Assembly (NCBI GenBank): GCA_010405405.1
Contig: MU004244.1
Span: 313,895-377,894, forward strand
Source of the DNA: Microthyrium microscopicum
Lineage: Eukaryota
Direction: 5' to 3'
DNA length: 64,000 nt
Shown: positions 1-64,000 of the stretch, piece after piece
Layout of the letters: each line of letters begins with the position of its first letter
How positions within the stretch are numbered: position 1 is the stretch's first letter
Program-made: the position numbers and the translations under genes
The notes under the pieces: generated by a model
What the model was told of the DNA's origin: nothing
What the model saw: only the letters and a program-made list of their open reading frames with translations
Databases searched by the model: none

Positions 1-989
1 CGTTTCCAGCTTCTCTGCCAGGTCATCGAGCTTGCGAAACAGGAGATTGTAGAGGTGATCTTGACTGTGTCGTCAGCGTAAGTACCTGAAATGGTATAAT
101 GTCAAGTTGTATGTCAGTCTGATTCCATTTTAGGGACTTACCCCAGCTACTCTAGCAGAAATTCTCACAGGGGATCAGGGCGGCACAAGCTTCTACGACA
201 TATCACTAGTTGATGGCTACAACCTGGACATGGCTATCTCTTTGATAGACAATGAACAATCTGGGATGCGAAGCGCACTGCCTCCAAATCGGACGAATCC
301 ATCGTGTGTTGCCTCTGTCGCTAATTTTGTCGAAGACGACACCTTTAACCCATACAACACTTCCCAAACAGTATTCCTCGGCACTAACCAAAGTTATCCT
401 CTTGCATTCAATCGCGCTGTCACCCGTCAACAGATTTCTCGTTGGTGCCCGTGGGATCTTCAAGCCTTTCCTCCGACCAAACCTGGCGATGGCGTTTACC
501 CATACCCAGATGACAACATTCAACGACCTGTATTCCAACCTTGCTTCTCACAATGCGGCAAGTACAACGAGCCTCAATACTGCTGCACTGGTGCTTTCAA
601 AGACAGAGGCGCTTGTAAATCCAGTCTTTACACTAATAATGCAAAGAAAATATGTCCTGACGCCTATTCATTCGGTATGTTGTTACTAGACCCCCATAAG
701 GTTCTTTACTAATGCTGTCGTAGCCCATGACGACCAAAAATCCACGTTCACCGTTCAAACGGGTGTTGGATTCCAAATTACCATGTGTCCTGGAGGCAAG
801 AGCACGAAAATTCTGGAAACCGTTAGAAACGTCGCCGCAGCGGAAAAGAAAAACCTTCAACCTCGTTCCGCCGTTGTCAAAAGTCAAGCATCATCAGCCG
901 GTGCGCATGCAGAGAGCTCGACTCCACCTTTCATTCTCTTGACTGGTGCAGCATTGATTGTCGTCGCATGCGTCTTTTCCTCTTTGTAA
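1..989 (+). CDS. Thaumatin-like (PR-5/GH152) protein, 5' end outside window, C-terminal GPI-like hydrophobic tail
   Basis: Spliced reading gives TLAEILTGDQGGTSFYDISLVDGYNLDMAI, CGKYNEPQYCCTG, KKICPDAYSFAHDDQKSTFT, ITMCPGG; introns 78-133 and 675-723 (GT..AG); ends in a hydrophobic tail at TAA 989. Confidence 0.88.
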
Positions 990-2343
990 ACGAGATTACG
1001 AGCCACGCAATAGCATCAGTTTCTTTCCCTTGTCCTACATACAAAGCTTGTCTCTTGAACCCAATGGACGGTTGTTTTTGGCTTTCATACATATGATCAT
1101 CAAATCACTCCCCGGCGCAAGGTCATTCCTTCGAGATACCCAGGATAGTTAGCGACTAGATCAACGTAGACATTTGTCGCTTGTCTTCACACCTATACGT
1201 CCTGGAAGACGGGGCATATTCCTAATTGCTAATAGCCTAATCCAGATTTCATTTTATTATTCAAAAGGACACTACGTTTTCCCTACTCCTGATGCAAACT
1301 CATGTGCCTCTCTCCGTTCCTGTCGTACTACCAATGCATTTACCTGGTAGCTCCTACGGCAATCTGAGAGCTTCCCATGCTCCACCCATGTGAAACCATT
1401 GCGATCGAAGTTCTGTGATACCGAGCGGTTATGGTCGTACCTGCTTTCCCCACCTCCAAGCACATGGCATAAACCTCCAGAGTATTATAGGTAACACCGC
1501 GGTACAACATACAAAGCAAACTCCTGCTCGCTGCTGCTGTACATCAACGTATAGAACAAAATTTGGAAGATCGCACGATTCCATGCATGAATTACATTTT
1601 ATTCTGTGATACAGCAGACCTCAGCAACACGAACAGCGCATGAAATCGCGTTACCCAACAATCTAGCAAACCGGGTCTTGCATTTCAACCACCAACTGCG
1701 CATGCCAAAGGGAAGAAATCCGCTGACAATCAGGGGATATCAGAAGCTGCCGAGCTGAGAACTGCAGATACCACTTTTAATCCTGCAGAGTTTTCACAGT
1801 CGCACTTTTTTCACAATTGACCACGCTTTGCCATGTGGATAAATGTATTTTCAGGAGTTTTCATCGAGTAACCGTGAAAACCTGCATGAATTTGTATGGT
1901 AGCCATGTCGGTTGCGATCGGATCGAAAGAATGTGGAGTTGAGCAATATGTTGAGTGTTGCATCGGGCGCATCAGGGAAGAAGCTATTATTAGCGGTATT
2001 GATGCTACAGGTTCTCGATGGACAGCTGTGTAGGGTGGTAGAATGGTAGGCTAGGCTACACGGACCGCACCGCTACCGTCTGCGGACTGGAGGTGTGGTG
2101 ATGTGGTGGTGTGATGGTGTGAAGGAATGTAGCAGGATTGTTGTACGAAGGATCATTGTCTGGTCATGGTGGTTGGGATGGTACAGGGCGATGGATCGAG
2201 GAGGATGTTGTGCTGCGGTGATGTACGGCAGGGGAGGATGTTGAAAGAAAGCAGAATGGTGTATTTAAGTAAGTTGAGATCGCTGATATTGAGGCAGGCA
2301 ACAACTAATTCAAATCAGTAATCCATCAGTTCATTCGTTTACA

Positions 2344-2805
2344 ATGAAGTTATCTTCCATCCTCTCGTTTGCGTCAGTGACGCTCGCTACTCGTGTTGCT
2401 TGGGATGCGGGTTACGACCCAGCTGACCGCTCTCTTAATGAAGTCGCCTGCTCGAATGGCCAGAATGGTCTCGAAAATACTCATCCAGGGTGGACTGTGC
2501 TAGGCAATATTGCTTCTTTTCCTAATATTGGAGCCTTTCAAGCAGTAGGAGGATGGAATAGTGCCAGTGTACGTTTCTACGAGGATGTCCAAACGATGTG
2601 GTTTGCTAATCTAAGGCAGTGCGGAACCTGTTGGCAGGTATCATATGGAGCTCAAACCCTCTACGTCACTGCCATTGATCATGCTGGCGATGGCGCAGTG
2701 TTGTCGAAGACTGCGTTCAACACGTTGACGGGTGGGCATGCGGATGAGTTTGGAGTGGTGGATGCGTTTATAACGCAGGTCGACAATAGTCTTTGCAGAC
2801 TGTAA
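2344..2805 (+). CDS. Cerato-platanin family secreted protein (SnodProt1/Sm1/Epl1-like)
   Basis: Signal peptide, WDAGYDPADRSLNEVACSNGQNGL, GGWNSAS|CGTCW, AIDHAGDG, 4 Cys; 51-nt intron 2569-2619. Confidence 0.93.
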   Translation: MKLSSILSFASVTLATRVAWDAGYDPADRSLNEVACSNGQNGLENTHPGWTVLGNIASFPNIGAFQAVGGWNSASVRFYEDVQTMWFANLRQCGTCWQVSYGAQTLYVTAIDHAGDGAVLSKTAFNTLTGGHADEFGVVDAFITQVDNSLCRL

Positions 2806-2938
2806 AGCTTGTGATGACTACCAACTCGGTTCTCTGCATCTTGATACAGCTGCTTCATACTTTCAAATCAAGATAAACTCTTTCAATCAGACATGATCTC
2901 GGCTGGAGCATCTCATTTCTACTGCAAATCATCTCTGA

Positions 2939-3811
2939 CTACCCAATCCGTACAACCGGCCCTCCCGGCGGCTTATACGTCCTGCCACTATCTTTGATGT
3001 ATAAATCGAGCACAAGGCCGCCGCCTGGCGCGCCTGTGTAGCTGTCAGGAAGCTTGATACCCGCTGGCAGCTTTTAGATTTGTCAGCGAGCAGCCAGCTT
3101 TTATAACTCCGGAATTTATGAAAGAAACACTTACAGGGCTACCGTTTCCACTGACTTTGACTTGGATGCAGGCCATATACATCTGAGCCTGTTTTGCGTC
3201 TTTAGACGCCCCATGGAGGGCAATGATTTCGGGTCGAAGGAGGTAATTGCCCGCCGCTACGGAAGGCATGGTGAAGGTCTGCACTCCGCTTTTGCTGATC
3301 AATCGATCCGTTCCATATGTACCTGTGACTTTGTCGTTTCGAGGATCATGTCCGTCTTTGGTCCAGACATCAGATGCAATTTTGACCCAACTGTTTCCGG
3401 TGATATTGCTCGACGGGGCAATGTACACCTGCACAGGACCGTGGTGAGATGGGTCCAGTACTGGATCTCGGTTGTTCTTCATGTCATCGTGGTGCCATAA
3501 AGCTGAAATCTAAAGTCGTTTAGTGTGTCTTCCCAAACTTGGATTTGTGCCTCTTATACCTTATCACCAGCTTTGACGTCAAGCCACACTGGTACCGGTG
3601 TCCCTGGATTGTTGCACGCCATATGTTGATCCCCTAGATATATTGGCTTGTTACTTGACACCTCTCGAATGTATTGAGTTGCCTTCGAGCCAGGCGATCT
3701 TCCATCTCCGCGTGGTGCAGGTTTGTCATTTATTTGGACTTGAAAGACCGTAGTGTGAGCTGCCGCTAACTGAAGGCCAGCAGTAAAGGCCAAAATGAGA
3801 GAGGACTTCAT
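2939..3811 (-). CDS. AA9 lytic polysaccharide monooxygenase, no CBM
   Basis: Signal peptide ending AAA followed by His1 (HTTV), SHHGPVQVY, GNYLLRPEIIALH, AQMYMACIQVKVSG, terminal YKPPGGPV; two introns (~3510-3559 and ~3072-3134); stop TAG at 2939-2941. Confidence 0.92.
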
Positions 3812-5484
3812 GTTTAACGATGAGATGGAGTCAGTAACTTTTCATAAATGAATGTGAGCAAGCTTAAACGCGAATCGTGCGATGGTAGAAGACTCCTCGA
3901 TAGTATGAATATCTCCACCAGCTATCGAGAAGCACCGCGCAGGCATCTTCGATTTAACTTATATCACACCTATGAGAAAAGCAGGAACATATGTTGGAGA
4001 AATCAATCTATCTCAAGAGACATGGCCCGGAGAAATTATTGAGAGGGCTCAATGATACTGCTACCGCATACTGTTATAGGGTGAATGGCCTGAAAAGCAT
4101 GGGTTTGCCCCAGAACTTAATATCAAGCATTTGTCATGACTAGCGGCTTATAATGACTATATCACCAATAAGGCAGCTCAATGGCCGTGGGTGTATCCTT
4201 AATTGCAGCTACGTTTACAAGATTCCATCATTTCTGGCAGTATCTCAATCATGCATGGCAAAAATCAAAGTGGTTGAGCTCACTATCTTTGATGAAATAG
4301 AGCTCATTTTCTTCATGAGCTTACCCTCTGATTTTGACATTTACCAAGTCGAATCGTCTTCGTCCCGAACCAGCAGAGGTGTTACTCCGCATCATGTTTT
4401 GGGATTATCATGGGTCCTATGTTAATTTAAGGAAGCATTGTATTCGGGTCCAAATGCAGACCAAAGAAAGCCAGAGTGTGTCTATATAGTACGCTGCTCT
4501 ATTACATATCAAAGCTTGCTGAAAAGCCTTCCACACTCACAGCTTGAACCTCTTTCAAATACACAGAGGAACAATTGTTCAGACATCACTGCATCATAAC
4601 GAAGCTGTTCTGGGCATTATTGGTATCATTGCCTTCCGAAAGAATTCGCTACTATTCCCGCTTGACCATTAAGTACCTGATTCGGTTACTCCATTATTGT
4701 ATCTGACTATTGGCCACAGAAATTTAGTTCAATCTCAGCGTTGACGGCAGCATAGCTAGTGAATAACAATCCTGGATCATCATGACCATAAATCACTAAC
4801 TCGAAAGTCGTATCAGCAAGTCTTAATCCATACAGTCATCATAACGAGGTCACCACAAATGGGTGTGCCTAAAGCACAACTGGCACAAATCGAACCTCAC
4901 AAGAAGTGCACCAGAGAGTGGATTCATAATGCTGCCAAAGCACCACGCGATAGCGTGTGAAGCAATCGACTGTAGCACAAGTAACTCTATGAGAGACGTT
5001 ATTTCTCTGCTTTGAAATGCTATTGATAGAAGCCATTCTGTATTGCATGCGGCCGAATTAAGGTTTCGGGAGCAGGCTTTGGCTGTAGGGCCAAAGGTTA
5101 AAACCCCAGGCTTTCGCTCAAAAATGCGACCCAAAAGGCGACCCAAAAGGCCGTTCATCAGTGACAGTACCGGGAACTTGGTTAATGAAAGCACAGCACT
5201 GACATGGCAGTGAAAAGCTTATTCCTTTGGCAATACTCGCCTGCATAGACAGAACTGCCAGTATAGCTCAGTTTGGATTCCTCTGATGAGACCCGAATAC
5301 ACGTTGATCGATCTTGCGAAGCGACATACTGGGAGCAGGTTTAGCACTTTTCCAGCCTTGTCAACTAAATAGAATATCTTTTTAGACACTAGAATCCGGA
5401 ATTTGTGCAGCGAGGCACACCATTTTTGCAATTCATAGATGCCACGTAGTATCGCCTTTGTAATCGTGTATCGCCATTCTGATG

Positions 5485-8316
5485 CTATAATAGACATGAT
5501 ATGCAGCCTATACAGACAGAGAGACATGCCATGAAAAGATCTGGTCTTATTCCAAATCCTCCACTTTTCCTTGATGCTTGGGGCTGGTTGTTTACTCCTA
5601 CCGTTGCTGAATCATTTGACCCCGAAGAGGGATATTTGTTATTGCTGTCACCTCCTAACACAACGGCCGATGGCTTAAGAACTTTAGATGACTGTCCAAC
5701 GGGCTCTCGCATGATAGAGGGCTGAATGGTCTGCGAATCTACCACCAGCTGCCCAGCCACGCCTACGAAGACGCTGATACCAGAGCCAAGCATGACTTTG
5801 CTGCCGGGATCAACTATTATATCCCCAATAGTATAGCTGCCGTCATCATTAAGCACCGCAGTCATTCGTGAACCGCTCGGCGCTACAAAGTTCACGCCAG
5901 GAGCCCCTGTCAAAGCCTCATTAAATGACAATGCTTTCCAGTCTATTGATAAACCTCTGTCTAGATCGATGGACACGGTTGTTCCATCAAGAAGCCTTGC
6001 TGGTGAGGCGTCATGACTGATCAATTGCCCACCTACGTTGAATGTTCCCCCTTCGAAGCCCCATACCACCACGGGAGCACCATTCTTGTCAATGAACGTT
6101 GCCATCTGCGGTCTAGACTTAGAACCAGAGGAAACTGAGGACTGCGAGCCGCCTGGTATTGTTGATGGAAAGCTCAGTACGTGCTCATCGTCGTCCTTGT
6201 CTACTGGTCTAGCGGTTGCTCGCGGGAGGAAACCCAGTAGATTATTTGCGCTTTGTCCTGGTAAGGCCTGAGCAGTGCCAAGTAGAGAATTTTCTGCCAG
6301 CTTAGGCATATCTTGAGAGAAATGCTGAGATGATGAGAGACCATGAGTGCTTCGGAGCGGTGAATTTATCCTAGTTGAGGTTGTTGAATGTGGGATAATG
6401 GGGCCAGCTAAATCTTCAGGCCCATGAATATTCACTGGATCTATAGTTCTTACTGGATCATCGATTCCTGATTCAAGTGTCAGAGATACTAATTCTCCGC
6501 CAGTTCAATGTTCCATCTCATCTTACCTTCGTAATCAAAATTGCACGATGCCCACTCAGGAAACATCTTTGTGAGTATCGTTGGAAAGGCTATTCTGACC
6601 CCCTTGTTTTTGAGGATGTACTGGCAATCCGTATGTAAAGCACCACCGAGGCCACAGTAATTGGATGAGAATGCGCTCACCGGATAGGGCCACTTTACAC
6701 CGGCAAAGTTCACTGGCAATGTTGTACGAAGCCAGGCGTTCTTTCGAATACTCGAAACGTCTTCCGACTTCATAGTCAACAGAAGGTCTGTTACACACCA
6801 TGGATCCCTAACTATAACGTCGTGACGATAGCGAGTACCATTGCTTTTTGGATCCCAGTCATCCAAGTCACCCCTATAATCCTCAGTAATCAAAGCCCCA
6901 TTGGCGCATGGCGCATTTTCTTCGTTCAATGGCGCATATGGCGACTTGCTAAAACGGCCTGCGATCTGTTAATGTAAACGCATAGCAGAAAAATAGAGAC
7001 ATATGACAGCGGAAAAGGTGCTTGGCAGATCAGGTATGTTTCTTGTTGAATTCACAACCAGAGTCCTCCACTAGATGGTGACAAAGTGCTACAGTGCCAA
7101 TAATCAAAAAAATACGAGACAACTTTGCTTCTCGCACGATGCTGGTGAGAATGTTGGAATAGAACATTAGAGAGAACTTACTGCCGTTGTGCTTCAGCAT
7201 GGCGCCTACTCCAATTCTATCGATGTGAAAATATACTCGGTCCATTCTCACGGTTGCTAGCCTTGTAATCGTTTTGGTCGACTCGAACTCTACTGATGGA
7301 TTATTATCGGGGCCTATTAAAGTCCATGGCGGAATTTCTTTGTACGTGAGGTTGAGCCTTCCGTATGTGGATGTTTCTTCTGAAAGCAATTAGTGATGGA
7401 GGCTTGCCAGTGTGTGAAGGCCTACCATCAAGATTTGCTCTATTGGTAACAATTGGTGGTAATGGCGCGCATAGATCTGCTACTGGCGGTGGAGGAGAGT
7501 ACCATAGGTCGACATTCTTGGCGTGGATATTACATTGATCACTATCGTCTTTCATATCAATCCAACTCTCCACACATTTGGGCACGTCCCAAGCGTGGTC
7601 ATCAGCAGCGTCTTTGTCTGTCCAAGCTGTTTTAGCTTCATATCTACTTTCCAACGACTGGTAGCGCGTCCGATGAAGAGAAAAGAGATAGTCGCAGTCA
7701 TCTAGCGAGTATTCGCAATTATTGATAGCAATAGCAGTCCAGATATTAGAACCATTCGAGATACGTGGCGTTGGATCGGGGCTTTGCGTTGCCGTTTCTT
7801 TGGAGCCGGTCCAGGCGATATATGTATGTTTTCCTCCACAAGTCACGACATAAGTCGAATACAAGCCATTCAGATCACTAGCGTCGGGTGCGCGTTCTTC
7901 GTAGCCCCGGTATGTATAAAGGCGGCTCCAGACTTTTGACATGACTGATGAACAACACGTTGCGTATTGAGTGCCCGAGCCAGTCGAGTCAAGAAAACTA
8001 CAGTTTCCCGAGGTAACATTCGGATATATAATTGTGCTCGGTCCAGTATAGTTCTCGGGGATATTCTGGATGAAGGCTGTAACATTATAGATACTGTTTG
8101 GAGGCGCCGTGATGGCTGCTGGCCTTGGTATATCTAAAGATACCGAAGTTGAATCAAGACGTGGAGGTAACTTGTTATCGCTTATTGTTGATTTGGCTTC
8201 CTCTGATGCTAACACTGGATTAGCCTGAGCAACTCAACAGTATAACGATCAATCTTACAGTTCCATCCTTGGGCAATGACGAGCCCAATAAAGAGAGATG
8301 TACAAAGTTTATACAT
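5485..8316 (-). CDS. Large secreted Cys-containing protein with Ser/Thr/Gly-rich C-terminal part and possible GPI signal (unknown function)
   Basis: Short exon 1 MYKLCTSLFIGLVIAQGWN (ATG 8316) followed by GTAAG intron; ORFs 7304-8215, 7030-7389, 6489-6929 and 5485-6435 linked by introns with CTAA/CTGA branch sites; hydrophobic C-terminus. Internal boundaries approximate. Confidence 0.65.
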
Positions 8317-8987
8317 TTGGCGGCGCGAATATGGGGCCTAACTGAATCATCCATCAAGTCAATAGCTGAGGCCAAAATGAATAATGGTCTGAGAAGTTTT
8401 GTAAGACGATATTCCAACACAAAACCGAGCAAGAAGGATCCAGTAGCGCCATGTGCTTCTTATAAGAACTATTCATGTTTTAATTAGGCCCTGTTTAATC
8501 AGTTCTACCTCGCCGCAATCGTGGCAAGGTTGTGATTCCCATTTGGGTCAATTTACATAACCACATCCTTCCAGATAGATTAAGTGGTCAGAAAAACGGC
8601 CACAAGAATCTCATTCCATTAAGCATCCACCCATATCATCTGAGTGTTTTCACAACAATCTTGACTTTCTAGTCGAAGAGCGGTTAGGTGCGTGGCTTTT
8701 ATAAGGGCGGAGGGTCCGACGTACGTCGCACTTTCATGTCATAACGAGCTTGATACACGAGATTTTCTTTGGCACCAGCAGTATAGTCCTGATTTGAAGG
8801 TTATTACTACTGAAATCAAGTACATAAACACATATAACAAAATCTGCACAGCTCTGCTTTTCGCTATTTGGCACTACGCCTCAAAATCTCTTGCACCCTT
8901 TCCTCCTCCACCGTATTCGAGCCTCTGGAACTCATCATGTAACAAATTATACGGTGGAGTCCCTCTGCATGAAGATTCTTGGAAGGG

Positions 8988-9852
8988 CTAATCATCGCAG
9001 TCGCATTTCACTGGAGGCGACACCCGAGCAGCACGTCGGAGCCATCTGAGCCAGCTCCTCTTAGCTGAGGCCACTGGATAAAGAGTCGTGACCGTCGTCT
9101 GGTTTCCAGCAGTCACAGTCACCGTGTTCCCAAGCAAGGGATTTGCGCAACAACTCTGACTCTGAGCAAATGTAGTATTGGTGACATTATTGAACAAGCT
9201 CAAAGCCGTCGTTGTGCTGTTGATTACCACTGCACCAGTAGGTAGTCCAGTGATGTTAACTTGGCCTCCATTTCCAACAACAGTGCCATTAGCCAAGGCA
9301 GTCGTACCATTAGCGAGTGGTGTCCCTGGAACTGTGACGTTTGCTGCTGCTGCTGCGGCTTGATTGACTGCCGTCGTGAGAGCAGAAGTTGTGTTGCCAA
9401 GTACAGTGCCGGTTACATTGGCAAGGCCAGTCGTCACTCCAGTTGTCAAGTTTGTGAGGCCTCCAGTCAAACCACCAATAATGCCAGTCAGTCCTGAAGA
9501 TGTATTGGTGGCTGTTGTTGTAACGTTGGTCAAGGTCCCGGTAGCACTGGAATTGTCAGTATAGGCTCATAATATGAAATGCTGAGTTAATCAACATCAT
9601 TCTTAGACAGTTGACAGTTTGCTGAAAAACCATTTCAAGGCATCTCGGCATGATGACAATTCCCCAATTCATCGATTGTATCCGCCTCGAGGATGTTTTT
9701 ACACCGAAGACTCACTTTGTTAATGCTCCCGTCGTCGAGTTCAGCGTTCCAGTAATGTTCGTCAATGTGCCGGTGAGCCCCTGTGGCATTGGTAATGGCG
9801 AGGCAATGGCAGAGCCTGCCAAACAAGCTACGAGATACGCTTGCGAGAGCAT
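8988..9852 (-). CDS. Secreted Thr/Asn/Gly-rich repeat protein
   Basis: Exon 1 MLSQAYLVACLAGSAIASPLPMPQGLTGTLTNITGT (ATG 9852), GTGAGT intron of ~170 nt ending CTGACAATTCCAG, exon 2 matches ORF 8988-9533. Confidence 0.75.
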
Positions 9853-10288
9853 TTTAGGTGTATTTAGCCAAAGGAGGAGGCTTATATGACTGGAAACTTT
9901 GGACTATTAGTATTTTCAGCCATCGTACTCAATGGATGTACATACCTGCTAACCAATACCCAACGATGCAACTGACCCAGCCCAGAAGAGTAACAGGAAC
10001 AAGATGATCAGAACAATGGAAATCAAAAAGCCTAGGTGGATTACTTTGCTCTACATGTGAATAGAGTCTTCAATTGTATCTGCCAGCTGTTCCATGCTTT
10101 TCTGGACCCAAGCCAGACCATTGCTAGTCAGCTCTGATAGTGCGCCAGGGAATGCCGCGGATTGAGCTGCAATGTTTGATATTGGTATTCTTGTGGGGTA
10201 TAGCTACGAACAATCAAGAATTCTGAGCTGATGCTAATTCAAATAAGGTGCTGCTGATGCCGCTGATGCTAGATGGAGCCCATATGGT

Positions 10289-12189
10289 TTAGTAAACCCG
10301 AAGCCCACAGCAGTCAATACCCAATCGATCGACGTTAACCTCCCTCTCGTACCAGAGTTCAAAGAAGGTACGAACAAAATCCATGTCCGCTTTACTCCAC
10401 CCATCCAAGCCCATTAATCTCATTTCTTCGCGACTGATATTGGGAACACCATCAATGATTGAACCTTCATTATCATCTGCTCCATCATCCAATATATCCG
10501 AGCAAACCTCAAAGAATCTTTTAGTGATTCGGTGAAAATATGCAATGAGAGCCATTTCAATTCGGGCATCTTGACGTTCTGCCACTGTATCATGTGAACT
10601 TGGTGAGCTTATGTTGCGCTCAGGAGCTGAGTCTTCCTCATCGTCAGAATCTTGGTAGCGCCGTGCATCGATAATGTGTTCGGCCAATTCCACCAATTCG
10701 GAAAATATCGCCTTGTCCTGATTTTCTTCTTCCATAAGCAGGCCATCTTTCTGCCCTGCACTCGCCCACCAATAGAAGCTTGAATAGGCCAATGCCGACC
10801 AGGTCGTAGGCTCAACGACATCCTGATCATCTTCACCGTCGTTGTCTTGAACCAGAGTTGATGCTGATTGTGATAAAAGTGGCTCCTCTTCATCGTTATC
10901 ATGGATGCGATCTGTGGGTCGTCCCTTTAACGGATATGTTGCAGAGCCCAAGGCCCGCTTCAGCATGTGCCAGCGTCGTAGATCCCTTTGAGTAGCCTGT
11001 ATTTGCTTTTGGCCGTCAGATGTTTTTATAATCGGTCTCTTTCGCCCGTTGTGGCTCGAAGGCATTTCAACCACGATATCAAACAATTTGGATTTGGTTG
11101 CTATGATATCGTCTGTAGTGCAAGCTATCCAGCCCTGGACTCTTGGCTCTTCTTGATCTTCATAAACGCCATCTTGTGCGGAAGTATTACCATTGCCATT
11201 GCCATGTGAATGCAATGGCACTTGAGGTTGCGACAGTTTTTCTAAGTATGGAATATCGTGGATGCCAACTGAGAATAAGGGTCTCAGCCGCACTAATGAT
11301 TCGGATGGGAGGATCAGGCTGCTAGCGAGAGAAATTGGGGTAGAGGTGGTGACCGACAGATCATAAACTTCAAATATAAGCCTAATACATTTAATCAGTT
11401 TACCAACATACCGAACTCGCATGCCTGCCGCACTGGGGCGGATGTTACGAGAAGTATCCTTTTTCGAAGTAATGCGGCGCGATGAAGAGGGAATATGAGA
11501 GGACCAAAGGTATTGATGTAATCCACGAGGGATAGAGCAGGATGATATGCGGAGAGAGTTTGTTTATCATCAGATCCAAGCGTTGCTGTTGACAAGGTGC
11601 GGTTTTTACGTTGTGCTAATGAGAAGGGTGAAAGTTGCGGAGAAGTATATTCGTCTGCGGTCGCTTCTGAGACCTTATGCTCCTCCCAGTACTCTTCTAA
11701 TGAGCTTGTGTTTGTGGTGTCGTCAACTAATGATTTGGCCAGGTTGGTCAAGTTTCCGGCATGCAGCCAGGCTCGTCCTAAACGACTGTCTTTGAGTGGA
11801 AGCATACCACCAACAGCGACGAAATGCGCATTACGCTCCGCTTCACTGGCCGACCCCTTGGCAAATGCACTCACACCTGCACATTGTTCGTGGAAGAAGT
11901 ATACGAGGTCTTCTTGTACGTTATGTAGGCCGGATGGGAGGCTTTTATATTCAACTACACCTTCGAGGGGCACCTTGTCGTTGATGGCTCGTTTCCATGC
12001 TATGGTATAGCTACGAGTCGCTCTGATTAGCTAGTGATTCCTCAAATTAGGAGAATGACCCGGCCCAAGGACATACCCTACTTTCAGATCGAATTTGATC
12101 AAGAATAACGCGACAAGAGGAGGTGGCTTCACGTCGAAGGATGAGCCAGCTTCCACGTGGGTGGAGCTTTCCAGCCCAGGGCCAGACAT
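10289..12189 (-). CDS. DENND11/Anr2-like protein (DUF2347 + DUF4484 type)
   Basis: Exon 1 ...ALFLIKFDLKVG|YTIAW, then VEYKSLPSGLHNVQEDLVYF, FGPLIFPLHRAALLRKRILL, RPLFSVGIHDIP, WSALAYSSFYWWASAG, IAYFHRIT. Confidence 0.8.
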
Positions 12190-12869
12190 GAGGTTGACGG
12201 CGAGACTCGAGGCGAATTTTGGACAGAGATAGGTTTTGAGAGGGATATACTAGCCAGCTTTTGGCATTGGAACTGCTTAGAAGGTATTTGGGGATTGTCG
12301 ATAGGAAAGTAATGTCAAGATGTCGTGCAATTGACGATTGACTGCACGACACCCGCGAACAAGCCGAGATAGATTCCTACAGCCGCGCACAGACGCGCCC
12401 ACCCACGTGATGGAGTTTAGGGACTGTATACAAAATGCAATGTTTACTACCCCTTACAGCTACATTGTAGACGCAATTCAGTTTAGGAGGTCCGATCTAG
12501 TAAGTGGCAGTTGCAATGTTCCATCAGAAAAAGGGTACTCGGCCTTTCTGACAGTGCCTCCAGCGCTACCAGTGTGCATCAAACCTGCAAAGCACCTCCA
12601 AAGCGCTGCGGTCCGCAATGACGATAATGCTCGTTGATTGCTTCAAAGTTACGAGTATCTCATAAGGCCGCGGAAGTTGCCGGGAGAATTGTCGAAGGCA
12701 CGAAGCGGTAGTTAAGCGCCGGAAGCCCGCGCTTGTTGAGGCTTCAAGTTCCAAAGAGTTACCATCTTATCTTATCATCGTAGCTTCAACTCCAAATGAT
12801 ATCTTGGAGTTGACCAGCCGTATTCCTAACCTTTGTTTCTCAAATATCCTCTCAAGCAATCTATTCAAA

Positions 12870-14876
12870 ATGCCCGAGGATGAAGCTACTGGGGTCGCGA
12901 AGATACTAGCTGATTCTCCAGGACATCTCATAGAGTTGCAAAAGCTCAGTCAGCAATGGAAGCCGACTTCAGTGGTACTAGAGCAGCTCGCCAACGCATG
13001 TAGAGATCGTTAGTAAGGATCAGAATCGTAAATTGACTCGAACACTGCTAATAGTTGTCAAGCTGACTGGAGACCCATTCTTGGAGAAGCTGGCTTCCTC
13101 CCCGTCATTCTCAATGAGTCCTTCGAAAAGACTGCTGCTGAAGATGAAGAACTCGCAAGACAGATCCTCCGTTTTATATGTAATCTGGTGGCTGATGTTG
13201 GTGAAGTACCCAGTGCTGTTCATCATCGCACTATTTAACAGTTCTTAGACGAAAACAGAGCTCTTGTACTCCCTTTTATGGCTGACATACATCACACCGC
13301 TGAACTCCATAATGGGCGACTTCGGTTACCAGCCTTATCCGCTACCCTAAATCTATGTCAAGATTATGGTTTGTCTCCGTAGAAACATAAGCAATCGCCA
13401 TCTAACACACGATCTAGAACCTGGCCAAAGGGAATTTGTAAGGTTGGACCTGATCGAAGAGCTTGAGAAGGACATAACGCTGGCTTCGAGGAATGAGATC
13501 CACATTGCGCTCGACATAATCACCACCATCTTTCCAATTTTCAATGCCCAAGATAAAGAAATCTCCAACAAACTCATAACAAGATTAGTCATGGAAGCAT
13601 CCCGCGCTCCAGGCATAGTCCATAGCCAAGAAGACTGGATCACATGCATGGACTCTATCCTCCCATTGCTCCACGAAGAGAGTGTCCAGAAAGTGTTTGC
13701 GAAAGAGATATGTCTTGGTATCAGCCTCCTAGAATCCAGCATAATGCGTCTAACAGGCCGTCAACGCAAAATCTTCAAACACACAGAACCAGATGAAGAC
13801 GAGATTGCGCAACTCACTACAATCGCCGACGACCTTGTTGGAACTATTGCCAACATTGCCGTATTTTGGACCTTTAATTCACCTCCCGCAATAATTGCAG
13901 ACGAAGACGTCGACGTAAGCGATATTGCAACATGGCTCCGGAAAGAATGGAAACCATTCCTTATTGATGGCACAACTCCTCGCTCACCAGACAACATCCG
14001 CCTCGCGCGCGCTGCTGCCCTTATGCTCGGCAACATTGCCATGAAGGACTGGATCGTGGCCGCTCTCATTGCTCCTCCACATGAAATACAGCATCCCGCA
14101 GTCGATGCTATCATTTCTTCCGGCGATCGTGAACTGCAGCACGGCGCTGCTGGGCTTCTACATAACCTCGCCATTCCTCCTACTAGCAAAGATGCGCTTC
14201 GTTCAGCTAACGCCTTTACTGCCGTCACCCATCTCATCACTCCTAAAACCGATGCGCTTGACACTGACCTATGTATTGCTGGATTACGACTCTTGCGCGT
14301 ATTGCTGCTCAACTCACCCGCCAACTGCACAGACTATCTGACGAACGCGGAGAACACCACGTCAACCGCTTTGGCTTCGTTGCTGCGGAATCTTGCTTCA
14401 TTAGATCCTCGCATAATTGCAGAATCAGGTCGTGCGCTAGTCGCACTACGTCGCACTGCAAGCGAGTCGGTTGAGAGCATTGCAGATGGCACAATGTGTG
14501 TAGTAGCGCTCACTCGACATCCAGATCCGCGGAACAAGTCCCAAGGTTGGATGGGACTAGCATTAGAGTCTCGAACCAAAGCTGGAGCGCAGAGTGTGTA
14601 TCAAGCGTTCAAGGCGGATGGTGATGTCAGCTCGTTGATGGCGGAAGTATTGGGAGAAACAGCCTCTGAAGAACGTCCAGTACTCGGTAAAGATCAGGAA
14701 AATGTGTTGGTTTTGATAGCACATTTGCTCAAATTTTTGGTAAGTGTTCCATTGCTTGATAAGGTCTAAAGCTGATGATCGTATAGGATGGTGATATGAC
14801 CAATGATGAAACGGCGTCGCTGAAAAAATTGCTCAATGAGCATGGGAAGGGTGCAACCACAAAATTAGACATGTAG
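12870..14876 (+). CDS. Armadillo-repeat SmgGDS/Bem4-like GTPase chaperone/GEF
   Basis: LEQLANACRD, RQILRFICNLVADV|DENRALV, AAALMLGNIA, QHGAAGLLHNLAIP (ARM-type motifs); several introns; last exon ends ATGTAG at 14876. Confidence 0.65.
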
Positions 14877-15074
14877 CTCTGCGACTAAATTGAAAGACTG
14901 GTATTATTCAATTTATCTATACTTCGTTAGAAGCTGATGCTCAAACAATCATTCGCTCATATACCATGCAGGTATGATTCGCCCAAAGGTATTTCCATGT
15001 CCCAACGACCCAAGAAACAGTTCTTTTGATTTCTGCAAAGAAAGACGGGGATATGTACAGCTTATTATTACACA

Positions 15075-18000
15075 TTATGATGGAGGAGCATCAACTATGA
15101 CACCCTCAAATTCTCGTGACTTGACGTAGTCAATGGTGCGTTGAAAATGCTTGCGTGCGTTCTCGAGTGAGGGTGAGTTGTCGGCAGTGGCGAGGTTGGA
15201 GTGAATGAGTTCGATTAGACCGTTGACGAACCGAGTAGTAATTTGCTCATTTTCCTGCTCAAAGTAGTAGAGATAACGATTCAGTACCTGGTAGGCTTCA
15301 TTAGCAAAATAAAAGCAGGTGTAGAGTATGATCATACCTCGACGAAAAGTTCAACCATGACTGCAGTATCCACAACGGAGTCACTGACACGCAATGCTCG
15401 TTGAAGGCACTCAAGGACTCTTTTGCCATCACGATAAAGCTATTCAAAGTTAGCTGAATGTAGGACGAATAATTGTTCAATACTCACTCCCTTGGGATCG
15501 TTCTCATCCAGCTCTCGTATTTCATTGGCCCACCACAAATGGCTGGCCAGGTATACTGCTCGGCATTGATCTGGCTTCTTGAGCAATTTGCTTCCATGAA
15601 GCGCACACTTCGTTATGAGAGTATCATAATCTTCCTGGTCAAAGTTCCTCGTTTGGTGCAATGCTCCTGCAACCACACAGATCGCTTGGAATTGCGCTCT
15701 CGAGTCGCTGATTACTTCCTCATAAACGGTAAAGGCTTGTGCAAAGAATTCGTATGCCATCTTTCGATGCTTTGTCTGATCGGCAACTTTACCACATGCC
15801 ACAAACAGCCGCAACGCCATATCGTTGAAACCAGTGACCCGGTTATACAATGATGTGAGCATAGCAGTAACGAATTTGTACAGCGATTCGCACTGCGATT
15901 CCCAATTGTCGTCAAGATGTTCTCTAGCTTTGAATTTGCGAGCTAGCTTGAGAGCAGAGAATATGACTGGTGGATATGTGTGTTTTATCCTCTCATTACC
16001 CTCGCCGAAAGCTTTTTGTGTAGTTTGCAAAAGCTATAAAAGTCAGATAATTATCGCCCTGGTCGTTGTCTTACTCACCGATAATTGAATATCATTAACA
16101 GGTCCTTGTATAAGGTGGACGATTCGAGCGAGCCATCCTTGCTCCTCTAAAGTTTCGTCGGTTTCTGCAGACTTTCTATGCATGGGGCCAGATGTGAATC
16201 CGGCTGGTGGCTGTGCTCCTTCTCGAATTATGACTCGCAGAACTTGAAGTGCAGCATTCAGGTTGTCCTGGGAGTCTATTATGATTTGATTCTTGAGTAG
16301 GATTCGTGCCACCTCTCCCGCAACTGCTCGGCGAGTTGGATATGGTTGAGCCTCAAGTAAAGGTATAAAATGAGGAAGAGCCAATGCGGTGAAAGTAGAG
16401 TAATAGATATTGATAGGGGCAAGAAGAAGTTTGAGGACGTTGGCTTGTGAGTTTTGAGAATGAAAGTCGGCACTGTTGGCGTTTTTTGTGACAACCTCGT
16501 GGGCGAAGGAAAAGACTTGATCAACATAGTCAAGACGATCGGGATAAATATTTCTACATCACATTAGCACCAATTTCTAAGGGTATCACAACAACTTACA
16601 ATGCAAGATTCGTAAGTGAGACAAGTAATGCCATTGTGTCCCATACTTGAAGTCTTTGCATTTTGACCAAAGTCATCACTTGTTCATGGAAGATCTCAAA
16701 CAGTTTGATATTATCAGGAATCGCACTTGATGACGAGGGAACAGTGTCTTGGCCATTTGATTTCGTATCTTCGTTTGGGGTTTCGCCGTCCTTTGGAGCT
16801 TCTTGGCCATCTTCTGTTGGTTTGGTTGCCTCTCCATTCTGGTTTTGTTCCGTTGTTGGGAGAGCTGAGGGCTTGGGGGGAGTAATGTGGATGTTTTCGA
16901 GCAGTCCAGCCAGTGATGCTTCTTCTGCCATTTTTCGCTGCTCTGGTGACTTGATTACTGCTTCTCTAGCGGCATATGCCGATAGCCTGTCCATCAAGCC
17001 AATCACTATTGCCTTGACGTTGACTAGCGGATGTAATCGAGCAACAGCAGATAGGAATTGATCCAGTGTATGTAGGTGAAACTCGTCAGGATACACTTGG
17101 ATAATCACTAAGATTATGTTAGTCTCAAGGTTGGTGCTTTGTTAGAAACCGAGGCTGTTCTCACCTTCAAGCAGATATTCTTGAGCGAGGACATCTTTGC
17201 ATTGCACAACCTGCTCCAGTAATGGGCGCAGGATTTGTTTGTAATGTTCCAGATCTACAAGCTCGCCGAGTCTTTCCAGGTTGTTGCCCACCAGCAACTG
17301 CAACTCTCTACGCTCCTTGGTTCTTTGATCTCGTTCTCTCGAATGTCCTTGATGCTGAAGTCGTACCCAAAGTTTGTTCATTTCGACGAAATTCGTCAAA
17401 ATGAAATTGACACTGTCTTGTAGGTTTCCCTCTGGCCCATCCCCAGAGCCTGCAGGCAAGTATGGCTTTGCTTGACCCATCAAGTAGTACCTCAGGAAGA
17501 GACCACGAATTGGTTGCTGAACTCCTCGACTCATTTCCAAGATATCCTTAAGTATTTCTCGTACTGGCGCATCTTCAATTGACATGTATACAGTGCCGAC
17601 GGTGATCATCAAGTATAATCGCGGAATGATATTGCCAGCATATTGTACAAGTTCGTAAAGATCGGCTAGGTGATTGACGGGATGATTGTCTTTCAGATGG
17701 GTGGCAAGGAGTCTTAGAGCATCGAAAACAGCCATGTAAAGCTCATAGTACTACCCAACTGGTAAGAAACCGAGTAGTATGGAGGGTATAGTATCTAACC
17801 TGCTTGGGGCCCAAGGCTGATGTTCGTAGTTCGCTAACGAGTGTTGATCTGCGGATATTCAGTATTATGACAAATGAAGCTTCAGGTGTGCAAGACTAAC
17901 GCGCATTTCAAAGCATCCATCAATTTATTCTACAATATCTGTTAGATACAACTATGAAGCTCGGCCAGGCAGCACCATAACACTTACAGGCTGGTCCAGG

Positions 18001-18092
18001 AAACGGGACATGAGTTGTGATTGAGTACGGACAACAAGAAGCGCGTCTTCTAGAAGACGGCCCTGGTCCTCCTGAGGAGGAGGAGACGACAT
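15075..18092 (-). CDS. VPS35: Retromer subunit Vps35
   Basis: [29 protein letters not shown] (PRLYL motif), [35 protein letters not shown]; multiple introns. Confidence 0.97.
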
Positions 18093-18313
18093 AGCGGAGG
18101 AAACCAATGGTAGCGAAAAGTTGAAGGGAAGAGAAGTCGAAGCAATTGACCAAATCCAGCCATCCAACATCCAAATCAGCCGTCATGAGCAGCTCCCAAA
18201 GTCTTGGCAGAAATGGATCACCAGGGCTTAGGGTTAATGCGCTCTTCTGCTTCATTTCCTGGAATCAGTCGCATTCATCAAGTCCACCTCTCACAAGACC
18301 TACATTCTCCAAT

Positions 18314-19043
18314 ATGCGGTTATTCAATCCATTACTCGCGATCGCCGCGCTGACCACATCCTCTGCAGCCTTTACGAAAGATGCCCAGAGCGACGATCCG
18401 AACACCATTTCCATATACGCCTGGCCGTTAACAGCAACTGAACCTGTACCTGTCGCAGTCGTCAAATTATCGCATTCTCCCGATTCCGATGCTCCATCTG
18501 CCTCCATATTCAGATACTCCCCTCCTTCGATATCATCTTCCCAGGATGAAACCGTACGAATTGGGATACTTGACCCAGTAACCAAGAAATGGACCGGCTC
18601 TGCGGTAGCCACAGACGCGTTCCAACCAGAATTCGACCGCAAATTCCAGCTCCATCTAGACGAAGCGACAAAGCGAATATGGCACGTCAGTTTGTCTACC
18701 AGTAAAGTCCCAGTTCCAGTTAAGGAGAAGAGTAAGGACAAGAAGGCAAAGGCAAAGACGGATAAGGCAGGCGGAAAGAAGGAACCTCTTCGCAAAGGCG
18801 AAACAACAGTAGAAGTTGTCACTCCATGGGATCATCCGGAACCAATTCTGAATAAGCCCGTTCAACTGAACTTGGATGGAAGAGCTCCAGAGGCACCCGA
18901 AGAACAAAAGTCGTTTCTGCAAAAGTACGTTATTCACTAATCACTAACTGCTTGTAACAAGAACTAACTTTCACAGATACTGGTGGGCTATTCTTATCTT
19001 TTTGGCAGTTAATGTCATGGCTGGTGGTGGAGAAGAGAAATAG
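18314..19043 (+). CDS. Type I ER membrane protein, EMC10-like
   Basis: Signal peptide MRLFNPLLAIAALTTSSAA; PILNKPVQL; EEQKSFLQK|YWWAILIFLAVNVMAGGGEEK* across intron ~18925-18976. Confidence 0.7.
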
Positions 19044-19213
19044 TTCTGCAAATATCAAATACCCCATTTCGCATGCTCAACACATTTTTATCAATACTTC
19101 ATTTTCGTATCATTAAGTATATATTCATCGGTGTTTGCTGAACTGGCTAATCGGGAATAGGATCTTGTGATGTGTCTTACTTTTTAGCAAATCATGGGAA
19201 AATCCAATGACTT

Positions 19214-20416
19214 TCAGACCACGGCCGAGTTCTCATCGATTTTCACCCCGAACTGCTTGGTGGCCATTCCATAACTATGGCCAACTGCCTCGCTTGCATA
19301 TACTCGCATCTCTTTCTCATAAGCTGCAGTTATGCCTTCTTGATATCCACCAGCTTCAGCGAACAACCTGCCTAGAAGCGCAGAATCTCTGACAGCCGTG
19401 TTGGCGCCGATGCCTCCAGCTGGGGTCATTGAATGCGCAGCATCTCCGATGACTGTAACACGAGGCTCAGTCTTCCACTCCGGAACTCCAGAAGGAGTAG
19501 AGCAGGTGATTTTCCAAAATGCGGCTTCCTTCTCGTTCATTTGGTCAAATATTGCCTTGAGTTTGGGGTGCCAATTGGCTGCAAACTTTTTGGCGATTTC
19601 TGCTGCTGGGCGTCCAATAATCGCCATGTCGTTATTCGGAGGCTCGATCACTCCCGGTTGAGCGCCCATGGTCCATCCAAACTCTATGTTGGGATTGTCC
19701 ATGTCCTTGGCCCGTACGTTGGTGATTACAAATACTTTGCCGCTGGGATTGGATTCGTCTACAGCTCGCCAAACTCCTTCTCCTAGGTCTTTGAAAGCTG
19801 TCGTCGGTGCTTGGCCATGGATACCCCTTGCGCCGGTATCATACACTTTGAGCTTGCCATCGGAGACTTGTTTGGCAACTTTGGAGTAGATACCCTCACC
19901 ACCAATCAACATTTCTCCTTCGTCTGATTTGGAACCGTCTTTGAATATCGCACGGACTCCCGAAGAGGTTACTTCATAACCGGTGACTTGATGAGACCAT
20001 TTGACGTGTGGTTCGCAGCCGGACAAGAACAACTGGCGCATTTCGCCTCTCGCGATGCCTACAATCTTTCCTTTGCGAGAAGTCAGATCCAACGGCCGGC
20101 CTTTCCCTTCATCGCCAGTTCCTTTTTCACCGATATCTTCACCGGTGACAGCGTCCATGCTTCCAAATCCACTACCTCCGGTCTTTCCGCAAGTGTCCCA
20201 GAATTTCTGCCAGTCTTCTGGTGACAGAACCGATTCAATCGCATCTAATCCTTCCGAGGAGAGACGTAGCCTGTATCCTTGACCACGAAACGATATTGAA
20301 GCATCGCGTTCAAAGATTTGAAAAGGAATAGAGGATCTTCGAAGGGATTGAGCCAATAGCAAAGATGCAAGTCCTGCCCCAGCAATCAGAATAGGTTTTT
20401 TGGTATTGGATGCCAT
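19214..20416 (-). CDS. Group A FAD-dependent monooxygenase (CTB7-like/salicylate hydroxylase-like), intronless
   Basis: ILIAGAGLASL (Rossmann GxGxxG variant), FERD, LIGGEGIYS (DG motif variant), VTVIGDAAHSMTPAGGIGANTAVRDS (GD motif). Confidence 0.9.
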   Translation of the reverse strand: MASNTKKPILIAGAGLASLLLAQSLRRSSIPFQIFERDASISFRGQGYRLRLSSEGLDAIESVLSPEDWQKFWDTCGKTGGSGFGSMDAVTGEDIGEKGTGDEGKGRPLDLTSRKGKIVGIARGEMRQLFLSGCEPHVKWSHQVTGYEVTSSGVRAIFKDGSKSDEGEMLIGGEGIYSKVAKQVSDGKLKVYDTGARGIHGQAPTTAFKDLGEGVWRAVDESNPSGKVFVITNVRAKDMDNPNIEFGWTMGAQPGVIEPPNNDMAIIGRPAAEIAKKFAANWHPKLKAIFDQMNEKEAAFWKITCSTPSGVPEWKTEPRVTVIGDAAHSMTPAGGIGANTAVRDSALLGRLFAEAGGYQEGITAAYEKEMRVYASEAVGHSYGMATKQFGVKIDENSAVV

Positions 20417-21056
20417 GATTGGGGTCGTATATTGGCATAGAACCGATGCTGATGTTGGCTTTATAGTTTGAAAATGAACCCGTCCGGTTGAACATGAATT
20501 CTGAGACACGAAGCGATTGATTCCATGATGACAAAGAGAGTATATAGCTCTTATGTACGACTGACAAAGCCATCACGTCGTCAATGGGCCTTTTGCTGTT
20601 GGCGGATGCCTGCGCATGCGGCGTGTAACGTAGATCCACCTGTGATTACAAATGTCAGATACGATTGATCCGTATGTTTGCCGTTACTGATTAGCTTGAA
20701 TCTGTTGTATCCATACTGCATACTGACTACTAGTAGTGCATACTAGTAGAGTTGGACCTGAACCATAGTACTGGATAGAGCACGCCTACACTCGCAAAAC
20801 TAAAAAAGACATAGCTTTAGATGTTTGGTCCTAAAGCATAGAGTGATACATTATTATCACAAGTACATAGAATATATCTACTCTTACAATATTCAACTTA
20901 ATACTATCTCTGTAGGACCTAGCTCTTCGCGATCCGCCTGCTATCACCAACCCTTCACAGCTCCATGACCCTCTGTCCCAGCCCGCCAAAAATCAAAAGC
21001 TACCCTCCAATATCCATTTCCAAGCATATTACGCCTTTGCTCTATATCTCAAGAGC

Positions 21057-21063
21057 AAAAAAA
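21057..21063 (-). terminator. RNA polymerase III oligo-T terminator of the tRNA gene
   Basis: TTTTTTT on the minus strand, 2 nt after discriminator G73. Confidence 0.8.
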
Positions 21064-21065
21064 GA

Positions 21066-21186
21066 CGACGAGGATGGGACTCGAACCCACAATCTTTGCC
21101 ACCGGAAAGCAACGCCTTACCATTAGGCCTAGTCAGAATTAGTAAAAAGGTGAGTAAATTCGAGTTTGAAAACGTACCACCCCGCC
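21066..21186 (-). tRNA. tRNA-Arg(CCG) interrupted by a 49-nt GT-AG intron (21129-21177) between nt 9 and 10
   Basis: Spliced 72-mer GGCGGGG TG GCCT AATGGTA AGGC G TTGCT TTCCGGT GGCAA AGATT GTGGG TTCGAGT CCCAT CCTCGTC G forms all four stems; intact B box GGTTCGAGTCC; T7 run 2 nt downstream. Confidence 0.9.
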
Positions 21187-21219
21187 AGGTTTGCATCAAC
21201 CAAAATTTCGACATTTTTG

Positions 21220-21227
21220 TATATATA
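21220..21227 (-). promoter_or_regulatory. TATA element upstream of the tRNA gene
   Basis: TATATATA lies 34-41 nt upstream of mature tRNA position 1. Confidence 0.5.
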
Positions 21228-21882
21228 CAGCCACGTAAGAGGCCATCCGCTTTACAGTACCAAGGCCTCCTGAGAAGTTTAAAAAATCATGGTGTTATAG
21301 TTAGAGGCTCTAACATGAAGTTCAAGGTCTTAAAATGTGAATTTGATGGTAGGTGGGCCCTTTACTGAACGACAGCGTTGATTTATTACGAAGCAGGCCT
21401 ACTACACACTCAACCACAAGTACAACCTACCTCATGTTAGTGAAGAAGGAGTATACAATCACTGAACATGTTATAAAAGATATGAAGACAATGTCATGAT
21501 GCAGCAGTATTCAAACATTTCGATTTGGGGGACTCCGCTCAGGAGTCGCGCCAGCAACACATTGATACACTATTCCCAAAGACTAAACCCCCAAGGAAAA
21601 AGACAAGTCGCAAACAAGAAACCATCTTGTCGCGTGAATCATGCCACGCCCGGAGCATATGCCCTTACGCCTTTTTCCCAAAATAAAATAACAAGACCGG
21701 TATATCTACGCCAGCCAGAAACAGGAATTTAGTAGTAAAGATGACAAGAAATCCTTCTTTTCTGGTGTCCGTTTCCGATCCTTCCCTCGTCGTATAAATG
21801 TGTTGGTTTCATGCGTTTTGAATTAAGGTATGTGCAAGAAAATTGGAAAATATGATGACCCTCAAATAGAACAGAGCACGAT

Positions 21883-23973
21883 TTACATGACTCGCTTGCG
21901 CTTGCTGCCACCGTTATCGCCCATTTCTTCTTCAATGACGGTGTCGCCTGCTGGGTTCAGTAGTCCGTGAAGATTGCTTGCCATGCTGCTACGGCGTGTA
22001 GGTGGGCCTCCCGAGTCGAAGCCGCTACCAAAGCTTTTCGCAAAGCCTGGGAAGCGGGATCCAGGTACCGCCCAAGCAGATTCGGGTCCTGTACCAGCGA
22101 CAGCGGCGATTGGATCCAGGCTACCAGGCGGTGGTGTCTTGGTCGATGATGGACCCCGAATCTCGTAGTTGGCCAGGGTTTGTCGGATCTCATGGTCAGC
22201 TACGGGGCCGCGAGCAGGTGAGGATGGCCATGCGCTCGACGTATGTCCACTTGCATACGGAGAACCTGTAGGAATGTCTGTCGGCCCACCTTGCCAACCA
22301 TGAAGACGAATATCCGCGCTGGTATGTCGTCTCGAAAGATTGGCTGGTGGAGAAGTAACGGTGGCTAAGGGATGTTGAGGTGGTGGTTGTATCAAAGCCG
22401 GTGGAGGTGGTGGTGGCGGAATGCGGCCAGACGAAGGAGAATATGAGTTATTACTTCCAATGCTTCCATATCGCCTAGGCGAGATTGAAAGATGAGAAGC
22501 AATTGGTGCTCGGAAAGAGCCACTTTGTTGACCCCTTGGTTCGAGAATGGTTGGCTGCGACGGTCTTCGCTGATTGATATCTGGAGCGGGCATTTGTCTA
22601 GGTGAAAGCGGTGCACCATTTTCCTGTAGATGGTTACCAAAAATTTGATGCTGCGGTTGACCAAATGTTGGACGCGACGCTTCCTGAGGACTAGGATCGG
22701 GAGATTCAACGCTTCGCAGCACATCGGTCTGTCGAGCAATTTCTCTTTGCATCATCGCGACTATAATAGGTCAGTGAGCTTCTAAAAAAAAGACAAAAGC
22801 ACTTACTATCTTTGTGGATTTGACTCTCTGGATCTGATATCACGGTCGTTAGGTAGGTTGCCAGATCTTGATTCCACTACATTTGTTAGTCACATGTGTT
22901 ATACATTTGAATGTTGTATATTACCTGATGACATCTCATGAGACCATCGGAGAGTATATGGCACTTGTTTGTCATATAAACTAGGGTATCCTCTGATCTT
23001 CCTAATCTAGCATGAACATCATAATAAGTGTGCTCCAGAAGACTAAGCCGGTCCTCCAGAGTGGTGTGCGTAGGCTGTTCTTGATGGGTGACTCCAATCG
23101 GCGTTTGAGGGTGAGCAGGCGCAAGGGACTTGGGTCCAGTCGGAAATGTATCGCGATTTATGAGCGTGTGTCTTGATGCACGACGCTTGATCTCTCTCAG
23201 TCCCATGATATCGCCTCTCTTGAAACTCCCATTGCCGTGTCTAAACTCCCAGAGTGTAGAGTCTGGTGCACCATTATGGAAAACATCGCTTACTGCTTGA
23301 CGCGTCAGTAAGCATCCACTGTACGTCAATTTCCCTGTTGCCATGGTCTTACCTTTATGAAAGCCATACATGTTCAATTGTCGGACAAAAGATGAGATAT
23401 TTGTATGTTTGAAATATTGTCTAAAGATGTCAGTAACAGAATGCGCATCAAGTCTTGGTTCAACTTACGCAAGAACCTTTGCAAATTCTTGGCTCGGGGA
23501 CATGACAAAGCTGTCATTGCTACTCGACCAAGAAATAAGATGTTGTATGCTCTGATCTTCAAGCATGCTGAAATGTAATTAGCAACGCTTTTGCATTTGA
23601 TATGATACCAAACCTACTTGTACAGTTTATGAATAAAAGCTGTTTGAACAACTTTCGGTTGTTGCGCCGCAGCAGCAGCACCAACTGAAACGGTCATTTG
23701 ATGTCCATTCATGTTGCCATTGGTTGTTGGTATGCCCTCATCACTATTAGTCGATTTGTCTGAATGCCTCTCATTAGGCGGACTGCTGGTTGGAGGAGGC
23801 ATCGACATGTTATTTGTCGGCGTTATATCCATGGGATCAGGTTCTGAAATAGTGGAGGGAAGTTGGACTCTTGGAGAAGCAGAAGTTGAGGAGAGAATAG
23901 GAATCGATTTCTGATGCGGCGAAATGTGATCCGTGGGAAAGGCGGATCGGGGCATGGACTCTGTAGTTGCCAT
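21883..23973 (-). CDS. SFL1: HSF-type DNA-binding transcription factor, Sfl1-like
   Basis: QPKVVQTAFIHKLY|SMLEDQSIQHLISWS...QYFKHTNISSFVRQLNMYGFHK|VSDVFH...WEFRHGNGSFKRGD; coiled coil; Pro/Ser-rich tail with RRHTSADIR. Confidence 0.85.
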
Positions 23974-26900
23974 ATCTTTAGTCTACGAGTCGCGTAAGGG
24001 TTGGAACGAAGTATGCGTTGCTAGGGGTGTATAAAAAGTCGTGAAATGTAATAAGCCGGCCCGCGGTCGCATCGCCAGACAAAAGTACTCGTGGAAACTA
24101 ATGAGCCAGCTAAGGTATAGCGTCGTAGAGCAAAGGCGAATCTTGTAAGCTCATGTGAACATGATCTGTGAATGCGAAGCGTTTGGTGTAAGGGAGCGAA
24201 CGAATGATGGTAGGCGTAAATGGCAAGGCACCGAGCGTCGTGTATGATCCAAGGCTATCGAAGCAGGAAGCGGCGCAAAAAACAGATATTGTGTCCAGCA
24301 ACTGAGCAGTGAAAATAGATCCGGCGCAATTGATCAAAGACTTGAAGGCAGCGTATACAGCGGAAGCGGGGATCGATTGGGGTCGAGAGCGGAGAGGACG
24401 GAGGTGAAGAAAAGCCCAAGTAGCACGTCAAGGGGCAGTTGTGGTAGAGACAGCCCTCATACACGGCAAAAAGAGAAAAAAGGTAGAGGAGTAGAGAAAA
24501 GGTCGAGGATGCTGGAGGTTGGAGGTTGAGGAGAGTATGGAGTAGAGTGTGTAGGAAGTAGCGATCAGACTCGAGACAGTGCACTTGCAGGTGGCAGTTG
24601 CAAGTGGCCGAAGTTGAGAAGGAACGAGCGCGCGCGCAAGGAAGGAGCTGCTCGGTGGGAGTTGGGAAGGAACTTTGACGTTGGATGGTGGTTGCTGCAA
24701 AAGGAAAGAGGCGCTACCAGGGGACAACTTCCAATGGAGGAAAGACCAAATGAGTATTAGAGCAACGCCGTTGGCTGTAAGAGGCGGTTTGGTGGTATTT
24801 TCTGGCAATCGATATTGATCAATGGCTTTTCGCTTTTTCGCTTTCTCTTACAATTCTTTTCAGGTTCAAAGTGCCGTAGGCATTGATGGTAGGTATGCAC
24901 TTCTTTGCTTGTTCAGTCTTGTCTTTGTGCTTGGCTGGTTGGCATGCGTGCTTGAATCGTATATCGCACCTTTATTGTCGCTTCTTTTGCTTGGAAGGCG
25001 TTGGTTTTCGTTTAAAAGTACCGCCTTGGGAGACAATTGATGTCTCTTATCACAGCAAGCTTTTTCTTTGCTTCGTTCAAGGCTCTAGCGAGAAGCGATG
25101 TAGTTGAAAGCGTGGCAATCAACGGCGGCAGTGTCAGTCAGATTGGCGTGGAAAACGTGCCGAAGAGCCTTGGTTTTAGTATGTCGGCTGAATTACAAGT
25201 TAATCAGAGGTCATTGCAATATATGCTCGAAATAAAAGACTCGGATGCGCCAGGTTAAGTTACAGCCAGAGCCACCTGTTTGTCGGAGCTCGCCTTGTCT
25301 ATCGCTGCTGGGTCGCCCGCATTGGAGCATTCATTGACTTCACACGCCGTAATAAATTCTAGATCGCCCATGCCAGTCCCGCAACAATGCCTGTGTTGCT
25401 CCTCCGTCCGCTGTGGTATGTGTATCAGCAATCCACTAGGCCTGGACGCTTTCATTATTCAACATCCCACTACCGTACCCCAGGTCTGCATACCGGTACA
25501 TTCATACACCAGCACTTGAGACTATAACCACCTCGAAGACCGCTTGACCGTCCAAGTGGACTATATCGTCAATTACAATGCGTCTTAGAGTATGGCTACT
25601 TGGCATGTCGCGACAGTTAGTAAAGTGTCTCATGGGGTTCTATCGGAGTATTACATGTGGGACTGCTAAAAGTATCATATGAAGCAACCATATATGCCCT
25701 GCTTCCATCCCAACTAGTATATTTAAGCGATTCCATGTTGGGAAATGATGCGCAATCCGCCCGCGCTCCTACGATCTTGGATGCCCGAGAAAGAGCCTCA
25801 GGGCAACTGCCAGTCTGCCAGCAGTGGCAATGTATTTTGATAGTACCGCTGTATTGGGATACGCTTGGTGTTGACTTTGAAGAATTATTAGCTATTTGGT
25901 TATATTGTATATCTCCACCATATCACGCCAAATATATAAAACATCATTCAGTGCTTCCTGGTGTGTCTCTCCTGAATCTTGGCTGGCTGCAAACTGTCAA
26001 ACTAGAAGCCGTTTTTTTACCTGGGGCTCACGCGGTCAGCCTTCTGTCAATGGTGTCAAAATGCCAGAGGCGTTGATGGCGTACATCTCAAACAGGCGAC
26101 GTCCACAAGCGATGCAGCCGTAGGCAAGCCGATCCAAACCTGTGCAGCATCGGTTGTTACATCTTTCTTCTCCTATCTCAATCTCAACCAAGGCTAAATT
26201 TTCTCCATTCTTTGCCTTCCCTTTTCACCACATCTGATTCTAACAAAGCAAAGGTTTTTCCGTCTCCAACAGAAAAACAATAACACTCGGCCATTCCGAA
26301 TGTGCAGAAGACTCGAGCCACCTTCCCCATTCGAGGCCTTTAAAACGTGGAATGGCCAAGTGTCTTGCATGTTCTAGAAGGCTGACATGCCAAATCCCGC
26401 CTAGTGTATTCTGACATGGCACGCCGCTTGGGATCTAGCTGCCACAGGAGGATTAACATTTCAATGAAGTCATTTTACCTGGCGGACCAGATACCCGTCT
26501 TTCCTGTTGTCTTTCAAGGGGCCTACACGAGCTTGACGAGGGTTGTACTCTGTGGTGGTGGGCATGATTCAACCTAATGCCCACCCCTATCCAAACATAC
26601 CTACACCATGGATCCCATTCTTTAAACCTGAAAGCCTTCACCTGAAAATCCACGAGTAGTTGTTAATGCTTGGTACGTCTTCCCGCCTGAACCAGTGGTT
26701 GGCCAAAAGCCCGTGAGCCACCTGCACAAAAGCCCGACGGATTCGTCCACTGAGAGGTGTGGAGAAATAAGAAATCAAAGCCCGTTCGTCGCTCCGTGCC
26801 CAATCGTGACATGTCCGCAGTAGCGCGATGCTTTTTTTCGACGACTGGCGTACCAGCAGCGTGGCCTTGCTACAGGCATTGTCTCCCTCTAGCTTACCAG

Positions 26901-28376
26901 TTTGCTAACCACCAACAAGCAAAAAACATCGAGGTTTGAACCCCCGTTGGACACCCGTTTTTTACCACGTTCTTGAAAACACAAACTCTAAATGTTTATG
27001 ATATGTCGACTGGATTGCCATGTTCTGACTTGGCATTGCGACCTTGTCTACGATCATCTCAAGGCTTTTGGGCATGAATGGTGATCTAGACACGGGCTTT
27101 GATCGACTGCATGTATGAAGAAAAAGCTTAAAAGCTGCTTCCTGGTAGTATGTACCGATTATATGTCTCCAAGCCTAGGAAATATCTTTAGCGAGTGTAC
27201 TTGATCGGCAAACGGTCTAGCAGAGTCCGAAACAGGTACATTTTCTTGGATGCAGGACCTCAAACATTTCCTGTTGTGGCGTTAGCTTAACCGACCTTTG
27301 AATTGGTTACCGGGTACTGATTAACTGATCGCTTCAGCATTCCCCAGGATTTCGAAAATGTCACCATAATCCTCCGGTTTCTCGATCGGTGATTGGATGC
27401 ATGCGACATCTGCATGTCGAATATTCCGGATCCTAAACATCAGGCCGCTGACACTTTGAATGAGTGACATGGAGCATACGTAAGGAGTGATGTTGCCGAT
27501 TTGCATGCCAGCCATGAGATCTATTATTGTGCAGTGTGGCTTTCAAACAATTCGATGTTTCAGCTTTGTGAATGAGTAATTGGTCAAGATGTAGTTGAGA
27601 ATGCTCGATTATATGTGCTGTTGTCAATGCTTTTAAGATTCTCTCGATCATTACGTGGCTTATATATTGGCAGGATGAGGTGTGTTCAAATATGGAAAGT
27701 ACTTGTACTTGTTGCCAATCTGTTAGTGAAAGCTTAATCCGTAGAAGTCGACTGCATAGATTCATCAAATATCCGCAAGCAAACACATGCATCACACTTA
27801 AAGCATAATAGTTGTAAATAAGTTGTCCGGACCTAAAAGATAGCGCAATACAACCATATTCGACGTTCTTAATCTTGACCGTGACTATAATGATAGAGAC
27901 TGACCTTCTATCTTGACAAACCAAAAACGTGTAGGTCCCTAAGCCAGATACCACTGGCCAGATCAAGGTAAAAGCTATTAACTTTTCGGAATTTGGGTAC
28001 CAAAATATGACAAGCAAGCAAGCATTAAGATTGTTCTTTCGTCACTTGTGATGCCGCATAATATGGTCAAACTATGGCAAAATCAATCTGAAAACACCTC
28101 GCAAGGCCAGTCAAAGGACCTTGTGAGGTTGATGGACATTACAGAGTAGCTCAGGATTATACAGCCTTGTTGGTGGGTCTCTCAGCCTTGCGCAGATTGA
28201 CAGTCATCGGAAGTCGCCGGGCCTAACTTCACTTTGTACTCCAGTCATCTTTCCCCACCAGTCTTCATCCTACTCACTTTTTTATTTTGCTTACAGCTGC
28301 ATTTATTGTCTATATATTTCTTGATCGCATCAGCATCTACGCCCCATTATACATCATACCCATACTATACTCCAAC

Positions 28377-29291
28377 ATGTCCGAACCCACCAAAATCTAT
28401 GTCACCTATAATGAGGTACGTCGTCTTCTCCCCCTTGAGCATACTTTCGGAGCCTACCATCCGCCCTGTACGATCGCGCCGTCGTGCGACATTCAGAGCA
28501 TGTTTCACTGGCCATTCTGCTAACGCCCTTCGCCACAGGTACACAAGATGTGCCAGGAGTCGGCCTCCAAGATCTTGGATACACTCAAACCAACACTCAT
28601 AATTGCCATCGGAGGTGGTGGCTTCATACCAGCTCGTATTCTAAGGTACCAACAATGTGGAGAAGATCCAAGGGCAATAGCGCTGATCTGCTTGTAGAAC
28701 GTTCCTCAAGAAGCCTGGTAGCCCAAATATCCCCATTCAAGCCATCGGACTCTCTCTATACGAGACACTCGGCGGAGACGGCCCCATCGAAGAGCCTGGC
28801 ACCAAGGTTACGCGTACACAGTGGATCGATACAAGCTCCCTTGAGAGTGCTAGTCTTATAGGCAAGAACATTCTGATCGTGGATGAAGTGGATGATACCC
28901 GAACTACATTGGACTACGCGATAAAAGAGCTGCAAAAGGACGTAGACAAGGCAGCTGCCCAGTCGGGTCGATCGGGTGAAGAAACCAAGTTCTCGATCTT
29001 CGTTCTGCACGTAAGTTGAGGCAGTTGTTTGCAGAACTAAGGTCTCACATATTATAGAACAAGGACAAGCCAAAGAAAGGCCACCTGGACGAGAAGATAG
29101 TCCCACCAAATCGCTATCTTGCGGCAGTCACCGTGGAAGACGTTTGGATATGTATGTTCCTTTCCGATATGCCATTCCCTGTCTCCCAAACTAACAATCA
29201 TGCTCTAGGCTATCCCTGGGAAGCGCCCGATATTGACGAGCATGACCGTCTGGCTGCGACTACTTCCAACAAATCCCTGAACGGGTCGTAA
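28377..29291 (+). CDS. HPT1: Hypoxanthine-guanine/xanthine phosphoribosyltransferase (yeast Hpt1/Xpt1 type)
   Basis: KIYVTYNE|VHKMC, IAIGGGGFIPARIL, PRPP-binding ILIVDEVDDTRTTL, VLH|NKDK, C-terminal WI|CYPWE; four introns. Confidence 0.93.
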
Positions 29292-29510
29292 CGCATTGGT
29301 CTCCCGGAAGAGACTTTGAAATAGAGCATAGACGAAGGATCTGGAAAACGTTTCAGTACTGCCTCGCGCAAAGGGCATGCACTAGGAAAAACTTACGATT
29401 TAGGATATCAATGAATGATAATGTTAACGCATTGAATTTCAACCTTCACACCAATTCTTCGCGATATGAAAGTTGTAAAAAGGGATTATATTTTGTCTAG
29501 ACATTGGATA

Positions 29511-31557
29511 TTACCTTTTACATAACACTCCCCCTTGGTAATATTGCCACTCTTCTCCTCCAACGCATTGCTTACACCAAAAGACTCCAGATGGATCCAT
29601 CCGTCTCTTGATTGATAGCAACCTTGCGTAATTCTCTCCCCAAAATGCCTTTTGGATACCCTCAGTCTCTGGATCCGCTTCGTTGACATACATCCCCATA
29701 TCCGGATTCAAGCTCGCCAGACTCTGCGTAAATTTTATCGCCGCAGCTTTCCTCTTCGCCAATGTATTCTCGTTATCTCCCTGCCATTGCAATTCTGCCG
29801 CCGGTCGAACCAGCGCAGTCCTCCAGCCTTGTCCCACGGAGTTGCCTCCGCCTCTCATAAACGGCGGCTTCGCACAGCCTGGCCCTCCCGTAAAGTCTTG
29901 GTATATCATACTGTCTGTATCGCTCGCGCCCATGAGTGCCGTCTGCAACTTCGGACTATTCAATTCCCGTGCGCCATACAGCCAGCTGGCCACGATCTTA
30001 TTTTGCCCATTCCCTGGAAATGTGCGACTGCCTGTGGCGCTCATACTCGGCCCATCGTTTGCTGTCATCGGTGATCCGGGTCGACTTGCTGCTCGCGCGC
30101 GATATGTGCCTACGCCAGACATTTCTCCGCCTGCTGCGCGCGTCTGTCGCTCGACCGATGTCATGATAGTGGTCAGTTCTCCTTCTGTTCTCGCGCCGGG
30201 CAAGTATATTTGAACGGTAACTTTGCCTTCGCGCCACGCGTGGCCGGTCACATAGCCGGTCGCTCCAGCGGGTGCGAGGTACTTGGCCCAGGCGGAGTGG
30301 AAGGCGGATATGGCAGCCCAGCTACGATTCGAACCAGCAGGACCGTGGATTGTGCCGCGCCAGGTAGCCTGACCTACGGAGGGGAATGCTCTCATGGTGA
30401 CTCGCATCATCACGCCCCAGGTACCGCCGCCGCCCTGAGAAGATATGTTAGAATAGGCAGAAAGAAACAGATCCGGGAAGAACATACACCACGGACCGCC
30501 CAGAAGAGATCTTTGTTCTGGCATTCATTCGCAATGAAGACTTCGCCCGTAGGACCAACCATCTCAACCTCAAGAACAGCATCAGCAGCCAACCCATATA
30601 AACCTATCACATCCATCAGCAACTTTCACATCACAGCTTTAATCAGAACCAAGACACATACCAGACAACGTCGAATGTCCACCACCCGAAACATACCCAC
30701 CCACACTAACAGTGTTACTATTCCCATGAATAACACTCGTCCCATGCCCGTTAACAAAATGATTCAACTTCTCCATCTGCGTCCCACCCCCCGCACTAAC
30801 CGCCGGCCCCTTGATCTCAAACCCACAACCCTCCGGCCTAAACCCCTCCGCATGATAAACCCGTCTCTGCAAATAATGCACCCAAATACTCAAACTATAC
30901 GGCTGCGTACTCCGTCCCAAAAAGTCATGGCCAGTACTCTTCACGCTCACTCGCACATTATTCTTGTTCGCCCATTGCACTGCGAGACCCACCTGTCGAG
31001 AGTCGGTGGCGTTGATGACATACACGGGGAAACCGGCGGTGGTGCAGTCGCGCGCGGTGTCGGTGATCTCGCAGCTGTAGCCGTTGACGTTGGTCCAGAG
31101 ACTGCTGGTCGGGTGGTGTGCGTGGAACTCGGAGGAGGCCCAGTTGGCTTTTATGTTGGTGCAGCGGGCGGCGTTGTAGGATGGGTGGGTGCGGTGGCAG
31201 GCGGCGGCGAGGGGAGCGGGTTCCAGGAGACCGCCGCCGATTAGGGTGTTGAGAGCGGACCACTAGGAGATGATGTTAGTGAGAAATGTGATGATTGTGT
31301 ATGAGTATTGAAAGGCTGCTGGAGGAGGGATTGGGACGAGAAGATGTTGCTGCCACAATCCGTGGTGGTACATGGACGATATCGTGAAGAGTTGAATTTG
31401 TATAAAAACCACTTACATCGGCTCGTGATGGCCAATCTGGCCGTGTAGGATGTGCTTTACATGTCGCCGCAGCATCAGCAGTGGCATTTTGAAAAGCAGC
31501 AGCAAAAACGACCAAGAAGATACTCCAGACGATAGGGAGCAGCGATATGGCGAGCAT
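29511..31557 (-). CDS. Secreted FAD-linked oxidoreductase (BBE/VAO family)
   Basis: Signal peptide, CKAHP..WP, VKSTGHDFLGRS (FAD-linking His), GGYVSGGGHS, DLFWAVRG|GGGGTWGV, YVNEAD...FWGENYARLLSIKRRMDPSGVFWC (BBE domain). Confidence 0.92.
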
Positions 31558-33064
31558 GTTGCAAAGACTTGATGATAGATGGCACCTCAATTGCCCACAC
31601 AAAACTACAGAGATGTCGTAAAGAAACTCCTCATACAAGTAAGTCCAGCCAGAAAAAATAAATGAATGATCATAGCGCAGGTCCTATATTTGATCACCAC
31701 GCAGATGCCAGGAAGGGGAAAAAAAGGCCTATAGATGGACTACCAGATCTCCCCTAGCACGGAAGCTAAGATTGCAACACACTTGATCTGAACAAAGCCC
31801 AAACCTATCCCACGGCGAACTGCAAGAGAATCCCAGAAACCTATCATCGGATGACCGGGCCTAATGGGTAGAGCAAATGGCCCGTAGCACTGGAACAAGT
31901 AAGAGTTGCGGCTATAACTGCTAGCGATGATCGGGGAAAGAGAAGTATATGGTGCCGACCATAGATCGCGTGGTAAAATAATTTAGCATGCCAGATAAAT
32001 AGTACTAACTCGATATTAAATGAAGAATAAAGAAAGTGAATGTGGTTGGTGTATTGGGTGGTCCCATCTGGCAGGTTTCGAATATATGGCAGAATGACCA
32101 CTCTAGATGCTAGATAGATATCGGCAAGACCTGGTATCAAATCATTGTTTAAGGGTCCTGTATATATCAGATCTTGGTGGGGAATACTTTAAAACATATT
32201 CTAAAGCAGGGTTCGAAGGTTCATCAGAGCTTCAATACTTTACTGGGAGGTGTGGATTAAGGTTTTGATAGGTGCTCACATCAATTGTGGGTGTAAGCTG
32301 GGAGATTGAACCTGCTTGAAATAACTTTAAACATATCGTTAAAATCATGCGGGGTGGCAGCCCAGGTTGAGCCTTGTGAAGGTTATTCAGAGGCGGTTTA
32401 TACGGGAATTTCTTGATCGTACCGGGAAGTAGCAGGTAGTCCAACAACGATAATGTCTAGGCTATCATGGGTATTAGCTAGTCATTAAGATCGAAGACAA
32501 AAGGAAGCAGGCGCATACCTTAGTACCAACAACGGGCTACCAAAATACATATCACGAAAGAGACGAAACTCATGGAAATCACGAACAAGACACAAAAACT
32601 TCCACCAAGCACATACTATTACCACCAGCCCGTGTCATACACACAAAGCCAGCACCCTACATAAATAATCATCTCATCGTTCTTTCCTACCCCAGTTTTC
32701 GACAACCATCACAAGTACTCCTCATCACAGTAACCCGATATCAAATCCACAAAGACCAGAGCCCATTCCTGCCAAGCGTGAGCAAAGCGTGGGCAACAGG
32801 CATACATCAACTGAAGCAAAGAACAATAATACACAAAGAGGCAACCAGTGCCAACGCCGGTTTTTCATGAATGTGGTTCTTTCTACAACGAAAAAACCAT
32901 AGAACATACACAGAGTTCCGCTCATCGCAAGCTAATGCAGAGGGCAAGAAAGACAAATAAAGGTTTTGGCGCTATGGGTATAGAAGCAGAAGCAGAAACA
33001 GAGGGGTGAAAGTTTTTATGCAAACATCGACATTTTCGTCGATGCTATTGAGGTTCAAATACAT

Positions 33065-36000
33065 TTAAAAAGTCTCGCTGCCATCAAGAGATGTGCGGTA
33101 AGTTTCGTAGCTCACTGAATAGGGACGTTAGTGTTTGAGATCAATTGGTGTGGTGGAGGCTGAGGACTTACCAGGACTATCTGGTGGCTGAGGAACTGGC
33201 TTGCGTTTGCTTGCTGCGCTGCCTGATCGTGGCATGTCGCGTGGACCTGTTGGCCGACGATTGAGAGAGGATGAGCCTGTTGGGCGAGGTGAGGGTGTCA
33301 TGTCGTATCGTGTGCTGCTGCGATCGGTTTCTAGGCTCTTACGCACTTCTTCGATTGGCTCCAAGGGACTGGCGATGTGCATGCCCGAATTCATCATTGG
33401 GACACCATAGAGCGAGTAGCTTTGCTCAGAGCTCTGGAACGGAATCTTTGGTGGAACAAGGGGACCATCGTCGGGTACTCTTGCTGAACGATAATGTTGC
33501 ACTTCTTCTGAAGCCGAGTGTTGACTGTCGCCGTCTTCCGATTGAAGTGGAGAGAGGCGTTGCATACCGCTATCAGCAGAGAATCGGCTTCGATTGGCTG
33601 CGAGAGTTGGGGCAGATCCCCAACGGTCGGCATCTGGTGTAGGAGGATTTTGGAATTCCATAGCTTGAGACTCTAGATTGTTGCGGTGAAGGAAGGTAGG
33701 ACCTGGCTTTGGCTGAGGATGTACCATGTTCTGAGAGTTTCGGTGGACCTGGTATTTGGGATCTTGGGAGTTGCGACGATAGTCATGATCATCGTAGTCA
33801 TAGTCATCCTCGTCAAAGTCATCCTCGGGCACCAAAGGAGATCCGCCGCGATGCGCGCCAGTCATGGCATAACGGTCATCAACCAAAGAGCCTTGTGATG
33901 GCATACGATCGTCTTGATCAAGCTCATAATTGTACTCGTCCAAGTTTGAGCCAGACCGGGATGCGGCAGAATAAGGTCGCTGCTCTTTTTTCTGAGCACT
34001 GTTTCTGGCACTATTATCTGGAACCGATGAGGCAGTAGTTTTAGACCAACGCGAGATCTTGTTGAAAATGGACGAGCCACTCTTGTGCTTGCCTCGAGAT
34101 TTGTCTGTCTTTGGTGTAGGCTCGTAGCTTTGAAACTGCCCAGTTTGCTCAGGAGGTGTTTCCAAGCCTACATCCCGTTGTCCAAATTTGGGTGGAGTGC
34201 CCAATGAACGCACTGCGTACTGGTCATCTCGTGGGGCATACATTTCTTCAGCATCCTCATCACCTTCAAGAACTGTGCTGATCCGGTTACCGTCGGATCC
34301 TCGCCGAGCATCATAGCCAGAATGCATTCCAGTCAATTGTCTAGAGGAAGGATTCGACAGATGGCCAGATTGAGCAGGACTAGAGTTCGTGCCGGCGCGA
34401 CCTTCAGGTTCATAGCCTGGGTCAGGGACTGCTCGAAGATGCTCATAGGAGTTCAGGCTAGCCGTCTGGGTTGGTGGCTGAGATTGTGAAAGAGCCTGGG
34501 CTTCTTTGAGTCCTTCAACTTCGCTAAGAAGCGTCATAAGCATATCCTCAATCTTCCCAAGGTCGTTAGTGCTGCGCATGCTCAAGCCCTTGAATGCTCG
34601 TCGAAATACGTTCTTTTTCTTGGCGCTAGGATCTTCATTCTCGTCTATTGATCGTCGGGGAGTTCGTGGTGATCCGGTTGGCATGGGACGAGGCCCGCTA
34701 ATAACGCGCTGAACAGTAGTATCGTGAGAACGTTGAGCGTGGCTCATAATGATGCGATCTTGCTCGGCAATGTATCGCTTCATCTCTGCAAAGTTGTTGC
34801 GCATTTCAGCGGCAGTGCGGACGAGTGAGGTGAGAATTTCAGTATCGACAGCATTTTTCTGACCGTCACGCACATGTAAATGATCCATAAGAGCAATAAT
34901 GTCCTTGGATTGAATTCGATCCATTCCCTTGCCAGTTGCGCTGTCGTAGAGGGGAGAAGCCATTCCATGAGAAAGACCACTTTCATGGCGAAGATGTTTT
35001 TGAGTCATGAAAGGGTTTTCCTCTTCAGCTTCGTCGTCGAATTGCATGTCATAGTCATCAATGTCGCGCTGAGGGATTGGGTTGGGAATTGGTGACATGG
35101 CAGAAATGTAACCTTCATCACGTTGTGTCGGGCTGTTATTGAACCGTGGCTGAAGTGGTCGTTCCGCAGCTATATCTCTTGACTCCATGAGCTCCTCATC
35201 CTCGAGCTCCTCTACTGATGGTTGATAATATTTGGCTCTGTTTTCTGGTGTACCTCCAATGGCAACACCCAGGCCGGCTGCTGCGACTGCAGCTCCAGTG
35301 CCAGCCAATGCCACGTTCCGAAGGCGATGACTATCATGCTGCTCCATATTAGGAGTTGGTTCGTAGGAAGACATTCCTCCAAGACCTTCTCCCAGTTTGC
35401 CGCTGAGAATGGACGGATTGGTGATCACATCGTCTTCATCATCATGGCCGAATCCTATTTCGGGAATGTCGCCAGGGATTGGAACATATGTGCCAGAAAT
35501 CACTGGCCGGTCGTCAATCGATCGTGTTTCGCTTTGAGCTGGTGACTCCACTCTGGTAGTCATGGCCATTGCTCGATCTCGAATAGCTTCCCAACGCTGT
35601 TTGCTGTCTCCGAACCCTCTGGACTCTGGTGGGCCTTGATATGCCTCTTGATCACTAGCCAGAGTGCCCCGTCCTGGACTGAATGCCTCTCTGTCGCGAA
35701 AAGTGTCTGTCTGTAATGAATGACCAGGCCTCAGAGGGCTCGACTTTACAGATGAGTGGATGCTGATGTTGGAAGGATCCTGGAGAGATGCCACAGCAGA
35801 TTCGGCAGCTGGAGGAGTATGTACGTAGCGAGGCTTTGAACCAACATATTGAAGGTCTTGCTCGAGTCCAGAACTTTCGAGGCCAGAATGGTCTTCGGTC
35901 ACATAACTGTTATCGGTGTACATCGTGTCACGATGATGCCCTAAATCAGAGTTGATGACACTATCGCCTTCAATTTCTTTCCGATACATGTCGTTCTGCG

Positions 36001-38215
36001 CATGTTCTCGTTCCAGCCATTGATCCAAGTCATCACCTCTTGGAGTTTCGGGGCTATACTCGTCCTCAGGTAAGATCTCAAATCCACGTTCCAAGTTGAT
36101 GCCATCAGGACGTTTCTTTCCAAGATGGGCACTGGGTGAGGATGCTCCAGAGACAGGTGGTGAGGCAGATTTGCGGCCCTTGCGCTCAGAAGAGAGCGAA
36201 TGAGTGCTCCGAATGGATCTCACACGCGGGTGTTCAGCAATCTCGATACTACTACGACGAAGGCTTGAATCACTTTGCACCGGGCTCAAATTGCGAGTTG
36301 GCGTCTTGAGATGTTCTCGAGAATGTCGATGATGTAATGCCGCCGCAGTAGCTGCCGCGGCTGCAGCTCCAAGTCCAGTAGCAGCCAGTCCAGAATGCGA
36401 ATGATCCTCATCGTCTTCATAAACGCCGTCAGGTATGGTGTTGTGTTGGGAGAATTCTTCATGGTGTTCTTCGGTAAAAGGAGACTTGAGAGATTGTCGA
36501 GTTACTGGTGATCTCATTTCCCGTGGTGATCTACGAGCGACTTCGCGCAACTCTCTAGTCGGTGTTGCCGTTCTACGGCTAGACCGAGAAGAGGGGCGGT
36601 CAGTGAATACTTCAGATCGCAGAGAATCGCGGGTAACGTCTGAAGATAACGTGCTCTGCATAGGCAGTGGAGGAATTTCAGATGTGTCTTCGACAAAGCG
36701 ATGACCGGAGTGCTCTTCGGTATGGTTTTCAGTGACGCTTGCCGCTCGACTACGACTCTGACTCTTGCTGCGCCGCTTCTTGCGGTCTTTGTCCAAGGTA
36801 GAAGATGAACTATGATGCTTCAATGCAGCTGCACCCCCGAGGCCAACAAGAGCAGCAGCCGCAGCGCCTGCCATTAGTCCCTCCTTGGAGTGTTTCTTGC
36901 TCCCACTACTTCGGCGTCGGCCATGACTATCACGTACAGCAGTGTCCGAACTTCGCTCGGATACTGAGTCACGGCTAGAACGACGAGATGTACGTCGGCG
37001 CTCTGAGCCTTCTGTATGGATTACTCCTTTGTCGTCTGCAATGATGTCTGGTTTTCGGCCTGCAACACTAGGAAGACTGGAAGATTTCGAAACTCGACGT
37101 TCTTCATCTCGTCGAGATGATGTAACAGAAGATCTCGACCCAGACATATCTTCGAACTTTTGACGATTCTTCATGGCTCGTTGCTCCTCCTTGACCGCGT
37201 TGAGTTCCGGGAGAATGAGCTTTTTGATAGCGTCCTCAACAGCATTTAGGAGTTTAGGATTGTTGATTGAAGATGACGAAACTGCAGACCTAGAACTGAC
37301 AGTACTAATCTCAGAAGGATGCAAGTTTGGTTCTTTGTCGTCACGAACTTTGCTTGACCGCGATTTGCTGGAGCGGTATTCCTCTGCAAGAAGTTCTTTA
37401 CTAACACTTCTGCTTCGGCTACTGCGCTCGGATCCAACAGAGCCTTTTCGGCGGCTAGAAGACTCTCGGATTCTGACGCCAGGATCTTTTTGCAATTTTT
37501 CCATGACTCGTTGGGTTATTCGTTCTTTACTACCGCTTCGACTGCGGCTTCGAGAAGGAGCTTTGAGCGTATCGCGCGTGGTGACCTGTTCCTTTTCGGC
37601 GCTACGGCGCTTCTTGGGACTATAAAGTCTAGAGGTCGACATATCCATCAAACTATCGGGTGGCATGCTTGAGATATCCGATGGTGGTACAATGACCCGA
37701 CTCAGGTTGGATTGGGTGCCAAGATCAGAATAATCAGTCTGGTCGTGTAACACTTCAACCTCAACAGGTGGTCGGGTAGATGAAACGTCGGAGCCGGATG
37801 AAATCTCTATGGATTCGTTGTCTCCAGAAGGCAGGGAAATACGGCGAACTGCTGAAGGTCGTCCTTTCCGGTTTGTTTCTGAGATTTGAATATGGTCCCG
37901 TCCTTGTTTAGATCTACGAGAGGCCGATGGAGTAACACGAACACGTAGACTGGGTCTTGATGTAGGACTGCTACCGTTTTGATTGCCCTCAAAGTACTCT
38001 ATAAGCAGCGACGTAGATGAGTCTTTCTTCTTGTCGGCTCTTTTGGTTGTAATTGTAACAGGAGAACCGTCCTCTGGTATGGTCCAGTGTGTCTTATCGG
38101 TTCGATGGGAGATGTTGGTAGCAGTGTCGTCGCTCACACCGAGTGCGCTGGTGTTGTCGGCAGAGCTTATGTCTGTAGGGGCAGGAAGAGGAGGTCGACG
38201 AGAATCGACCCCCAT
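33065..38215 (-). CDS. Very large (~1700 aa) Ser/Arg-rich disordered protein with short coiled-coil islands
   Basis: 5-kb uninterrupted ORF; structured-looking islands SLLIEYFEG, NPKLLNAVEDAIKKLILPEL, DIIALMDHL...EILTSLVRTAAEMRNNF, KIEDMLMTLLSEVEGLK; terminal intron (~33115-33171) gives last exon VSYETYRTSLDGSETF*. Confidence 0.85.
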
Positions 38216-40232
38216 GGTAAGCGGCGGCTTAGAGGATATGTTGGAGATGCATGAGCGATAGCCAGTAGAAGGATGAAGAGGCTGTGAGCCGAACAGGCGA
38301 GGATTAGAGCTTTGAAGAGTGTTTGCAGGGCAGTAGGCTGTGCAGGGGCAAGCTTTACTGCGGCAAAGGCTGGCTCTTTAGCAATGGGAATTGAATCTGC
38401 AGGAGGCAGGCCAGGATAAGTGAATTGAGAAGAGGTGAAAGAGATTTGGCAACAAGTGCCTTTTGGGAGTAAGAAGAAGTCAGCTTGGTGCGACTGAGTC
38501 GGCGACTTGGAGCAAGATGGGGGTGGAGGGATGAGTTGGCAAAGCAAGCAACCCTGGCACCGCACCAGCCTCGTTGGACCAGGATGTTTTTTTGGGCGCT
38601 GGTTCGACGGCGATTCAGCTAACGAAGGATTTCAACTTGCAATGGGCGAATTAAAAAGATAATGAATTGGTGATGAATGAATTGAGAATATGAGGATAGA
38701 CAATGGAGGATAACGGATGGAGGTTAGGTTGACACTCTGGCATTTGAAGGAAAGAGCAAGCCGGGGACCTGCAAGTTGAGACAAGAACAGAAGCAACGAC
38801 GATGATGGATGAAAAACGCCCGCCTCTTAGTTGCGGCCCACCCGCTGATTGGCTATCAAAACGGCAGAGGCAGGAGCAGCTTAGTCAACCAACTCAACAC
38901 CAAAAGAATATAAACGGCTTAACGCTGTTAAAAGCCGCCAGTTTGTCGCCACGGGAACCACTTTACAACAATTGATCTTCCTCCCAAAATCTATATCAAA
39001 ACCAGTTCTATCATGCACCTTTCCTGCACATTGCCTCTCAATCACCATCTCCCATCTGCACAATTCCCATAACACTGCTCATCATCACAGAACTACTTCT
39101 AATTCTCCTGTACCATGCATCTCTCCTTTCTCCAATTTGCCTGTTTTTCCGCCGCCCGGCATTGTTGCCATGGAACTCCATTCACCAGGCCCAGAAATTT
39201 CTGCATTAACCTGCATGTTTCGCTGCAAGCCTGATGCACCATCTCATCCACTGGCCAAACCTGCCTCTCCGCCAGCTGCAGTACTTCCACCCAAACCTTG
39301 AAGTCTCGCCGGTCTCTTCTCTCACTGGCCGAACAACTTTTCTGCCACATCTTGCACCGCCACAGATTTCTCGTAAGTAGCATGTTTGATGTTTGATAGT
39401 GCCAGGTCAATCCTTTGACCATGCGTCGCCGAGCCTGTAGACGCAGGTCCAATCGCCATGCGTAAACCACATATCTCCAGCCTTTTTCCCAAATGCGCTC
39501 GGTAGAGCCACAGCATGCGCGAAACACTTCCCATGTTTCCCATCCAGTTCACTACGCCGCAATATAATGATCCATGTGGTTATGAGCCAGGATTTTGTAG
39601 ACCTTTTGGGTCACTTCTGTAAGCTTATTCGCTCTATGCTCTCCCACCGTCTTTTCATGCCCCCGCGTGCCCCAACTGCCAGCTCAACAAACCATAACGG
39701 CTGGCTTCCTGGTAGACAGGCCAGTAGACATTGTGATTTGACGACTCTCCACGGGCTTCATGGGCTTCACGGGCCTCGGCTGCGGGACTGGTCGATCTTC
39801 CGCCCTATGAAGGCAAAGTGGGAAAGGTTTAAAGGTTTGTGTGGCCAATGAAATGTTGACGAGAGTTGATGTCTTTGAGGTAAATGTGTGTTGTCTTTGT
39901 AGTGCCATATATCGTGCAACGACCGGTGGCCAGTTATGTTTTACTTGAGTTGGTGTGAACCCAATCATCTTCTCGAAAGCAATATTTACCTTCGTCCTGC
40001 TTTGCTTGGTATTCAAGTGAGAGCTTTAAAGTCTCTTGACTGGTCTCCTTGTCTATACTCAAGCTCGGTATCAGATCATGTCTGTGTACAGAATGAATGT
40101 ACCTCTACCTGGAGCACCACATCATCGACAACATCTTGATCAATCATGAACCGGAGACAACGTAATTCGTTAAGCAGTAGACTATGCATAACAGCAATTT
40201 TATGCTCTAAAGATACATAGCTGAAGCCAACT

Positions 40233-42246
40233 CTATCTATCCTCCCTCCGCTTCTGCTTCCCATTGTGATATCTCTTCGCCTGACTCGGCTGGCTCCCAT
40301 ATGCCCGTCGACCCTCGGTTTTCTTATCTCTTGCCATACTCGCACCAAGCGTAATATCCACACGCGGCGGTGTCGCAAAGCCAAATGACCGCGCAAGCTT
40401 GACCAAGTCTAATTTATGCACGTCAAATACACTGCGCAAGCTATGAGACGCATATGCATTCAGATAGCTGCGATATCCCTCCTTGGCACTCTATTGTCAT
40501 CATTAGCACATGTATTCAAATTCAGCGTGATGAGTAACAAACCTTGTTCAAGTAGTAATTCGCGCCAATCAGTTTCTCCAATTGACTTTGGATGTTGAGC
40601 AATTTCTTCGCTGGTAACTCAAACTCGACCAGTGGCACACGTGCCTCTTTCAACTGCTTGAGGAAGCCGACTTCGCTGGGCTGCAGAAAGATGAGACTGC
40701 GACCTGTTGCGCCGGCCCCCCGCGCTGTACGGCCCACGCGGTGGATGTAGTCGCGCGGGTCATCGGGCGGATCGACTTGCAGGATCCAATCTACAGCCGG
40801 GATGTCAAGTCCACGCGCGGCGACATCGGTGCATACGAGGGTGCCGGCGGTGGCATTACAGAATTCGAAGAAGGTATTGGTTCGCTTTTGTTGCTTCTGT
40901 TTGCCGTGGAGAGCGAGGACAGGGAGGTCAATGTAGTTGAGGAGCTCGGAGAAGTAGTCGACACAGTTGCAGCTGGAGAGAAAGACGATGATCTTCTTTT
41001 TTTGGTGCCTATGATTGTTAGTGAAACCATCCACATATTGAAGATGTGCAAAACATACTTTTTCAGGAAGGTGAAGAGCAGTCTGAATCTCAGATCGGAT
41101 TCAACGATTACATAGCCTTGTTCCAATGTGTCCACAGTGCTGTGTTCTTTCCGATAGTCGACGTTGATATAGAGTGGGCCAGGCCGCAACGAAATTCGAG
41201 CAAGATCTTCAACTTTGGTGGTTTGGGTGGCACTAAAAAGCATTGTTTGTCGGTTCTCCTTGGGTAGCAGCTTAACAATTTGACGCATTTCATCTTCGAA
41301 ACCGACTTCCAGAATCCGATCCGCTTCATCAATTACTAGAGTTCGTAAATTCTTGAAGACAAAGCCTGGGGTGTTCTGGAGATGATCTAGTAGTCGTCCT
41401 GGGGTTGCCACGAGTAAATTCACACCCTTGGCCAATTTCTCTGATTCCGCTCGTCGATTTGCTCCACCAATTACTATACCGAATGTTTGACTGTGGTTTT
41501 CCATCAATTCTCTGGCAACACCAAAGATCTGGAGCGCGAGTTCTCGAGTTGGAGAGACTATGATGACACCCGTTCCTAGATTATGTTAGTTTGAAATATG
41601 AAATACAGATGGTGAATTTACCATTTCGAGGCTTGAACCGTAACGATGAGAGCATTTCCACTGCAGGAATCAAGAAAGCCAAAGTTTTGCCTGATCCTGT
41701 TTTCGCTGCACCCAGCACATCTTTTCCAGCCAAAAGTGGCGGGATCGATCGTTGTTGAATCTCTGTCATGCTTTCAAAGCCCATCGCGCCGATAGCTTTC
41801 ATGGTTCTCTCCGATAAATGAAGATCTTTGAAATTTGTGACCTCTTCGTTGAGCGTAGGCAGCGTTATTTGCTTGCCGGAAGGCAAGTCTGTTTCGGCTT
41901 CCGCATCATCGATGGTATCGTTCTGGTTGTCATCATCGTCCATATCGCTGTTGAGAACATCATCATCTGGTTGTCCCATGCTTTCGGTCGCATCAGCCCC
42001 ATCTTCAGCATCTTCCGCGGCGGCACTGTTCAGCGCATCAATCTCGATTTCGGGCTCGATCAAGTCTTGAAGTGATTCTGGCTCTGACGCTATTTCTTCC
42101 TTTGCTTTCTTGGATTTCTTTGCGATTGTGGTATCGGTTGTCTTGGGCGTAGAAGTTGCGGTGCCGTCGCCGACTGCCTCAACGTTCTTGAAAGCTTTTG
42201 CGTGCTTTCTTTTGCGCTTGCGGGATTCTTGATCGGCAGATGCCAT
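40233..42246 (-). CDS. HAS1: ATP-dependent DEAD-box RNA helicase Has1
   Basis: [74 protein letters not shown]. Confidence 0.96.
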
Positions 42247-42607
42247 GATAACCCGTATACGAAGGGATATTTCTTGTTTGGACGGGCAGAATGTGCAATT
42301 GTTGAATTCCAAGTCAAGGCTATTTGGTGGTGGGGAAATTCTTGTCGAAAAAAAGTTTGGGAGGAGCATAGGCACTAGCCTTCTTTGGTCCTAGTGCATC
42401 TTCCCCCAGCCGCATTGGCGACTTTTAGGCGCGCAGTGGTTGACCTCACCACATCTTCAGACATGTTTGATAATGAGATCAAGCGAACATGCGGTCCTTT
42501 TCACGTTGCACTCCTTTGATAACGAAATCTCTCGATAGCCATGATAAGATGAATTCCTTCCGCTACCCCCGCTACCTCCAAAGCTCTCCTTGACAGCTCC
42601 AGTTGAG

Positions 42608-44492
42608 ATGGCAAACGCACCTCTTGTCCTAGGACTATGGGCTGTGCTCTGGGAACTGCGTCCACATTATGACAAGACTAGATTTACGGATCTTGTTCTT
42701 TTCCTGGGTATCCAGGGGCTTCAAGTCGTGCAATCCTACGAGCTGTCTATTTGGAGACCACTCAAGCCAGTTGTACAAGTTGTTATCACAGCCTTTGCTG
42801 TCCTTGGTTCTGTATTAGCTCTTTGGGCTCTGAGCAGGTCTAGGAAGCAGCCTAAGGAACTGGATTGGGAACCTGTCAATTGCCAAGTTCCCCTAGTACA
42901 TCGCTGTTTGACCATACATTCACGCATGTTTCCCAAGAAGCATTCATTTTCATACAAGTATCTTCAAGTATCAGTACCTGTAGAATTTGAAGGCAACTAC
43001 GGCAAGATCTTCTCGGTCAAGCCAAGTCAGAAATGGGCGCTATTCCAAGTTGACCCTACAGACTACTTAGAGCGACATGATGAAGCCTCCTCTCTGAAGG
43101 AAAAACTTGCACAATATCTAGAATCTCAAGTCAGTCATTACGATATTTTTATGCATAACATTATCTAATCAAGAGTCAGGATGTACCGAGAGATTCATGG
43201 CATCACGCATATCTGGTAACAGCTCCAAAGTTCCTAGGATACTCTTTCAATCCCGTCTCCTTCTGGTACATCTATGACCATAGAGATGCTTTAACCACGA
43301 TGATCTTGGAAGTAAACAACACTTTTGGGGAGAGAAGGATGTACTTGCTCAAGGACACACCAAATGATCTTGCCGCGGATGCAAATTCTTCTCGGTTCCG
43401 AAATCACTGGGAAAAGGACTTTCATGTCTCGCCTTTCAACTCTAGAAAGGGACACTATTCGTTGTCAGCACTTAATCCTTTCCGCGATGGGACTATCAAG
43501 GCTCCTGGAATTGACAACAATATTGTTTTGACTTCCTCAAAAAGTCACGCGAAACTTGTGGCTAGACTCCTGTCGGATGGCTCACCACTTGATCTCAGCT
43601 CAGTATCAACAGCTACAATTCTGCAGCTGGTTCTTCAATGGTGCTGGCTTGGGATCTTCACATTTCCCAGGATCATCAAGGAGGCTTTCGTCCTTTTCTT
43701 TCAAAGGAAGCTCCACGTGTGGCTCCGTCCAGAAGTTGTTGCTTCTAGCGCATCAAGAGCACCGAATGCTACAGAAATGTACCTATCCCTTGACCCATTG
43801 ATCTTACAAATGATGCTAAACGTTTTGAAAGGGAACTGGAAAAGAACTTCATTGGCTACATGAAGCAGGTCGTATCTTCTTCACAACAACCTGTGACCAT
43901 AATTTTATCTGGAAGTATTTTCTCGCCGCAGACAATCGGCACTGAGGGGAGCACTGACGGCAAGCCGCCTCCTCAACAGATCGAAATTCGAATTCTGAGT
44001 CCAGAATTCTTCACTAGAATGGTCCATTATCATACAATCCTACAGGCTATCCAGTGTGAAGGATCGCTGGCAGAGGAGAAGAGCCGGACAATTGAAGTGT
44101 CACTTCTCGACAGTCTATCATTGCTTCTTACGGAAACCAAATTGACGAATACCTTGCCTCAACTTGCTATTGTTAGTCGTTTGCGCTGGACCACGATGAC
44201 TTCACTCAGATGCACTCCACCTGATCTGGCGTATTCCCGCAAGGACAAATCGCCCATCCAGACTGGCACTGGGTTTTCGGTACTTGATGAATTTGTCATA
44301 TCGAATGATAGCGAAGGAGAGGCAGAAAGCTACCGTCGGATTGCGACTAAACTATTCTTAGCGAAGAGGCTGGCATTTGGTCTTACTGAGGTCATGGATC
44401 TCCTGGACTTTGGAATGAGGGTGTTGTTCACATATTATTCTCCGACAAGCTGGTCATGCCTTGTACATTTATTGGCTTGGATCAAAGGCTAA
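42608..44492 (+). CDS. DUF1365 family membrane-associated protein
   Basis: HSRMFPKKHSFSYKYL, AYLVTAPKFLGYSFNPVSFWYIY, ILEVNNTFGERRMY, KDFHVSPFN, TFPRIIKEA; two introns; start codon uncertain. Confidence 0.85.
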
Positions 44493-45082
44493 GCTGCTCC
44501 GAATACAGCTCTATAATCATGACAGACAGGCTTGACAGGATGGAGTCGCCTTCAAAGGACGAACTCCTGGCCTCAGCCTGATGGCAGACATCCTTGTCCC
44601 CATTGAATATCTGCATAGAACAGTGACAGTTGTCCTAGTTCTTGATCAAAGCAGTCAATTTGACAACCTCTTTGTCTGAACACGCAGGTAAATGTATAGT
44701 CTGAGTCGAATCTCAGTATGCAAGAAGACATTGGTGCGAGACAGCCTTCTACGAACAACTCAGCCTTCTCACCCCTCGCGTTCGTCAATTTAAATGACTA
44801 CCAAAGCACTCCGCGGTAAATCGGCCCAGCCTTGCACAGGTCAAACCCTCAAATATCTCGCCGACCCTAGCAGCTTTTATATTACCATCCCACCGGTGAC
44901 ATCAGAATTTTATCATTGAGGGGTCCCACATTGGCACTGCCCGCAAACAGCCGAGATCGCTCCGACAACGATGAATAAAATGGTTTGCGTGCTCACGATA
45001 GATTATTTTGCAGCTGTTCTGACTCCAAAACCGGCCTCTTTGCGGCAGACGACATGAATTTTCGGCGTATGTCGGTAGCTTA

Positions 45083-45581
45083 CCTCGGCAGCTTAGCTTT
45101 ATCCTAGCTTGCTGTACCAAACAACACCCACAAGGCTGGATCCCAGCCGTGCTAAGTTCTAACCAACAAAGTTATGGGTTCGCGTCAGATGTCGATTGGT
45201 ACCATTTAAACATTTCCACATCATGTATAGATGTATTTACCACCAGAAGACATAGTGGACGTTACAAGCTGCACCATTTCTACACTCAGAATCTGCTATG
45301 AAAAGAGAGCAGCACCGCATCTAATGACCGTTTTGCCTTCCACTAGCCCGGGCACAGCTACACCACCCCAACCAATGGCTCAGCTCCAGTGCCTCATGTC
45401 AATCTCATTTTCACGTGCGTGATGAGAGAATCCAAAAGATCCAAAAGATCCAAGAAATCGAGAACCTGTGGATCCCCGCAATAAAACTAGCGCAGGATCC
45501 CGTCGAACTTTTTGCGTTAAGCCGAGGGCTGGTTCTTCATTCAACAACCCAAGGTCAAACCCACCGTCCTTGTTCCCGAGG
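45083..45581. promoter_or_regulatory. Three CCTCGG/CCGAGG (FarA/FarB-CTF1 type) motifs in the isocitrate lyase promoter
   Basis: CCTCGG 45083-45088, CCGAGG 45522-45527, CCGAGG 45576-45581. Confidence 0.55.
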
Positions 45582-45870
45582 CGAAACCGGAACTATTTAC
45601 TCAATCTAGCGACTTTGTATGGCGATTCCATGGTGTCTAGGGTCATAATTGAACAAGACTCTCCGATGACTCCCGAATTGTGACTAGTGCTCCAAAGTAT
45701 CGTGCGTTTATAGACCATGGCTGCCCCACGACTTCATGGCCTGAGCCCCTTTGCCCTCGTGCTCAACTATTTTCTCTTGTGAAATCTCCACTCTTCAATT
45801 GTAAACCTTGGGATTGACTTAATACGAGTATCCATAAACGTCCCTATCTTCATTACAATCATTGTCCATC

Positions 45871-47741
45871 ATGGCCCAAGCATATGTTGAGTCTGAGGAG
45901 CAGCGCTTCCAAGCTGAGGTAGCTGAGGTTAAAAAGTGGTGGTCAGATTCTAGATGGAGAGCCACCAAGAGACCATTCACTGCTGAACAAATCGTTGCTA
46001 AGCGTGGAAACTTGACAATTGAATATCCAAGCAATGTTCAGGCAAAGAAGCTTTGGAACATCTTGGAAGGACGCTTCAAGGTAAACATCTCGAGCTCCCA
46101 CCCCTTGAACCATCCGACTAACCCGTCATGTAGAACAAGGATGTCAGCTACACATATGGCTGCTTAGACCCCGTAATGGTCACTCAGATGGCCAAGTACC
46201 TCGACACAGTCTACGTTTCTGGATGGCAATGCTCCTCCACTGCCTCCTCAACCGACGAGCCAGGTCCAGATCTAGCAGATTATGCATACAACACTGTACC
46301 AAACAAGGTACAACATCTCTGGTATGCTCAGCTCTTCCACGACCGAAAGCAGCGTGAGGAGCGTCTCAGCAACCCAAAGGCTGCTCGAGCAAAGCTTGCC
46401 AACACTGACTTCCTACGACCCATTATCGCTGATGCGGATACCGGACATGGTGGCTTGACCGCTGTCATGAAGCTCACCAAGCTCTTTATTGAGAAGGGTG
46501 CTGCTGGTATCCACATTGAGGATCAAGCTCCAGGCACCAAGAAGTGCGGACACATGGCTGGAAAAGTCCTTGTGCCCATTGCCGAACACATCAACCGCCT
46601 GGTCGCTATCCGCGCCCAAGCTGATATCATGGGTATGACTTCCAACGCCGATACATCAACAGTAAGCTAACCATACTCAGGCTCTGATCTCCTCGCCATC
46701 GCCCGTACCGACTCTGAAGCCGCCACCCTCATCACTTCCACCATCGACCCCCGCGACCACCAGTTCATCATTGGCAGCACCAACCCCAACATCCAACCCC
46801 TGAACGATCTCATGGTAGCCGCCGAGCAAGCAGGCAAAGCCGGTGACGATCTACAAGCCATCGAAGACAAGTGGTGCGCCGACGCCGGTCTCAAGCTATT
46901 CGACGATGCCGTTGCCGAGGCCGTCAACGCCAGCACAGTCTCCAACAAAGCTTCCGTCATTGACAAGTACCGTGAAGCTGTCAAGGGCAAGAGCCACAGT
47001 GAAGCTCGCGCCGCAGCTAAGAGCCTGACTGGTCTCGACATTTACTTCAACTGGGATGCTGCGCGCACTCGTGAGGGATACTATAGATACCAGGGTGGTT
47101 GTGTGACTGCGATTAACCGCGCGATTGCGTTTGCGCCTTATTGTGATGCTATTTGGATGGAGTCGAAGCTTCCTGACTTTGCTCAAGCTGAAGAATTCGC
47201 TAATGGTGTGCACGCTGTGTGGCCAGAGCAAAAGTAAGCCAACTCAAACCATCTTCCCTATACACACTAACAAAGTCGCAGACTCGCATACAATCTCTCA
47301 CCATCCTTCAACTGGGAGACCGCCATGTCCCGTTCCGACCAAGAGACCTACATCCACCGTCTCGGAAAGCTCGGCTACTGCTGGCAATTCATCACGTAAG
47401 TTCCACTCCCACCCTTCAACCTTCAAAACCTAACATATTCAGCCTCGCTGGTCTTCACACCACCGCCCTCATCTCAGACACCTTCGCCAAGGCGTACTCT
47501 GAGCGCGGAATGAAGGCATACGGTGAGCTCGTTCAAGGACCTGAGCTTGCCAGCGGCAACGAGGTCGTCAAGCATCAAACATGGAGTGGAGCCAACTATG
47601 CCGACAACCTGCTCAAGATGGTCACAGGCGGTGTCTCCTCAACCTCAGCCATGGGCAAGGGTACGTTCTTCCTCGATCTTATTGAAGAGAAATAGATGCT
47701 AACAAGCAATAGGTGTAACGGAAGATCAGTTCAAGCACTGA
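45871..47741 (+). CDS. ICL1: Isocitrate lyase
   Basis: [39 protein letters not shown] active-site motif, [31 protein letters not shown]; five introns. Confidence 0.98.
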
Positions 47742-48515
47742 GTGATTTCATAAGGGGGAGTGTTTGAGTAGAGGCCAAATCTTTTTGTAGCGGTCTTAGT
47801 TCACTGGGGCGAAAGAAGCAGATTGAATAGCATCGGGCGAGTTCTCAGCAGGCATGAAATTGTGTCGAGCTAGGGGCCTTGCGAAATTTGACGTCAAAGA
47901 GTAGCTGATGGCGTCTAAAATAACGACATCTTTTCGCGATTGTGCTTTAGCTTATGCGGAAAAGCATGATGAGTTGAAGTTCGCTGGATCTCATCCTACA
48001 TACTAGCATGGCTAATTGTATCTTTTTTTGAATTATGTGTCGATATGGTGGAATTGACCTTAGTGATTGATGATTACAAATTAGCTACCGGATTCGTCGA
48101 AACAGTCAGCATGACTCCGCCAAATTCTAGGGGATGTGAAGAATATCCACTCAGTCAAGGTAATATCATAAAGTATAAGCTGTAGCCTTGTAGGATATGC
48201 GGATCCTCACAGGCCAAGATATTAGCTATAGCGTCTCTTCGAAGCGAGTCTAGTCTGATATCGAGCCATCGGAAGAGCTTCTTCATTAGAAATTGAACGC
48301 AAAGACCGCTAAAAAATGTTGAATTTATTGACATCACAATGCTATTAAGTAGACGAGGGATATGAGCAAGGTCTAAAGTACCAAAACAGAGGCTGGCATG
48401 GTATTAGGGTATCTATTGATGAAAGTCTAGAATCATCCGCAGCACTCGTGAATCTAACACCTGTGGAACCAGTTAGTATAATATTCTCTTCAAAGATACC
48501 TTGCTGAGGAGCACG

Positions 48516-49816
<1,301 letters not shown>

Positions 49817-50594
49817 AATGGCAAGCAAATTGATGATGATGATGATGCGACCGATTTATTAGTGATAGAAGAGATCACAAGAGGAGGAAAAGTGTCGGAG
49901 AAAACGAGCAAAGATTTGTTGGGGAGGTGGGAGAAGTTGTCGACAGGTCAAAATACGAAAAAAGAAAGCGAGAGTTTGCGGGTAGCACCCAAAATCGGAC
50001 CCCTACAGATGGCACGGTCCAGAACTACATGGATCATCCGGCTATACTTGGTGCATGCATGGTAGCCTATCAGGCTGAACATAAATTGAGAAGGCTGAAC
50101 ATCCAGCTTGTTGTACAAAATGAGATATATAATACCTCAGAGTCGGTCTCGTATCCTCATTTCGACAATGACAGAGCCCTTTTACTTTACTTGTGCAGCT
50201 AACAGATCGAGCTCCGCCTCGGTCGCCTGACTTTGACAAGCTTCTTCTACAAGTGTTTATGCACTCGCGAAGCATGCATGTCCCTATGGCCCTTATGCCC
50301 CTGAACAATTGAAATCATCAACATTAGCCTGATATAGACATCTTCAAGTCCTACCTGTCTTCGGGTCATAATACCGCTGCCTTTCTAGGACAACGCCTAC
50401 GCATTTGGGTAACGCAGCAACACTCGTGACGTCACAGCTCTGAGGTTTTAACACTGTACCTTCCACTTATTGCTCCCACAACAGTTGCATCTCCGGCTGT
50501 TCCCAGTTATCCTCTCGCTTGGCATCGACACACTCGTTTTCATTTTTCTGCGATACAAAGTTCCTGGTTCAATACGTCTGAGACCAAAGACATC

Positions 50595-51694
50595 ATGTCG
50601 GAGTATCAACGAAGAGTTGCTGAGCAGCGGGCTCAAGTTGCGGCATTGCGAAAAAGCATGGTTGCAGAAGCCTCTCAGAATCTACAGGCTTCAGTAATTT
50701 CAAACACGAAGACAGTATCTCCAAAACGGCCTACCAAGCCAAAAGAGCAAGCCGTAGCAACTCGATCCTCTATGCGGATCGCGTCCAAGCCCAAAGCAGC
50801 CTACAAGGAGGATGAAAAGCCCGCCTTCATGAGCGAGCGAAGGTCACACACGGCCACCCGAAATAGTCAAAGAAGCAGAAAGACCATCAACTACAACGAA
50901 GATGACGATGACCAAGAAGACGCAATCTCCCTGACCCGAAACGAGATCGTCATGCTGGATTCCGAGTACTACAAAGCTCGCTGGTCCACAACTATGGGTA
51001 AAGCTTTCATACCATTCGGACGACTTTGCAGCGTACGTTGTGTTTCATACAATACTGACCATATTTAGACAACTGGTACAAATGGGTCCCAAGCCAACCA
51101 CTTCCAGACCGCGAAGCAAGCGGAACATTTTACTTTGCTACCCATCCCAACTTCACTCCCAACAAATCCCCAGAAGAAGTCTTCCGCGAGGGCGCCTTTG
51201 GCGGCACCTACTGGGCTCCCTACTGGTCCGCTGCCATGAATGTCAACGTCATAAATGACTATACCGAGATGCCCGACGAATGGACCCAAGGAGTCGACGT
51301 TGAGCGCTATCTAATCAACGATGGATATGATCGAACTGTCAACAAGTTCCAAGTGCGCGCGGGCCAGAGTATCGCTGAGTGGGAAAACAATGGCTGGATC
51401 AAGCTGGACTTGGACATTCGTGGCTGGATGCAGTGGTATACGCGATTCTTTCGAGGTCGGCGGTCAGGGGACGATGCTCGTCAGATCACGCGATGGGCTA
51501 AGTGTGCGGGTCCAACTGGTCGCTGGCGACAAAAGTTACTGAAGGACTACATGCAGGCTGGTATTCGAGATGTTACGGAAGGAGTGAGCGCCGATTCTGG
51601 CGTGAGTCTGGCTGTGCATCAGACGATGCATCATTGGGCGGTTGAGCTGCGACAAGAGGATGTGGATGCTTTCTGGGAGAGATTTGATGTTTGA
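50595..51694 (+). CDS. Uncharacterised conserved protein: basic disordered N-terminus plus Trp/Arg-rich domain
   Basis: Intron 50998-51068 joins the ORFs; FTPNKSPEEVFREGAFGGTYW, GQSIAEWENNGWI, RGWMQWYTRFFRGRRSGDDARQITRW, HQTMHHWA. Confidence 0.8.
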
Positions 51695-52111
51695 TAGTGT
51701 TGCTAGCAAGCTAAAGTGCTTGGAGGAAGCGAACACTTTGCTTTCGAGATGGGACATTTAAGTGGCGAATGGGTGCCTGTAGTTTTAATGACTGAACTCA
51801 CAATCAATACAGTGAACAATGAAAGCTATTAACAAGTTTAATATCTATGTTGGTATCGATAAAGATATGATGGCATGTAGAAGAATAATTATGACTGAAT
51901 TATAGGTCTGAGTAATGTATACAGTCTTCAGCTTGCCTGCGTCAATACCCTTTTAAGGATACTGTAAGTAAAGAGCCACTACCACACCATCGAGGTTTCA
52001 GACCTATTCCCAAGAATATGAATTCGAACGCTCTATTATTGGATGCGGAGACCGACATCATAATGGCCATGTCCATCCTAGTGTCTCGGGAGAATTTGAT
52101 CATCGATAGAT

Positions 52112-54159
52112 TCATCCCCGTGCAAGCATTTCCGCTTCCTCCATGTCCATATCGTCATCAAAATCATCATCCATCATCCCAGCATGAAACATCTCATACG
52201 CGGCGGCGGCGTCAAAGTCCCCCTCATCGTCATCATCATCATCTTCTTCATCTTCATCTTCACTGTCGAAGCCTTCTGAGAATTCCGAGTCATAATAGGC
52301 CGGACCAGACTCGCTGAGCATCCACAGGTTCTTTGACTGGGCAAATGGATCACCAGAATCTGCAGACGCATCAATAGCGAACGTGTTATGAGCCAAATGG
52401 CCATTATGGTCTAGTGGCAGTCCATGATCATTGAAGAACGCCGAGTCGAAAGCGATGAATCGGTTTGACAGCTCCGCGACAAATGAGTTTTCCGCAGGCT
52501 TGATATCACTGACACTGAGTCGAATCTGCTGGGACAAAGGGTGGAGATAATAGCGCGCAGAACCGTCCACTACTTGGTCTGCAATCTTGGTGACTTTGAC
52601 GTCTGAAGAAAGTTTCCAGGCCGCCTTCTTTGGCTGGAGGCATTCGTTGGCTTCAAATGACTTGAGATTTGGCAGGGCCTTAGGCAAAGCCTCGAGGAAT
52701 TCTTTCCAGGTGTCGGTACTCGACCATTTCTACAACCAGTTAGTGTTGATCTCATGGTGTAGCAATCAATATCCATATTCACCAATCGATAAAGACTTAG
52801 ATGTTCTATGGTGTTGAATTTGCCGAGAACCTCGATGAACAGTGGCACGCCTGCGTATACTATCTTCCCAAGCTCTAGTTTTTGCAAATGAGGTAGACTA
52901 GAAACTATTAGCTTGTGTTTTATGGACTATAACGACATGCAACGAATGGCGTAGTCCCATCCGCTTCGGTATCTGCCATCGCTCTCGATGAGGAGAAGAG
53001 ACCTTGATGTCCATCGCACTCGACAAAGTGGAGCCAGGTTCCGGCGTCGATGGGTAGGAAGGCCCTATAGCGAAAAGCGAAATACACGAGAGCCAGCGAC
53101 TGACATGGAGATACACCATGTCTCTTGGCAAGCCGTTACGGAACAGAATAACTCCGATTGAGATGTTGCTTGAAAGTGTTCTTACCTGACAGAGGTCTTT
53201 TTGAGCATCATAAGACAGCTATTTGCATTGCCGTTAGTCGGCATGTGATATTGCTGAGCTCCTTCGAAATTGAGTCGCAAGTGCTGCATATTGGGAACTT
53301 GTTCTAGGAAAGTCTGGATTCCGAGATCCTCTGGTCCAGCATGTGAAGCTTTCAGACACAACATGGCCTTTTTGAGATGAGACAAGGTCGCTGTAAATGT
53401 CTGTCGGTGGGTTTGTGGCACAAGTGTCTCCATTGAGGTGTCAAACGCGCTGAGACCATGCCGTGTGATTACCTCAAATGCTTCGAGATTGACCTTGGCC
53501 TTAGCTGCGACATACAGCATCTTACTTGGTATGCCGTCAGATGACGGGGAGTACGGTAGAACGTCACGATACAAGATTTTTTCCAATGTCTTGATGTAGT
53601 AGCCGCGAAAGGATGTTCTCTCACGCGGTCGAAGGCGATTAGAGACGAAGTCGCGAATCTGGATGGTCTTGAGCTGTTGTAATGCCTCAAAGGCGAGTTG
53701 AAGCGTCTCTAGACAGGCTCCGGTCTGGAGACCCCATTTCCAACGTTGTACCGCTTCATATGCAGGTCCTCTTGTGTTCACAAGCTTTTTTTCTTATTAG
53801 GAAACGTGTCCAGAGGCTGGTGAAAGGAACTGTCCTTTATAACTTACAATAAAATTTGGCTCCATCCACTCATTGCCAACAATGACAGTCTTCACATATT
53901 TGGACAGCTCAGCATGTTGCGAGATGTCAAGCAAGTTCTGAACGCTATCGGGGTGGATGAAAATTTGACGGATGGAGAAGAACTCCAAGGCGAAGTAATG
54001 AAAAAGCTTTCGCTCGATGGTTTTGCAAGAACGGCGTAAGTTGCCCAGGTCGATTGTCGTCAGGTTGCCCGAAATGTTGAGCAAAAGCTCGATGGGAAAC
54101 TCAGCGAGGTTGCGAGTTGGAGAGCCTATGATAGGGAGAGTTTGGGTATCAGAGACCAT
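52112..54159 (-). CDS. F-box-like protein with LRR-like repeats and acidic C-terminus
   Basis: LAEFPIELLLNISGNLTTIDLGNLRRSCKTIE (F-box), LxxLxL-type segments, D/E-rich tail; three introns including one of 288 nt (52898-53185). Confidence 0.72.
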
Positions 54160-54706
54160 GATGGGTGACGGCGGATTTTCTTAGGTCGTGTGGTCAAGAT
54201 TTTTGACGAGGAGAAACAGTGTTGAAAAGTAAGAAGAAAGGTCCAGACGATGAAGGAAAAATTAAATTTAAGTCAACCGAGTTGTCGAAGGATCAGGTGT
54301 GAACATTGGGGGATGAGCTTGAGGTTTGACGCGACAAGGCAGAAGTCGCGAAGCTGGCACGAACTCACATGATCAGCCTCACCTCCTGAAATCTCCATAA
54401 TGATTGAACATATCCGCCGTACCTACTCTTTAGCACCTCCTCAATGAAGAAAGCTTTTGATCCTTATTGAATTTCATCCTTGAATCACCTTTCTACCAGT
54501 TTAGTAGTAAACGAATAACTCAATAAACAATACACGGTAGAAAAAAAGTAACCTGGCATCGATGGTTGGCGGAGGGCAGGAATTGGCCAATCGGCGCCCA
54601 TGCTTCAAAGTGACGTCTAGCACCGTGACTTCTTCAATGTTTATCGTCAGATCGTTTCGCAAATTTGCAATCCCATCTAGTCTGCTCGATTTAAAGGGTG
54701 CTAGTC

Positions 54707-55939
54707 ATGGTCACATCTTCTGATGATGATGAGGAGGAGGTCGGTCTCATCGTTGCAGCAAGCGTAAGTGATGACCGCTGTTGCGTCTATCGCCAGCTAA
54801 CATTCCGTCTACAGGACGCAGTACTCAAGCCCCTTCGTTATGCGACATCCAAGCCTGCTCAACGAGTCTATTTAGGAACGCTGTTCTTCCTCTTGACCGG
54901 CCTGACGCTTCTAGGTTTCGCCATCACCGCATACCTTCTCTTCTACTACTCCTACGTCCCAATTCGCGGCTTTTCACAGCCTATCTATCTACAATTTGAG
55001 CCAGGCAAGCATCCATATGGCATAGTACAGCTACAGAAAGGTCATGTAGTGTCCGACCAGCCGTACGATGTAGATGTGCACCTCAATCTGCCACGAACAC
55101 CTACAAATACTGCTGCGGGAAACTTCATGATTGATGTTCAGCTATTTGCGCCATCATCAACTACATGGACTGAGAACACGCCTAAAGTTCTGGTCGCAGA
55201 ACGAAGACCTGCCATCATGACCTATCATTCGCCTACTCTAGAGCATGTATACAAGGCTGTAGAGTTACCGTTGTATATCACAGGCTGGCGAAAGGAAGCT
55301 GAGAAGCTGACTGTACCACTATTGGAAGGCGTGGAGTTTGCGCGAGGCTGGCAAACTGTCCCAACCAGTGTACGGATTGAGCTACAAAGTGCAACTCCGC
55401 TGCAGGTGTATGAGATGACTATTGCTTTCAGAGCTCGGTTGCGGGGCATCCGGTACATTGACCAGTTCTAATGTGAAAATCAACTGACAAATTATAGGTA
55501 CATGATGATCAACTATCGCCTCAGCTCGTTCGTATTCTTTACCTCCATATTTTGGAGTGTAGAGATGACCATCGCGGCATGCATATGGGTCGGCCTATCG
55601 TTTGTGTTTACAGGCAAGCAGTCACAACAGCCAGCTGTAGAACAGAAATCAGAACCTCAAATCAAGGCGGAAGGAGACATCCTTCCAGAAACGAACGCTG
55701 AACCATCATCTCCCCCGGCAACACCCAGGATCAAGGATGAAAATGACCCAGAAAGCGTGTTGGAAACATATCCACAAGCCACAGAAGCGGACGTTGAAGA
55801 TGAAGAGGCTGGACCAGGTTCTTCCCATAAAGCCAGATATTCAGATTCTGGTCTAGGAACAAGCTTTGAAAGCAGCCATGGATCAGCAAGAAGGGATGTG
55901 GTTCGGCGGAGATCTTCAAAGAACCTCACGGAAGACTAG
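54707..55939 (+). CDS. SEI1: Seipin (lipid droplet biogenesis)
   Basis: TM1 AYLLFYYSYVP, IYLQF, QPYDVDVHLNLPRTPTNTAAGNFM, LQVYE..F.ARLRGIR|YMMINYRLSSF TM2; two introns. Confidence 0.93.
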
Positions 55940-56974
55940 CTGTCATCCAGAGGGCACGAGTATCTTGATGGTTGTGATTAGAGAGCAAGGCGTTTGGGAA
56001 ATATATGAGCTTATTTCTTTGAGATACCCCTAATTGAAATATGATTACTGGCCGATTAACTTCATGCCAATAAGGCTGCATCACCCCCAAAGGCGCATAT
56101 ACAATCTTCAAAGTGGATAACATGCTCAATAATGGAACTCCTGGGCTCGATCAAGCTGCTTAATCATCTTGTGGCATGCAAGTTGTCTGCTATCAGCAAT
56201 CAGCTCATCTCAGCATTGTAGATGTCACACCCATATAATTCTCAAATGAAGCCATTAGGCTGACACATATGCGGCCTCGTGCTCTACCGCGTTCCGTCCT
56301 TCCGCGAACAACGTGCCAAGTCACGAGCGGATGCCTACAAAACGTGCTAGAGGGTTTCGGCGGCCAGATAATGCAGCTCGGCTCCGGCCGCTAGAAAATC
56401 CGGGATCCGGCTGCATCCAGTTTCAAATTTCAATGATGCCTAACGACTTCACGAGAAGCACGATGGAACCGGAAGAATTGCAATCTCGTGCTTTAATCTG
56501 GTGGTTTATCTGTAGAACAAATAGCGGGTTTCTACAGATTGTATCTGCGGTACTACGAATAGGCCTCGAGAACAAGGTTCTCTCTCTCTGCCAACATGTA
56601 ATGGATTTGCAATCCGATCCGAGCTCAAAGGCAGTAAACATCATTAAAAGTGATACCATCTGAGTAATTGCTATAAGCAAGGTTAATAATGCTCAAGAGG
56701 CCGCACCAAAGCCAATCGCTCAAGATCACAACTTCCAAGTCGTGATCTTGATCAGAACCAGAGACAGTCTCACTCGTGATTGGACGTCTTTGATATCAAA
56801 GATGTCAGCACTTGGTTCCTTACAAGGATCATTAAGTCCATCTATAATCCGGCTGGTGGGATGGAGTTTATCGGCTTTGGTGATCATCCATCAAAAACCA
56901 CCACAATTTGCCAGGATAGCACTTGATGAGTTGATCAGCAACACGGATTGAGGGGCAATTCTGGTGCCAAAATA

Positions 56975-57120
56975 CCGAAAACTTCTGTTGAAACGCACAA
57001 AGCTAGCGTGGTTTCTCTTGCAGGGGGCGCGTCGGATTTAGGGGACCCTCACTATTGCTTAGGGACAAAACCTCGCTGGAAAACCGCGCTAGCTTTGTGC
57101 GTTTCAACAGAAGTTTTCGG
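56975..57120. mobile_element. 146-bp MITE (Tc1/mariner-type, TA flanks)
   Basis: Perfect 34-bp inverted repeats CCGAAAACTTCTGTTGAAACGCACAAAGCTAGCG (56975-57008 / 57087-57120), extendable to 40 bp with one mismatch; TA on both sides; no coding capacity. Confidence 0.8.
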
Positions 57121-58381
57121 TATATTGTCCATACCAACATAGCAACTCAAAAATACTGATACCATGGAATCCATCTCGACAGGCAAGCAGCGAGGACTTG
57201 CTCTATACGGACAATCTATCACACAATGTACTACCAAGACAATTATGAAAATTTCTAGGAACAGAATTTGCTAGTATTCTCCATAGTAAAAAAATGCAAG
57301 CTCGATACATACCTTAACATCTGACTCCATGGTTTTCTATCAAGATGCAGTAGCGCCAAAATCTATCCATCCGTTTTTTCCGTCCGCCGACCAACGGAAC
57401 CTAAGAAATCCCTTGGAACTCATTGGAGTGTGCCTACCAAGACTCCAACAACGTTCTCTCGTGCATATTTTGATCTTTGCAAGTCAAATCTGAGTGCCGA
57501 GTCTGCCGTTGCGGCACCAAAGCAAACAACTGCCACAGACCCCTGCATAGAACGGCCCGCAATGAGAAAATATGTTCAAAGCATTTTGATCAGGCGGATG
57601 CGCCTTTCGAGCTTTCTTGTTGACATGCATGGAGTACAGTTCGTGCGAGCAGGAAAGTGAGGCAGCAGGATGATTGATTGTTGGCTGCGTTACACCCAAT
57701 AATTTGAGGCCCCCTATCGAGCGCAGGCATTCTCACCGCTTGCTGCTGCTTTTGTTTGCGCTGGGGTACATTAGCTTCTCCCATGCCAGACAGCTGAGCC
57801 AGGCCAATGCGAACGAAAATGAAAGATAGATGCACTGTTGTCGTTTTAATGTAATAGATTACTTTCGAGCTTCGAGGCTCAATAATTGTACCGGTGGCGC
57901 CCGGAGAGCCCGCAATCGGTCGAGATGTTTGGACCGTGCGATAGAGGTTCGTTCCTGAAGGACGAGGGTCCATGACACGGACACTTGGTGCATTGTTTAG
58001 CGAGGCCGCTGTCGGTATCGGTGCCGAACATGCGAAAATATTTGGAACTATCATCGTGAGAATGATTGTGATGAAAGTTAATAGACAAATCACTGCGATA
58101 GAGAAGATGGAATATGTTTTGATAAATGGTTTTTCATCATTGTACTATATAATTGCCAATTAATGGCTGGCAGGAGCCTCAACACCCAAATTGGGGGAGA
58201 ACATCAACTGCCTGTAAACTCTTGAGTAGAGTAGAAGTATCCCGAAAACATTTCCATCCATGAGTGGTATTTCCCATGATATCGTAAAAAATCCAAATGC
58301 TATGCTTCGCTGGAACGCTGAAAGAGTCGCTTTAATCAATCGATGTTGTTCGTGACAGGTCATGAAAGGTTGCACTGCAAC

Positions 58382-59107
58382 TTAGTATGCCTGTATCAGC
58401 GGTGTTTCTCTTTCGTGCATGATATAATCTCCAGCTTGTATAAATGGTTGTTGCTTGCTCATCGTAAGCTCGATAATGTCCTTTTCACTGAACTCGAGAA
58501 CGGCTTGAGGTGGGGTGGTGGGTGGGGATGAATCATCTTCTGAATCTGAGTCGTGGACAAGCTCGGGTGGATGTGATGATGTGCGGGTAAGAGCTAGATC
58601 GTCGTTGTCTTCGAGGTCTTCGTAGCCCATTTCCTCTTCATCTTCGTCGAGTTCCCGTGATGAGATGGTGACTGGTGATTGCATGATGTTGCGGGGAATT
58701 GCCATTTCGAAATCATCCTCATCGAAATCTGAATCGCTGTCGGAGTCTTCAGAGTCGTCATCTTCCTCCTCGACAATGGTATCGGCCCAGCGAATGTGCT
58801 TTGGCTCTTCTTCCTTTTGTGCCTTCTTGACAGAAGCGTTGAACCAGGCTTCTTGTTCCCGTTCGGCATCTCTAAGCTCAATCATGAGGGCATCGAGAAG
58901 GTTGGCATGACCGACGAGGAGGCGGAGGTTGTGATCAGGTCGCATGGCTTCCTTACCAAGCTTTGATCTGGCAGAGGAAGCAATGAAGTATGTTTGTGAT
59001 AAAGACATCTTTTGTTTCTTGGATGGTGGTGGGGATGCTGAAGATCGAACGACAGTAATAGCGTCAGTGTCTTCAATGGAAGTGAATTGTCGAAGTCTGG
59101 AAGGCAT
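58382..59107 (-). CDS. ECM13-like conserved fungal protein with acidic region
   Basis: SLSQTYFIASSARSKLGKEAMRPDHNLRLLVGHANLLDAL motif followed by D/E-rich tracts; intronless. Confidence 0.75.
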   Translation of the reverse strand: MPSRLRQFTSIEDTDAITVVRSSASPPPSKKQKMSLSQTYFIASSARSKLGKEAMRPDHNLRLLVGHANLLDALMIELRDAEREQEAWFNASVKKAQKEEEPKHIRWADTIVEEEDDDSEDSDSDSDFDEDDFEMAIPRNIMQSPVTISSRELDEDEEEMGYEDLEDNDDLALTRTSSHPPELVHDSDSEDDSSPPTTPPQAVLEFSEKDIIELTMSKQQPFIQAGDYIMHERETPLIQAY

Positions 59108-59820
59108 TGTGTAAGAATGGGCCAGGTAGGCTTCTTTAATAATTGTGCGATAGGGCGTGGTTTCAATGGTTGATTAGGTGCTGTGACTCAAGGCAGCGAA
59201 AAATGGCGTTTTCGATATCTGTGATGACTGGATCTGAGTTTGGAGACCGTGCTAGCCAATAGGGGACAGGGATCTGAGAGTGTGCCTGGTGGGAGTATGT
59301 GATAATGCAGAGTATTAGGCTTCTACAAGGCTGGTTTGAGGTTGTATGAACTAGTATTGTTCTTGAAGATTGTTGGATAAAAATAATTGATAGTTGGAGT
59401 TGGAATTGGACTGGACGGATGGGGACGGGGTGTAGAGGTTTATGTATAGCGAATGTAGAAGAGTACAGGCCAGCAGAAACAGTGTAGGGAGACTAGACTA
59501 CACCCATAATCGAAAAGTGATGGTCGGCGACCCTCCCCCATGTATGTTGTGCTTTACATAATTCCACCAATCACACGCAAAATAGCCTGTGGCTTTGGGT
59601 GGTAGAAAATTAGGCTATTTCGTACTATCTTATAAAGCGTTCTAAATATTAAAGTGGTATTCTATAATTAGTGTGCTAAAATTAGTGTTTTAGCTACCGT
59701 TTAAAAGCTCTTGATCTAAACATGTCTATTTAGATATCTCTTAATATTCTCTTACCTATTTTGTATATAAATTAATTGTTTTTATCCCATACTCTTATTA
59801 TAGACCCTATTTAGTTAGAA

Positions 59821-60889
59821 ATAGCTCAAATTAAAGCGGGATCAATCCTATCTTAATATGGACGCCATATTACGAACTATAGACGATAGGCTATTATTAG
59901 AATGCTTCAAATAGGTGAACCTATCTCTAGAATTGCTAAATCTATTAGTATTAGTAAATCTACTATACGTCTTTATTGCGCTTATCTTAATTAAGTAACT
60001 AGCAAGTATATTAAGCGCCCTCATTATACCCTTAGTCGCATTCTAGAGATATCTAACTTTATACGCAATTTTATGCTAGAGATACTAGCACAGAAGAAGA
60101 CTCTCTACCTAGACGAAATATCGTTATTACTATGGCAAGAGCTTAATGTGAGCCATAGTAACTAGGTAATTTAGAGAGAACTACAACGCGTAAACTAGAC
60201 GAAGAAGCAAGTACGTTAACTATATTACCTTATAATTCCTATACTAATCTAGCTTCTTTTAGGTTAAAGAGATTACTTAACAACGCTGTAGCCTTTAACG
60301 AGACGTATATTTTAAACGTATAAGTATCTATACTTCTAAATAGCTAGTTTTTATAGATAAGAGCAGTAGTAGTAAACTAGATACTTGCCGTTAAACAGGA
60401 TAGAGCCTATAGGGTATTATTGTAGAGTCGTTTAAGCGATTAGATTACTTTAAAAGGAAGAACTTGCTACCAGCTTACACTAGTGACGGCTTTCTTACTA
60501 AGTTAATTTATAAGGCAAATATGGATCAAGATAGCTTTAAATAGTTCTTAGAGTATACTCTTCTACTTATTTATAGTGTCTACCCTACTCCGTATAGTGT
60601 TATTATTATAGATAACGCTTCTTTTTATTATAATAGACGAATTCAAGAGATCTACGACTCACAAGGGGTTAGATTGGAATATTTACTACTATATTCCCTA
60701 GATCTTAATCCAATTAAAGCCTTCTTTAGTAATCTAAAGTCTTAGCTAAAGTAGCATCGTCTTGACTTTAATAGAGGTTAAACCCGTAAAGAAAGGTTTT
60801 AACTTTTTATTAATATTTTTAAAGAAGGAGTTTATATGCTAAGAGAGGATAAACAGCGCGCGAAAGTATATTTTAGATATGCTAGATAG
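59821..60889 (+). pseudogene. DD34E (Tc1/IS630) transposase, RIP-mutated
   Basis: HTH-like ISRIAKSISISKSTIR; intron 60211-60262; LVFID(E>K)S, II(M>I)DNASF(H>Y), EYL(PP>LL)YS(P>L)DLNPI(E>K); 34 residues between D and E; in-frame TAA/TAG consistent with C>T and G>A changes. Confidence 0.9.
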
Positions 60890-60949
60890 CTATACTAAAT
60901 ACTTATATTTTTTTCAGAATTAAATTCCATTGTTTTATTATAGTAATCT

Positions 60950-62758
60950 TATAATAATAAAGTTAAGTTTTGGTAGTAGTCTTCTAGATTAGCTACTTTG
61001 TAGAATCTTAAGTTATGTTTTGTTAGATTAAGATTATTTAGATAAGATAATGTCCTATTTAGGTTTAGTGCTTATCTATCTAGGTTTAGCCTATATACAA
61101 TCTTAAATTATAAGAGCAAGATTTGCTTATACCTTACGACATTATCTCTTCAGACTTCAATTATTAACTATTTTGAACGCCGTTTATTACAAAAACAACT
61201 TAAAAGAACTAAATTATATCTTAAGGGAACTCGCAATATGTCTATCTATTAAAGAAGGGTGTTCTTCTTGCATCCAAACCTTATCCTACTACTCTTTAAC
61301 GGTATCTTGCATCTTAGTTAAAATAAATTCATTTATTATCAAATCCTAAGCATAAAACTAAACAATCTCTCTCTCTTAAAGATAAAGAGGGCGCATAAAA
61401 CGAATACGCATAATAAAAATTACCTTTTTAACTATAACTTCAAAAGGGTTAGTTCTTTAAACTTCACTACTAGTAAGCTTCTTCATGATCTAAGGCTCAA
61501 ATCTACTTAGCTTATTAAAGACATTAGTATTAGGGTAGATCTTTAGATATAGGTAATTAATTATATCTATTATTAAAGTTAAAGCAGTATTAAATGCCCC
61601 TATATAGTTATGAATTACGACTCTAGCTCTAGAACTAACAGAATCAATAGGTCCTAGTTAATGAACTCGTTATTGTTAAATAACGTTATAAATAGCTATA
61701 GAGGGATACGCGATGTTAATATTTAGAGTCTAGCTAGCCCATTCTAAAGCCTAAAGAATAAGTAATTCCTTATCCATAAAGTAGCAGTGATACGCATTAT
61801 TAGTCTAGCAAGCCTTCTTTTTGTAATAAGGACAGGTGCCGTATTTACAGGCGTACTTTATTATCAATTATCCGTATTTATTAAGCACGTCGTCATCTAG
61901 CTAATCATCTCCGTTGGCAGTGTTTTAGGAGGCATTTTAATTGCCGAGCGAGTTGTTTTAGCTTACTTTAGTATCCTAACCTTGCAGTTCTTACACCATC
62001 GTAGATACTAAAGTTCTAACAACGTCATCAGTTCTAATAGTAGTACTAAAAGCTTCAAAGGAAAGGATCAACATAAATATTAGCTTCCAATCCCAATAAG
62101 AAGTAAACTAGGAGTTAATCTTATCGTCAAGAGGCCTAAATTAATCAAGTTCTTCTCCATTATCTTATTATAGAGGGTGTTTAAGCAAAGGGCAAGCAAA
62201 TTCTAGTATAATCTTCCTTAAAATTACTAACGTTAAAGAATATAGGATTAGGTCTAAAGAGATAGTATATGCATACCATAGACATCCCTTAATAGCAAAA
62301 TGCTAATCTTGAAGGCGTATAATCTTCTTGTAGGCTAAAAGGATAGTACTAAGGTTATAAAAGAAGATATAATTAAATTCACCCTTCAAGATAATGCCCT
62401 TCCCTTAACACTTTACAAAATATTTAACGACAATATTGAAGTCTTTAGGAATCTCAACTTTATCGTTTGCAGCGTTCTTAGCCTCTGATTAGTCTAATTC
62501 TGTCTTATTAGATCTTACAGATTGTGGTAGTAGGGACGCAGGTGTTTAAGATTATAGAGGATTAATTTGAAGGCTCAAAGAACTTAACGGTGAGGGTAGA
62601 ATACAATTATAGTTTAAAGGTACTAGCGTTACTAGTATAGAAGATATAAAAGAGCTAATAGTAGTATTTGCTTTAGCTTTAGCTAAAGGCTTTTGAACGC
62701 GTCCACTAGCACGTTTTTAGGGAGCAGAATAAACAAAAGATTTAGCTTTACGACCTAT
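60950..62758 (-). pseudogene. Second, RIP-degraded gene inside the transposon, with a Cys/His motif
   Basis: Starts ATA (ATG before RIP) GRKAKSFVYSAP*KRASGRVQKP; long frame broken only by RIP-type stops; GTATGC..TAG intron near 62227-62276; CKYGTCPYYKKKAC*TNNAYH near 61785-61850; 3' end approximate. Confidence 0.6.
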
Positions 62759-64000
62759 ATTGAGCGACGGTAAGGTTGAATTACGATTAAATTTAATAAA
62801 GGAACGAGAAAGTTGAAGTGATGGTAAAGTAGCAAGAATACGTACTTCACTATTAAGATAAATTATATATTTAGTATATTTAGCTTTAGTAAGAGCTAAT
62901 ATAACTTAGAAACAGCTAAGATAACTTAGAATAAGCATGGTAGAAGAGTAGACATTAATTATTTAGTAGACTAGAAGAAGCTAATTATTGTAGTTACTAT
63001 AACATAATATAAACACCAAGATCTGGCATACTAACGCCTAAAACTAGCACCAAAAGATCTAGCGCCAAAAATAACCAGAGTTTCACAGATTCCAGTTCTA
63101 CAGGCTATTTTACGTGTGATTGGTGGAATCTGTGAAAATCTAGCAATTACTACATACAAGGGGGTGTCTGAGCGACCATCACTTTTCGATTATGGGTGTA
63201 GGAGGTGGATGGATGAGTGTGTAAGCCCGGTTCAGCCGACCGTGGATGGTAAATCTAAAGCCCGTCGGATTCTCGGACGCGAAGGGTGAAGATGCCAAAG
63301 CAGACGTCCCAAAGCAGCCAAGCTAAGCGGTGTAGGCTTGTTGGATCTGTGATTCAGCAGTGATTCTTGTGGTCGCCTGGCTCCAAGCTTGCCCAAGCTG
63401 GCTTCGGTGTCGGTCAGACTTCGTACCACCTCGCTAAAACCTCTCCAAATCCCCCCTAATAACTCTAATCTTCTGCGGCGTTTACTAATGTCCCGTCCAC
63501 TCAGAAGCCCGCATTCATCGCGTCATCTCAACTCATCTCAGTTTTGCATTCCAAAGCAGCTTGGTAGGGCGCCCTTCTGACTGTTGTCATTGACTCTGTA
63601 GTGCTGCTTGTACTGCGACTGGTTCATACATTTCTAATCCAAAGCCCCGAAGTCAACCAACCACACACTGTTGCTTTCGGCCTCATCATACGCTCCGATC
63701 GGATTCCTAAACTCCTCTCTCAGCGACACATATTACCCCATTGGGGATTTATGCCTCTATTCTCGTTATCTCCTCCATTACGATAGCTTGCGTTATGCTT
63801 TGCACACTCGTAGAATTGACTGTCCGATCGACCAATCTAGTGGTGATTTAACTTCACAGCCTAAACTGCGGGTACTGCGTCGTCACCAAGAGTTTCATTG
63901 TTCATCCACAAGCCATGGCGTTGTATAGGAGCAACGAGTCCTTTGCAGATATTCAAGGCAGCTATTTTTCTTCTGCTTGTCCAAATTAGGTGTTCTTGTC

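Follow-up and report, generated by a model that had tools for sequence, protein, structure and literature searches.

A gene for tRNA-Arg(CCG) in an ascomycete fungus is split after its ninth nucleotide by a 49-nt insert that has the appearance of a spliceosomal intron. The gene lies on the minus strand of the window, by which we mean the whole 64-kb stretch of DNA that was analysed. We see an even chance that the gene carries a genuine U2-type intron and that maturation of its tRNA depends on the spliceosome. Read in the direction of the gene, the locus consists of a 9-nt segment (GGCGGGGTG), the insert, which runs from GTACGT to CTGACTAG, and a 63-nt 3′ part, which runs from GCCTAATGG to CCTCGTCG (Table 1). 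The cloverleaf with anticodon CCG forms perfectly, but only after removal of the insert, and every stem pair of the spliced tRNA (21/21) is standard.

Table 1. Features of the split tRNA-Arg(CCG) gene and its surroundings (positions are those of the window).
Feature	Position	Strand	Details
Exon 1, tRNA nt 1-9: acceptor 5′ strand GGCGGGG, U8, G9	21178-21186	-	pairs 7/7 with CCTCGTC at 21067-21073
Spliceosomal-type intron, 49 nt	21129-21177	-	length, donor, branch and acceptor compared with 11 RNA-verified introns
Intron donor GTACGT	21172-21177	-	
Intron branch TACTAAT	21138-21144	-	branch A 21139, 10 nt from 3′ end
Intron acceptor TAG	21129-21131	-	
T5 run within intron	21144-21148	-	potential premature Pol III terminator
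T4 run within intron	21169-21172	-	
Exon 2, tRNA nt 10-73	21066-21128	-	D arm, anticodon arm (CCG), variable loop, T arm, acceptor 3′ strand, discriminator G
T7 run, Pol III-type terminator	21057-21063	-	starts 3 nt past discriminator
TATATATA box	21220-21227	-	-41 to -34 relative to exon 1
Unbroken cover by RNA-derived contig X1 record 4	20863-22760	-	
HSF-type gene	21883-25500	-	Pfam HSF_DNA-bind; five RNA-verified introns, 46-60 nt; stop codon TAA 21883-21885

An interruption between nucleotides 9 and 10 of a tRNA-Arg(CCG) had been claimed in an earlier note on this DNA, and both its coordinates and the cloverleaf are borne out. The comparison of spliced and unspliced forms that the note proposed was carried out with ARAGORN. 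This program reports no tRNA in the whole window and none in the unspliced locus, and it calls exactly one gene, a tRNA-Arg(CCG), after in-silico removal of positions 21129-21177. The Rfam tRNA model (RF00005) gives a match to the unspliced locus that is limited to positions 21066-21134 and reaches 41.8 bits; intronless homologues of the gene score 58-64 bits on the same model. In this truncated match, GACUAG, the final 6 nt of the insert, serves as a pseudo-acceptor strand, and three positions of the model are deleted. Thus, the prediction that standard finders would miss or truncate the gene holds for both programs, given that ARAGORN finds nothing and Rfam returns a partial match with a misplaced 5′ end. 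The note was also right that the acceptor 5′ strand has no substitute in the final 9 nt of the insert, which by our own count form three of seven pairs in register.

Two pairings that involve the insert can be drawn in the unspliced RNA. Out of register, GACTAG (21129-21134, minus strand), which is the segment caught by the Rfam model, pairs at five of six positions with the 3′ acceptor strand, and it may act as a decoy helix before splicing. In addition, a pairing of 12 positions is possible between the intron segment ACTCGAATTTAC (21154-21165, minus strand) and the T arm GTGGGTTCGAGT (21074-21090, minus strand). This second pairing is the main feature of the MFE fold calculated for the unspliced precursor and would block the cloverleaf before splicing, but the chance expectation for a perfect complement of 7 nt is about 0.1-0.2 by our own estimate and the pairing may mean nothing.

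To define what a spliceosomal intron looks like in this DNA, we used 11 GT-AG segments that are skipped by the contigs of a sequencing run termed X1, within the 9 kb of the window that were examined. The kind of run had only been guessed beforehand, and X1 was judged to be RNA-derived from these 11 skips. Compared with this standard, the insert shows all the traits that mark U2-type spliceosomal introns in this DNA. The verified introns are 46-60 nt long, and the insert is 49 nt long. Their donors are mostly GTAAGT-like (GTAAGT itself in four), and the GTACGT donor of the insert recurs in the verified intron at 18925-18976, which is held by a plus-strand gene. The distance from the branch A of a CTRAY motif to the 3′ end is 9-12 nt in 9 of the 11 introns and 10 nt in the insert, where the motif reads ACTAAT. 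Acceptors are TAG in seven and CAG in four of the verified introns, and the insert ends in TAG. The two verified introns in which a regular expression finds no CTRAY branch motif are those at 17751-17799 and 17849-17900. Five RNA-verified introns lie in a Vps35 gene (Pfam PF03635; 16554-17987, minus strand).

These data agree with the claim that the insert matches the mRNA introns of the window in size and signals. The example that had been chosen for that comparison, the intron at 2569, does share its first 8 nt with the insert but lies outside the part of the window examined with RNA.

Several origins of the insert were considered. A second copy of more than 14 nt, which was looked for as a sign of an introner-like family, does not occur within the 64-kb window. 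An origin by tandem duplication was rejected by eye, since the ends of the intron are unlike the adjoining ends of the exons. Derivation from the 5′ flank of an ancestral tRNA gene, with which the insert shares a TTCAAA-like motif, was also rejected, because a local alignment of the two is no better than alignments of shuffled sequences (p = 0.29).

The homologues of this tRNA gene provide a second case. A search of metagenome sequences with a degenerate pattern of tRNA nt 10-62 recovered 24 loci that fall into 19 distinct classes; the pattern demanded an intact tRNA body, and decayed copies were invisible to it. The same pattern gave 0 matches in contigs of prokaryote genomes. The nine 5′ bases directly abut the tRNA body in 23 of the 24 metagenome loci. 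The exception, a second fungal gene termed L004 (metagenome contig Ga0210392_10129783, L004:335-463), has a 56-nt insert that begins with GTGAGT, carries TTCTAAC and ends with ATAG. In this gene the acceptor strand GGCCTGG is followed by the insert, then by TG and the D arm, which places the putative intron between nucleotides 7 and 8. ARAGORN calls a tRNA-Arg(CCG) in L004 only after removal of the insert. The Rfam match to L004 is truncated and scores 45.5 bits, whereas L007, L009 and L010, which are intronless and have the same mature sequence, score 58.0 bits. The exons of L004 equal the mature sequence of six intronless loci (L007, L009, L010, L013, L020 and L024). These genes supply the sequence before insertion. 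By eye, no T run in the L004 insert reaches four nucleotides.

We rejected homology between the insert of the window and that of L004, whether as an old intron that has slid or as members of a mobile family (shuffle p = 0.125). The two inserts align with a score of 5.5, and the window insert aligns with the 11 verified introns with scores of -2.5 to 11. Because the inserts resemble each other no more than unrelated introns do and occupy different positions, they point to two independent and precise gains. With intronless homologues at hand to show the uninterrupted sequence, this pair of gains in one tRNA family illustrates cleanly how an intron can be acquired with precision in nature.

The tRNA of the window is identical over nt 10-65 to the intronless loci L012 and L022. 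Relative to L012, whose body is identical, it differs at acceptor pairs 4-7 only, and each of these pairs is changed on both sides. This comparison indicates that exon 1 has co-varied with a 3′ strand that is located 112 nt away in the DNA. Five distinct mature sequences are represented among these genes, and all 21 stem pairs are standard in each of them. Because these pairs are intact and exon 1 carries four compensatory changes, no decay is visible.

A resemblance of this kind could arise by chance or through an artefact of assembly, and a scan of very many windows will yield rare coincidences. However, our own calculation from local base composition gives a chance of about 6e-8 per orphan tRNA body for all features together, namely a pairing 7-mer, T8, R9, GT, AG, a CTRAY branch at the local distance and an insert of 46-60 nt. 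Moreover, the second case, L004, resides in unrelated DNA, and independent RNA-derived data carry a sequence of the window locus that is identical to the assembly. We consider this explanation hardly credible.

Another alternative is that the insert is a non-canonical tRNA intron that is cut by TSEN and sealed by a ligase, as in archaea, Cyanidioschyzon and nucleomorphs, and that its GT and AG ends look like splice sites only incidentally. In archaea, bulge-helix-bulge (BHB) introns occupy various non-canonical positions, one of them as far 5′ as 3/4, and algae provide eukaryotic cases, according to a review (PMC4090602). The inserts examined here, at positions 9/10 in the window and 7/8 in L004 rather than 37/38, were nevertheless rejected as substrates of this kind, because the BHB helices fail. 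When the canonical hBHBh′ arrangement is imposed, the central 4-bp helix forms two of four pairs in the window gene and one of four in L004, and the intron-intron helix forms one of four pairs in both. Also, the MFE folds contain no BHB. A TSEN substrate would furthermore need to have acquired the full set of spliceosomal signals by coincidence twice, and we find this possibility very unlikely.

The tRNA locus is transcribed. Record 4 of X1 (4906 nt) covers it without a break or differing letters and retains the 49-nt insert. The HSF-type gene upstream has five GT-AG introns that this contig skips, and a contig that spans two genes in this manner need not be a single transcript. By our own reading of depth bins, positions 20481-20862 are silent, and so the cover of the tRNA locus is not DNA background. 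None of the X1 contigs has a joint at 21129-21177; such contigs drop minor forms and cannot show a mature tRNA or the strand over the tRNA. Hence, the unspliced form exists in RNA, and the contig data are no proof that the spliced form is absent. RNA cover extends about 1 kb beyond the stop codon of the HSF-type gene, through the tRNA locus and on to position 20863. An AATAAA sequence is present at 21382-21387, upstream of the tRNA, and the RNA distal to it may stem from read-through or from a transcript of its own, which could be antisense.

Retention of the insert in the sole RNA contig over the locus would also be expected if the gene yields no tRNA at all. In this alternative, a real spliceosomal intron has been gained in a redundant copy of tRNA-Arg(CCG), for example within Pol II read-through, and the intact look of the gene reflects a recent event or gene conversion. 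We hold this to be a serious possibility, although one short of an even chance. The T5 run in the intron is in keeping with a dead gene, as is the lack of orthologous conservation, since none of the 24 metagenome loci is an orthologue with an intron at a conserved position and both intron-bearing genes are singletons. A review treats eukaryotic tRNA genes with odd insertions as mostly pseudogenes among redundant copies (PMC4090602), and decayed copies would have escaped a search pattern that requires an intact body. Against these points stand two independent, precise gains among 25 loci with intact bodies (that of the window included). In neither case do the exons, the splice signals, the TATA box or the terminator carry a damaging change. 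Genes that were dead on arrival would thus need a very high rate of intron gain in a single tRNA family.

The flanks of the gene bear on how a precursor that includes exon 1 might be made. For yeast-type Pol III transcription, a start directed by the A box and B box would fall inside the intron, and exon 1 would be lost. Of 18 intronless homologue classes, 12 have TATA-like motifs within -49 to -36, and the window gene has its TATATATA box at -41. Because this distance is within the range of the homologues, the box is positioned relative to exon 1 rather than to the tRNA body. In some fungi, upstream TATA boxes are reported to matter for the function of tRNA genes (PMC3978253). In many of the intronless homologues (L001-L023), a TTCAAA(A) motif and a leader rich in pyrimidines come after a TATA-like box near -45. 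This motif and leader region, which extends from about -40 to -17 relative to the start of the tRNA, may be where Pol III starts in these fungi, which would imply unusually long 5′ leaders.

Downstream of the tRNA, 12 of the 19 homologue classes have T5 as their first run of T nucleotides. Runs like the T4 and T5 of the insert are present in one of the 11 verified mRNA introns. Pol III should often stop inside the intron as a consequence of its T5 run.

If maturation is indeed spliceosome-dependent, which is the explanation we favor, a U2-type intron would have been gained between nucleotides 9 and 10, most likely by a precise event that resembles reverse splicing. The precursor would probably be made from a TATA-directed Pol III start just upstream of exon 1, comparable to that of fission yeast U6. 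The spliceosome would then remove the 49 nt, and a mature tRNA would be possible only afterwards, when the acceptor stem could close and RNase P, RNase Z and the CCA-adding enzyme could complete the molecule. Because the intronic T5 run should stop part of Pol III, we also consider, as an alternative or additional source of precursor, Pol II transcription that continues through the locus from the HSF-type gene upstream. Spliced molecules from such a source might fold as a tRNA and be cut out, in which case poly(A)-type contigs would show the unspliced form only. That splicing occurs, which polymerase supplies the precursor and how the intron was gained are matters that we infer.

A bolder proposal, which we regard as improbable, is that such genes form a recurrent and selected class of spliceosome-dependent tRNA genes in filamentous ascomycetes that is invisible to tRNA finders. 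In the window, Pol II transcripts extending beyond the HSF-type gene would be the source of the tRNA. Once splicing had permitted the cloverleaf to form, RNase P and RNase Z would excise it and so separate the mRNA from its tail. A single splicing event might thereby decide between a stable mRNA for a stress factor and a tRNA that decodes CGG.

Genes for noncoding RNAs other than tRNA carry spliceosomal introns. A review (PMC5855946) covers those in U6 genes of S. pombe and many yeasts (Tani and Ohshima 1989, 1991; Canzler 2016) and cites work on those in the U1, U2 and U5 genes of Rhodotorula hasegawae and in rRNA genes (Takahashi 1993, 1996; Bhattacharya 2000). The tRNA gene resembles fungal U6 genes in that a small, structured RNA gene of the Pol III type harbors a short intron with canonical 5′ splice, branch and 3′ splice sites that is otherwise unconserved. 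In both systems the insertions are species-specific and mutually unrelated, and reverse splicing has been proposed as their origin in U6. However, U6 is located in the catalytic center of the spliceosome, which explains why it is targeted, and a tRNA has no such link. Furthermore, splicing of S. pombe U6 was shown by experiment, whereas the tRNA case of the window is known from the anatomy of the gene, and its host belongs to a class of RNAs whose introns otherwise all go by TSEN. The introns of R. hasegawae U1, U2 and U5 and of rRNA offer another parallel, as they demonstrate that spliceosomal introns settle in non-mRNA genes, even off the catalytic center. Unlike the tRNA, snRNAs other than U6 are products of Pol II and rRNA is a product of Pol I, and none of these hosts is a tRNA.

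The review on fungal U6 describes its introns as species-specific insertions with canonical signals and gives precedent that the spliceosome can act on a Pol III transcript (PMC5855946). The same review lists U6, U2, U5, U1 and rRNA as noncoding RNA genes with spliceosomal introns, and tRNA is not in this list. The BHB introns of tRNA genes in archaea, Cyanidioschyzon merolae and nucleomorphs share with the window gene an interruption outside position 37/38 that causes finders to miss or truncate the gene (PMC4090602 and PMC3978253). Those introns need a bulge-helix-bulge and the splicing endonuclease, whereas the insert of the window has GT, CTRAY and AG and no BHB. Insertions in the D or T arm also occur in eukaryotic tRNA pseudogenes (PMC4090602), which are similar in that one gene of a possibly redundant family has been hit. 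They are unlike the present gene, which has a complete intron of the local type whose exact removal from GT to AG restores the tRNA, and which shows no damage to exons, TATA box or terminator.

Searches of the main texts of open-access papers and bioRxiv preprints turned up no account of a tRNA gene with a spliceosomal intron, in agreement with the expectation that this case has no known precedent. One phrase match reads ‘non-spliceosomal tRNA introns’, and the word stem ‘spliceosom’ is absent from PMC4090602. Two other papers present spliceosomal introns and tRNA introns as separate classes (PMC12530127, PMC10275265).

Genes of this kind would systematically escape tRNA censuses: in the present cases ARAGORN reports nothing, the Rfam score falls by about 12-20 bits and the 5′ end of the match is misplaced or truncated. 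The present case would extend the spliceosomal introns of U6 and other noncoding RNA genes to tRNA. If the explanation is true, the division between tRNA introns and spliceosomal introns, each with its own machine, breaks, and the list of spliced noncoding RNAs (U6, U1, U2, U5 and rRNA) gains an adaptor molecule. CGG accounts for 5 of the 74 Arg codons in four local ORFs, and decoding of this rare codon would be tied to the capacity for splicing. Taken together, the genes of the window and of L004 suggest that some tRNAs may need the machinery that splices mRNA.
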